IMG/VR virus record: IMGVR_UViG_3300037755_000147
Location: 1 to 48,144 of that record
Source: a virus
Lineage: Duplodnaviria > Caudoviricetes
Reading direction: 5' to 3' (one strand)
Length of the DNA stretch: 48,144 nucleotides
The stretch's first letter is position 1, and every line of letters begins with the position of its first letter. This document shows positions 1-48,144 of this stretch, piece by piece. A program made the position numbers and the translations under genes. The notes below the pieces were generated by a model. That model saw only the letters and a list, made by a program, of their open reading frames with translations. It was not told the origin of the DNA and searched no databases.

Positions 1-281
1 TTGTTCGTCACCAGATCGAACTTGCCGACCAGGTCGTAGTGCTTACCCTGAATGGGCTTGTTCAGGTCCACCACCCGCGCGCCCATCTCGGTGTTCACGT
101 CCAGGGCGGTGTAGGATTCGAAGCCAAGCGCCAGATAGAAGGCCTCGGTGCTGGGAAAGGGTTCGTCCGCGGTGAAGCGCTGGTTGCCCAGTTCGCAGAC
201 GCCGGCCTCAGACCACTTATCCCAATTCTGCTCCTGCTGGATCTGCTTCACCGCCTGCGCGGCCAGGGGATGGAACGTCAC
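1..281 (-). CDS. Class I SAM-dependent methyltransferase-like protein (partial, runs off the window)
   Basis: Manual translation from GTG 281 (GTGA overlap with upstream stop): MTFHPLAAQ...VCELGNQ...FYLALGFESYTALDVN...VVDLNKP...FDLVTN; not in ORF track. Confidence 0.6.
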   Translation of the reverse strand, partial: MTFHPLAAQAVKQIQQEQNWDKWSEAGVCELGNQRFTADEPFPSTEAFYLALGFESYTALDVNTEMGARVVDLNKPIQGKHYDLVGKFDLVTN

Positions 282-898
282 GCTTCGCTCTCCTGCCAGG
301 CAAAGATCAGGTCCTTGCCGCAGCTCTCCACCAGATTTGCCCCCAGGCCTTCCATCACATGGCGGGGCCCGTTGTCGCGCTCCCCGTCGCGCCAGCACTC
401 CACGATGACCACCGGCCTGTATGTTTCCAGCGTCGCGCGACTGCCCAGCAGCGCCTTTACCTCATGGCCCTGCACGTCGTACTTGATCAGGTCCGGCGCG
501 AGGCCGAAACTGTCCAGCGTCGCGGCTTCGATCTTCTCGCCCGGCTCAGCCGTCCCGTCGTAGGGACGACACTCCCAGGCGCCGGAATTGACCGGCATAG
601 GATTGACGAGGCTCAGCGTCCCGGCCTTATCCGAGAGCGCGAGGCGATGTGCGATGCTGCGCAGCGGATCCATGTTGCGGCGCAGGCAGGCGAAGTTGTC
701 CGACTGCGGCTCGAAGCACACCACCCGCTCGAAGCCCCTTACGATCATCTGCCGGGACAGCAGCCCCACATGGGCGCCGGCATCTACCGCGAGGCGCTTC
801 GCGCGGCAGTACGGCAAGGCTTTTTCGATGATCAGCTTCTGATAGCCATCCGCCCGCTTGAAGTGGCGGTCAGCCTCGGGAAAGGCCAGGACCGTCAT
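278..898 (-). CDS. FkbM-family methyltransferase
   Basis: VDAGAHVG motif I, CFEP, TLDSF, IKYDVQGHE, RPVVIVE; ATG 898 overlaps upstream TGA. Confidence 0.85.
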   Translation of the reverse strand: MTVLAFPEADRHFKRADGYQKLIIEKALPYCRAKRLAVDAGAHVGLLSRQMIVRGFERVVCFEPQSDNFACLRRNMDPLRSIAHRLALSDKAGTLSLVNPMPVNSGAWECRPYDGTAEPGEKIEAATLDSFGLAPDLIKYDVQGHEVKALLGSRATLETYRPVVIVECWRDGERDNGPRHVMEGLGANLVESCGKDLIFAWQESEA

Positions 899-1632
899 GC
901 GGCTTCGGCCATCTGATCGCCGTAGCGGGCCATAAGGTCCGCCCAGCACTTGCCGGAGCGCATTTCCGCCAGGGTCCATTGGTTGTCGGCGAGCCAGGGA
1001 AACACTCTGTGGCGGCTGCCCATGTTCACCCAGGACGCGGGACTAAAGCCGATCTCCCTGACTCGGTATCCTGCCCGCGCCGCCTCAAGCAAGGCATTGG
1101 ACTGAAAACCGACGACTAGCGAGCAATAGGGCAAAACGTCGGCGAGATCACCGTCATCCTTGTCCTTGACAACCAATTCAGCGGCGCCGGACGACCACGC
1201 ATCAATCTGCTCGCGATCAAATTCGTCAGCATCGATGCCCAAATACGACGCCACATGGCGAGAAATGGGCAAGTAAACGATTCGCCGGCCGCCCTCGGTC
1301 CACGGCTCTATCTCCAGCCCCAGCGCATCCCACCGCTTCCCGTCGCTCGGCTGCGGCGGTCCCTGCAGGTGCCGGTCGCAGAACACCACCCGGTAATAGC
1401 CGTCGTAGTGGCCCCGACCGAAATACCCGTGGTCGATGTAGAAATAGGGGATGCCGTAGAGTTCGCATTCCTTGATGCGCTCTCCGGCCCCTCTCAGAAT
1501 GCCCCACATGGCCGCCATGCCGTGTCCTACCCTGGAGGTGGCCGGGACTAGCTTACCTCCACAGCCTTCAGCGAAGGCGCTACAGACCACCTTGGCGTGT
1601 TGGTGGTCGGCGCAGTAGATGGTTGGGGTCAT
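895..1632 (-). CDS. Putative glycosyltransferase-like protein (KpsC/KpsS capsule-biosynthesis-like)
   Basis: YIDHGYF and VVGFQSNALLEAARAG motifs resemble the KpsS-type GT-B C-terminal signature; recognised by eye. Confidence 0.5.
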   Translation of the reverse strand: MTPTIYCADHQHAKVVCSAFAEGCGGKLVPATSRVGHGMAAMWGILRGAGERIKECELYGIPYFYIDHGYFGRGHYDGYYRVVFCDRHLQGPPQPSDGKRWDALGLEIEPWTEGGRRIVYLPISRHVASYLGIDADEFDREQIDAWSSGAAELVVKDKDDGDLADVLPYCSLVVGFQSNALLEAARAGYRVREIGFSPASWVNMGSRHRVFPWLADNQWTLAEMRSGKCWADLMARYGDQMAEAA

Positions 1633-2483
1633 CGCTGCTTGCCCGCCCCCTGCTTCTCAGCGAACCACTGATCGAGCCATGTGACGAACTGCTGCTGGGT
1701 TTGGGGTGCTGCGTTTTCGATGGCCCACTTCAGGAACGTAAGCCGAGTGCTCGGGATAGCACCATCCCACAATGTCTTTAGCTTGCTGATCCTAGACTGG
1801 GCGTCGGTCGTTTGCACAACATACTTTTTCTTTTCCGACAACACCATATTAGCAAACGACAAACAGGCGTTCATGGACGGCGGCTTAGCGCGCGATTCTT
1901 GCTCACTGAGCCAGGCGTTGAATTTGTCCTCTGGGATGCTAGCTATCCGTTGCGCCCTAAGGGCGGCACGACAGGTAATACCAAAACTTCCCACCGGCCT
2001 ACCTGCCTTACCGCGCAGCATAGAGCGGGTGCTCTTCTTTATGCTACTAACGGTGGACTCGCTAACGCCATATTTCCTAGCAAGAGCCCTGCCAGAACCA
2101 GTGTCCGCCAGGATTTGTGTTACCAATTCATCGGAAATCTGCGGACGTCCGGACCCTCCGACCAAAATCTCTCCGCGCTCCTTCAGTGCTGCAACAAGCT
2201 CGCCAAGGCGGCGGTTGTTATAAAGATATAACTTCGCCGCATTCATGTGCATCTGGGGAAACTTGGATTTGTAGGCATAGGCCTTCATCATTTCAATCGG
2301 GCTCTCCCACGCGAGGCATTCGTCAATCGTGACGGCCTTGGCGATTGCTGCCCTGGCATCCTCAAAGATCGGCAGCTTGTTCCGAATGTCGTCATCCGTG
2401 GTCGCCAGCGCCGTTCCGGTGGCGCCCAAAATCTCCACCTCGTCAGCGGAGTACACTTTTCCTGTGTCGAGAAGTTCCGACAT
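1629..2483 (-). CDS. Hypothetical DNA-binding protein with internal HTH
   Basis: GRALARKYGVSESTVSSIK HTH; flanks resemble the N-terminal region of phage MT-A70-type proteins; visibly more AT-rich than neighbours. Confidence 0.55.
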   Translation of the reverse strand: MSELLDTGKVYSADEVEILGATGTALATTDDDIRNKLPIFEDARAAIAKAVTIDECLAWESPIEMMKAYAYKSKFPQMHMNAAKLYLYNNRRLGELVAALKERGEILVGGSGRPQISDELVTQILADTGSGRALARKYGVSESTVSSIKKSTRSMLRGKAGRPVGSFGITCRAALRAQRIASIPEDKFNAWLSEQESRAKPPSMNACLSFANMVLSEKKKYVVQTTDAQSRISKLKTLWDGAIPSTRLTFLKWAIENAAPQTQQQFVTWLDQWFAEKQGAGKQR

Positions 2484-2577
2484 GCTCTTTTCCTTTGCTC
2501 TAGTTTGCTCTTGGTGCCGAGTGAACCGGAGTCGATACGACTCTCAGCGATCACAAAGAGGCAGGCGCCTCTCCGGC

Positions 2578-4071
2578 TCAGTGCGTCGCGTAGGGATCGA
2601 CCGTCTTCCCCAGCGCCTTGCGGGCGATAGCGCCCCACTTCTCCTCCCAGCGGTCTTCCTCGGTCATCACGAAAGGCCGGGACCGGATCGCATAGGCGGT
2701 CTCGTCGTAAACATGGTCCTCAAGCTTGGTATCAGGGCCCTTGTTCGGGTCCGTCTCGTCCAGGGTGAGAATAGGCACGGTGCGCCACCAATGCGTGCAG
2801 TTGGCCGTCACCAGCAGCATCGGGTGCTCCTCGGTCTTGCCATTCTCCCGAATCAGCGGATTTCCGGCCAGCCGCGCGAGAAATTCGTTGTAGTTCCTCT
2901 CCCGGTCCTTCTGGGACTTGCGCAGGGTGATGGCCGCCTCGTCCATCATGTTCTCAGCCGGGGAAGGCCCGTCGTGCTGCGCCCACATGCCGCTGTCCGC
3001 CACCCGGTAGTCCATCGGCGGCATGCCGCGCGATTCCTCGAAGGCCCGGATTTCCCTGGCAACCGCCCTGGCATCCTTGCGGCAACCTTGATCCGCCTTC
3101 CCGTTCCAGCCGTAAATCTCGGCAAAGCGGATAATCGCCCCAGCGGGCAAATACACCTCCGGCCAATGATCCCGCGCGGCCAGATAAGCCCCATCGGACA
3201 CACAGTAGTAACCAATGCTGAAAGGCTTGCCCGTGCCCCAGTCGATACCCTGGAAGTGTGTCCAGTGCCGGGGTGGCGCAAACGGCCTCACAAGGTGCCG
3301 GTGGCGCTCCACAGGAAGTGCCTGCCCGACAACCGCATCCCAGTCGCCATCCTCATAGGCCCGCCTCAATTCCTCCGGCAGGCCCGCCAGATTCCCCGAG
3401 TAATTGACATCGAGATACGCATTGTCGCGCATCTTCGCCGGAATGAAGATGCTCAGCCGGCCCTTGTCGTCCGGATTACCCTTGGCCCGGAAGTTCGGGT
3501 TGTAAAACAGCCGCTCCGGCTCACAGGCGGTTACGAAGTTTCTCTTAAGGAAGTCGTGGCCGGGCCCACCCGGATTGGAGCCGAAAACAGCTCGGGGCAG
3601 GAGATGACGCAATTGTTCGGGAACGCGCTGTTGAAAGCCGCCAAGCCGATTTCGGCCGATAAGGTAGCTGATCTGCGTTTCCGTGAGGTGCGAGGCCTCG
3701 TCGATCCCCAGCACATGGATCTCGCTCCCCTGGTAGCGCTTAACATCCTGTTCCTTCTCGCAGTAGCAGAACATGATCGCGCTGCCGTTGGCGAAGCTGA
3801 ACTTCTTCTTTGTCTCGTTATACGACCCAACCTCACCCGGCAATTCCTGCTGAATCGCCTTGATGTGGTTGTCTTCCAGCTCCCCAAGCGTCCGCCGGAA
3901 CAGGTAGCACTGGATCCCCGGTACCGTCAGGCACCACAAAATCAAATCCCACCGGATCGCGTGGCTCTTCCCACCCCCCACCGCCCCGCCGTAAAAAACC
4001 AGCGTCGCGGCCGTCTCGTGCAGCAACCGCTGCCGGGCTTGCGGCTCGTAGTCAGGGGCGAATACGGCCAT
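2578..4071 (-). CDS. terL: Terminase large subunit (module 1)
   Basis: Walker A GGAVGGGKS, Walker B LGIDE, SNPG coupling motif, nuclease IDWG and DHVYDE. Confidence 0.93.
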   Translation of the reverse strand: MAVFAPDYEPQARQRLLHETAATLVFYGGAVGGGKSHAIRWDLILWCLTVPGIQCYLFRRTLGELEDNHIKAIQQELPGEVGSYNETKKKFSFANGSAIMFCYCEKEQDVKRYQGSEIHVLGIDEASHLTETQISYLIGRNRLGGFQQRVPEQLRHLLPRAVFGSNPGGPGHDFLKRNFVTACEPERLFYNPNFRAKGNPDDKGRLSIFIPAKMRDNAYLDVNYSGNLAGLPEELRRAYEDGDWDAVVGQALPVERHRHLVRPFAPPRHWTHFQGIDWGTGKPFSIGYYCVSDGAYLAARDHWPEVYLPAGAIIRFAEIYGWNGKADQGCRKDARAVAREIRAFEESRGMPPMDYRVADSGMWAQHDGPSPAENMMDEAAITLRKSQKDRERNYNEFLARLAGNPLIRENGKTEEHPMLLVTANCTHWWRTVPILTLDETDPNKGPDTKLEDHVYDETAYAIRSRPFVMTEEDRWEEKWGAIARKALGKTVDPYATH

Positions 4072-4381
4072 TTTCTACCTGTGGTATGCCGGAAAGCACC
4101 AATCCAGCAACTTCCTTTCTACTGGCTCGGAAGCAAACGTAAGAATGTTGCTGTAATGGCAACCTTCGCGAGATTTCTTTGCTGTCTCTGGGCCGGGATA
4201 GGACTGCGGCAACCTTCCTCGCGGATTTCCTGAAATTTGGCTGGAATGCTTGGTAACCATGGGCGGGCGGGCGTGAATACGCACAAGCCAACTCAGCGAA
4301 GGCCACCCCCTTCACCCAAAGGCCCCCTCCCAGGACTGCCTTAGTTGGCAGTATCGCGATAGATAATCTCCGGCCACAGCC

Positions 4382-4394
4382 TAAGCCATTGATA
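4382..4394 (-). promoter_or_regulatory. IHF-binding consensus
   Basis: TATCAATGGCTTA matches WATCAANNNNTTR in an AT-rich intergenic patch. Confidence 0.5.
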
Positions 4395-4408
4395 TGTATG
4401 TATTAGCA

Positions 4409-4436
4409 AGCGCGCCTAACTGGCATTATGGAAAAT
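4409..4436 (+). other. dif-like XerC/XerD recombination site
   Basis: AGCGCGCCTAA-CTGGCA-TTATGGAAAAT; 11-6-11 layout; arms 8/11 and 9/11 to E. coli dif (GGTGCGCATAA-TGTATA-TTATGTTAAAT). Confidence 0.6.
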
Positions 4437-4494
4437 GCGAGCCAGTATCAGCCGGCAGACTTGGGCGGTGAAGGGCGCGGATGCTGTGGCGCAC

Positions 4495-4692
4495 TCACCC
4501 CAGTTGCTTGGTGGCTTCAGCCTCCTTCAGATCATCACGTCTGCTACTGTAGCCCTGCGTTATGGTACCGCTACCCATGATGGTGCGCACCACGTAGGTT
4601 GGCTCGGCGCTGTACGCGAAGCTCCAACCACATTCGGTCCAGTAGAACTGTGGCTCAGTCATTGTCCTGTCCGGGTTATGGGGCTTAGCCAA
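4495..4692 (-). CDS. Hypothetical protein
   Basis: 65-aa ORF overlapping the upstream gene's stop. Confidence 0.45.
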   Translation of the reverse strand: MAKPHNPDRTMTEPQFYWTECGWSFAYSAEPTYVVRTIMGSGTITQGYSSRRDDLKEAEATKQLG

Positions 4693-4894
4693 TATCAGCC
4701 GTCCATGTGTTGTCTTCCATGGGCTCTATGTCGGCGAGCATCTCAGTAAGCCTGCCGGCTGCCGCCTCAAGATCGAAACGTCCATCCAGGTCAGCTAACG
4801 CGCCGCTGCCCTCGAAGCCACATGCATAGACGTCCACATAAGCGTTCTTCAGGGCCGCCAGCAGCATCTCGGGCGTAATTTCAAACCAGCTCAC
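4685..4894 (-). CDS. Hypothetical protein
   Basis: 69-aa ORF, GTGA overlap with terS stop. Confidence 0.6.
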   Translation of the reverse strand: MSWFEITPEMLLAALKNAYVDVYACGFEGSGALADLDGRFDLEAAAGRLTEMLADIEPMEDNTWTADIG

Positions 4895-5562
4895 TGGCTC
4901 ACCGTCTCAATCTCAATGATGTCCTCATCGCAAGGAATCGCGCCGCGGTTCAGGTCAAACCTGAAATTCACCACCAGGCCATGCCCTCCGCCTTGCCCGG
5001 TTCCGCCCCAATCCTCACGGGTCATGGGGTTTACCTGCAAGAGCTTATCTGAGGCCTTCCAGTCTCCGCGCTTTCCCGCCTCCACCACATAGCCTACCTG
5101 GGCCTGGCAGAACTTGGCATTGGCCGCGTCGAGCTGGTCCGCGAAGTCTTGGTCGTCATCACGCCAGCGCTTGAGTGTGTCCGGATGAATACCCGTAGAC
5201 CGTGCCGCCAGCCTCTGATCGCCCGTCAATTCAACCTGAGCTAGGATATGTGCCGCATTCTCAGGCGTGCGCTTACCCCAATTGGCGATCTGTGTTGCAC
5301 TGCGGGATGGGCCGGTTGCCAGTTGGTTGCCGGTCTGGCTGTGGGTTGCCACAATCGGTTGCCACTTCTCCGCCGCCTCACGCACCTTGGCCGCCTGGGG
5401 ATTGCTTGCCCAGCCCTCGCGGTTGGAGCGCTTTAGGATGGCCTGCTTACTGATCTTGTTGCCCTGGGCCGTCATGTCCCTAGCTATGGCGTTAGCGGCC
5501 TTGCCAGCCTCGTACAGGCGCTTAATCTCATTCCAGGGAACGGGCTTGGTGTTAGCTGGCAT
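4891..5562 (-). CDS. terS: Terminase small subunit (module 1)
   Basis: N-terminal WNEIKRLYEAG...AILKRSNREGW HTH, second HTH (AARSTGIHPDTLKRW), GDWKA motif; upstream of TerL. Confidence 0.75.
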   Translation of the reverse strand: MPANTKPVPWNEIKRLYEAGKAANAIARDMTAQGNKISKQAILKRSNREGWASNPQAAKVREAAEKWQPIVATHSQTGNQLATGPSRSATQIANWGKRTPENAAHILAQVELTGDQRLAARSTGIHPDTLKRWRDDDQDFADQLDAANAKFCQAQVGYVVEAGKRGDWKASDKLLQVNPMTREDWGGTGQGGGHGLVVNFRFDLNRGAIPCDEDIIEIETVSQ

Positions 5563-5594
5563 GGTTACTTCACCCTAAACCCCATCGGCAGCCT
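5468..5594 (+). repeat. 127-bp exact direct repeat, copy 1
   Basis: Identical to 48018-48144. Confidence 0.97.
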
Positions 5595-5756
5595 GTCCGT
5601 CATGCGGCATAGCTCATTGCCATGTGCATCGTACAGGCCGGTAAAGACTGGGCCGTCCTCAGGCTCATGGACCGTTATGTGATCCGGGCCGCCGGTTTCG
5701 TACCAGTAATCATCATCGGCCCTAACTGGACGTGGCCTGCGGGTGATGTAGCTCAC
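5565..5756 (-). CDS. Hypothetical protein (first late gene)
   Basis: GTG 5756 preceded by GGAGG; 63 aa. Confidence 0.6.
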   Translation of the reverse strand: MSYITRRPRPVRADDDYWYETGGPDHITVHEPEDGPVFTGLYDAHGNELCRMTDRLPMGFRVK

Positions 5757-5769
5757 GCGACCTCCGGGC

Positions 5770-5805
5770 ACAAAAATACCCGCTCGCGGCTGGGCCGGGC
5801 GGGGT
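5770..5805 (-). terminator. Intrinsic terminator (tR'-like)
   Basis: GC stem CCCGCCCG...GAGCGGG followed by TATTTTTGT. Confidence 0.55.
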
Positions 5806-5834
5806 GTGGGACGCAAAATCCCATGTTCGCGAAA

Positions 5835-5863
5835 AAGATAGGCTTTATTTGCGAGAACTGCAA
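5835..5863 (-). promoter_or_regulatory. Late promoter (pR'-like)
   Basis: TTGCAG-N17-TATCTT just downstream of the Q-position gene and upstream of a terminator. Confidence 0.55.
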
Positions 5864-5871
5864 ATTCATTT

Positions 5872-6288
5872 TTACGGCCGCCCATTTAGCCATTTGGCGA
5901 GCCGCTCCAGATTGTCCAGGTGCATCCGGTCCACGTAGTAGCGGGATATGCCCAGCACCTTGGCCATGCGGTTGGTAGCGAAGCCACAGGCCTTGCCCCA
6001 CAACACACCCCTGGCGGTGGTGTCCTGGACGCGAAGCAGCCAACCCAAGGTCTCATCCATGCGGTCTATGGCCTCGGGCTTGGGGGCGGATAGCTGGACC
6101 TGGGGCGAGGCCGCAACGTCGTAGGCCTCCCAGAAGTCCTGCACCACGCCGGGCCATGCCGCCTGGTATCTGGCGGGCCGGGCGCCCTTGAGCCTGAGGC
6201 GGCGCAGGGTATCGGCGGCCTCGGCAAGTCTGCCTTGGACGCTCTCGACCGTGTAGAACTCGATTTGAGCATGGGCAAAACGGCTCAT
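5872..6288 (-). CDS. DUF6362-like late transcription regulator (lambda Q position)
   Basis: RLAEAADTLRRL...AWP...AIDRMDETLGWL plus C-terminal HTH; last gene of the early-right operon. Confidence 0.7.
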   Translation of the reverse strand: MSRFAHAQIEFYTVESVQGRLAEAADTLRRLRLKGARPARYQAAWPGVVQDFWEAYDVAASPQVQLSAPKPEAIDRMDETLGWLLRVQDTTARGVLWGKACGFATNRMAKVLGISRYYVDRMHLDNLERLAKWLNGRP

Positions 6289-6294
6289 ATGTAG

Positions 6295-6756
6295 CTATTG
6301 CTCCTCGGGGAGGGGGATGATGCGGTCTTCGGGGTCGAAGCGGAAAAAGCCCTTCCCCTCTTCCTCCCTTCGATATCCAATGCCGGGGCGCGGGCGACTC
6401 AAGGTCGTGCCCTCCTGCATCCTGATAAATACCATGGCGGAAGAGCGGACTGCGCTGGGCACGAACCTGAACCGCGTGCCCGGCTCCACCTCTTCCGGCT
6501 TCACGCCCTTGGGCTTGGGCTTGAGGGAGTCGCGGTAGGCGCGGACTGCGTATTGCAGGGCTAGTTCGCTGTTCAGGGCGGCGCCGGACTCCTCCCACGC
6601 CTCCGCCGCCTTGAGGACGGCCTGGACTTGGGGGGATAGGGGCCCGAAATGGAGATCAATCTCGTCGTCCATGTTGCAATACTCGCATCCGTTGCCTAGA
6701 GAAAAGTAGTTGGCGTGAATCGCGCAGAACGCGACATCACAGCTAGATCTGATCAT
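6295..6756 (-). CDS. Hypothetical protein
   Basis: ATG 6756, ATGA-coupled. Confidence 0.6.
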   Translation of the reverse strand: MIRSSCDVAFCAIHANYFSLGNGCEYCNMDDEIDLHFGPLSPQVQAVLKAAEAWEESGAALNSELALQYAVRAYRDSLKPKPKGVKPEEVEPGTRFRFVPSAVRSSAMVFIRMQEGTTLSRPRPGIGYRREEEGKGFFRFDPEDRIIPLPEEQ

Positions 6757-7025
6757 TTCTGTCCTTCCTCTTGCTTGGGGGTGGCGCGGGCACCGCAGGA
6801 GCACTCGTCATCGTAACTGTATTTTGAACGACACCAATGCTTGCAGCCTGTCTGGGTTTCCTCTCCGCCCTGAGCCGGGATAGCGCGGATGTCTCGGCAC
6901 AATTCCTCTACCAGAATGTGGACCAGCTTAGCGTGTTCTTCTGACCACGCTTGCTTAGCCTTACGCTCAAGCAAGCGTGCTAGCGCCAACGCCTCAGCCC
7001 TCGGGATAAGGTCATCCTTGGTCAT
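6753..7025 (-). CDS. Hypothetical protein
   Basis: ATG 7025 with GGAGGAGG RBS, ATGA-coupled. Confidence 0.65.
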   Translation of the reverse strand: MTKDDLIPRAEALALARLLERKAKQAWSEEHAKLVHILVEELCRDIRAIPAQGGEETQTGCKHWCRSKYSYDDECSCGARATPKQEEGQK

Positions 7026-7243
7026 ATTGGGGTTTCCTCCTCCGGCCAACTGGCCTTGCGGGCAGCCAGGGCGGCATCCGCCATTTCGGCCATCTGACGG
7101 GCAAGAAACTTCGCCGGGTTCTCGCCTGACGCCTTATGGTGATTATCAGTGGCGACCACCACGCTTTCATTCGCCCATGCCCCGCCGAGCGCCGCGCAGT
7201 AAGCCTCCCACCATGCGGCCCGGTCCTCTTCGCGTGTGGTCAT
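7022..7243 (-). CDS. Hypothetical protein
   Basis: ATG 7243 with GAGGAGG RBS; AEMADAALAAR motif common in small phage ORFs. Confidence 0.65.
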   Translation of the reverse strand: MTTREEDRAAWWEAYCAALGGAWANESVVVATDNHHKASGENPAKFLARQMAEMADAALAARKASWPEEETPI

Positions 7244-7467
7244 GGGGTTTTGTCCTCCTCGGTGGTCCGCTCCAGTCGCTGAGCGCCGCACGTCAGGGCG
7301 AAGAACGCTTTCTCGCCAGTCGCGTCGTGAACCACATCACAGCGCCCACGGTTCTCAGCCGTGCAGGCCTCCACCGTCACAATATCGCCCAACTTCGCAA
7401 ACCCTGGCGCCCCCATGCCGGTAATGCGCAGTTTGTCTCCGGGCCTAATCTTGCTGTAGTCAATCAT
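7240..7467 (-). CDS. Hypothetical protein (possible SH3-like beta barrel)
   Basis: ATG 7467; IRPGDKLRI...LGDIVTVE. Confidence 0.65.
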   Translation of the reverse strand: MIDYSKIRPGDKLRITGMGAPGFAKLGDIVTVEACTAENRGRCDVVHDATGEKAFFALTCGAQRLERTTEEDKTP

Positions 7468-7781
7468 GGGGTTTTGTCTCCAAGGGTGGTGCGGGCGAAA
7501 TACTTCTCTGCTGCCCGGTAGAAAGCTTCGCAGTCCTCGCCCAAAAGCAGCGGGTCGTCTCCAAACTCTGCCCATTTCCGCATCCACGTCTCAACCGCCG
7601 CCCGCAGCTTCTCCACCTCTGTGTCAGTGGTGGCGGGCGGGAGGGCGCGGATGTCTTCCATTGCGTACATGGCTACCGCAGCCGCGTTTGGATTGAACGC
7701 GCATTCCTTCCGCTTGCACCATCGAACCCACCGTTCCACCACCGCCAGCACGTCGCTCTCACGCAGGAGCTTTTCAGTCAT
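7464..7781 (-). CDS. Hypothetical protein
   Basis: 105-aa ORF, GGGAGG RBS. Confidence 0.65.
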   Translation of the reverse strand: MTEKLLRESDVLAVVERWVRWCKRKECAFNPNAAAVAMYAMEDIRALPPATTDTEVEKLRAAVETWMRKWAEFGDDPLLLGEDCEAFYRAAEKYFARTTLGDKTP

Positions 7782-7881
7782 TGTCAGTCCTCCCGATCAT
7801 AAAGCCGATAGCAAACACCACGAAGGCGCCGCCAATCAACGTCAGCACCTCGAAGAGGTTTGGATCACACCAGTTGGTCAT
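7774..7881 (-). CDS. Small single-TM protein (35 aa)
   Basis: MTNWCDPNLFEVLTLIGGAFVVFAIGFMIGRTDND; GAGGAGG RBS; below ORF-track cutoff. Confidence 0.55.
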   Translation of the reverse strand: MTNWCDPNLFEVLTLIGGAFVVFAIGFMIGRTDND

Positions 7882-7923
7882 CGTCTTGCCTCCTCGGCAT
7901 GGTCTGTGGTGGGGGTCATATGG

Positions 7924-8355
7924 CTAGAAATCCCCTTCCGCGACCTGACAGCACGGAATACCGTTGGCCCGCCACATGGCGACAACGGACGCACGGTCGT
8001 CAAAGACCAGATCGGGCTTCGGTGATGCCTGGGCCAGCCACCCGGCCTTGAGTTCAGTGTCGGGGGTATGGTCGCCAGCCGGTCGCGAATGGGTCAGTAG
8101 GTGAGAGAAGCCGTATTGTCCCAGCCAGACATGCGTCTTTTCGATCACCTGGGCGCTGCGCCCGGACCATATCTCGATGCGATGACCGGTGATGATCAGC
8201 GAGCGCATGACCTCCATAACCTGCCAATATGGCCGGTCCTGATCGCAGGCTTCGAAGAATGCATCCCAATCCTTCTTGCCATTGGGCTGCTGCACGAAGT
8301 GCTGGCGGTGCTCGTTGAGGGCTAGGGTGCCGTCAAGGTCAAAGACGATGAACAC
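7924..8355 (-). CDS. HAD-family phosphatase (T4 PNK phosphatase-domain-like)
   Basis: FDLDGTL motif I, SGR motif II, FDDR motif IV, QVAEGDF C-terminus. Confidence 0.88.
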   Translation of the reverse strand: MFIVFDLDGTLALNEHRQHFVQQPNGKKDWDAFFEACDQDRPYWQVMEVMRSLIITGHRIEIWSGRSAQVIEKTHVWLGQYGFSHLLTHSRPAGDHTPDTELKAGWLAQASPKPDLVFDDRASVVAMWRANGIPCCQVAEGDF

Positions 8356-8369
8356 GGGCTATTATCCTC

Positions 8370-8828
8370 CTATGCTGCTGTGGTGGAGAGGCGGCGCTTA
8401 GCCTCGCGGGCGCAGTCGAATGCGGTCACCCGCCAGTTGCCCCGTTCGTCCCTCGCGGTGTACAGCCCGCTGGACTCCCACTCCTGGCGAATCTTTATCT
8501 TCATGTTCACGAGGGCGCGCTCCTCTTTGGATACTTCCGGACGCTCAGGCTTGGGCAACACCTGCTGGCCGCGCCTGTTCGGGTGCAGCCGTCCGCTGCA
8601 ATGCTCGGCAATCTCGCCAATCATGGGCCACTTGCGGGACTTGCGGGACTGGATTAGCGACGATATGCCTTCCGTAAGCTCCCACTGGTCGAAGGGCCGT
8701 AGCTGCTCGCAATACAGCTCCACCATGGCCGAATAAGCCGGGTCCGACTTCGCGTGCGGTAACTCGTAACCGGCCGCCATGAGCTTAGACAACACGCAGG
8801 TGATAACTACTTCCCGGCTGCTCGCCAT
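8370..8828 (-). CDS. Putative helicase loader/inhibitor (lambda P / G39P position)
   Basis: Y..QLRPF...KWPMIGEI motif; directly after the replication protein. Confidence 0.55.
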   Translation of the reverse strand: MASSREVVITCVLSKLMAAGYELPHAKSDPAYSAMVELYCEQLRPFDQWELTEGISSLIQSRKSRKWPMIGEIAEHCSGRLHPNRRGQQVLPKPERPEVSKEERALVNMKIKIRQEWESSGLYTARDERGNWRVTAFDCAREAKRRLSTTAA

Positions 8829-9138
8829 TCTGCCTTTCCTCTTCGTCCGCACGTTTGGCCGCATTCAACAGGGCGTCGTCTATCGCGGTGCCCGGTGTGT
8901 CGTATTCGTCCGACCACTGCTCGCCGTTAAGCCATGAACTTGGATGGGGGCAGAATTGAATCCGTCCATCCCAGGGTTCGGCGGCGATGAAGCGCGCAAG
9001 GCCGGTCATGATTTCTTCATGCGTCGCTTTCTTCCGCGCCCGCTCGTAACACTGCCGGGCATAGCCCTTCTTCACGCGACGGGGGTAGCAGGACCAGAAC
9101 TGCTCGAAGTCAGCAACGCCTCCATACTTGGTGCCCAT
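8785..9138 (-). CDS. Replication initiator, C-terminal-domain-only protein
   Basis: FEQFWSCYPRRVKK...FCPHPSSWLNGEQWSDE motif of phage replisome-organiser C-termini; own AGGAG RBS; in-frame TAG 12 nt upstream, so no N-terminal HTH. Confidence 0.8.
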   Translation of the reverse strand: MGTKYGGVADFEQFWSCYPRRVKKGYARQCYERARKKATHEEIMTGLARFIAAEPWDGRIQFCPHPSSWLNGEQWSDEYDTPGTAIDDALLNAAKRADEEERQNGEQPGSSYHLRVV

Positions 9139-9159
9139 ATAAGTCTCCTACTTCGCTTC

Positions 9160-9405
9160 AGTCATAGGTGGGACCCACCCGTAAGGAACCCCTACAGCCC
9201 ACCCCTTCCAGCATTGACGCCCTTTTTCCGTAGCCTGTTATCAAGTGCTCGTATCGTGAGCTAGACGCCGTGTTCCTATTCGGGAGAACTTGTTTCTGAT
9301 TTGGCCGGTGCAAGCCGCATCAACTCCGGGTCCCATCTAGAGTGGCTACAACTTGGCTTTCCTGACGCCGGGGATAGGACCCGGACAGCAGCGGGAGCCA
9401 AGAAC
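9160..9405 (-). ncRNA. Candidate structured ncRNA or structured origin element
   Basis: No long ORF; at least six stems, with mismatches that are G-U wobbles only on the minus strand (see findings). Confidence 0.55.
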
Positions 9406-9417
9406 CGTGGGCGACGA

Positions 9418-9446
9418 TTGACAAAGGAGAGACGTTGCGGTACCGT
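9418..9446 (+). promoter_or_regulatory. Antisense sigma70 promoter (pO/oop-like)
   Basis: TTGACA-N17-TACCGT; overlapped by near-palindrome CGTTGCGGTACCGTAACG (9433-9450). Confidence 0.65.
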
Positions 9447-9475
9447 AACGAACCTTCATTTCGATAGTGCAACGA

Positions 9476-9510
9476 AAGGGCTCGGGGACCTCGCCAGGAC
9501 CGGGCCTTTT
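9476..9510 (+). terminator. Intrinsic terminator of a short antisense RNA
   Basis: AAGGGCTCGG...CCGGGCCTTTT stem about 25 nt after the predicted start. Confidence 0.6.
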
Positions 9511-9594
9511 CTCTGTCTAATTCTACCCAAAACCACGAGAACATCACAGCAACAAATGCTGTTTTATCCTTGTGGCTTAAGGGCATAGCGTACA

Positions 9595-9960
9595 TTACTC
9601 CGCCGCCTCCCGCATGTCGTCCAGCACCGCATCGATCAGCCCGTCGCGCAACACCGCGTCAATCAGCCGCCGGGCCAGCGCCGCCTCAACGATGCCGCGC
9701 GCCGCGGCAGCAGGCGCCAGGCCTTCCACCACCGCCGCCGGGCAGCGCAGCACCATGCCGCCTCTCCGCCGACACCCGCAGCGACGTGCCGCCGGCATCC
9801 GCCGGCCGGTATTGCGGGCATATTCCGCAAGGCGGCAAACTTGGCGACGCGACAAGCCCAGCTGCCCCGCGACCTGGGCGAAGGTCAGCCCATTCATGAG
9901 CAGCGCCGCGACCGCATCGGTTTTGGTCGCAAAGCCATGGAATTGCTCGGTTGCCCTCAT
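9595..9960 (-). CDS. HTH DNA-binding protein
   Basis: GLTFAQVAGQLGLSRRQVCRL; C-terminal DGLIDAVLDD. Confidence 0.7.
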   Translation of the reverse strand: MRATEQFHGFATKTDAVAALLMNGLTFAQVAGQLGLSRRQVCRLAEYARNTGRRMPAARRCGCRRRGGMVLRCPAAVVEGLAPAAAARGIVEAALARRLIDAVLRDGLIDAVLDDMREAAE

Positions 9961-10253
9961 GCCGCGCCTCCCGTCTGGTCATTGTCGTCAATCAAATCCG
10001 CGAGTCGCTGCGCCACTGCCTCGATATGCTTGGCAAGGCCATGGTGGGCCACGGCAATCGATTCCAGGGCGTCCCGCAGCTCCATCAGCGCATTGACTGT
10101 CACCTCCCTGGACGGCTGGCTGTGCGGAATCCCCCTGCCCATGCCCAGGGCCTCCAGGGCGTCGGTGTCGCCGTCTGAGAGCCCGCGCAGGCCGTCCAGG
10201 CGTACTTCGCGCGGGCGGGGGTGAAGTCGGGTGATTTTGGAATCGTCAGGCAC
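9957..10253 (-). CDS. Hypothetical protein
   Basis: 98-aa coupled ORF. Confidence 0.6.
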   Translation of the reverse strand: MPDDSKITRLHPRPREVRLDGLRGLSDGDTDALEALGMGRGIPHSQPSREVTVNALMELRDALESIAVAHHGLAKHIEAVAQRLADLIDDNDQTGGAA

Positions 10254-11019
10254 AGGCTGCCTCCGGCGCTGGGTAGTAAACGGACGCGATATGGCGAGAT
10301 AGATCAGCCGGTATCTTGGCTATCATGGCGGAGGCGTGCTTGCGGGCCAGAGACTTGCTGCTGGTCATGCGGGAGATTGACGGTTGCTTGTCGTTGAACC
10401 AGTCTCCACCGCACTTGATGCCCTCCATTGCATGCCGCCCAGCAATGCGCGTGAAGTCCTGCCCGCGCTTGGTCTGGTCGCTCCAGTTCATGCCGCTGGA
10501 TTTGAACCCGCCAGCCGTCATCGGCATCAGCGCCGGCACATCGCCCCAAAGGTAATAACTGCCGTAGTTCCATGCCGCGCGGCCGGCCCAGGGCTGTGCG
10601 CCGCGGACGTTCTCCACCACCATCGGGATATGCTGCCCGGCCGCCTGGCAGGCCTCTTGCTGAAGCCTGAAGCAAGCGTTGAATAGAGCGTTCAATTCCT
10701 CGGTCGTGCGCGACCCGCTATAGCCCTCCGGGAAGTCGTCCTTACCCCGCAGCGCCCGCGCAATCTGCTTGGCCCGGCTCCACGGCATGGCCATGTAGCT
10801 GTATTCCTGGCATGGCGGCGACGCTACAATGAGGTCCGCGCCCTTGAACTGCGATCCATGCAGGGTCAGCACGTCTTGCACGACAAGTTGGGCCGGGTAG
10901 CGCTCCTCGCCGTAGACGTGCCGCTCGATGTCAAATCCGATCACGTCCCACCCTTCGGCGAGGAGGCCCTCAGCCCAGCCTCCAAGGCCGCAGAAGAGGT
11001 CTATGGCGAGCGGCTTCAT
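10246..11019 (-). CDS. DNA cytosine-C5 methyltransferase
   Basis: ATG 11019; DLFCGLGG (I), SPPCQ (IV), ENV (VI). Confidence 0.85.
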   Translation of the reverse strand: MKPLAIDLFCGLGGWAEGLLAEGWDVIGFDIERHVYGEERYPAQLVVQDVLTLHGSQFKGADLIVASPPCQEYSYMAMPWSRAKQIARALRGKDDFPEGYSGSRTTEELNALFNACFRLQQEACQAAGQHIPMVVENVRGAQPWAGRAAWNYGSYYLWGDVPALMPMTAGGFKSSGMNWSDQTKRGQDFTRIAGRHAMEGIKCGGDWFNDKQPSISRMTSSKSLARKHASAMIAKIPADLSRHIASVYYPAPEAACA

Positions 11020-11387
11020 CCCTGCCCCCGTGCATGCATCTTCCGCTTTGGCCAAGCGCTTTGGCCTTCTGGGCGGGGCTGGAAGGGGCGACCGGCAATG
11101 CGCTTCTTGGGACCGGTCTTGGTCTGTCCGGTCAGGCGGCGGACTTTCGCGATGGCATGAATATCGCTGCCGTAGGTGGTGGCCTTGGTGCCGTTCGTCT
11201 TCTTGTTGGCGCAGGGTGTGCACAGCAAGCAATCGGGCTTCTGGTCATTGCCGAGGGCGACGGGAAGGGTGTGCTCCCCAATGCAGCCCCGGTATGGCAT
11301 CCTCTCGCCACAGGCTGCGCAGACTCTCCCTTGGCCCTCGTACATGGCCCGGCGTTCTTTGGGTGTCAGATATTTGCGCCGCGTCAT
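11016..11387 (-). CDS. HNH-family endonuclease
   Basis: ATG 11387; CAACG...EHTLPVALG...LCTPCANKKT. Confidence 0.75.
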   Translation of the reverse strand: MTRRKYLTPKERRAMYEGQGRVCAACGERMPYRGCIGEHTLPVALGNDQKPDCLLCTPCANKKTNGTKATTYGSDIHAIAKVRRLTGQTKTGPKKRIAGRPFQPRPEGQSAWPKRKMHARGQG

Positions 11388-11902
11388 CCCGCCACCTTGT
11401 CGCCATAGTCCTTGCGCGGCAGGTAGCAGCGGGCGGCGTGCGTATCGCAATACGCCCTGCCATCAGGCACGATAGGCGCGTCGCAGAAACCGAAATCAGG
11501 CTTGCCGGGCGTCCCGTGCGGAAACTGGCAAGTCTTGGGCCGCCAGATCACGTCACTGGGCCGCGCGGGGCGCACCAGGACGGGCTTGGGCGGTTGCTGG
11601 GGTGTCTGGGGCATGGGCAGGGCCGTCATTGCTTCCCGGCCTCTCGCGCGGCCCACCAGCTTAGGCTTGGGTGCCTTCTTCGGCTTCGGGCCGGGCTTAG
11701 CGGCACTCTCGGCGCGGCGCGACGGCCGTCCAATCGGGCGCTTGCCGGATAGCCGCAGGCGGTCACACCGGCCAGCAACCTTGCTCCTGGAGAAGCCCAG
11801 CCGCTCGGCAATCACCATGTAGGTCAGCCCCTCGGCGTACATTTCTGTCAGCCGGGCATCGTCCTCGGCGGACCATGTGGTGATGGTGCGGCGGGCGCTC
11901 AT
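11384..11902 (-). CDS. gcrA: GcrA-family cell-cycle regulator homolog
   Basis: ATG 11902; WSAEDDARLTEMYAEGLT...SRSKVAGRCDRL and CQFPHGTPG...FCDAP...YCDTH. Confidence 0.85.
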   Translation of the reverse strand: MSARRTITTWSAEDDARLTEMYAEGLTYMVIAERLGFSRSKVAGRCDRLRLSGKRPIGRPSRRAESAAKPGPKPKKAPKPKLVGRARGREAMTALPMPQTPQQPPKPVLVRPARPSDVIWRPKTCQFPHGTPGKPDFGFCDAPIVPDGRAYCDTHAARCYLPRKDYGDKVAG

Positions 11903-12207
11903 TCCAGAACCTCTTCGCGAGGCGTCCATGTCTTGTCTTTGAGCTGATACCAGCCGTGCAGCACCACCTTGCCGACAGACAGCAGCAGGGGCAGATTTTC
12001 GCTCTCCAGCATCTTCGCCTTACGGGTCGATTTGTGGGTGTGGTCGGTCACCTGAATGAAGTGGGGCGGTTCTCCTTCCTTCAAGGCGATCACGTCGATG
12101 ATCCCGAGGAAGTCCTTGGAGACGTAACGGCTGATGCGCCGCTCCACGATATCGGCAACGAAGCCGAGGGCCTCCATGTGTTTGATTGTGCGGGCCGTGG
12201 GGGTCAT
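11899..12207 (-). CDS. PD-(D/E)xK-like nuclease / Holliday-junction resolvase-like protein
   Basis: VERRI...KDFLGIIDVIAL...FIQVT. Confidence 0.6.
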   Translation of the reverse strand: MTPTARTIKHMEALGFVADIVERRISRYVSKDFLGIIDVIALKEGEPPHFIQVTDHTHKSTRKAKMLESENLPLLLSVGKVVLHGWYQLKDKTWTPREEVLE

Positions 12208-12596
12208 GTTTTGATGACTTCGATGGAACGGTTTTGGTGTGGGAGCATCCGGATGCGGCCCCTATCCACCAGTCCGCGCACTATACGGTGGACCCCGCTT
12301 TTGCTACGCAAACCAAGCGCCCGCATGATCTCTACATAGCTTGGCGAGTAGCTGTGCTCCTCAATATACGAGGCGATGAAAGACATGGCGCTCGCCTGCT
12401 GCTGTGTCATCCCGACAGCCCAAGCGGACGTCTCCATCAAAAGACGTGGCCTTGGTGATATCCATGTCGGGCTGGCGTCGCTCACGGGTTCGGCCGGCAA
12501 CGGCTGCCCGAATTCCATACATGATAGGTCGCGGCGCCAAGCCTCTATGATATCGCGGTACGGCTCATTGGCCGGGTCGATTGGACGGTCCAGCAT
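12204..12596 (-). CDS. LexA-type DNA-binding-domain protein
   Basis: FIASYIEEHSYSPSYVEIMRALGLRSKSGVHRIVRGLVDRGRI. Confidence 0.8.
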   Translation of the reverse strand: MLDRPIDPANEPYRDIIEAWRRDLSCMEFGQPLPAEPVSDASPTWISPRPRLLMETSAWAVGMTQQQASAMSFIASYIEEHSYSPSYVEIMRALGLRSKSGVHRIVRGLVDRGRIRMLPHQNRSIEVIKT

Positions 12597-12841
12597 CACC
12601 ACCCCCACCGCCCGCCGCCTTCAACGGCCGCCGCAGCCTCGTCGTCCTCACCCTCGAAAGGGTCACCGGCCACAAAGATCGCAGTCGAGTACAGCGCCAC
12701 CAGTCCAACCAGAAGAAGTACAGCCGCAGAAGCGCCCAGAAAGAGATAGGCGCCCACCAGCGCCGCGATAAAGCCTGCCACGACCATCCATGCGCCAATG
12801 ATCAGCGCGGTCCAAACCAGAGTTTTTCGAACGGTAGTCAT
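12596..12841 (-). CDS. Small membrane protein
   Basis: ATG 12841 after GGAGG; two hydrophobic segments, acidic tail. Confidence 0.65.
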   Translation of the reverse strand: MTTVRKTLVWTALIIGAWMVVAGFIAALVGAYLFLGASAAVLLLVGLVALYSTAIFVAGDPFEGEDDEAAAAVEGGGRWGW

Positions 12842-12851
12842 CGGCACCTCC

Positions 12852-12888
12852 AAAAAATCCCCGGTCAGCGCGAAGCCGACCGGGGGAG
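12852..12888 (-). terminator. Intrinsic terminator (tR-like)
   Basis: CCCCGGTCGGC-TTCG-CGCTGACCGGGG followed by ATTTTTT. Confidence 0.8.
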
Positions 12889-12969
12889 TTTGAACAGGGA
12901 GGTTCACGTCGCGAGACGTAGGACGGGCTGACCCGCCCTCTTTCCAGCGCAGGGGAGCGCAGGGAAGCT

Positions 12970-13313
12970 CGGTATTGGTGGCCAAGTAGAGAGGAGCCAC
13001 CAAGGTCATCGCGGACCACCCTCGGCTTGATGGGCGGGTTTCGGGACGGCTTTTGGCTTCGTCAGCAACTTGCGCCGCGCCCACTGATCAAGCGCGTTGG
13101 CGATGATATGCTCGCGCGGGCAGGCCGCCTCGCAGATGCGCAGTTCGTCGCGAATGAACCGCTCCAAGTCGAGCATCTCGCGGTAGGTCATTCTGAGCAG
13201 ATTGTCAGCGGCCCACTTCACATGGAGTTCGCTCATGTCCCTGCCCCCGCCCGCACACAGCGCGCCGCCGGGCCGGTATTGGTGGCCAAGTAGAGAGGAG
13301 CCATCAAGGTCAT
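12970..13313. repeat. 40-bp direct repeat (12970-13009 and 13274-13313)
   Basis: 39/40 identical. Confidence 0.95.
13006..13236 (-). CDS. Hypothetical protein
   Basis: ATG 13236, MSELHVKWAADNLL...; 76 aa. Confidence 0.65.
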   Translation of the reverse strand: MSELHVKWAADNLLRMTYREMLDLERFIRDELRICEAACPREHIIANALDQWARRKLLTKPKAVPKPAHQAEGGPR

Positions 13314-13685
13314 GCTGCTGTCTTCCGCTTTTCGGTCGCGGGCACGACACTCGCCATGCGCAGCAGTTCAAGTACAATCTTTCCAGCAGGGGTCGGGCGA
13401 TAGATCCATTTGATTTTTGCCCAACCTCCAGCAGCCTTTACGTCCTGGCATTTCGAGTTGTGCTCCACCAAGCCGCGCGATATCAGACCCCTGACGGTCG
13501 GAACCATGAAGTTGCGCCCGGATGCGCTGGACCAGTCATGGTGAGCGCCCATATCGATGAAGTGCAGCAGCGTCGCCTGGTTGGCGGATAGTGTTAGGGC
13601 GAATGCTATGCCTGTTGTCGAGGCCGCGAAGTTGGCTTGCCACTCGCCCATCGCTATGCTCCCGCCCGCACACAGCGCGCCGCCG
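13246..13685. repeat. 25-bp exact direct repeat (13246-13270 and 13661-13685)
   Basis: CCCGCCCGCACACAGCGCGCCGCCG occurs twice. Confidence 0.95.
13310..13651 (-). CDS. Hypothetical protein (winged-helix-like)
   Basis: LSANQATLL...TVRGLISRGLVEH...YRPTPAGK. Confidence 0.65.
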   Translation of the reverse strand: MGEWQANFAASTTGIAFALTLSANQATLLHFIDMGAHHDWSSASGRNFMVPTVRGLISRGLVEHNSKCQDVKAAGGWAKIKWIYRPTPAGKIVLELLRMASVVPATEKRKTAA

Positions 13686-14124
13686 CAGCCAGCAAGCGCG
13701 GCAGAAACTTGGTGGAGAGTTCCTTGCGCTCCCGGTGGTCAAGCAGGCCATCACGCAGGAAGTCGGCGTAGGCCTTGCCAGTGCGGGCAATCTCGTAGTG
13801 CGTCTGGTGGTAGCAGCCCGGTTCCGCCTCAGTGCGGCGGACTCCGGACAAGCCCAAAAAAGAGAAGTACTCCGTCACCGCTTCGTCGGGCAGGCAAAGC
13901 AGCAGCCGCATGGCAAGGTCATGCCCCACCCGGCCATTCTGTGCCGCGTAGACAGAGCCAATCGAGCAGTCCGCGCGTTGCGCCACGTCCTCGACACTGA
14001 CCGACTTCCCGCAGCCGACATGGCGCGTGAGCAGATCGGCGAGCGTTTGCGTGGAACTCAAATATTCACCATTTTTTTGCATTTTCTTGCTCCCTCTTCG
14101 ACCCCTAGTTTCGTGGGATGACAT
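13654..14124 (-). CDS. CII-like regulator
   Basis: HTH (SVEDVAQRADCSIGSVY) and DGLLDHRERKEL C-terminal motif; downstream of cro. Confidence 0.6.
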   Translation of the reverse strand: MSSHETRGRRGSKKMQKNGEYLSSTQTLADLLTRHVGCGKSVSVEDVAQRADCSIGSVYAAQNGRVGHDLAMRLLLCLPDEAVTEYFSFLGLSGVRRTEAEPGCYHQTHYEIARTGKAYADFLRDGLLDHRERKELSTKFLPRLLAAAARCVRAGA

Positions 14125-14398
14125 TCAGATCGTTCGGACAACTCGCGGAAGAACTGGTGGCCCGGCTGCGGGTGGCGCGTGAGGCGCCGGACTTATCCCC
14201 AGGGTTATCCATAGGCCGTGACACAAAAGTGACTTCCGAGGATGGTCGGCTACTTGATTTCGCTATCACAGATTGTTTAGGATTGGAGGAAGCGCAGCGG
14301 AACGCTGTCAACCGGGGGGTTGGACAAGACGAAGGGATCGCATCGAAGTGTCCGCAAACCTTCACGTCGTTGCCTCTAACCATCCCTTCGCCCTCCGC

Positions 14399-14620
14399 TC
14401 AGGCCGCCGAACGGCTAAAGAGCCGCTCATTAAACGGGTGCCCCTCCGCCTCGCAGGCGGACTTGATGTCCCGAAAAAGAAGCAGGCTGTCCGGAAAGGT
14501 GTTCGTCCTTCGCCAGTTGCTTACCCGGCTAGGAAGAAGCCCAAAGCGCGCCGCAAAGGCGCCGGTGCCACCGAAGGCGTCGACGACGGAAGAGACGGTA
14601 ATTTGACGGGTGTTGCTCAT
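14399..14620 (-). CDS. cro: Cro-like repressor
   Basis: VVDAFGGTGAFAARFGLLPSRVSNWRR; divergent from cI; -10 box 8 nt from ATG suggests a leaderless mRNA. Confidence 0.8.
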   Translation of the reverse strand: MSNTRQITVSSVVDAFGGTGAFAARFGLLPSRVSNWRRTNTFPDSLLLFRDIKSACEAEGHPFNERLFSRSAA

Positions 14621-14628
14621 AAGGATGG

Positions 14629-14668
14629 AGTATATTCAAGTAGCTTGAAGATTGTCAAGCTGCTTGAA
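14629..14668 (-). promoter_or_regulatory. pR promoter with two operators (OR)
   Basis: TTGACA-N18-TATACT (14658-14629); TTCAAGTAGCTTGAA 14635-14649 and GTCAAGCTGCTTGAA 14654-14668. Confidence 0.8.
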
Positions 14669-14710
14669 GAAGAAATGACATGCCCGCGGTTTACCGGTTT
14701 CCTTGGGGGT

Positions 14711-15019
14711 ATGTCCCAGGCCAAGAGAAAAACCGCGACGCCTACCAGCCCCCGCAGCACCGACGCTATCGGCGCCCGGCTGTTAACCACTCGCGAGGTC
14801 TTGGGATATGACGGCCGGCAACAGGCGTCCTATGCCAACCAGGCCGGCATTGCGCCGAATCGCTATAACCAGTGGGAACGTGGCCACGTCCGAATCAACC
14901 TGGACGGCGCCATGCAGCTCTGCCTACGGTATGGCCTGACCCTTGACTGGATCTACTTCGGCGACCGTTCCTGCCTGCCGTCCAGGATCGCTGAGAAGCT
15001 ACCCCCCGAAACCCTCTAA
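14711..15019 (+). CDS. cI: CI-like XRE repressor (HTH only, 102 aa)
   Basis: IGARL...QASYANQAGIAPNRYNQWERG...LTLDWIYFGD; flanked by operator pairs. Confidence 0.85.
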   Translation: MSQAKRKTATPTSPRSTDAIGARLLTTREVLGYDGRQQASYANQAGIAPNRYNQWERGHVRINLDGAMQLCLRYGLTLDWIYFGDRSCLPSRIAEKLPPETL

Positions 15020-15060
15020 TCTCCTGCCCGCCTAGCTGGCGCTTTTGCTTGCCAGCAATA

Positions 15061-15112
15061 TTCAAGCTGTCTGAATTTTGTGCTTGCAATCTTCAACTGG
15101 CTTGAATATATT
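15061..15112 (+). promoter_or_regulatory. pL promoter with two operators (OL)
   Basis: TTGCAA-N17-TATATT (15084-15112); TTCAAGCTGTCTGAA 15061-15075 and TTCAACTGGCTTGAA 15092-15106. Confidence 0.8.
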
Positions 15113-15144
15113 TGCTCTATCGACCCCATGATGGAGCAGTAGAG

Positions 15145-15591
15145 ATGACGCCAGTAGAAGCCGCCACCGCGTACCGCGAGTTCCTGAAGTCCGTTGGCCC
15201 GGACGCGAACATTTATGTGTCGCTGAACGTCGGGATATTCGAGGCCCGGAAGGGCACTCTACACGCGATGCTGTATCCGGCTGGCATCTGCCACAGTAGC
15301 GGCTACGTGTCCGCCGACGCCGACACCTTCGAGGACTTGCTGGCTGCAATCGGCTCTGTTTGGGCCGAGTCCGCCGACCGCAACCGCGCCGAGCGAGTCC
15401 GCAAGATGGCGCTGGAGATCATCCGCATCACTGCCGAGCAGGGCGCCTGCACCGACGCAGCGCTGCGAGCCGACGAGTTCACCGCCGACGAGGTAAGCCG
15501 CTACAGCGAGGCCGCCATTGCCGACGCGAACGAAATCGCGAGCAACGGCCCGTTCAGCATCGTGCGGCTTGCCGGCGCCAACGCGGCCTAA
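15145..15591 (+). CDS. Hypothetical protein (first pL gene)
   Basis: ATG 15145 after GGAG. Confidence 0.7.
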
Positions 15592-15617
15592 CCACCCCAC
15601 TATGGAGCAGTAGAGCG

Positions 15618-16430
15618 ATGACCTTCAAATTTCCGATCAAGTCCCGCTGGACCGGCACCGTCCTCTTCGAGGCCGACCTCGACGCCAGCTTGGAGACGGA
15701 AAGCGACAGCTTCAAACTCGGCGCGGCGGTGAAGGTCGCGGTCAAAGCGCGCGCCAACCTCGCGCGCGCCTACCTCGCGGACGCCAACCTCGCGGGCGCC
15801 TACCTCGCGGGCGCCAACCTCACGGACGCCAACCTCGCGGGCGCCTACCTCGCGGGCGCCAACCTCACGGGCGCCTACCTCGCGCGCGCCTACCTCGCGG
15901 GCGCCAACCTCACGGACGCCAACCTCGCGCGCGCCTACCTCGCGGGCGCCTACCTCGCGGACGCCAACCTCGCGCGCGCCTACCTCGCGGACGCCAACCT
16001 CGCGGGCGCCTACCTCGCGGACGCCAACCTCGCGCGCGCCTACCTCGCGGACGCCAACCTCGCGCGCGCCAACCTCACGGGCGCCTACCTCGCGCGCGCC
16101 TACCTCGCGGGCGCCTACCTCGCGGGCGCCAACCTCACGGACGCCAACCTCGCGGGCGCCAACCTCGCGGACGCCAAATGGCGCGACGGCATCACCATCA
16201 CGAAAGCGCCAATCCAGATCTACGGCCTGCGCTGGACCGTCCACGTCCTCGACACGCACATGCAGATCGGCTGCGAACTGCACAGTCATGAGGACTGGGC
16301 CGGCTTCGATGACCGCCACATCATACAGATGGAGGGGCGTGCAGCGCTGGAGTTCTGGCGCGCACACAAGGAGTCTCTGCTGGCGCTGTGTCTAACGCAC
16401 GCGCCGAAGGCTGAGACTGAAACCGCCTAA
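15618..16430 (+). CDS. Pentapeptide-repeat protein
   Basis: ATG 15618; A(N/Y)L(A/T)(G/D/R) repeats; C-terminal MQIGCELH...W domain. Confidence 0.92.
15751..16170 (+). repeat. 28 x 15-bp tandem repeat (coding)
   Basis: Unit RCGCCWACCTCRCGS. Confidence 0.95.
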
Positions 16431-16487
16431 CCACCACGCCCAGACGGATGGCCCACCAAGATCAAACAGCCAGATAGGAGATGAGGA

Positions 16488-16697
16488 ATGCGTATCATTG
16501 ACCGGACAGACAAGAGCGACAAGCCGAAGTGCAATTACTGCGGCATCGATGCGCCAGAACATGGGTTTGACAGCAAGCGCGTCATCCATCGCGCCAGCAA
16601 CCCAACGACGGGCAAGGCCGAAGTTGTGACCAGCGTCTTCACCGTCTGCAAGGGCACGCCATGCGGCGGCCACTTGCAGATGGCCTACGAGGGCTAA
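16488..16697 (+). CDS. Small Cys-rich hypothetical protein
   Basis: CNYC and C..TPC; AGGAG RBS. Confidence 0.65.
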   Translation: MRIIDRTDKSDKPKCNYCGIDAPEHGFDSKRVIHRASNPTTGKAEVVTSVFTVCKGTPCGGHLQMAYEG

Positions 16698-16730
16698 GCA
16701 CCCCGCCCTACCAGAGAGGGAGTAACTGAC

Positions 16731-17060
16731 GTGAGTGAGATTGAACTTCTGGAATGTCCGTTTTGCGGTGGCGCTGCCCACACGAACTGGGTCAGAGACG
16801 GAAGGATGGCGAGCTGCGGCGCCTGCTATGCCTCTGGGCCGTCGGCCTATCACGGGCCAGTCAACTTACCCGCCGCCGAAACGCGCGCCAGAACCGCCTG
16901 GAACACCCGCGCCGCCGACCCCATTCGGGCGCAGCTTATTGCAGCGCTGGAGGATTGCGTGAACGCGATGTACGCGGACAACCCCGCAGACGGCTGGAAA
17001 GAGATCATCGACAACGCCCGCGCAGCGCTCACAGCCGCTTGCGGTAAGGGGGAGAACTGA
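16731..17060 (+). CDS. Lar-family (restriction alleviation-like) Zn-finger protein
   Basis: LLECPFCGG...CGAC...AWNTRA. Confidence 0.7.
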   Translation: MSEIELLECPFCGGAAHTNWVRDGRMASCGACYASGPSAYHGPVNLPAAETRARTAWNTRAADPIRAQLIAALEDCVNAMYADNPADGWKEIIDNARAALTAACGKGEN

Positions 17061-17061
17061 G

Positions 17062-17322
17062 ATGCCCCAGGCAAGTAAAGAATTGCGAGATGAAATGGAG
17101 CGGCGCTTTGGCAGCATCGACGCGGCTGGACCAGTAAAGTTCCTGCAAGACTCCGGCTATACACTGCTGGCGGGCTGGATATGGGACAAGCCCGGCGTAA
17201 CGAACCTCCAGCAACTGACGCGCGACGAGTTCGAGTGCCTGCTGTTCCTATGTCACGAGTGGGACTTCGGAGGTCTCGCTCCAACCCGCGCCGCCACTAA
17301 GCATAAGGAGTCTGGTGAATGA
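17062..17322 (+). CDS. Hypothetical protein
   Basis: 86 aa, GGGGAG RBS. Confidence 0.65.
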   Translation: MPQASKELRDEMERRFGSIDAAGPVKFLQDSGYTLLAGWIWDKPGVTNLQQLTRDEFECLLFLCHEWDFGGLAPTRAATKHKESGE

Positions 17323-17570
17323 GCGACTTCGAGCACCCGGTCAAGCAGCCGATCAAGAGCGTCGTGATCGTGGATGGCGGGCAGCACGACGGCCAGCCGA
17401 CATACGCCGAATACTCGGTCGGCTATGGCTGTGACCGCATCGAGGCCACCACCAAGTCCGGCATGCATGCGGACATCCCTTACATCCGAGTTTGGCAGGG
17501 TGACACGGCGATTGCCGAGTTCTGCCAGCACAACGTTGCGGGCGTCTACTTCTTCGCAAAGGACTCCTGA
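17319..17570 (+). CDS. Hypothetical protein
   Basis: 83 aa, ATGA-coupled. Confidence 0.65.
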   Translation: MSDFEHPVKQPIKSVVIVDGGQHDGQPTYAEYSVGYGCDRIEATTKSGMHADIPYIRVWQGDTAIAEFCQHNVAGVYFFAKDS

Positions 17571-17571
17571 C

Positions 17572-17916
17572 ATGACCACCACACAGAAGCCTGTAGATGC
17601 GGACGACTGGGGTTGGTGGGCTGGGCGCAGTGACGATGAGTTCGGAGTTGGACCGTTCACCACCAAGGAAGGTGCCGTCCAAGAGGCGCTAGACCAGCTT
17701 ACCTACGATGAAGTTGAGGTCGATGGCGAGTGGCGCCGGGTGGTCTACTTCGCTGAATGTCGTGGCCTGCATTACGAGTGCGACGAATGCGGAATTGTAC
17801 CAAAGGCCTGCGATGAATGCGTGGGTTTTCTGCCGGCGGAAGAGACTGCCGGGACATTCACCGGCTGCCGAAATGAAGGCTCCATCCTGACGGGATACGA
17901 CGATGACAACGACTGA
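17572..17916 (+). CDS. Hypothetical acidic Zn-finger protein
   Basis: ATG 17572; two CDEC motifs. Confidence 0.6.
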   Translation: MTTTQKPVDADDWGWWAGRSDDEFGVGPFTTKEGAVQEALDQLTYDEVEVDGEWRRVVYFAECRGLHYECDECGIVPKACDECVGFLPAEETAGTFTGCRNEGSILTGYDDDND

Positions 17917-18037
17917 GACTGCGCGGCCCTACGTCAGCCCGAAACTGCTGCGGCCTCTGCGGGAGTGGAGTGAGGTTTGGCACGCCAGACTAGAGTCTGA
18001 AGCCGCGCGCATGGAGAAGGAATCCGACAATGCGTAG
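17903..18037 (+). CDS. Small hypothetical protein (44 aa)
   Basis: MTTTETARPYVSPKLLRPLREWSEVW...; fills the gap and overlaps both neighbours. Confidence 0.45.
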   Translation: MTTTETARPYVSPKLLRPLREWSEVWHARLESEAARMEKESDNA

Positions 18038-18398
18038 CATCACGGTTACCACTGACTTCACCTGGAATCTTGAGGTCGCCCCCGGCAAGTTCATCCCCGA
18101 CATCGAGTGTTGCTGCACCGCGAGTGTCTTCCCTGGCACGCCGGCCAGCTACAGCGGCCCTGGTTGTGGCCCAACGGTATACGGCTATCGCGACATCAAG
18201 ATCGACTGCGGTGGCTATGACCGCGAGGCCGGGCTGCATGTCCCGGATTACGTGGAGCCCGATGCGGACCTGACGCGCCGGATTCTGAACTGGTTGTCCC
18301 AAGGCCACGCGGACGATGCATTTGCGGACGCGGCGAACGGGCAAGGCTTCGGCCCGGACCAGGACTATATCAGGGATTTGAGGAGGGAAAGCGCGTGA
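18030..18398 (+). CDS. Hypothetical protein
   Basis: 122 aa, AAGGA RBS. Confidence 0.65.
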   Translation: MRSITVTTDFTWNLEVAPGKFIPDIECCCTASVFPGTPASYSGPGCGPTVYGYRDIKIDCGGYDREAGLHVPDYVEPDADLTRRILNWLSQGHADDAFADAANGQGFGPDQDYIRDLRRESA

Positions 18399-18727
18399 TG
18401 GCAAGTGAGACGCTGGCGGCGTGCCCGATTAACCGCGAGGGCTGCTCAATGGTGCAGCACACCACCAAGCCTATTGAGCGCATCCAGTGCGTCGGCTGCG
18501 GGGTGTCCGCCCCTGACGTTAAAACTTGGAACGCCATTCCCCGCACCACCCCCTGCCCACGCTGCGCGGAATTGGAGAAGGCGCTGGAGGAATTTGAGGC
18601 CGCGACCCGCGAGTTGCCGCTCGGGCACGAGGACGCATCTAGGGGCGCATCATCCTACAATTGGCGCAAGGCGTGCCTGCACGAAATCCGCGCCCGCGCC
18701 GCCCGTGGAAAGGAAGAGCAGTCATGA
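18398..18727 (+). CDS. Hypothetical Zn-finger protein (Lar-like)
   Basis: LAACP...CVGCG...WN...CPRC. Confidence 0.6.
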   Translation: MASETLAACPINREGCSMVQHTTKPIERIQCVGCGVSAPDVKTWNAIPRTTPCPRCAELEKALEEFEAATRELPLGHEDASRGASSYNWRKACLHEIRARAARGKEEQS

Positions 18728-18909
18728 CCGCCCCCACCCTAAGGCTGGTAGCCGATAATAATCTGAGCCGCTTCAATCACGCTTGGCGCTCTGCTTTTGC
18801 CAGGGGCCGGATATGGATGCGTGAAGATCTGGGCAGGCAGGCCCGGCAGGCGGGGGACAAGGACGAGGAAGCCCGGCAGTTTCTCGCCGCAACCCGAATT
18901 AGGACGTAA
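18724..18909 (+). CDS. Hypothetical protein
   Basis: ATG 18724, ATGA-coupled. Confidence 0.5.
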   Translation: MTAPTLRLVADNNLSRFNHAWRSAFARGRIWMREDLGRQARQAGDKDEEARQFLAATRIRT

Positions 18910-18914
18910 TCACA

Positions 18915-19658
18915 ATGAACGCTATCGTGAAGAAGGAAGAAGGCGGCGCCGTGGTTGTCATGAGCGAGTCGGCCGCCGTCATGGAAATGATCAGCCGCGC
19001 CGCTAGTGATCCGGCTGTCGATATCGACAAGCTGGAGCGGCTTATGGCGATGCGCGAGCGGATGCAGGAGGGGGAGGCAAAGAGGGCTTTCCACGATGCC
19101 ATGAACGCGGCACAGGAAGAGATGGCCCCCGTCTCGCGCGACGCGGCCAACCCGCAGACCAAGAGCAAGTATGCCAGCTATCAAGCGCTCGATAAAGCAC
19201 TCCGGCCAACCTACACGAAACACGGTTTCTCGCTCAGTTTTGATACGGCGGACAGCCCACTGGTCGACCATATCCGCATTGTCTGCAAGGTGGCGCGTGG
19301 CGGTTACAGCGAGTGCCCACACCTCGACTTGCCAGCGGACGGCAAAGGCGCCAAAGGCGGCGACGTGATGACCAAGACTCACGCCACGATGTCGGCAGTT
19401 TCCTACGGCAAGCGCGGCCTACTGAAGATGGTCTTCAATATCGCGGAGAGCGATGACGACGGCAACAAGGCAGGCAACAAGCGGGAGTATATCTCGCTCA
19501 AACAGAAAGACGAACTTATCGCGCTCATCAAGGAGACGGGCACCGACACGGCGAAGTTTTGCCAGTTCCTCCGGGTGGCCTCGCTGGATGAGATCTACAC
19601 CATGCAATTTCAGAACGCCCGGTCGGCGCTGCTGAAGAAGAAGGGAGCCGCGAAGTGA
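18915..19658 (+). CDS. erf: ERF-family single-strand annealing protein
   Basis: AASDPAVDIDKLERLM, SKYASY, KHGFSLSF, SAVSYGKR. Confidence 0.9.
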   Translation: MNAIVKKEEGGAVVVMSESAAVMEMISRAASDPAVDIDKLERLMAMRERMQEGEAKRAFHDAMNAAQEEMAPVSRDAANPQTKSKYASYQALDKALRPTYTKHGFSLSFDTADSPLVDHIRIVCKVARGGYSECPHLDLPADGKGAKGGDVMTKTHATMSAVSYGKRGLLKMVFNIAESDDDGNKAGNKREYISLKQKDELIALIKETGTDTAKFCQFLRVASLDEIYTMQFQNARSALLKKKGAAK

Positions 19659-20290
19659 CCGAAGACCTAGAACAGGGTAGCCCGGAGTGGCTGCGCGCGC
19701 GCTGTGGGCTGGTGACGGCCTCCCGCGTGGCGGACGTGGTCGCAAAGACCAAGAGCGGCTGGGGAGCCTCCAGAGCCAACTACATGGCGGAGCTGATTGC
19801 CGAGCGCCTGACCGGAGAGCCTGCAACCCGCTTCACCAATGCGGCCATGCAGTGGGGCACCGATACCGAGCCCCAGGCGCGGGCCGCCTATGAGTTCTTC
19901 TATGACGCGACTGTGGTGGAGGTCGGCCTGGTCAAGCACCCAACCATTGCCGAGTCCGGCGCTTCGCCTGACGGGCTGGTGGGAGACGATGGGCTCCTGG
20001 AGGTGAAGTGCCCCCAGACGGCAACCCACATTGAAACGCTTCTGGGTGGCACCGTCCCTGGCAAGTACATGACGCAGATGCAGTGGCAAATCGCCTGCAC
20101 CGGGCGCCAGTGGTGCGACTTCGTAAGCTTCGATCCCCGGATGCCCGGCGACCTGTCTTTCTTCGTGCGCCGCGTCCAGCGCGACGGCGCCCGCATTGCG
20201 GAGTTGGAGAAAGACGTGATCGACTTCCTGTCCGAATTGGAAGCCAAGATCGCACAGCTTCAAGCCCTACAGGGCCAGGAGGCAGCATGA
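19655..20290 (+). CDS. YqaJ / lambda-exonuclease family nuclease
   Basis: QGSPEWLRARCGLVTAS, GASPDGLV, LEVKCP, QMQWQ. Confidence 0.93.
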   Translation: MTEDLEQGSPEWLRARCGLVTASRVADVVAKTKSGWGASRANYMAELIAERLTGEPATRFTNAAMQWGTDTEPQARAAYEFFYDATVVEVGLVKHPTIAESGASPDGLVGDDGLLEVKCPQTATHIETLLGGTVPGKYMTQMQWQIACTGRQWCDFVSFDPRMPGDLSFFVRRVQRDGARIAELEKDVIDFLSELEAKIAQLQALQGQEAA

Positions 20291-20808
20291 GTGCCCCAGC
20301 CCCAATTCTCTGTGAGTGGGACGGCGACGCATTCGTTCCCGTCAACCAGTCGTGGGCACGCCGTGCCGATCAGCACTACACGGTGCACGAACGATATTCC
20401 ATCGCCCCGATCGAGGAGCGGAGCCAGCGCAGCCACGCCCACTATTTTGCTTCCGTCAACGACGCATGGAAGAACCTGCCCGAGCATATGACGGAGAGGT
20501 TTCCAACCTCAGAGCATTTGCGGAAGTGGGCTCTCGTGAAGGCCGGATGGCGAGATGAGCGGTCCATCGTCTGTGCCAGTAAGGCGGAGGCGCAGCGCGT
20601 CAAGTCCTTCATCCGTCCGATGGACGACTACGCCGTGGTGATCGCCCGCGAGGCCGTGGTGCTGGTCTACACGGCCAAGAGCCAATCGGTTCGCGCGATG
20701 GGTAAGGCGGACTTTCAGAAGTCCAAGGATGACGTGCTCCAGGTTCTGGCCGAGATGATTGGCACGACGGCCGGCGAGATCAAACAGAATGCGAAGGACG
20801 CCGCATGA
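20287..20808 (+). CDS. NinB/DUF1367-like recombination-associated protein
   Basis: ATG 20287; [11 protein letters not shown]...SEHLRKWAL...KSQS..AM...F. Confidence 0.6.
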
Positions 20809-21248
20809 GCAGTCTCAATAAAGCCACTATCATCGGAAACCTCGGGAAAGACCCTGAAGTACGCACGACACAGGGCGGAACGAAGGTGGCCAACATCTCT
20901 GTCGCCACGTCCGAGCGCTGGCGCGACAAAAACAGCGGCGAGCAAAAAGAGCGGACCGAATGGCATCGCGTCACCCTGTGGGACAAGCTGGCGGAGATCG
21001 CGGAGAAGTACCTGCACAAGGGATCGAAGGTCTACCTTGAAGGCAAGATCCAGACCCGCAAGTGGCAGGACCAGAGCGGCGCCGACCGATATTCGACTGA
21101 GATCGTCCTGCAGGGTTTCGACGCCAAGCTGGTGATGCTCGACGGGAAGCAGGACGGCGAGCGCCAGGAGAGCCGGGACAGCGGCCAGGGTGGTGCCCAG
21201 AGTGATGGCGGCGGAGATGATGATCTAGACTCTGAGATACCATTTTGA
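20805..21248 (+). CDS. ssb: Single-stranded DNA-binding protein
   Basis: [21 protein letters not shown], acidic DSEIPF tail. Confidence 0.97.
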
Positions 21249-21709
21249 TGCAGAGGCGCGTCTGCAAGGTCTGTGGCGAGGTTAAGCACGAGACTGACTA
21301 TTACAGCGGCGTTCTGTCCCGCTGCAAGGAGTGCCACAAGGCCGCCGTCCGGGCCAAACGCGCCGAGAAGGCCGAGTACTACCGCGATTACGACCGAAAG
21401 CGGTATCGCGAAAACCCAGATTGGGCTGCGTCTTGTCGGAGAGCATCTAAAAACTGGTACTGGAACAATCGCGAGGAAGCTATGGAACGGCAGCGAGAGT
21501 GGCGCAAATCCAACCCGGCGCAGTACAGGGCGCACAACGCCGTCAGCAATGCGTTGCGAGACGGAACGCTGGCCAAGGGATCGTGCCACTTCTGTGGCGC
21601 CAAGGAAGTCCATGCTCACCATCACGACTACAGCAAGCCGCTGGAGGTCACGTGGCTGTGCCCGATGTGCCACAGCAGGTTCCATCAGCTTCACAGGATG
21701 ACTGGCTGA
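21248..21709 (+). CDS. HNH-like / Zn-finger endonuclease-like protein
   Basis: CKVC, CKEC, CHFC, HAHHHDYSKPLEVTWLCPMCH. Confidence 0.75.
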   Translation: MQRRVCKVCGEVKHETDYYSGVLSRCKECHKAAVRAKRAEKAEYYRDYDRKRYRENPDWAASCRRASKNWYWNNREEAMERQREWRKSNPAQYRAHNAVSNALRDGTLAKGSCHFCGAKEVHAHHHDYSKPLEVTWLCPMCHSRFHQLHRMTG

Positions 21710-21918
21710 TGACCCGCACCGACGAAGACTCCTTCCTGGCTAACCTCAGTGGCGCCATGCGCCGCAGCGCGGACGTGCATGCGCTGGAGGTGCTTTGGCG
21801 GGACTACGAGGCCCAGATAGCCGCCTGTAGCCAGGAGGGCCGTGATGAACTGCGCCGGTTCCGGGCGGAGCGGGGGCGGGAATTGATGACAACCCTATCG
21901 AGGAGCGACAAATGGTAA
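21709..21918 (+). CDS. Hypothetical protein
   Basis: ATG 21709, coupled. Confidence 0.55.
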   Translation: MTRTDEDSFLANLSGAMRRSADVHALEVLWRDYEAQIAACSQEGRDELRRFRAERGRELMTTLSRSDKW

Positions 21919-22280
21919 TGAACCCGGAAGACCTGCGCAAGCCAATGACCGCGTACGACTGGGAGATCGTCGGCCACCAGTACCGCAAGAACGACCTCCC
22001 TACCCTGCCCCGCGCGCGCCTGGACATTCCCCTGCCCGCCACGCTGGAAGAGTGCCACACCATCGCGCACCGCCTCTCGGGCCTGTCCCAGGCGATTGGG
22101 CAGGCCATCCGCCTTGCCTCCACCAGCCGCTCGGGAATGCTGGAAGTCAAGGGGCTGATCAATCAGTCCCGCCAGCAGTTCCAGATCCTCGGCAAAGAGA
22201 TGGAACGGGAGTTGCGCGAGGCCGAAGAAATGGCCAATAATTCGGCAAATACAGTGGAACGTTTGCGGGCCGTAGAGTGA
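21912..22280 (+). CDS. Hypothetical protein (in the xis/int slot)
   Basis: 122 aa; no tyrosine or serine recombinase motifs. Confidence 0.65.
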   Translation: MVMNPEDLRKPMTAYDWEIVGHQYRKNDLPTLPRARLDIPLPATLEECHTIAHRLSGLSQAIGQAIRLASTSRSGMLEVKGLINQSRQQFQILGKEMERELREAEEMANNSANTVERLRAVE

Positions 22281-22343
22281 ACAACTACTTTTAGTCCACT
22301 TACTGACCTACTGTATCTAGTGTATCTGCTAAGTCTAAGTAAG

Positions 22344-22371
22344 ATGTGACGGAATATAAAATATGCGCGCT
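22344..22371 (-). other. dif-like XerC/XerD site A
   Basis: AGCGCGCATAT-TTTATA-TTCCGTCACAT (8/11, 5/6, 7/11 to E. coli dif). Confidence 0.5.
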
Positions 22372-22384
22372 TATCAACGGCTTA
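22372..22384 (+). promoter_or_regulatory. IHF-binding consensus
   Basis: TATCAACGGCTTA matches WATCAANNNNTTR. Confidence 0.5.
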
Positions 22385-22541
22385 GTTAATTTCAAATTCG
22401 AGAACGGCAGAAACACTTGGTAATAATCTTACGTTTCCGTTTAAGTCCCTGTATGTACTCAGCCTAAATGTAGACCAGTTGCAATCGCAACCATTTTGTA
22501 GAGAACGGGCGAACTTTAATTGCCCTGCCCTGTCTGGGCGG

Positions 22542-22569
22542 ATGTTCCCATAGCGGAATTATGCGCGCT
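22542..22569 (-). other. dif-like XerC/XerD site B
   Basis: AGCGCGCATAA-TTCCGC-TATGGGAACAT (XerC arm 9/11; XerD arm degenerate). Confidence 0.5.
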
Positions 22570-22615
22570 TGCAACATGCGATCCGGCGGTATCCCCGCCA
22601 CTGTGGAGGTGTGAA

Positions 22616-22858
22616 ATGAAGGCGATAACGGCAAGCCAGCGGCGCGTCCTGGAGCGTGGCTACATGGTGCTCTATCTTGGGAACAAGACCGGACAGGCGT
22701 TCGGAGACACCTACTGGACCTGGGCCGCCCTGATAGATCGTGGGTGGCTACGTCACGAGCGCAGCAACCTCCGGGAGCCCTATCCGTGGGAGCGGTATCG
22801 AGTGACCCGCAAGGGCAAGGCGGCGCTTGCTGACCTTCCCGCCACTGTGGAGGAATGA
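22616..22858 (+). CDS. Hypothetical protein (winged-helix-like)
   Basis: ATG 22616 after GGAGGT; ALIDRGWL...YRVTRKGK. Confidence 0.65.
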   Translation: MKAITASQRRVLERGYMVLYLGNKTGQAFGDTYWTWAALIDRGWLRHERSNLREPYPWERYRVTRKGKAALADLPATVEE

Positions 22859-22861
22859 GAG

Positions 22862-23053
22862 ATGGAGTGGCAACCTAGCAGCACGGCGCCGCATGGGCGG
22901 GTTGTGGAGACAAAAATCGATGACGAGCATGGGCCTCGCAATCACGCCTACTTGAAGCGAGATGTCCGGCTATGGTTCGTCCCTGACGGCAGCATGTATG
23001 TCTACTACACTCCGACTCACTGGCGCCTCCGCGCCGCAGCAAAGAAGGAATAG
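22862..23053 (+). CDS. Hypothetical protein (DUF551-like)
   Basis: MEWQPSSTAP...PTHW. Confidence 0.7.
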   Translation: MEWQPSSTAPHGRVVETKIDDEHGPRNHAYLKRDVRLWFVPDGSMYVYYTPTHWRLRAAAKKE

Positions 23054-23287
23054 AGGATGACTGAAGATACGATGCGCCAGCAAGCGGAAGCCGTGGCAGC
23101 CAGAATGGCCAATCGCATGGGCTATACACCTGACGAGGTGCGGAGCTACAAGCGCGGCCTCCTGAAGGCGGCGGAGATGGCTGAGGAGGAGGCGGACAAA
23201 CAGAGGTGGAAAGGCAATATGTTCGCCTCGACGGCGTTGACGCAACTCGCCGCCTGCCTCCGCGCCGCAGCAAAGAAGGAATAGAGG
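23025..23287 (+). repeat. 32-bp exact direct repeat (23025-23056 and 23256-23287)
   Basis: GCCTCCGCGCCGCAGCAAAGAAGGAATAGAGG occurs twice. Confidence 0.95.
23057..23284 (+). CDS. Hypothetical protein
   Basis: 75 aa; ends LRAAAKKE like the preceding gene. Confidence 0.65.
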   Translation: MTEDTMRQQAEAVAARMANRMGYTPDEVRSYKRGLLKAAEMAEEEADKQRWKGNMFASTALTQLAACLRAAAKKE

Positions 23288-23497
23288 GTGGGCAACAATC
23301 TTTGGGGCAGGCTCGGCAACGGCGATTTGCCGCACCCCGATCAATTTACAGATACCCTGGAAATGGCGGCGCGCCGCGTTATGGATGCCCTATACCATCG
23401 ACGCACAACGCTTGGCCCGGAAGCCCATGAAGCCCTGCTGGACCTGGGGCATCTACTGCGCCCCCGCCTCCGCGCCCCTTCCAATGAAGGGAAGTAG
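23288..23497 (+). CDS. Hypothetical protein
   Basis: 69 aa, GTG start. Confidence 0.55.
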   Translation: MGNNLWGRLGNGDLPHPDQFTDTLEMAARRVMDALYHRRTTLGPEAHEALLDLGHLLRPRLRAPSNEGK

Positions 23498-23498
23498 G

Positions 23499-23684
23499 AT
23501 GCCGACAGAAAGAACGCTGGTGCCGATGATTGTGCCTGTTGAGGGCGGCGAATTTGCGGTCTGGCACGTCGCCGTTGACGATCACCTGACGTATAAGTGC
23601 AAGCTCGACCCTGAAAGTCAGTCATGGCAAATCAAATTTACCATGCGGATGCCGGTCTATCGCGGAGCCCCGATAAAGAAATGA
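23499..23684 (+). CDS. Hypothetical protein
   Basis: ATG 23499. Confidence 0.55.
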   Translation: MPTERTLVPMIVPVEGGEFAVWHVAVDDHLTYKCKLDPESQSWQIKFTMRMPVYRGAPIKK

Positions 23685-23760
23685 ACCCGCTAAGGATTGA
23701 CCGCGCCCTCCGCCGCTTTGAGATATGGCTGTATAGGGTGTGGGGGAAGTGGAGGAGAAG

Positions 23761-23928
23761 ATGAAACGGTGCGTGACATACCCGCCAGAAATGCTGCCGC
23801 GCAGCAAGCCCGGAGATCAGGCTGAAGTTGTCGTTTGCCGAGGCGCAAGCGGCTGTCCGCTCGAGATTACCGGGGAGCCGTGTCGCCAGTGCTTGCGGGT
23901 CTTTCAGAAGACTCAAGGGCAGGCCTAG
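23761..23928 (+). CDS. Small Cys-rich hypothetical protein
   Basis: ATG 23761 after GGAGGAG. Confidence 0.5.
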   Translation: MKRCVTYPPEMLPRSKPGDQAEVVVCRGASGCPLEITGEPCRQCLRVFQKTQGQA

Positions 23929-23939
23929 GGACGCCCCCG

Positions 23940-26270
23940 TTAGGGGAGCACCTTCGGGTCAGGGATGCGCGACCGGCTGAGAATCAGTTCGTCATAGTCG
24001 GCGTAGACATCGCCGGCATGCGGTATCGTCGGGTCTTTCTTGGTCATGAAAATCAGCAGCCAGACTCGGCCAAGCCCCATGTCGGCGCGGCTGTAAGGGT
24101 GGACTGTGTCCACCACCAGTTCGCGTGCCTCGCCGTCCGCCTGCGCCCAGACCTGAACGCGGGTATTCCACACCTCGCGGCCCGACTGGCTTTCGATGTA
24201 GCTCTCGCTGTCGAAGGTCAGACCCACCTGATAGGTCGCCCACCTGTCGGTCGGGAGCGTCCAGCAGGCCTCGTAGCCGTCGCCTTCCTGGGTCGGATCA
24301 TCACCGGACCAGCAGCGGCGATCGACGCTCTCGCCCACCGGCAGGCCGGGATTGTCTTCGCTCCTGCCCAGCGTCGTGGTGATCGGCTGGGTGTCCCAGA
24401 GACGCGAGCCGCCCGGCTTGGGCCCGATGTGTGTAATGGTCTGGGTTGGCCGGCAGCGGTTGTAGGGGAAGAGGGATCGCGGATCGCCAGGGTTCGGCCC
24501 CATATTGTTGGTCGTCAGGACGAAGTGATTCGCCGTGCAGCTTGAGTTTCCGCTGTCCTCGCCGCTGTCGGAGATGATCAACATCTTGGGCTTGGTGCGG
24601 CTGCCGTCGCTGTGAAAGAACTCCGTCTCCGAAAGAGCCTGCGACATCCGCGCCCGGAACTGCACGAAGAGGCTTTCCCCCGGCCCGATCTCGAAGCCGT
24701 GGCTCTCCGCGAAGTCCACAAAGTAGAGACCCGATCCGGACTGTCCGGAGAGGTCCGGGTAGGCCATGCGGATCACGCCATCGGCAACCGTGGGGCGCTG
24801 CGCGTTGGCGTCCCAGGACACGCCTTGCGGCTGGTCCTCCGAGCCCGCCGGAATGTCGTCATCGAAGCCCTGGCAGAAGAACGCACCATCGGCGGCGCAG
24901 CGCTGGGCGAAGTCCGCGGTCGCCACGTTGAACCCGTAGCCTGGACCAATGGGGAAGCCGGCACTGGGGTCGGGCTCCACCACCGGCGGCTCCTCATCCT
25001 CGACGGGCGGGTCGTCCGGCGCGGGCTCGGCCTCGCTGGTGGTCACCTTGCACTGCACATTCAGATTGATCACCGGCGGCAGGGCGCCCTCCGGGTAGGT
25101 CAGTGGGCTGACCGTGCAGTCCAGCCGGTCCGTCGCGGGCTCGGGGTCCGGCACCGGTGGATCGTCAGGCTCGGGGTCAGGCTCCGGACCCGGTTCAACG
25201 CCGCCCATGTCCGGCAGCGCGAAGAGCCGCACGCCACGGTTCAGATCGTTGTAGGCCGCGAAGACGCCCAGATGCGGGATGTACCGCCACTTGGAATAGA
25301 TCAGCCCCGTAGCCGGGTCCGTGGTGGTCGGCACGTCGCCGGTGCCCACGAAATGCTCCAGCGTCTCGGTATCGGGATCGTAGGCCCAGACATCCGCCTC
25401 GCCATCCCAGATCACCGCCCGCCCGTCCGGCGAGCCCGTCAACCCTGCAGCATAGAGCACCAGACCGTGCCGGAACGCGGTGAACTTCCCAAAGCCCTCC
25501 ACGCCCAGCGGGCTGCATTTGATGTAGGTCGGCGTCGTATAGCAGAACTTGTCGCCAACAATGTCAGCAGCCCCCAAGCCAGCGCCCGGCGTGCCGGTGG
25601 TGCCCTTCTTCAGGATTTCGTAGCTGGCCGCGTCGATTACCGCCCACTCACCCTTCTTATTTACAACGTAGATCAGCCCGCCATGCACCGCCGCAGAGGT
25701 AAGGGCTGCGTAGCTGTCCAAGTGGGGCAGATGCGTCCATTTCCATGGCTTCGTCGAGGTGGCGACCTCATAGGCCAGGGAATGCACCGGGGAATTCTCT
25801 GCCCGGCTGAAGGGCTCAAAGCAGAAGTAGACGTACTTCGCACCCGCGACGTGTTCGACGCCGTCATAGGTGTGGCAGGAAGGCGGCCCATGGGGCGGCC
25901 AAGGGCTTTGCGAGTCCGGAGCGAAGGGATTCGGCTCGGTCAGGTCCTGCAGCGGCTCCACACGCGCCCAGGACAGGGTCCGCCAATCGAAGGCGTAGCT
26001 ATCCTGGGTGCCCGCATCCCGATGACCGCCGGGCCGGATATCCAGCCAGAGATATTCCTCGGCATTGTAGGCGAAACCAATCCAGGGGTTCACAGCCCCG
26101 GTACTGGTGCCCCGCTCAGATCCAACCTCTTCACGGGTCGGCAGGACGGGACGCATCTCCGTATTGGGGATTTCCAGCCACCGGCCAGGCTCAATCAGAG
26201 GCTGTGCATGGGCCGGCAACGCGCCGCCGCCGAGCATAAGCGCGACGGCATAGGCAAAGATCGGCCGCAT
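23940..26270 (-). CDS. Large secreted multidomain protein (776 aa)
   Basis: ATG 26270; Sec signal MRPIFAYAVALMLGGGALPAHA; beta-rich N-domain; Pro/Glu/Asp linkers; beta-sandwich-like C-domain. Confidence 0.75.
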   Translation of the reverse strand: MRPIFAYAVALMLGGGALPAHAQPLIEPGRWLEIPNTEMRPVLPTREEVGSERGTSTGAVNPWIGFAYNAEEYLWLDIRPGGHRDAGTQDSYAFDWRTLSWARVEPLQDLTEPNPFAPDSQSPWPPHGPPSCHTYDGVEHVAGAKYVYFCFEPFSRAENSPVHSLAYEVATSTKPWKWTHLPHLDSYAALTSAAVHGGLIYVVNKKGEWAVIDAASYEILKKGTTGTPGAGLGAADIVGDKFCYTTPTYIKCSPLGVEGFGKFTAFRHGLVLYAAGLTGSPDGRAVIWDGEADVWAYDPDTETLEHFVGTGDVPTTTDPATGLIYSKWRYIPHLGVFAAYNDLNRGVRLFALPDMGGVEPGPEPDPEPDDPPVPDPEPATDRLDCTVSPLTYPEGALPPVINLNVQCKVTTSEAEPAPDDPPVEDEEPPVVEPDPSAGFPIGPGYGFNVATADFAQRCAADGAFFCQGFDDDIPAGSEDQPQGVSWDANAQRPTVADGVIRMAYPDLSGQSGSGLYFVDFAESHGFEIGPGESLFVQFRARMSQALSETEFFHSDGSRTKPKMLIISDSGEDSGNSSCTANHFVLTTNNMGPNPGDPRSLFPYNRCRPTQTITHIGPKPGGSRLWDTQPITTTLGRSEDNPGLPVGESVDRRCWSGDDPTQEGDGYEACWTLPTDRWATYQVGLTFDSESYIESQSGREVWNTRVQVWAQADGEARELVVDTVHPYSRADMGLGRVWLLIFMTKKDPTIPHAGDVYADYDELILSRSRIPDPKVLP

Positions 26271-26296
26271 GATGGGCCTCCTTTCAGGGTCTCGTA

Positions 26297-26695
26297 TCAA
26301 TCTTCGGTGACGACGGGCGGGGGCGATTTCCGGGCCTCTCGACGCTTGCGCAGTTCGTCCAGGGTGTCGGCCCCCTCGCGTAGCAGCTCGATGGTGGCAA
26401 GGGACGGATAGGCCCGCTCCAGGAAGTCCAGGCAAACGCTGATGCGCCGCTGCGCCTCGGTCATGTCCTCATCGAACTTGGCCACCCGGGCCCAGTCCTT
26501 GCAGGAGGCAATCACCTCGTTTTCAAAGGCGTAGAGTTCGCGCCGGACTTCCTGGCGCCGGCCGTGGTTCTCGGCAACGTAGGCCGCGCCGTCCACAATC
26601 GTAAGCTGACGGGCCGTGGCGAGGTCGCCAGCCGTGCAGCCGGTCAGAAACAGGCCAAAGAGGACGGCGGCGCAGGCCATAGCGGGGATTCGCAT
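26297..26695 (-). CDS. Lipoprotein (possible spanin component)
   Basis: ATG 26695; lipobox LTGC; in the lysis cassette. Confidence 0.6.
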   Translation of the reverse strand: MRIPAMACAAVLFGLFLTGCTAGDLATARQLTIVDGAAYVAENHGRRQEVRRELYAFENEVIASCKDWARVAKFDEDMTEAQRRISVCLDFLERAYPSLATIELLREGADTLDELRKRREARKSPPPVVTED

Positions 26696-26705
26696 GGGGT
26701 TACTC

Positions 26706-26873
26706 CTAGGCGGTTGCGTTGGGAACCGCCCAGACACCGGCGGCGGTCAGGAAGGGGATCAGCACGTTCATGACGGCTTCGGCGTCATAGGCCACGCTGA
26801 TATTGAAGAACTGGTCCAGGGCGATAAGCACGGCGCCGATAAGTGCGACCAGCAGTTTGCTATAAGCTTGCAT
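26706..26873 (-). CDS. Putative holin (55 aa, 2 TM)
   Basis: MQAYSKLLVALIGAVLIAL...LIPFLTAAGVWAVPNATA; below ORF-track cutoff; next to the endolysin. Confidence 0.65.
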   Translation of the reverse strand: MQAYSKLLVALIGAVLIALDQFFNISVAYDAEAVMNVLIPFLTAAGVWAVPNATA

Positions 26874-27040
26874 TTGCTTGATTCCTTCAGTGGTGGTGGT
26901 AAGGTTGTGGAGGTGCGGCGGCGCTTAGGCGCGGTGAGGATTGCCTGCCTGGAGCCGAGCAAGTAAATGCCGCCTTCCTGAGACAGCGGTGCGTAAAACG
27001 GCGCGTGAGAGATGTGCTCCTCGCCGCACCTACTTCCCTC

Positions 27041-27056
27041 TTTTTCACGTGAAACG
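27041..27056. other. parS-like palindrome
   Basis: TTTTTCACGTGAAACG, 14/16 to TGTTTCACGTGAAACA; intergenic. Confidence 0.55.
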
Positions 27057-27057
27057 G

Positions 27058-27474
27058 TCAGGCGCGAAGAACGGCGGCTATCCGCCCAGCCCTAGCCGGA
27101 GTCTGCACCGCCCAGGTGCTGTCCAGGGCCTCGCTGGCGGCCTTCTCCCACTCCCCGGCCTGGAGGGCGGCCAGCATCTTCCTGAAACCCAGCAAGCCGC
27201 CCACACCTAGCTGGAAGGCTAGATTGGCCAAGGCCCGCTGCTTGGGCTCCGGCAGGCCGCTCCACCAGGGAATGTGCCTGTCCAGTTCCTTGGCGATCCG
27301 GGCAATATCGTTGCTCAGCAGGTAGGCGGCTTCGTCCTCGGTAATGCCGCCTCCGCGCCGCTTGTCAATCAGCCGACCGATTCCGATGGTCCAGTAAGAT
27401 TCGCTATCCTGATAGGCATGCAGGACGCAGCCTTCGTCCCTGGCCAGCTCAGCCTTGAGAATGTCGATGTCCAT
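27058..27474 (-). CDS. Endolysin, T4-like lysozyme (GH24)
   Basis: ATG 27474; DEG...YQDSESYWTIGIGR, LAFQLGVGGLLGFRKML, SxWAxQTPxRA. Confidence 0.93.
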   Translation of the reverse strand: MDIDILKAELARDEGCVLHAYQDSESYWTIGIGRLIDKRRGGGITEDEAAYLLSNDIARIAKELDRHIPWWSGLPEPKQRALANLAFQLGVGGLLGFRKMLAALQAGEWEKAASEALDSTWAVQTPARAGRIAAVLRA

Positions 27475-27845
27475 CACCCCGCCACCCCCGTGGCCCGCAG
27501 CCATTGGATCAGCGCGAAGCCAGCCACGCCGGCCAGAGCACCCAGCAGGCTGCCCAATGCCCAGACCATTGTCTTCATGCGCCAGCCCCAGGCGCTGTTC
27601 TCCCGCTGGTGTCCTTCATCCTTGACGATGTCGATCCTGTCGTGCAGCTTTGAAATGGCACCGGTGGTCTGGACAAAGCCGACCCGGATTTCATCCCGCA
27701 ACGAGGTCAGGCCGGTTCCCACCTCGGAACGGAAGTCCTGGCGGTCGCGCTTGTCCTCCCGGCGATCATCGGCATAGCCCGCCTCGTTCCGGGCCACCCG
27801 TTCAGCAAGCTGCCGGATCATTTCCAGCATCAGGCTTTCGCTCAT
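27474..27845 (-). CDS. Coiled-coil protein with C-terminal TM (lysis-associated)
   Basis: ATG 27845; C-terminal hydrophobic helix; coupled to the endolysin. Confidence 0.6.
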   Translation of the reverse strand: MSESLMLEMIRQLAERVARNEAGYADDRREDKRDRQDFRSEVGTGLTSLRDEIRVGFVQTTGAISKLHDRIDIVKDEGHQRENSAWGWRMKTMVWALGSLLGALAGVAGFALIQWLRATGVAG

Positions 27846-27919
27846 CGGGTCCTCTCGATCCCGGCCGTTGGCCGCGTGATCCATGTCGTCGGCCCGGCTC
27901 TTCCCCTGCCCGGCCATAG

Positions 27920-28351
27920 TCAGGATTCCGAGCCTGGGAGGACCGCGATACTGGTTCTCCACCCTTCGCCGGAGGCCACAAGGCAGGTTAGGCCTTGGGG
28001 GTCGGTGATAATCAGGGACCAGGTGGCGCCGTCGCCGGTGGCCAGCACCTCGATCAGGTTGCCACCGCTGGTCACACCGAGAGCAACCGGGGCTTCCCTG
28101 TACTTTTCGGCAAATCCCCTCAGCACATTGCCTCGCTGGTCGCACTGCGGGGCGGCCAGGGCCGGCTCAACGCCAACGGCGAGCCAGATAATCAATGCGG
28201 CCGGAAATCCCTTTTTTGACACGTCCAAGCCACAGCAGAAATCGCGCCGCCAGAACAATGCCTTGCAGCGCCGCGCGCAAAAAGGGGTAGAAAGCCTAGC
28301 CGCTATTTCAATAGCCCATACGAGCATCGAGGTAAAAAATGGCCGTGTCAT
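27920..28351 (-). CDS. Exported protein of an alphaproteobacterial type
   Basis: C..R..L..KY.E...G...EV...TWS...G.TCLVASGEGW pattern; true start may be downstream. Confidence 0.65.
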   Translation of the reverse strand: MTRPFFTSMLVWAIEIAARLSTPFCARRCKALFWRRDFCCGLDVSKKGFPAALIIWLAVGVEPALAAPQCDQRGNVLRGFAEKYREAPVALGVTSGGNLIEVLATGDGATWSLIITDPQGLTCLVASGEGWRTSIAVLPGSES

Positions 28352-28491
28352 GCCCCTACTCCTTCTTAGTGGGGGTTATGGAAGTCCTGCCGGCCCCTGC
28401 TTTCGTAGGGCGGGGTCGGCGGGCACTCGTTTTGAGGTTGTAGTCAGGCGGTCGCGGCTGGCAGGATTGGCGCCTCGAATCGGAGGAAAGA

Positions 28492-28677
28492 ATGGAAACC
28501 GCCGCCTTTGTCGTGCTTTGCTTTATCGCCCTTGAACTCCTGGTCCTGATCGGGATCGGCCTTACGCTGATAATCAGCACGGATGTCCTGGCCCAAGGCC
28601 TCGGCTTGGAAAGCGGCGCAGAGCAAAAGCCGCCGTTCCCCTATAAATGGGTAAAGGGCAGCAAACCTAGTATTTGA
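28492..28677 (+). CDS. Small membrane protein (antisense moron 1)
   Basis: GGAGGA RBS; 61 aa with a hydrophobic N-terminal half. Confidence 0.6.
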   Translation: METAAFVVLCFIALELLVLIGIGLTLIISTDVLAQGLGLESGAEQKPPFPYKWVKGSKPSI

Positions 28678-29512
28678 TCTGATGGTAAACGCCCGTGTAG
28701 GGCGGCAGGTTGTCGTGGGCCTCTCCAGAGCCCATCGGAGAGGTGCGGGAAACTGTAGCTTCGGTTGCCGACCCGGCAAGACCGTAAGAGCGGCTGGCAC
28801 CGGAGTCGTTCATCTTGGCCATTTGATTGGTGCTGTTGACGGTCGGCAGGGAGGAGTTTGTGACGTTCAGCTCCACATTGGCTGCCGTGAACAGCCGCGC
28901 TGTGGGGAGCTGCGCCTGGGTCAGCGCTACGGTCGCCGCACCGCCCGTCTCACCAGCCGCGTAGGCGCTGCCGGCACCGATTCCCACGCGGTCCCGCCGG
29001 TTCGGAATGACGATTGTCTTGTTGGCCGTCCAATCCGCCGCCGCAGAGGCCCCGCGCCCGCTCGACACGGCCGCGTAGGTATCGCTGACATAGGTCCAGA
29101 GGTGAACAAACAGGTCTTCATGGTCGTCACTGGCCTGGGTCGCGGCAGAAGCGGCGCTTCCCAGGGTGTCGCCGTCCATCATAAGCCAGCCGGTATCGGG
29201 CGTGCTGCGGAACGTCTCCCGCTGAGTGCCGACAGGGATAGACGCCGCGATCTCGGTCGTGATCGACGGGATTGCCCCGTCCTTGATCAGCAGGCCATCG
29301 ACGGTCACACCCTCGTCGGCGGTGCTTTCCGCGATGTTATCCACCTTGAACAGCGTGCCAACACCAAAGTCAGGATTGGCGAGAACCGCCAGGACGGCCC
29401 GCAGCGCGTCGTTGAGCTGAGCCGCCGTCGAGCCCTCGGCTATGTTAATTCCGCCTACCGTTGCATTCGAAGCCGCGGTCGTGCTGAAATCCTTTGGCGC
29501 GAGGTCGGCCAT
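28667..29512 (-). CDS. Tail fibre protein with tail-collar-like domain
   Basis: ATG 29512; IPVG...GWLMMDG...LF...PNRRDR...GETGG...HDNLPPY. Confidence 0.8.
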   Translation of the reverse strand: MADLAPKDFSTTAASNATVGGINIAEGSTAAQLNDALRAVLAVLANPDFGVGTLFKVDNIAESTADEGVTVDGLLIKDGAIPSITTEIAASIPVGTQRETFRSTPDTGWLMMDGDTLGSAASAATQASDDHEDLFVHLWTYVSDTYAAVSSGRGASAAADWTANKTIVIPNRRDRVGIGAGSAYAAGETGGAATVALTQAQLPTARLFTAANVELNVTNSSLPTVNSTNQMAKMNDSGASRSYGLAGSATEATVSRTSPMGSGEAHDNLPPYTGVYHQIKY

Positions 29513-29580
29513 TCCAGGTACTCCAAATCTGACGTTAATTTTCCATGGCAAATGCCGCCGGAAGACGGCACAGTCGGCCA

Positions 29581-29718
29581 ATGATTGGATGGTTCGCGGT
29601 CGCAGCCCTCGCGGTAGGGCTGATTTACTGGCAGGAAGGGTTTTTCACCGTCCTGCGGGTAACTGTCTTTGCCTTCATGGCCGGGATTGCCGGCGGAGCC
29701 CTCGGAGGCTGGTTATAG
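29581..29718 (+). CDS. Small 2-TM protein (antisense moron 2; superinfection-exclusion candidate)
   Basis: MIGWFAVAALAVGLIYWQEGFFTVLRVTVFAFMAGIAGGALGGWL; below ORF-track cutoff. Confidence 0.6.
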   Translation: MIGWFAVAALAVGLIYWQEGFFTVLRVTVFAFMAGIAGGALGGWL

Positions 29719-31092
29719 GATGTTCGGGTCCAGGTAGACGGTAGAGCCGTCCGGCATGGTCACGGGGGTTCCCTGCTGGCGATCTGGCGTTTTTATCCCA
29801 GTGCCCAGCACCGGCCCGGCGCCGCGCTTGGTCAGGGCATTCTCCAGCAACTTCATGATGACCGGGTTTTGCGGAACTCGTCCAGTGGCGGCCATGGCGC
29901 GGACAGTAAGGGCCTTATCCATGGTCACGCGCTCAGCCTGCGCACCGGCCCAGGCGCCCAGCATGGGAACCAACGCGGCGCCCGCCGGGCCACCAGCCGC
30001 AGCGCCACCGGCCGTTCCGATGGTGCCGCCCAGCATATTGTTTCCCTTCAGCCCGAAGCCGTATTTCCCGATCAGCTTGTAGAGGTTTGCCCCCTTACCC
30101 ATAGCGATTTCTTCAATGGCCTGCTGCTCTGCTGGGCTGAACGACCTAAGCCGCTCCTTGTTCTTGAAGAGAGACCGAAACCCGCTGCGTAGCCCATTTT
30201 CAAAGCCGCTGGCCGCCACATTGGCGTCGCCGATTATGCCCTCGATTTCTTCCGACTTGCTGGCCTTGGTCCACAGGGAGCGGAACTTGGCGAGATTCTT
30301 CCCGACATTGTCCGCCTTGCCCGCGATAAGGTCGTCCGGCGTGAGAGCGTCAATAAACCTGTCGTATTCGGCGATCATCTTCCGGACAAGCTCACGATCT
30401 TGCCCGCGCGCGCCCTCGCGAGCCGCCTGCAAAACCTGCCTTTGGCGGATGACCCCCTCCACAGAAGGCGCCCCGCCCAGATACCGGCGCGCACTCTTGA
30501 TCGCGGCAATGGTCTTGTCGTGAACGCCTGGTGTGGCCAATGCGTCATCGGCCACCTTCACGATATTCGAGACAAGCCTGTTTTGCGCCTCAGGCTTGAT
30601 AACGACGCCGGTTTCCTTGGCCAGGCTTTGGAAGGAAAGCGCCGAACGCTTCAAGTCTTCCGTTTCCGGTGCGGTTTCTCGCAACCGCGAGGCGGTCATC
30701 GGCGCCTTCATATCCGGCCACCGCTTTTGTGTCGCCGGAGCCAGCCAGTCCAGGGTAAAGCGCGTGGCGTCCTCTGGCTCGTAGGAACCCCCCTTGGCCA
30801 CATGACCCGGCAAAAGGGCGCTTTCCAGCATGTCCTTGAGAAACTGCGGGGTTGCGACAGTGAAGTCTCCGCCCTGCGTCTCGCCAACCGGCAGCAGGGT
30901 GCCGCGCTCGGCAAGATCCTCGAAGCCGTAGACATCCTGGGAGCGCTCCTGCAGCGTCATGGGACGGTTCTGGGGCGGGGATACTGCGGCGGGTGGCGCG
31001 GTAATACCAAACTCGCGGTCGGTCAGCGCGCGGGACGCCGGGTTCTGCGATGGGGGAATGCCGAACTCTTCGTCAGTCAATGGCCCTGCCAT
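29713..31092 (-). CDS. DNA ejection / internal virion protein
   Basis: ATG 31092; helical, Gly/Ala-rich C-terminal segment; last of the ejection cluster. Confidence 0.6.
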   Translation of the reverse strand: MAGPLTDEEFGIPPSQNPASRALTDREFGITAPPAAVSPPQNRPMTLQERSQDVYGFEDLAERGTLLPVGETQGGDFTVATPQFLKDMLESALLPGHVAKGGSYEPEDATRFTLDWLAPATQKRWPDMKAPMTASRLRETAPETEDLKRSALSFQSLAKETGVVIKPEAQNRLVSNIVKVADDALATPGVHDKTIAAIKSARRYLGGAPSVEGVIRQRQVLQAAREGARGQDRELVRKMIAEYDRFIDALTPDDLIAGKADNVGKNLAKFRSLWTKASKSEEIEGIIGDANVAASGFENGLRSGFRSLFKNKERLRSFSPAEQQAIEEIAMGKGANLYKLIGKYGFGLKGNNMLGGTIGTAGGAAAGGPAGAALVPMLGAWAGAQAERVTMDKALTVRAMAATGRVPQNPVIMKLLENALTKRGAGPVLGTGIKTPDRQQGTPVTMPDGSTVYLDPNIL

Positions 31093-32408
31093 TATTGCGC
31101 GCGCCCCGTCTCCAGGTCGCCCTCCATGATCCACCCTTCGGCAGTCCACATGCCGCGCCCGTTAGGTCCGGTATACCAACTGCCGATGGTGCGCTCCGCC
31201 GGAGGCGGAATCTGCGCAGCCTTCGGCGCTTCCGGGATATCCGGCATTTCAACATCGAGGATGAACTCACCTTCCCCGGGACGCATCTTACGAACCCTTC
31301 CCGCGTAGTCGTTGTATTGCTTGATTTGGTAGCGCGCGACCTTGTTGTTGATGTCGAGAATCCGGCGCATAGACTTCTCGGTCATAGCGATGTCGCCGCC
31401 GGCTGCCTTTGACGCAAACTCGCGATCCGCATCGGTGATGCCAGCGCCTGCACCGAAGTTTTTGACCATCAAGGCCACGGCTTTGGCGCGGTTGGAGAAG
31501 TAGGCTTCAGTCGCCGCCACGGGGTCAGAGGTGTCGAACCCAGCCTGCTCGGCAAGCTTTGCCGCCTGAAGCCTCCAATCCGCCCCGGGACCGCTGATGA
31601 TACCCTGATCGAGGATGCCCAGCGCTTCCTGGTTCCCCTGGAGAGTCGCAACCGCGTCCTGCGCCTTACCCTCAAGTTCTGACAGGCGGCTAACTGTGGA
31701 CTTAGCGAACTCCTCCCCGAATTTATCGCCGCCGCCAACACTAATGGTCTGGTTGTTGCGCCCGACCCGCCGCAACTCCAACTCCGCCACCAGCCAGCCC
31801 GGATCGGCCTCCAGATTGCCGTCTTCACCACGGCGATAACCCGCAGGGGGCTTCTCGGGCGGCTTCTCATCCCCCGGCAATACCCGCTCCTTGGTATCCT
31901 CGTAGTAGTTGAAGCCGTCCGCGCCCTGAATGATGCGGCGCTGCTCAGGCTTGCGGTTGAACCGGTCCATGAGGATGGATGCGCCCTGCTCAGGCCCCAT
32001 GGCGGCCAGGAGAGGCGCCATGCCCTGCGGCAGGCCCGCCAGCATGGGATTGCCCTGTGGCCCTCCAGGGGCCGCCTGAGGCCCCATGCCGCCCATGCCT
32101 GGATCCGCCGAAGCGATCTGAGGCGCGGCGGCGCCCGCTGCGGGGCTCATGCCCGCCATATCGGGTTGCGGAGTGCCCCCCGCACCAAACATGCCAGCCC
32201 AGGCCTGCTCTAGCCGCTGCTGGCGCTCATAGGCTTGCTGCTCACGCTTTTCCTGGGCGCTCAGCTTATCCGCCTGGCTGCCATAGACCAGCCCTTGCGC
32301 GGCGGCCTGGAAAGGATTGGTTTGCCCGCGCCCGAAGCCCGAGCCCATGAGGCCAAGGCCAACCTGCATAAGCTGGTTCTGACTGATGTCAGGCCATTCA
32401 AACGGCAT
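31092..32408 (-). CDS. DNA ejection / internal virion protein
   Basis: Gly/Gln/Met-rich N-terminus, GITDADREF motif; P22 gp20-like position. Confidence 0.6.
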   Translation of the reverse strand: MPFEWPDISQNQLMQVGLGLMGSGFGRGQTNPFQAAAQGLVYGSQADKLSAQEKREQQAYERQQRLEQAWAGMFGAGGTPQPDMAGMSPAAGAAAPQIASADPGMGGMGPQAAPGGPQGNPMLAGLPQGMAPLLAAMGPEQGASILMDRFNRKPEQRRIIQGADGFNYYEDTKERVLPGDEKPPEKPPAGYRRGEDGNLEADPGWLVAELELRRVGRNNQTISVGGGDKFGEEFAKSTVSRLSELEGKAQDAVATLQGNQEALGILDQGIISGPGADWRLQAAKLAEQAGFDTSDPVAATEAYFSNRAKAVALMVKNFGAGAGITDADREFASKAAGGDIAMTEKSMRRILDINNKVARYQIKQYNDYAGRVRKMRPGEGEFILDVEMPDIPEAPKAAQIPPPAERTIGSWYTGPNGRGMWTAEGWIMEGDLETGRAQ

Positions 32409-32417
32409 ATCAGTCTC

Positions 32418-33191
32418 CTACGACGCAAAGAGGCTTGCGATCATGGCGGCCGCGCCGGCACCCTGGGCCGCCGTCGTGCCCCAGCCCCCGCCCTGGCTCG
32501 GCCCCGTCGAGGTCGAGGTAGCATAGGCGGGCGTCTGGGTAATCAGGCTGGTGTAGTTCTGGAGCGCCCGCTGGCGCTGCTCGGCTTCCAACTGGGCGCG
32601 CTGGTCCTGCATGCCACCGACCTGCCCGAGGCGATCCGTGCCGGCATAGCCCGCCTCTTCCATGCTGGGCGCCAGCGCGATGGCCTGCTGCTGCCGGGTG
32701 CGCTCATCCCCGTAATTCTGATAGGCCGCCTGGGTGGCCGCCCCGGAGAGATTTCTGGCCAGCGTGTCCTCGCCCCGGTTGCGCGCCGAGGCAAAGGCCC
32801 CCGAGCCCAATGCCCCTGCCCCGCCCTGCATGGCCATGGTCGAGGCTATCCCAGGCGCCACCTGCTCGTTCCAGGAGTCGATTACCGGCTGCTGGCCATA
32901 CTTGATGGCATCCTGAAGATAGGGATTGGAGCCGCTCAAGTAGTCGCCTTGAATCGTGCTGCCCAACTGCCCGGCGGCTTGGTCGTTCAGCCCGTAGCCG
33001 CCCCCCGCCGCGCGGTCAGCGGTCATCTGCTGGGCCTGCGTGGTATAGGGAGACTGTTCCCCAAGGGCGCCCAGATCACCCGCGTTGTAGAGCGTCGTCG
33101 CCTGGGAATAGATGTTCTTCAAGGGGCCTTGCTGGGCCGCCCAGGGCTCGTTGCTTTGTGTGGTCGTGTCCGACCCGCCACCGCCAGTCAT
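32418..33191 (-). CDS. DNA ejection/pilot protein (P22 gp7-like position)
   Basis: GGGGSDTTTQ...PW, NPYL, Gln/Ala-rich. Confidence 0.65.
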   Translation of the reverse strand: MTGGGGSDTTTQSNEPWAAQQGPLKNIYSQATTLYNAGDLGALGEQSPYTTQAQQMTADRAAGGGYGLNDQAAGQLGSTIQGDYLSGSNPYLQDAIKYGQQPVIDSWNEQVAPGIASTMAMQGGAGALGSGAFASARNRGEDTLARNLSGAATQAAYQNYGDERTRQQQAIALAPSMEEAGYAGTDRLGQVGGMQDQRAQLEAEQRQRALQNYTSLITQTPAYATSTSTGPSQGGGWGTTAAQGAGAAAMIASLFAS

Positions 33192-33223
33192 AGCTACCTC
33201 CAGCCCTGATGATCATACATAGT

Positions 33224-33874
33224 CTAGTAACCCCTGTCGCCTGGACTGCCGGGGCCGCGATCCCCGCGCCCGTCGCTCGATGCGCCTCGGCCCGCAGTCT
33301 CCGAGCCTCCACCGCCGCCACGCTGCGCCGCCAGTTGCGCGGCGGAACGATTGGGCGGCCTGCCGGTGGACATGGGCACGCTTCGGCCCTTGGCGCGCAT
33401 GTTGTCGCGCACCGCCTGCCCGTAGTTGCCCGTCCCGTAGTCGTTCAGCCCGAGCGCACCGCCAACGACCTGGTCCCAGCCCAGCCCTTCGCCGCCCATT
33501 GCCTTGATAGCCGCATGCGCCGCCGCGAGGTTGTTGGCCCGCATGCCCAGGCCCGCCAATCCTATGGCCGGTCCGATGCCGGGAAGGTGCGAGCCGAATT
33601 GCATGGCGACACGGCCGGCGCGGCCGATATCGACGCCGCCGAAATTGTTGTCGAATCCGCGTGGCGCGCTTTCCCCGGTGCCGTCGTCCTGTGACCCTTC
33701 CGCGAAACCTCCGCTACCAAGCCCGAACTGTGGCGTTCCGGTCATGATGGAGGTGAACTGCTGCGGGCCGGCCGCCTGCGGTTGGTTTGGCGCGCCGGCA
33801 TAGGACGGCATCTGGTACATGCCGGGGTACTGGGCCTGGAAATATGGATTGGTCATATAGGGGTCGAATGCCAT
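33224..33874 (-). CDS. Gly-rich putative virion protein
   Basis: ATG 33874; low complexity. Confidence 0.55.
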   Translation of the reverse strand: MAFDPYMTNPYFQAQYPGMYQMPSYAGAPNQPQAAGPQQFTSIMTGTPQFGLGSGGFAEGSQDDGTGESAPRGFDNNFGGVDIGRAGRVAMQFGSHLPGIGPAIGLAGLGMRANNLAAAHAAIKAMGGEGLGWDQVVGGALGLNDYGTGNYGQAVRDNMRAKGRSVPMSTGRPPNRSAAQLAAQRGGGGGSETAGRGASSDGRGDRGPGSPGDRGY

Positions 33875-34215
33875 CAAAGTCTCCTTTCGGCCATCACCCA
33901 TTCGCGGGTGTAGCCATGCAGCTTGGCGCTCTTTGCCCAGCCCTTGCGGCCCCTGCCGACAATGCGGGAACAGCCCATCTCACGGGCGAAGGGCTCCACC
34001 TGTTCCCGCTCGATCTTCCAGGCCGTCTCCAGGTCGCCGGCCACCATGAACACCTCGCACCAGCGGTCCCTCGGGTACTGGTTGATGGTCGTGACAACCA
34101 CCGTTTCACCCTCTTGCCAGTGCTGCATGCGCCCGGACTCTATGGCGCGCGCCACGTCGTCCGGCGTATGTGTTCCAGACACTGCCAGGGCCTTACAGAC
34201 CTTCCTAGCCAACAT
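33874..34215 (-). CDS. GNAT-like podovirus assembly protein
   Basis: ATG 34215; AGDL...FAREMGCSRIVGRGRKGW. Confidence 0.6.
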   Translation of the reverse strand: MLARKVCKALAVSGTHTPDDVARAIESGRMQHWQEGETVVVTTINQYPRDRWCEVFMVAGDLETAWKIEREQVEPFAREMGCSRIVGRGRKGWAKSAKLHGYTREWVMAERRL

Positions 34216-34615
34216 CGCCGGACACCAGATAGGAGGCCGACTGGCCGTCGCTGTTGGCAACGACCTCCAGCCAAACCCTGCTGTACTGGTCAAGCGTGCG
34301 ATCAGTGGCCGCCCTGCTGTTTACCGTTGCCCCCGTTCCCGGCACGAAGATTGCCTGGCCGGCCAGGATCTGCGCCAGACCGCACCACCAGCCCTCCGGC
34401 AGGGTTGCGCTGAGGGTAATGGTCTTGCCGGTAGCCGAGGCAAACAGAATAAGGCTACCGAAGTCGCCCGCGACCGGTGTGTAATCGTCGGTCACGTCCT
34501 TTGTCTGCCAGATACCTCCCACCGACCTCTGCCGCAGGAATTCGATCTTGCGCCTGAGCTGGTCGGGTTGTTCCGTGACCGACACCGCGAGGCCCTTGAC
34601 GCCCTCATTGGCCAT
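34205..34615 (-). CDS. Putative tail needle/spike-like structural protein
   Basis: ATG 34615; directly after the nozzle gene. Confidence 0.5.
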   Translation of the reverse strand: MANEGVKGLAVSVTEQPDQLRRKIEFLRQRSVGGIWQTKDVTDDYTPVAGDFGSLILFASATGKTITLSATLPEGWWCGLAQILAGQAIFVPGTGATVNSRAATDRTLDQYSRVWLEVVANSDGQSASYLVSGDVG

Positions 34616-36117
34616 CAGCGCTTGCCCGCATCGGAAAACTCTATGTCGGCCACGCCATAGCATTCCGTCCACACCGCGCCCGCCGGCACCTCCAGCCGTG
34701 CGCGGTGGTAGCGCGCCTTGGACTTGAAGCTATGCAGGCCGGTGATGCTCTCCCGGCTGGTCGCCGCGCCGAATACAGGCGTTTCGTCGGGCTGATTACG
34801 GGTGCCGATCCGCACCGTCACGCTGGGCGTATCGATCATGGCCCGCAGGTGCCGAAGCCTTGCCTTGCGGCCCTGCACGAGGTTGATTTCCGTCGTGTCC
34901 AGAATCATCGCCGCATTCGCGCCGGTAAACTCCGACAACATCTTGTCGGTGCCAAAGGCCGCGATATAGTCGGTGCCGCCGGAAAAAGCCGGGCTGTCGA
35001 TAGAGCCTGGAATATCCTCTACCGTGGTATAAATCGCGCCAAGCGCCTCCACGGTCAGAGACTCCGCGCTTAGATCGCTCAAGAGATCGAGCTGTTGCTC
35101 GGCCGTCGCCCAGCGCCCGATCTCGTAGTTGAAGGCCAGGACGCGGTTAGGACGCCCCGAGGTAGAGCCATCGCCCGGATAGGCGATAAGGTAAAGCTTG
35201 CGGGTCGAGTCCACCACACTGATGCAGCGATCAATGCTTGAGGCGTCTATGTCATCGAAGAAAAACCCATCTACCTTCTGCGCTCCAATGGGTACCACCT
35301 CGGCGCCACGGCGCATTTTAAAGCCGTCCTCGGCAAGGTAGAACACGCGATCACCCTTCTGCGCGATGCTGCCCGGCGCGATGCAGCCATGGCCGCTTTC
35401 GATGCGGTCAATCGAGAAGATTGCCGGCGGCCCCGCGTAGGTCATGCGGTAAATTGCATCGCGGCAGAAGATCAGCCCATACTCACCCCCGACAAGCCCG
35501 GTGATATAGCGCCCGATGGGCAAGGTTCTGAAGTCCGACTGCTTGTTGGTGTTGCCCCAATCGTCATCGTTCGGGGCGCCAATCGGGCTCCACCACAGCC
35601 GAAGCGACACCTGGCCGTCAAAGGCGTCATCCGTATAGGCGACCACCAGGAAGTCACCCACCGCGGCAAGGTACTTGCCCTTGGGGGCCGTCAGGGGCGC
35701 CAGATCGGCAAATATGCTCGACGTGCCCATGGTCCAGGACTGGATCGGGTCGCTTAGGTTCGACACCAGCGCCAGGTTGCCGAACTGCGTGAAGTTCCAG
35801 GCCCGGCTGACCGCATCGGCATAGATAGCCGTCGTCGCGTAGCCACCCGCTTTCGATACATCGGCGAATGTCGAGCCCGTATAGCTGTAGAGCTTCGCCG
35901 CGTCTCCGGCGAAGACGAACACGCCGCCCGCATAGCTGTAACCCGCGAAGGCCCCCAGGGGCCGGCTGTCCAGGGCGTTGGTGGACAGTACGGAAAGCTG
36001 CCGCCACGGGCCATAGCTGCGTTGGGTCTTGGGCACCACGTTGGTTGCCGTGAGCGCGCCAGTGTTCTCGATGGGCGGCTGATCGGGCAGCCACTCTCCG
36101 GGCGGGATCAATGCCAT
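34615..36117 (-). CDS. Tail nozzle / head-closure protein (P22 gp10-like)
   Basis: GEWLPDQP, GCIAPGSI, FYLAEDGF, PIGAQKVDGFF; beta-propeller-like. Confidence 0.75.
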   Translation of the reverse strand: MALIPPGEWLPDQPPIENTGALTATNVVPKTQRSYGPWRQLSVLSTNALDSRPLGAFAGYSYAGGVFVFAGDAAKLYSYTGSTFADVSKAGGYATTAIYADAVSRAWNFTQFGNLALVSNLSDPIQSWTMGTSSIFADLAPLTAPKGKYLAAVGDFLVVAYTDDAFDGQVSLRLWWSPIGAPNDDDWGNTNKQSDFRTLPIGRYITGLVGGEYGLIFCRDAIYRMTYAGPPAIFSIDRIESGHGCIAPGSIAQKGDRVFYLAEDGFKMRRGAEVVPIGAQKVDGFFFDDIDASSIDRCISVVDSTRKLYLIAYPGDGSTSGRPNRVLAFNYEIGRWATAEQQLDLLSDLSAESLTVEALGAIYTTVEDIPGSIDSPAFSGGTDYIAAFGTDKMLSEFTGANAAMILDTTEINLVQGRKARLRHLRAMIDTPSVTVRIGTRNQPDETPVFGAATSRESITGLHSFKSKARYHRARLEVPAGAVWTECYGVADIEFSDAGKR

Positions 36118-38108
36118 GTCTCACCGCCTCCTGGCGTGTCGTCATACCATGTTTCGTCGTCGCCCTGGCTCTTGGCGGTCCATGTCTCGCCAGGGCTGGG
36201 CTGCGTATGCCAGCCCCGCAGAATGAGGCCGGCGATGGTCGCTGCTCCAGAGACAAGGGCACCCAAGGCCTTGCGTACCAGCTCGGCCGCGGCCGAGACA
36301 CCTGCGGCACCCGAGACGATCTCTCCTATGGCCTTAGCCGCCCTGGTTGCCGCTCCAGCTACGGTCGCCGGGCCAGCCTGGAGGGCGCCGGTGGCGATCT
36401 GCGCGCCGCCAGTGGCCGCCGCCTCCCCGGCTATGTCAGCCGCGCCCGACTCCAGGCTGCCAGCGGCAAGAGCCGTGCGCGCTGCGATGCCTTCAATGAT
36501 CGCCGCCTGGACGGCCAGGTCGCCCTCCGCGAAGGCGGTGCGCAGTGCGGCGCCAGATATCCCGGCGTCCTGGGAGGCAAGCGCGCCGATTGCGGTATTG
36601 CCGGAAGCAGCAACATTCCAGGCCAGCATGACGCCATATACTTCTTCGGCGGCACCCGAGGTGGACCACGTCCTTGAGTGTGCACCAGCGCTTACAACGT
36701 TCTCCGTGCCAAGCCACAATGCCGAGTCGAAAACATTAACGTCGGCGTTGTTGTGTTCGACGTACCTTGACGTGACCATGGACCCGGTCCAGCTTTCCGA
36801 GCCGTCCGCATCATCGTCGCGGTATGCAGCGAAGAAGGTAAGCAGACTCCTGTCCTGCGTCGTTGTGCTGTCCAGCGTGGCGGCGAGGGATGTCCCGGTT
36901 CCCGTGGCGCTGCTCACGTACCCCGACACGTCGAATGGGTCGCTGGTGTCCAGCCCGGAAACAACCGCTCCGGCCCATGTAATTGCGTCGAGAGCACCTG
37001 TGCCGCCCGCCGGAGATAGCGTGATTGATGTCTCGCCACCCGTCGCCACTTTGTACCAAACAGCAATGCCAAGCTCGAACGTCGAATAGGCGTCGCTGTC
37101 GCTGTAGACCAGATTCCACCCAACAGATCCGGCAACGTTGTCGAACGGCGTTCCAAACATGCCCGCATCGGTGTTCGATGCGCCGATTATGATTACCTCA
37201 TCGGCATTTGCCGACACGGCAGAGAGCAAGAAGCCGTCTCCCCTCGCGTCGTCGGAAAAAACCGACTCGATAACCGCCGATCCAAGATTCCCCGCTGTCG
37301 CCACACCGGCAATGCTAGCAAGCTGCGCCTCTATCACCCCAGCGGCCAGAGCGGCCCGCAGCGCCGCACCGTCGATTACCGCAGGCCCGGCAGAGAGGGA
37401 GCCAGCGGCCTTGACCGTGCGCGTGGCCGTCCCGGCGATATCTGCGGCCTGGGATGCCAGTGCGCCTTCCGCCGTGGGCGCGCCACCTGCATCCTCGGTA
37501 ATGGCAGCGGCCAGGACCGCCACGGCATCAGGGTTCGCGTGGTTGACGCCGAAAGTAACGTCGCTGGTGTCTACCGTATCGTAGGTGTAGCAGCCGACAA
37601 TATCGGCGCCCCGGTCGTTCTCGTTCGCACTCGTCCAGCCCGTGAGCGGCGAAGGGCCTGCAAGGCCGCCAAGCGCCGACCAAAAGGCCTCCAGGCAAAA
37701 GCAGGTGTTGCCGCCCAGCGCGAGCGTGCCGGTAAGGTCGCCACTGCCGGAGGTGGCCAGCCCCGTGGTATCCTGCACCACCAGATCGGCCGCGCCCGTC
37801 ATGGTGATGGCAAAGCCGCGGCTGTCAGTGTTGGTGTTGGTGTCCACCGCCACCGTCTGGGCCCCGGTCGGCACGCTGGCACCGAGGAAATAGCCCTGCA
37901 CGACACCAGCGGCGCCAACGAAGGGAGAGCCCGCCATCTCCGTCATGGAGATGCCGCCGTATGTCACGCCGTCGATATTGTCAGTCGTCGTCGCGTTGTC
38001 GGCGATGAAGACCACCACACCCGCCGGCGTTCCTACCGGCGTATGCGTCCAGCTGTAGTCGCCAGTGCCGGAGTCTCCAAAGCTCAGGACATCATAAGCA
38101 ACGGTCAC
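36108..38108 (-). CDS. Putative virion fibre protein with ~21-aa Ala/Gly repeats
   Basis: Two beta-rich domains alternating with repeat tracts; Trp-spaced C-terminus. Confidence 0.6.
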   Translation of the reverse strand: MTVAYDVLSFGDSGTGDYSWTHTPVGTPAGVVVFIADNATTTDNIDGVTYGGISMTEMAGSPFVGAAGVVQGYFLGASVPTGAQTVAVDTNTNTDSRGFAITMTGAADLVVQDTTGLATSGSGDLTGTLALGGNTCFCLEAFWSALGGLAGPSPLTGWTSANENDRGADIVGCYTYDTVDTSDVTFGVNHANPDAVAVLAAAITEDAGGAPTAEGALASQAADIAGTATRTVKAAGSLSAGPAVIDGAALRAALAAGVIEAQLASIAGVATAGNLGSAVIESVFSDDARGDGFLLSAVSANADEVIIIGASNTDAGMFGTPFDNVAGSVGWNLVYSDSDAYSTFELGIAVWYKVATGGETSITLSPAGGTGALDAITWAGAVVSGLDTSDPFDVSGYVSSATGTGTSLAATLDSTTTQDRSLLTFFAAYRDDDADGSESWTGSMVTSRYVEHNNADVNVFDSALWLGTENVVSAGAHSRTWSTSGAAEEVYGVMLAWNVAASGNTAIGALASQDAGISGAALRTAFAEGDLAVQAAIIEGIAARTALAAGSLESGAADIAGEAAATGGAQIATGALQAGPATVAGAATRAAKAIGEIVSGAAGVSAAAELVRKALGALVSGAATIAGLILRGWHTQPSPGETWTAKSQGDDETWYDDTPGGGETWH

Positions 38109-38117
38109 GGCTTACCC

Positions 38118-38552
38118 TCAGGGAATGGCTGCGATCAGATCGTCCAGCAAGCCATCCAGGCTGGTGAGCTGCGCCGCGCTGAAGGTGCGCCAGTCCTGCT
38201 TGGCCGGAGTCCCTGCAAACCGCACGGCCAGCAGCCAGCCGCCCGAGGCCGGCATGGTCTCGATGTTTGTCACCAAGGCATTGCCCGCTGCCTTCACCGC
38301 CGCGAATTGTGCCTGAAAGTCGGCGGGCGGATTGATCAGGTGCGCGGCTGCCAGGGCATTCAAGTCCTCCCGCCCATCAAGAATGGCGATGTTGGTCTGC
38401 CAGGTGTTCACGAGCTGGTCATGGAAGGCGATCAGCGTAAGCGCTGTGGTGCCGCCGTTGTTGATGTTCGCCTTCATGGTCTGCGCGATCTGCTTCAGGG
38501 CCGCATACGACGTAAGGCACCGCCCAAGCGCACCCGTGATTGTCTCTACCAT
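38118..38552 (-). CDS. Hypothetical protein
   Basis: 144 aa in the structural operon. Confidence 0.6.
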   Translation of the reverse strand: MVETITGALGRCLTSYAALKQIAQTMKANINNGGTTALTLIAFHDQLVNTWQTNIAILDGREDLNALAAAHLINPPADFQAQFAAVKAAGNALVTNIETMPASGGWLLAVRFAGTPAKQDWRTFSAAQLTSLDGLLDDLIAAIP

Positions 38553-38625
38553 CTATCGAACCTTTGTTGCCAATCGCCGCCCCATCGTCCACAATTCCAG
38601 GCTGAACAAATGGAGGGGTTGACTA

Positions 38626-38754
38626 GTGGAAGACGAAGAATTCGCCAAAGCCGAGAAAGCGGAAATGAAATCAATACTCTTTTTGGTTAAAGTCTGCGTG
38701 GGCCTGGGCGTGGTGATCGCCGCGCTCGGCGTCGCCCAGAGCCTCATGGGCTGA
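38626..38754 (+). CDS. Small 1-TM protein (antisense moron 3)
   Basis: MEDEEFAKAEKAEMKSILFLVKVCVGLGVVIAALGVAQSLMG; GGAGG RBS; TTGCCA-N17-CACAAT at 38567-38595. Confidence 0.6.
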   Translation: MEDEEFAKAEKAEMKSILFLVKVCVGLGVVIAALGVAQSLMG

Positions 38755-38755
38755 C

Positions 38756-39121
38756 TCAGGGCGCCGCCTCATAGGTCAGGCTGGTGGTGCTCACCGTCTC
38801 CAGCGCCGCGATGGCAAGGCTGCTGATGGTGATGTTGCCACCGCCTCCCGTCGCGGTCACGCTGCAAAAGACGATGCTGGTCGGGCCGCTGGTCTGCAAC
38901 TCCGCCTTGGCGATGGTGCCGCCGGTGGCTGATGTGTCGTCACTGATCGCATTGGCGGTGGCGACACCAGACGATGCAGCGCCAAACGCCGTGGCACCAA
39001 AGCCGCAGGTGGCAACCTCCACGTCGCCTGATGTGACGTACTTGAGAAAGCCGTTGTTGAGCTGATCGACAACGTTGTCCGCGAGCCCGTTACGGGTCGC
39101 GGTAGCGTGGGTTACGGCCAT
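38756..39121 (-). CDS. Small beta-rich structural protein (fibre-base-like)
   Basis: AFGAASSGVATANAI...GGGGNITISS; Thr/Ala/Gly-rich. Confidence 0.6.
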   Translation of the reverse strand: MAVTHATATRNGLADNVVDQLNNGFLKYVTSGDVEVATCGFGATAFGAASSGVATANAISDDTSATGGTIAKAELQTSGPTSIVFCSVTATGGGGNITISSLAIAALETVSTTSLTYEAAP

Positions 39122-39124
39122 GGA

Positions 39125-39424
39125 TCAGCCCTCCTTCTTCACGACTTCGGCCGCGCCGGAAAGCCCGCCGGCCCTCAGGCCCGTCATGACCACGAAGCCG
39201 CCCTTGAGCCAGCCGGGACACTCAGCGCCGGGCTGGATCTCGGTCTGACTGAGGTCCGGCAGTTCGATGGTGGTGACCTGGCTGCCCGGCAAAGGCCCGC
39301 CCATTACCAGAGCGCGCAGCCAGTCGTTGCCTTCGCGCACAGTGTAGGACAAGCCGGGCTGGTAGGCCGCTATCAGGCGGTCATCGAGCCAGAGCTTGAA
39401 GGGGGTTGTGGGGCTGAATTGCAT
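39125..39424 (-). CDS. Hypothetical protein
   Basis: 99 aa, GAGGAG RBS. Confidence 0.6.
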   Translation of the reverse strand: MQFSPTTPFKLWLDDRLIAAYQPGLSYTVREGNDWLRALVMGGPLPGSQVTTIELPDLSQTEIQPGAECPGWLKGGFVVMTGLRAGGLSGAAEVVKKEG

Positions 39425-39436
39425 TTCTGATTCTCC

Positions 39437-40078
39437 TCAGGCGACTGTCTCGGGCAATCCTACTTGCAGGGTTCCGCCTGTCGAAATCGCAGCGCGGTTT
39501 GCGGTGATAAGCTGATTCTTTGAGGCCTCGAAAAGAGCCTTCCAGACCGTGATTCGGGGGTCGTTGTCGAGAAACGGCTCCGCATAGGTGAGCGCGCCGA
39601 AGAGATAGGTCTTGCGGCTCTTGCTCAGCAGCCAGTTGGTCGTGTTTGAGACCGAAAGCGCGGGGATCTTGCCGAAATAGCCCATTTCGAGCTGCTTTCC
39701 GGCCTCCGGGGCGCTGTCCAGCCGCAATTGCCCGCCAATGATGGTGTAATGGCCCAGATAGCCGGGGTTTGCCTCCTGCGACGCGAGGCCCTCCGGGCTC
39801 AGGTAGGTCAGCGGCCCGCGCGCGGGGTCGGTCGTCTCGGTCACGTACTGCATTTCGAGGTAATCGAGCGGCAGCGTCACGTTGGGATCGCCCGCATTGA
39901 GATCGGTCAGCTTGGCCTGCTGCATTTCCAGCAGCCTGAAGTCGCGATCCGTGTTCAGGTCGTCCTCGCAGAAGGCGATCAGGTCATCAAGCGTGCCATC
40001 CGGCAGGATGGTGGTGCTGCTTTCTGTCAGCCAGTCCCGCATGGCGCTCTTGAGGGTCGCGAAGGTCGTTATAGCCAT
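39437..40078 (-). CDS. Head-tail adaptor protein
   Basis: MAITTFATLK...LPLDYLEM...TTNWLL...YLFGAL; podovirus adaptor pattern and position. Confidence 0.75.
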   Translation of the reverse strand: MAITTFATLKSAMRDWLTESSTTILPDGTLDDLIAFCEDDLNTDRDFRLLEMQQAKLTDLNAGDPNVTLPLDYLEMQYVTETTDPARGPLTYLSPEGLASQEANPGYLGHYTIIGGQLRLDSAPEAGKQLEMGYFGKIPALSVSNTTNWLLSKSRKTYLFGALTYAEPFLDNDPRITVWKALFEASKNQLITANRAAISTGGTLQVGLPETVA

Positions 40079-40423
40079 CTAGACTTTGCCCTCGTAGATG
40101 CGCAGGTTGCGGTAATCGATATCGTTCTGAATGGACTTCAGCCGCTTATCCCGCTCAGGGTCGTTCAGTGCGAGAGGCTTGCCGTTGCCGTCCTTCAACA
40201 GGTTGTCCGCGAGAGCCGTGGGCAGCACAGGGAGCGGCAGCCAGTGGCTTTGCGAGGTCTTCCTGACCAGCGCGTAGGATTCGCGCATGGCTTTCAGCGT
40301 GTCGAAAAAGCTGTCCGGGATGTACTGGCGAACCTGCACGGTCATACGGCCATCCGGCTCGAACCAGCCGACCGTCTCGATGCCCCGCTCAGGGTCGCTA
40401 TTGATGGTGAATTCGTGCGCCAT
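40079..40423 (-). CDS. Hypothetical protein downstream of the capsid gene
   Basis: 114 aa ending NDIDYRNLRIYEGKV. Confidence 0.65.
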   Translation of the reverse strand: MAHEFTINSDPERGIETVGWFEPDGRMTVQVRQYIPDSFFDTLKAMRESYALVRKTSQSHWLPLPVLPTALADNLLKDGNGKPLALNDPERDKRLKSIQNDIDYRNLRIYEGKV

Positions 40424-40433
40424 GATGACATGA

Positions 40434-40466
40434 GAACGGGGCGGCCAGCCGAAGCCAGCCGCCCCG
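40434..40466 (-). terminator. Hairpin/terminator after the capsid gene
   Basis: CGGGGCGGC...TTCG...GCCGCCCCG then TTCTC. Confidence 0.6.
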
Positions 40467-40479
40467 CCACTTCCTTTCC

Positions 40480-41454
40480 TTACGAGTCCAGGGCCGGATC
40501 GAGGTCAAAGATGCCAAAGTGGGCCTTCGGCGCGTCGAACTCCAAGGTGCCCTCCCAGATGATCTGGAAGCGCTTGGAGTCACCGACCTTGGCCAGGTCC
40601 GACACCGCCATGGAGCCGCCCGGCGTGGTGCCCTTGGCCGCATGATCGGGATCGATGCCAAGCACCGTCTGGGCGATCATGTGACGCGAGGGAATCACCT
40701 CCAGCCGCCCGAAGTCCGTCAGGTAGGCCGAGGCCGCGCCGACGAACACCATGGGAGAGGTCTGGGTCTGGTTCACCTGGTTCTGCGATGAAGTCCCGCC
40801 CGCGATGGCATCGGGGATCTTCGAGAACCGCTTTACCAGGCCGGGCGTCATGTACATGGCCCGAGGATTGCCGCCGTCCTCGTAAGCCGCCTGCATGGCA
40901 TCGTCGATATAGTCGATGGTCACGAAGGCGCGATCCGTGCCGGCCGTCACCGCAGTCGAGCCGGTACCGTCCGAAAAAGCACCCGCCGTGGCACCAACCG
41001 AACCGTTGGTGATGTAGGTAGGCGCTCCGCCCAACTCCCTGGTGCCGGACTGGACCTTGGGATTGTTGGCCGTGAGAATGGCCTCCAGGTCGCGGCGCAG
41101 CTCCAGGCCCTTAAGCATCTTCTGGCGCGCGCTTTCACGCTCTCCGCCAGCGGTATCGATGCGGTCATAGGTGCCGGAAACCTTGCCGTTCTTCTCCGAG
41201 ATGGAGACGGCATTATCCAGTCGGGTGGGCGACAGCCCGTTGGCGTCGTTGGAATCGAAGCCTTCAGCCACGAAGTTCGTGGCCGAGGGCGCCGTCAGTT
41301 CCTGGACGGTCCACTCATGCTTGACCGCCTTGACGGTTTTGGAAGAGAGGTTGGAATAGAACGGACATTCCGCCGGATCGATCCGGGCAACGTAATCGTT
41401 CAGGGACTCTTTCTCATGCCGGGTACCGGGACCCGACGTTACTAGCGTAGCCAT
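40480..41454 (-). CDS. Major capsid protein (DUF5309-type)
   Basis: ESLNDYVARIDPAECPF, HEW..EL, ELRRDLE, YLTDFG, LAKVGD. Confidence 0.88.
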   Translation of the reverse strand: MATLVTSGPGTRHEKESLNDYVARIDPAECPFYSNLSSKTVKAVKHEWTVQELTAPSATNFVAEGFDSNDANGLSPTRLDNAVSISEKNGKVSGTYDRIDTAGGERESARQKMLKGLELRRDLEAILTANNPKVQSGTRELGGAPTYITNGSVGATAGAFSDGTGSTAVTAGTDRAFVTIDYIDDAMQAAYEDGGNPRAMYMTPGLVKRFSKIPDAIAGGTSSQNQVNQTQTSPMVFVGAASAYLTDFGRLEVIPSRHMIAQTVLGIDPDHAAKGTTPGGSMAVSDLAKVGDSKRFQIIWEGTLEFDAPKAHFGIFDLDPALDS

Positions 41455-41469
41455 TGCTGATCTCCAAGA

Positions 41470-42522
41470 TTAGCCGCGACCACTCCCGGCGAGAAACGCA
41501 TCCACCGCGGAATCGAGAAGTTCCTTGCGGTTTAGGTTGGCGCCAGGCTTGGAGGCGGCTTGTTCAAACCGTTGCTTGGCCTGATCACGCTCGCTGGTCC
41601 GCTTGGGCTTACGCTGAGCTGCTCCTGAAGTAACGGGCTTGAGCCGGGCCTTCTTGGCCTTAAGCTCGGCCTTGGGGCGGTTCTCCGACATCAAGGCATC
41701 GTACCGCCTCGCCTTGTCGGCAATGACATAGGCGCGGTGGTCGATCATGCCGGCCAACTCCTCCTGGGCGTACCCAAAGGTGCTGTGCAGATAGGTGTGG
41801 ATCTCGCCAACCTTGGCGTTCATGGACGCCTCGTCTTTGACATCGTCCGCGAATGCCGTGAGGAACTTCTGTCCCTCCGACTTCGCCAGATCCACCCGCT
41901 TGCCGGCGGTTTCGCTGTCCCGTTCCTGGACAACCTTCGCCCGCCATTGCTCAAAGCCCGCCCTCATAGCATGCCACTGCTCGAAGGCGTACTTCTGCTC
42001 CTCGTAGGTCGCCGGATCGCTCCGGGCCAACGAAATGTCGGGCTTTGCCGGGGGAGTGCCGAGAAGCTGCTGGGGAACGGCCTCTAACAGAGTCACCAGT
42101 TCCTCACGCTTCCGCGCGGCTTGTTCCGCCTGGGTTTCCAGGTGCTTCCGCTGCTCAGCAAAAGCCTGCGTTTTGCGCGTGTAATCCGCCTGCCGGAGAT
42201 AGCCGTCACGCAACTCGGAGAGGCTGACCTCTTGCTCCTTGCCATCTAGACTGATGGTGAAGCTGGGTTCCTCGTCCTCCTCGCCTTCTTCGCCTTCTTC
42301 GTCATCGGTTTCGCCGGTATCATCCTCCTCGGAGTCCTGCGTCTCGGTTTCTTCGCCGTCCGCAGGTTGCTCCTCGGGCTCGTCCTCCGACTCGGAGAGA
42401 TCAGCGGCCTCTGGGGTCTGATCGTCCTTGGGTGCCGCCTCGGCTTCGGGTTGCTCGCTGGGAGTCCCTCCGATAAAGCTGCTGACAGCCTGGTCCAGGC
42501 TGATAGGGGTCTGGTCGCTCAA
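41470..42522 (-). CDS. Capsid scaffolding protein
   Basis: Acidic N-terminus; DGKEQEVSLSELRDGYLRQADYTRKTQ. Confidence 0.85.
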   Translation of the reverse strand: MSDQTPISLDQAVSSFIGGTPSEQPEAEAAPKDDQTPEAADLSESEDEPEEQPADGEETETQDSEEDDTGETDDEEGEEGEEDEEPSFTISLDGKEQEVSLSELRDGYLRQADYTRKTQAFAEQRKHLETQAEQAARKREELVTLLEAVPQQLLGTPPAKPDISLARSDPATYEEQKYAFEQWHAMRAGFEQWRAKVVQERDSETAGKRVDLAKSEGQKFLTAFADDVKDEASMNAKVGEIHTYLHSTFGYAQEELAGMIDHRAYVIADKARRYDALMSENRPKAELKAKKARLKPVTSGAAQRKPKRTSERDQAKQRFEQAASKPGANLNRKELLDSAVDAFLAGSGRG

Positions 42523-42776
42523 AGCGATTCGTCCTCATCTTCATTCTCCACACCCAAGGCCTCGTTGGCCTTCCGGAGCGCGGACTCGATAGCACTGATA
42601 AGCCCCTCGATTGCCCGGTACTTCGTCCAGGCCTGTTCGCGAGCCGCAGTGTCGCTGTCGGGACGCTTCCAGCCTTTGAAAACGTCCGATTTCATCTCTT
42701 CCAGGATGTCGCCCAGAAGAGGATTGTTGATCAGGTCCAGCGCGTAGGCGCGGCGCTGCTCAAGAGTGAGGGTCAT
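42519..42776 (-). CDS. Hypothetical protein between portal and scaffold
   Basis: 85 aa, LINNPLL...W...REQAW. Confidence 0.7.
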   Translation of the reverse strand: MTLTLEQRRAYALDLINNPLLGDILEEMKSDVFKGWKRPDSDTAAREQAWTKYRAIEGLISAIESALRKANEALGVENEDEDESL

Positions 42777-42984
42777 GGCCAGACAGAAAAGCCTCGAAAG
42801 CCTTGGCGCGCTCGATAATCTCGCGGTCGCTCAAGCCTGGGGCGTTGGCCATCTCAAGGGCGCGGGCACGACGCTCCTCCGCGCTGCGGTCATGCCCGCC
42901 ACCTTCCTGGTGCTCATACCCAGCCGTGGGAGCACCAAGTATGCGGCGCTGCGCCTCGTAAAGGTCATTCCCAGACATAACCAC
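42760..42984 (-). CDS. Hypothetical protein
   Basis: 74 aa, RARALEMA...IIERAKAFEAFL. Confidence 0.6.
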   Translation of the reverse strand: MVMSGNDLYEAQRRILGAPTAGYEHQEGGGHDRSAEERRARALEMANAPGLSDREIIERAKAFEAFLSGHDPHS

Positions 42985-42986
42985 TC

Positions 42987-45236
42987 CTATTGCCGGTCAA
43001 TGTTGATATCGGCCTGCTTGGCCTGCTGCGTCTGTGCCTGGAGGGCCATTTCCATTTGAGCCAGCCGCGTCTCAAGCAGCATCTCCGCCACCCGCATACG
43101 CTCCTCAAGGGCAAGTTTGGCAGCCGCCACACGGGTTTCCACCGCCGCATCGATCTCCGCCTCCCGCATCGCCGTTTCAGCCTCGATACCAGCCTCCACA
43201 AGCTGCGCCTGAGCGCCGAACTCCGCCACCTGCTGCTTGGTCATCGCGTCGGCCTGTGCCTTCTTGCCGGCAAGCTGCGCGTCGCCCTGCTGCTTCATCA
43301 TCTTGGCCTGATGGTCCAGCTTCACCTTCTCCATGCGCGGATCGGGCGGCGGTGGCTGGCGCTTGGCCTCCTCCATCTTCCGCGCCACAAGCTGCTTTAC
43401 CTGCTCGGGGGGATTGAAGAAGCTGGTCGAGGGGCCGACGCCCGTGAGCTGCGCGATCCTGGCGAGCGTATGTGCGTACTGATCCGGAGTGCAGACCGGG
43501 TTGTCGGCCCCAAGGGTGAGTAGGATTTCCTTCTGCTCCTGCTTGATCATCTGCAAAGCGACGAGGTTCTCATCCCGCGAGCCCGTCCCGAGGCCAACCA
43601 TGACCTCCAGCTCCATGTCGTCCGGCCAGTCCTTGGGGTTGACCGTCTTGTACTGCCCTGACTTGCGGATTTCCATCTGGCCGGACTCACTGGAGCGGAT
43701 CAGTGCCAGCACCTTGCGCGCCATGGGAACCAATGCCCGGTGTGCTATCGTGGCCGCGATCATCTCGGGCTGGGTCTGCCCCGCCCCCAGCACGGCCAGC
43801 ACGCCAATCTCCGAGGATGCCTGGAGGTTCTGCGCCGCAAGGCCCATGCTTTCCTTGCTGATGCCGGTGCGCTCCGCCCGCGTCTCGTTGAAGGCCTCAC
43901 GCACCATCAGGGCCTTGTCGCCAATGAAGGGCGTCACGTCCCAGGTAACAGCATCGGGATGGTCGACCTCAAAAACACCGTTGAACTTGTTTTCAATCAG
44001 GCTTTGCCGGTCGTATTGGTCCTTCACCGCCTTGCGGCGCGGGTTATTGACCAGCACCAGGTTATCCAGCACCTGCCGGGTAATCTGCGTCTCCACGTCC
44101 TGCAGGTCCATCACGTTGTCGGCCTGGCTCTCGCCAATCACATTGTGCTCAATGGCAATGGCGGGCGAGTCGCAGAACGGATGATCGTCCGCGTACTCAT
44201 CCTCGACAATCTCAGCCGGACCCTCTCCGATACCCACCACATGGCGCAGCTCGGCAAAGCCGTCGCCGTCCCTGTCAATGCGGATGTAGAGGTCGTAAAC
44301 CGCGATAGGCTGCGTGGCCTTGTCGGCGTTGCCGCGCTCCTCGGTCGGATCCTGAGTACCACCACGACGCGCCCGGCGCTCCTGGTCCATGTGATCCGAG
44401 GTGGCCCCGCCCGTGCCCGACCCGGCATGCTTGATCGCCGTATCCCAATCAACGCCCATCTCGACCACGTCGGAGACGGTCTTGATGCTCTTCTGGCCCA
44501 CCAGCTTATAGTGGCCGTACTCGGTCGAGGAAGCGCCGCGATCCACCAGGAACTCCTCGGGCGGCACCGGCTCAATACAGATGCGGCTCTTGCTGGAGCG
44601 GCGCCTTACCGTGGCGTTGACCCTCATTTGAGGCGCCGTGTAAATCCCTGGGATTTCCTCAATCCTAGCGTCCACCACCTCAATCTCGTCGCTGCCGGCC
44701 AGCATGAAGAACTCTTCCTGGCTGCCCTGGAACTCACGCTCCTGAACGCGCGTTTCGTCCTTCTCGTACACCTTGAAAACGCCCGTCTTGGCCTTCAGGC
44801 AATCCCTGACGAAGGTCTGCATGTTCAGCCAGCCAGGGTTCATGTTCCAGAAGATATGGCTTACAGCGTCGGTCGCGTCCTGGGCGTCCTGCTGCATCTT
44901 CGGGTCCATCGAGCCGGAGCGGAACGCCACCACGTCGGTTCCACCCGTGAAGATCCGCATAAGCTGGGGAACGGTCTGCTCGATGGTGTCGCGCACCACC
45001 CGCATGACGAACTTGGATCGGCCCTTCTGGGCCGGCAGGTCGCAGCCGCCATTGTAATAGATATGCGCCTTGGCACGCTCAGGGCTGATGTCCTGCTCGA
45101 TCCAGTTCTCAGCGTCGGAACAGATGTCCTTGATGGCCGAGGCATAGGCCTCATCGGACATGCCGGTTTCCTCCTCGGCCCGCTCTTCGCCTTCCATCTC
45201 GGCTATTTCTGCGGGGAGAAGGTCAACCATGCTCAC
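42987..45236 (-). CDS. Portal protein (P22-like, long C-terminal coiled coil)
   Basis: GRSKFV...VRDTIE, VPPEEFLVD, DLQD, Gln/Ala barrel; follows TerL. Confidence 0.9.
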   Translation of the reverse strand: MSMVDLLPAEIAEMEGEERAEEETGMSDEAYASAIKDICSDAENWIEQDISPERAKAHIYYNGGCDLPAQKGRSKFVMRVVRDTIEQTVPQLMRIFTGGTDVVAFRSGSMDPKMQQDAQDATDAVSHIFWNMNPGWLNMQTFVRDCLKAKTGVFKVYEKDETRVQEREFQGSQEEFFMLAGSDEIEVVDARIEEIPGIYTAPQMRVNATVRRRSSKSRICIEPVPPEEFLVDRGASSTEYGHYKLVGQKSIKTVSDVVEMGVDWDTAIKHAGSGTGGATSDHMDQERRARRGGTQDPTEERGNADKATQPIAVYDLYIRIDRDGDGFAELRHVVGIGEGPAEIVEDEYADDHPFCDSPAIAIEHNVIGESQADNVMDLQDVETQITRQVLDNLVLVNNPRRKAVKDQYDRQSLIENKFNGVFEVDHPDAVTWDVTPFIGDKALMVREAFNETRAERTGISKESMGLAAQNLQASSEIGVLAVLGAGQTQPEMIAATIAHRALVPMARKVLALIRSSESGQMEIRKSGQYKTVNPKDWPDDMELEVMVGLGTGSRDENLVALQMIKQEQKEILLTLGADNPVCTPDQYAHTLARIAQLTGVGPSTSFFNPPEQVKQLVARKMEEAKRQPPPPDPRMEKVKLDHQAKMMKQQGDAQLAGKKAQADAMTKQQVAEFGAQAQLVEAGIEAETAMREAEIDAAVETRVAAAKLALEERMRVAEMLLETRLAQMEMALQAQTQQAKQADINIDRQ

Positions 45237-46750
45237 AGCACCCAATCATCTTCAGGAACGTCAGCCGATGCATTGCCCCAGCGCGGCGTGCGGCTGTAGC
45301 CCTGCCCGAACTGGCGGAACGCATCGGCGCCGTGCGCGTACTGGTCATGCCTCGGATAGTCGCGCCAAGTGCCCAATTGCTCGTTCCAGTCCTTGCGGTA
45401 GTTGTCCAGGCAGGTAATGCCCTCAGCCGTAGCCTCAGCATCGAACCAGCAAGAGGCGAAGGCGTCGCGCGTCTGCTGAATGCCCGTCCCAATCTCAGGT
45501 GTGCGCGGCACGACGCGGGTGTGCTTCAGTCCCAGTTGCTCAATGACCTGTTGCCGTGACAGGTTTTGCAGTTGCGAGAGGTCCGTCACCTCAGCGTCAT
45601 GAGGCAGATAATGCTCACCCCAAGAGCAACCCTGCGGCAACCAGTCCTTCAACCACTTGACGTAATGGCCCAGGCTCTCACCATTGCTCTGGTAGAAGCC
45701 TATGAACCTGTCTTCCTTGCCGGTGTGCTGGTGCAGCCAGATGCTGTTCAGATCGTTGCGGCCAAGATCCCAGAACGTGTTGACCGGAACCGCCGTCTCG
45801 ACAGGAATGCGGCAGATACGGCCCTCTTTCCTGACCCGCGCCATTTCGTTGGCGTAGTAAGCACCCTCGACGGCAACCTCGAACGGCTCCTTGGGCGTGG
45901 ACGGAAACTCCCGCTTCATGTCGTCGCCCATCTGCTCCGCCTTTTTCGCGTACCAGGCCTTCTGTTCGTCATCCAGCCCGATGCCCTGCGATTCCAGCTT
46001 ATCGAAGTAGACTTTCAACTTCTGGTCTATGAAAACCCCGCGATCAGGGAGACGATGACTCCTTTTCATCCACCATGGGTAGAAATGAAACCTCGGATCA
46101 AGCGAGGTAAGGTGCGTCCCGGCCGTCTTCAGCTTCTCAGAACGCTGGCAGAGGTCGTAAAACTCGCCACCGATGCCCTCGGCGGTGCTCTCGATGTCAA
46201 TGAGCTGGCCGGCATGAACCGTGTTCAGCGCGCCGGTCTTGATTTCCTTGGCCTTCTCAGGGTATCTGGCGGAAATCTTGCCGTATTCGCTGACATGCAG
46301 ACGCTGCAACGTGCCGCCACGCAAACTGGTCCCAACTCGGACGCCCGAGCCGTTGCTGAACCTGATCTCGTTCGCACTGTCGGTGGTTGCCGCGACAACC
46401 TCCCGCAGCTCCTGAGGCAGCCTGTCGTAAGCGAACTTGATCTTGCTGCGGAAGATCGCCTTCGCGTCGTCAAGGCTTTGGGCAATGATGCCAAATTCGA
46501 TGTTGCTGTTGAATATGCAGTCGTCCAGCCCATCGATCTGGATAACCGTTGAAAACCCTAGGCGCCGAGCCTTTAGGATGCAGTTGAAGTGCCACCGATT
46601 GCCCAGGAAGTTGGCCTGATCCTCGTTGGGCCTGAAAAGAACCTCTTCGCCCTCTTCGTCGGTGATCCAGTAGAGATTGTGCAGCCGCCACATGCGGTTG
46701 CCGAAGGTCGCCGCGTACTTGTCAACCAGCGCCTTACTGGCCACGGCCAC
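45233..46750 (-). CDS. terL: Terminase large subunit (module 2)
   Basis: LKARRLGFST Walker A, LHVSE Walker B, IESTAEG, WDLG, HGADAFR. Confidence 0.95.
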   Translation of the reverse strand: MAVASKALVDKYAATFGNRMWRLHNLYWITDEEGEEVLFRPNEDQANFLGNRWHFNCILKARRLGFSTVIQIDGLDDCIFNSNIEFGIIAQSLDDAKAIFRSKIKFAYDRLPQELREVVAATTDSANEIRFSNGSGVRVGTSLRGGTLQRLHVSEYGKISARYPEKAKEIKTGALNTVHAGQLIDIESTAEGIGGEFYDLCQRSEKLKTAGTHLTSLDPRFHFYPWWMKRSHRLPDRGVFIDQKLKVYFDKLESQGIGLDDEQKAWYAKKAEQMGDDMKREFPSTPKEPFEVAVEGAYYANEMARVRKEGRICRIPVETAVPVNTFWDLGRNDLNSIWLHQHTGKEDRFIGFYQSNGESLGHYVKWLKDWLPQGCSWGEHYLPHDAEVTDLSQLQNLSRQQVIEQLGLKHTRVVPRTPEIGTGIQQTRDAFASCWFDAEATAEGITCLDNYRKDWNEQLGTWRDYPRHDQYAHGADAFRQFGQGYSRTPRWGNASADVPEDDWVL

Positions 46751-46751
46751 G

Positions 46752-47051
46752 CTAGGACCGCTCTTCCCTCGACTTCCTGTCGAAGGCGCTCAGCAGCGCC
46801 GCAAGGTCGCCGCCTACATCATGTTTCATGTCCAAACCCTGAGTGGGCTTGCCGTCCAGGCGGTCCCCGATCTCTTTCAGGGCAGCGACATCACCACCAA
46901 GCGCCTTCTCGACCAGAACCTCTGCCAGCAAGGCAAGCTTCTTGGTCTTTTGCCCAGACGCAGCCTCTCGTTTGACCGCGAGCATGAGTGCGTCGCGCCA
47001 AAGCTTGTCTGCTTTTGGTCCTGGCGACGGAAGAGGTCTCGGGTTTGCCAA
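46752..47051 (-). CDS. terS: Terminase small subunit (module 2, DUF5681-like)
   Basis: LVEKALGGDVAALKEIGDRLDGKPTQ; adjacent to TerL. Confidence 0.8.
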   Translation of the reverse strand: MANPRPLPSPGPKADKLWRDALMLAVKREAASGQKTKKLALLAEVLVEKALGGDVAALKEIGDRLDGKPTQGLDMKHDVGGDLAALLSAFDRKSREERS

Positions 47052-47061
47052 GTTTCGTACC

Positions 47062-47074
47062 TAATGTCTTGATA
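47062..47074 (-). promoter_or_regulatory. IHF-binding consensus
   Basis: TATCAAGACATTA matches WATCAANNNNTTR. Confidence 0.45.
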
Positions 47075-47116
47075 AGTATCAATTGTGCAGTGCAGCAAGA
47101 ATGCCGTTCGGTTCGC

Positions 47117-47440
47117 TCACCCCCAAGCCCCTTCGTGTGGCTTGGAGAAATGCGTGGTGCGCTCCTGCTTGAAGCCGTCACCTGGGCGGGTTGCCCTCAG
47201 CCTGGCCCGGTCGTTGTGGTCCAGGGTCAGGAAGGTGTTGGCTGGGAGGTTGTAGTGCTCCAGCCCGGTGAATCTGCCAATCTTGCGGGCCGCCTTGTCC
47301 ATGGGCTGGAACCAGATCTGGTGCCAACGGTCACGGCTCAGGCTGTCCGGGCTGATTTCCGCCGAGGCAGCAGGATGAAACAGAGCCGATACGGTAAAGG
47401 CCGTGGTCGTGACCAGAAAGGCGCGGCGGGTGATGTTCAC
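47117..47440 (-). CDS. Twin-arginine signal peptide protein
   Basis: GTG 47440 (GTGA overlap); MNITRRAFLV...PAASA. Confidence 0.6.
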   Translation of the reverse strand: MNITRRAFLVTTTAFTVSALFHPAASAEISPDSLSRDRWHQIWFQPMDKAARKIGRFTGLEHYNLPANTFLTLDHNDRARLRATRPGDGFKQERTTHFSKPHEGAWG

Positions 47441-47760
47441 CGATTCCTCGTCTGCAAAGAGAAATACCGCCCAAGCCGCTGCACATAGGCAAGGCTGGTG
47501 AGGATCAGGCGCCAGTCGCCAGGGTTCCACTCGTAGCGGCCAAGCAGGTAGTCAACAATCTCCCGGGCCAGGATGGGCGCGCTGGGCTTCTTGAGCTTAG
47601 CCGCGGCCTTTGACTTGCGCGGAGCCTCCAGAACCTCCTCCAGGTCATCCCGGCGCACGCTGGGAGCCGTTGTCAGTTCCGGGGCAGCATCCACGCCCTC
47701 AGGAGCGGGACGGGCCTTAGGCGGCCGCCCTAGGCGCTTCTTGGGGGGCGCGTCTGTCAT
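47437..47760 (-). CDS. Hypothetical protein with AT-hook-like motif
   Basis: KKRLGRPPK; AGGAG RBS. Confidence 0.6.
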   Translation of the reverse strand: MTDAPPKKRLGRPPKARPAPEGVDAAPELTTAPSVRRDDLEEVLEAPRKSKAAAKLKKPSAPILAREIVDYLLGRYEWNPGDWRLILTSLAYVQRLGRYFSLQTRNR

Positions 47761-48112
47761 GTTGTTCTCCTTGGATTAAGCGCTCAAGGCGCCAGCCTAT
47801 CCCGTAGCGAGTCGCCACCGTCCAGCCGTGCGGCCTGATTTTACACCTGACCCGGCAGATAAGCACCCGTACGGCGCAGTGCCATTGGTCTGGCATGTGG
47901 GCCGCCGAAGGCCACAGAATTTCCGAGATAGCCTCGCCAGACAGCTCGCGGTGAAACATCAGGGCGGTCAGCACCAGGCTTTCCTGATCCTTTAGCGCCG
48001 GACTCCAACTGCGCAAAGCCGTCATGTCCCTAGCTATGGCGTTAGCGGCCTTGCCAGCCTCGTACAGGCGCTTAATCTCATTCCAGGGAACGGGCTTGGT
48101 GTTAGCTGGCAT
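47717..48112 (-). CDS. Chimeric ORF: TerS-1 N-terminal 32 aa fused to an OmpR-type winged-helix domain
   Basis: First 32 aa identical to 4891-5562; then ILWP...VRVLICRVRCKI...TRYGIGWRL. Confidence 0.65.
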   Translation of the reverse strand: MPANTKPVPWNEIKRLYEAGKAANAIARDMTALRSWSPALKDQESLVLTALMFHRELSGEAISEILWPSAAHMPDQWHCAVRVLICRVRCKIRPHGWTVATRYGIGWRLERLIQGEQHDRRAPQEAPRAAA

Positions 48113-48144
48113 GGTTACTTCACCCTAAACCCCATCGGCAGCCT
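48018..48144 (+). repeat. 127-bp exact direct repeat, copy 2 (window end)
   Basis: Identical to 5468-5594. Confidence 0.97.

Follow-up and report, generated by a model that had tools for sequence, protein, structure and literature searches.

How might a lambdoid phage enter its host chromosome when the place of its integrase is empty? The question is raised by a virus contig of 48,144 nt from sediment or soil, classed as linear, which was analysed over its whole length and is called the window in the following. A PHROG scan of 88 selected open reading frames (ORFs) places portal, scaffold, capsid, tail and endolysin genes in lambdoid order, and repressor, Erf, exonuclease, NinB-like and SSB genes are also present; no integrase is found among these ORFs.

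The empty integrase slot

The window carries a CI-like repressor frame and a divergent Cro-like ORF, a pair that is a sign of a temperate life style:

14273..15019, plus strand: CI-like repressor frame (PHROG repressor matches; divergent from the small Cro-like ORF)
14399-14620, minus strand: small Cro-like ORF (the Cro label is our own reading of the sequence)

A preliminary description of this DNA had reported that the slot for xis, int and attP holds no recombinase, and six-frame Pfam searches and PHROG scans bear this out. Domains of tyrosine integrases, resolvases and serine recombinases are absent from all six frames of the window. PF00589, PF00239 and PF07508 have no match in a six-frame profile search of the window and a complete relative, G001 (0/2 records), or in a further search (0/3) that included a second relative, G002, for which the absence is read from a linear 37.9-kb record seemingly without the immunity region. 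The PHROG scan of G001 finds no recombinase among 58 selected ORFs. G001 is a complete phage of 48,156 nt with terminal repeats (DTR), P22-like head-closure and ejection genes, and PHROG repressor matches on both divergent genes; its capsid and recombination genes differ from those of the window. The objection that the window has simply lost an integrase by deletion is met by this complete relative, which likewise lacks recombinases and keeps the module described below.

The window itself is a lasso-shaped contig, in which 48018-48144 is an exact 127-nt repeat of 5468-5594, and the PHROG scan finds two large-terminase genes. It would correspond to a 42,550-nt circle with a 5.5-kb branch bearing a second packaging module, and the two terminase modules are probably merged phage variants or a repeat that was not untangled in assembly. 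Two ORFs, at 47717-48112 and 4891-5562, have their first 32 residues in common and diverge afterwards.

A small gene and a dif-like site at a fixed distance

The recombination run ends with a gene for a 122-aa protein, followed by a 335-nt gap (22281-22615) that contains the lowest-GC 300-nt stretch of the record (0.41). The features of this module are as follows:

21912..22280, plus strand: gene for the 122-aa protein (short N-terminal motif and helical hairpin or coiled coil), a candidate Xer helper; last gene of the recombination run
22281..22343, plus strand: linker of fixed length, 63 nt; a CTACT motif precedes the XerD-side arm by 35-36 nt; length and motif in 3/3 phages
22344..22371, minus strand: site 1, the likely attP, with XerD arm 22344-22354, spacer 22355-22360 and XerC arm 22361-22371 (dif matrix, relatives, junction-like contig)
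22372..22384, plus strand: IHF consensus box abutting the site 1 XerC arm; kept in the G001 locus (L001), absent from the G002 locus (L046)
22385..22541, plus strand: conserved inter-site DNA with an inverted IHF-like box (our own reading), a GTTGC-N4-GCAAC palindrome at 22478-22491 and a TTGCCCTGCCCTGT box
22542..22569, minus strand: site 2, with the XerC arm conserved (identical in L001) and the spacer and other arm not; absent from L046

Much of this had been described beforehand. Two co-oriented 11-6-11 sites in an AT-rich gap of ~330 nt are found as given, both 28-mers lying on the minus strand as direct repeats 198 bp apart, and the IHF consensus does abut the first of them. Both had been described as sites with good XerC and degenerate XerD arms. 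The two are not equivalent: site 1 alone occurs in 3/3 phages and has a junction-like contig, whereas the spacer of site 2, TTCCGC, is GC-rich and unlike dif. Site 2 also sits in DNA of ~0.58-0.60 GC. In site 1, a dif-type XerC arm and the dif-type spacer TTTATA are joined to a XerD arm that is degenerate at its inner positions. The inner A of this arm (position 20, in the TTATG motif) is altered in 3/3 phages and position 21 in 2/3, while G22 and A25 are retained in all three. The final base of the XerC arm is T; it is A in 37/37 chromosomal comparison sites, for which A was demanded by the search pattern.

The DNA around homologs of the 122-aa gene was read for G001 and G002, which gives three loci including the window, out of a family of more than 30. 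The best-scoring DNA match between the window and G001 is the gene with its cassette (21930-22533; 613 nt, 72%, E 6e-83), and 22351-22532 is 76% identical to L001. The IHF box, the inter-site boxes and both XerC arms, here at a spacing of 200 bp, are all retained in G001. In G002, a homolog of 39% identity is followed at 63 nt by one 11-6-11 site with the spacer TGTATA, and its locus has no IHF box and no second site. The outer bases of the G002 arm are changed to those of another dif-type arm, with the 11-6-11 frame and a canonical spacer kept. The counterparts of site 1 lie at 4887-4914 of L001 and 2469-2496 of L046. The stop codon stands 63 nt before the XerD-side arm in 3/3 phages, at protein identities of 39-65%. 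Because this gene-site arrangement is common to all three phages, and site 2 and the IHF box are found in two of them, we take site 1 and the 122-aa gene as the core of the module and the remainder as confined to the closer pair; the IHF box is thus not the general part of the module that it had been taken for. Site 1 is the likely attachment site, and site 2 is likely an auxiliary XerC site rather than an attP. In L046, a perfect 10-bp inverted repeat (2403-2431) starts the 63-nt linker; it is not conserved as such in the window.

The strong evidence for the sites is their conservation in other phages rather than match counts. The IHF consensus has three matches in the window against 0.40 expected (1/100 shuffles), and two of these three boxes are on the XerC side of dif-like sites; none of the 37 chromosomal dif-like sites has an IHF box within 40 nt. 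Taken by itself, the 11-nt arm shows modest enrichment, with 3 matches at <=1 mismatch where 0.95 are expected (>=3 in 6/100 shuffles), and this, together with the AT-richness of the region and one promoter-like match in it, is what would be expected if the repeats were promoter or operator elements of the small downstream genes and their likeness to dif a coincidence. We regard this as highly improbable, since the single promoter-like match is at chance level (0.7 expected), G002 exchanges one dif-type arm for another within an intact frame, and the contig from run X1 described below switches at the border of spacer and arm.

Pattern scans retrieve little else. A DNA similarity search with 21900-22900 against 50,697 phage records gives 14 short chance matches to T4-like phages. 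The arm plus IHF pattern finds two viral loci, one real and one by chance, and 33 GTDB and 4 metagenome loci, none of which (0/37) has the cassette or the gene; the second-box pattern gives one real and one chance match, and the site 1 pattern gives two real matches and one chance match in a giant-virus contig. A repeated non-coding element of Patescibacteria (L006, L014, L019, L020 and L033), present in four copies on one contig, fits the arm plus IHF pattern and is not the phage cassette.

The 122-aa protein has 15 other family members at 60-75%, and the family has 32 cluster representatives. None of 39 members has a Pfam match above cut-off, and PHROG gives no match. In the structure model (pLDDT 87), a helical hairpin follows a short N-terminal motif; fold searches return nothing at E<=0.001 in PDB or BFVD, no usable match in the ESM Atlas and, in VIA, generic coiled coils only (best Z 8.5). 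Protein searches with this ORF in phages and plasmids find no homolog; peptide scans of viral contigs give no locus with the single protein and one with alignment A1, and those of the metagenome and GTDB collections give none. Longer fused forms are absent among 7,996 candidates, which is weak evidence. The XafT domain DUF3653 (PF12375) occurs neither in the three records (0/3) nor in the family (0/39). A helper role is proposed because of the fixed 63-nt distance, the position in the xis-int slot and the need that a damaged XerD arm creates. By position and analogy, the protein may be an activator or directionality factor and a new kind of Xer switch, a reading in which our confidence falls just short of even.

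Likeness to chromosomal dif and a junction-like contig

Published alphaproteobacterial dif sites were used for comparison (PMC2731167; this and the other papers cited here are drawn on for the portions of their text that were available). A set of 401 alphaproteobacterial genomes was searched for the inner XerC arm of the phage with TTATG at 6 nt; 65 of the genomes match, with 69 sites vs 14 for a reversed control. Fifty-one of the 69 sites were fetched (30 as returned, 21 picked mostly for AT-rich spacers), and the 37 with AT-rich spacers were kept and 14 dropped. Under a dif matrix made from these 37 sites, which is partly circular in that the pattern is phage-derived and the selection of AT-rich spacers gives site 1 an advantage over sites 2 and 3, site 1 ranks 2 of 96,234 positions in the window, 1 of 96,150 in G001 and 1 of 75,694 in G002. 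At the positions not fixed by the pattern, it ranks 4, 1 and 1, respectively, and site 2 ranks 5483. The spacers of site 1 are found among the chromosomal dif-like sites, TTTATA in 2/37 and TGTATA in 8/37. A further matrix match at 45071 was rejected as chance, as it lies within the portal gene with a score near zero.

The arm types suggest an alphaproteobacterial host, although the XerC arm alone is also present in other proteobacteria (PMC2731167). Two chromosomal dif-like sites (L092 and L093, in genomes G200 and G331) share 24 of their 28 positions, the spacer among them, with site 1 of G001, and may mark a host lineage. Another alphaproteobacterial genome (L104; G201:C4:153077 and 153778) has two co-oriented dif-like sites ~700 nt apart and a third elsewhere, possibly a small dif module or the remnant of an IMEX (integrative mobile element exploiting Xer).

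Ten public sequencing runs contain part of the region. Six were examined, among which X6 and X7 have no cover of the sites. Run X1 comes from sediment and is possibly the window's own source. In this run, two records (2 and 3) start at 22331, shortly before the end of record 1 at 22360. Of the two, record 2 represents the phage and is unbroken over 22331-23054 at a depth of 39.1. Record 3 is 468 nt long with a depth of 3.9, vs 37-39 for the phage; 39 of its letters match with one difference, and at least 255 unlike letters follow, with no IHF box in the 30 of these that could be read. Records 2 and 3 have 30 letters in common and then branch, which would put the single difference at 22361, the XerC-arm base next to the spacer; the assembly word length, which we take to be 31, agrees with overlaps of 30 nt. 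The inner arm of the partner is an 8-nt match (~2e-5 by chance at a fixed place), and the partner arm, with other outer bases, appears to resemble the XerC arm of Maricaulis dif (PMC2731167). Record 3 would be the product expected of an exchange across the spacer and has the shape of a prophage junction, in one low-depth contig of one run. Neither the reciprocal junction nor an unoccupied host dif is present in the X1 graph; short low-depth branches are often clipped by an assembler, which could hide the other junction. Run X3 crosses site 1 unbroken and without a junction contig, and no contig breaks at site 2. Cassette pieces from additional relatives are present in X1 and X3. As regards the reads expected to join the sites to host DNA, there is one junction-shaped contig at site 1, whose flank is tied to no bacterium and whose reciprocal was not seen. 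An X3 contig lacks 441 nt at 23023-23465 of the window. The skipped stretch is bounded by short repeats, at which several small ORFs end, and we read this as small genes being gained and lost in cassette fashion behind site 2.

Record 3 could instead come from a sister phage or a tandem-array neighbour with a different right half, site 1 being Xer-active and the 122-aa gene a linked passenger or a regulator binding CTACT rather than an activator of XerD. Several relatives coexist in X1 (records 4-6), the right flank varies, as G002 shows, the window itself is a mosaic assembly, and the helper role is predicted from position and analogy. However, the 19-nt motif at the loose end of record 3 has no match in viral contigs, and sequencing depth on the two sides of the site does not differ beyond noise (37.3 and 39.1), as a prophage predicts; both points argue weakly against a sister phage. 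A passenger would not be expected to hold its 63-nt distance even at 39% protein identity. We consider this alternative unlikely.

Related prophages in alphaproteobacterial genomes, which the preliminary description had suggested looking for, did not turn up: no prophage with the gene is found in the 401 genomes, in 73 genomes of the order that contains G200 and G331, in one more genome (the samples overlap) or in one GTDB peptide scan. This result, and the lack of a reciprocal junction in X1, would also fit sites that only resolve multimers of circular phage DNA, in a plasmid-like state or during theta replication, with IHF as accessory protein and no integration at dif. Two further features that bear on such a role are found elsewhere in the window:

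4409..4436, plus strand: site 3, dif-like, with a canonical XerD arm and a GC-rich spacer; top dif-matrix match of the window
4382..4394, minus strand: IHF consensus box, 14 nt from the site 3 XerC arm (consensus search)

Site 3 is flanked by the second small and large terminase genes and has the opposite orientation to sites 1 and 2. Its XerC arm is like theirs, and its XerD arm is the commonest chromosomal one (13/37). A related terminase locus, L113, has a similar site (1473-1500) 2.5 kb upstream, in the same orientation and with a downstream motif in common; another, L112, has no counterpart within 639 nt upstream. The near-canonical XerD arms and non-dif spacers of site 3 and its L113 counterpart suit multimer resolution. 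The accessory proteins of the plasmid sites cer and psi are PepA with ArgR or ArcA. These sites have a core with accessory DNA on the XerC side, a plan that fits site 3 and perhaps site 2 (PMC6744903; bioRxiv 10.64898/2026.09.14.751567), and the IHF boxes of sites 1 and 3 are on the XerC side, as plasmid accessory sequences are (bioRxiv 10.64898/2026.09.14.751567). Unlike cer and psi, site 1 has a damaged XerD arm, a chromosomal spacer and IHF as its accessory candidate. A chromosomal spacer matters for recombining with dif and not for recombining with itself; moreover, there is the junction-like contig at site 1, and the ParA-type partition ATPase PF13614 has no match in the window, G001 or G002 (0/3 records). 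Site 3 is likely a site of the multimer-resolution type, and multimer resolution probably does fit site 3 and not site 1; that it accounts for all the sites seems to us quite unlikely.

Proposed mechanism and comparison with known Xer elements

We think it probable that host XerCD integrates this temperate tailed phage at dif through site 1. The use of host XerCD by a tailed phage of more than 40 kb, as originally proposed, gains support from the module kept in the complete, recombinase-free G001, from the 63-nt gene-site spacing in G002 and from the junction-like contig at site 1. After circularisation, XerCD would exchange strands across the 6-bp spacer of site 1 and chromosomal dif. One junction would then consist of the phage XerD arm, the spacer and the host XerC arm beside the 122-aa gene, the shape seen once in a contig, and the other prophage end would be a regenerated, working dif. 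By analogy with TLCphi and GGI, the damaged XerD arm may stop FtsK-driven excision at cell division; because excision would be blocked in this way, the phage would need a switch of its own. The 122-aa product would be the helper that enables XerD on the damaged arm, and the IHF box, the inter-site DNA and site 2 would form a clade-specific accessory scaffold outside the core.

A wider reading is more tentative. The 122-aa family could be a second, unrelated class of phage Xer switch, a coiled-coil protein acting on XerD, carried in a portable gene-attP cassette that replaces xis-int-attP in lambdoid phages of alphaproteobacteria; in one clade, the protein would act together with IHF and a further XerC site, in a lambda-like intasome made of host recombinases, and a plasmid-type Xer site near the terminase would keep the genome monomeric. 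We hold this as possible and somewhat doubtful.

The window phage shares with the IMEXs the lack of its own recombinase and a dif-like 11-6-11 attP in non-coding DNA. The earlier characterisation of these elements as small ssDNA phages or satellites is too narrow: the podophage LME-1 and the 57-kb GGI have been published, as have dsDNA phages of the double-jelly-roll type. The site design agrees with that of TLCphi, whose attP pairs a good XerC arm and a good spacer with a XerD arm that is degenerate (PMC9226527); in both, the attP is double-stranded and resembles dif in its XerC arm and spacer, the XerD arm being degenerate, there is no integrase, and a small gene lies beside the attP. XafT, the TLC activator, binds XerD and has homologs near dif in gamma- and betaproteobacteria (PMC6744903), and xafT/p15 are terminal genes adjoining attP in Vibrio IMEXs (PMC12715192). 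Unlike TLCphi, however, this is a tailed lambdoid phage of 42-48 kb, and the adjacent protein has no DUF3653 or HTH match. An IHF box and a second site accompany its likely attP in one clade, whereas XafT, in the available part of the source, needs no flanking DNA (PMC6744903). VGJphi has a single 29-bp attP with spacer mismatches towards the XerD side. Site 1 has 28 bp and a spacer that is chromosomal-type by the 37-site set. A hairpin attP of single-stranded DNA of the CTXphi type was rejected: sites 1 and 2 are direct and not inverted, the gap folds unremarkably (z -1.45), and the phage is a tailed one with dsDNA.

Among larger elements, LME-1 integrates at Legionella dif via the host XerL (PMC9765430) and is a short-tailed phage (PMC12407071). 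It is a tailed dsDNA phage that uses host dif and host Xer, as the window phage probably does, and a modified site at one end stabilises its prophage (PMC9765430, PMC12407071). LME-1, according to the portions cited, has one recombinase, XerL, and a 22-bp att with the sequence of dif itself; the window phage, by contrast, has a site with arms for both XerC and XerD, of which the XerD arm is degenerate, a candidate helper gene is linked to this site, and the host is likely an alphaproteobacterium. GGI and EludIMEX-1 are likewise large dsDNA elements at dif, and in GGI the XerC arm and spacer are good, while the divergent XerD arm blocks excision (PMC5357621); these two, as described there, are not phages and have no lytic cycle that needs controlled excision. 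The double-jelly-roll phages of the dif type (Jorvik and the Vibrio PM2-like phages) are dsDNA, integrase-less and equipped with a dif-like attP (PMC10589892, PMC12715192). Jorvik, an integrase-less, tailless 8.8-kb phage of Rhodobacter with dif-like att sites, has an alphaproteobacterial host, as the window phage likely does (PMC10589892). The lysogeny module of these phages, namely repressor, P15/XafT and attP, is common to unrelated phages (PMC10589892, PMC12715192). They are, by these accounts, tailless and small, with an XafT-like helper, whereas the module of the window consists of gene and attP, with the repressor 7 kb away.

A tailed phage at dif is already known in LME-1. What is new is the probable use of XerCD, at a TLC-like site, by a lambdoid phage whose host is likely an alphaproteobacterium, together with a candidate factor other than XafT; no tailed phage using the two-recombinase XerCD appears in the literature searched, which had most subscription papers outside its reach. 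The module is real and conserved, and it probably functions as an IMEX. A tailed phage that has no integrase is usually taken to be lytic, and the gene marker with its site would re-class such phages as temperate; the dif sequence of the module would also point to their hosts. XafT is the sole element-encoded Xer activator in the literature searched, as far as the available text of those papers goes. With a family unrelated to XafT that keeps a constant distance to a TLC-like site, the control and direction of XerD in IMEXs would become addressable with a protein of 122 aa and 28 bp of DNA. IHF beside an Xer core site would be an unusual accessory arrangement.

Several minor observations concern other parts of the window. 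Beyond the second terL, 1-2483 (minus strand) carries a low-GC ORF, an unassigned 245-aa ORF and a methyltransferase, a possible cluster for DNA or surface modification, and the 245-aa ORF is retained next to terL in L112 and L113. Heptamers of the GGTTGCC type are repeated at 4100-4260 in the terS-terL gap and, reversed, at 5310-5350 inside terS, and may be packaging-site repeats. A tandem array of pentapeptide-type repeats occupies 15747-16177 within the ORF at 15360-16430.
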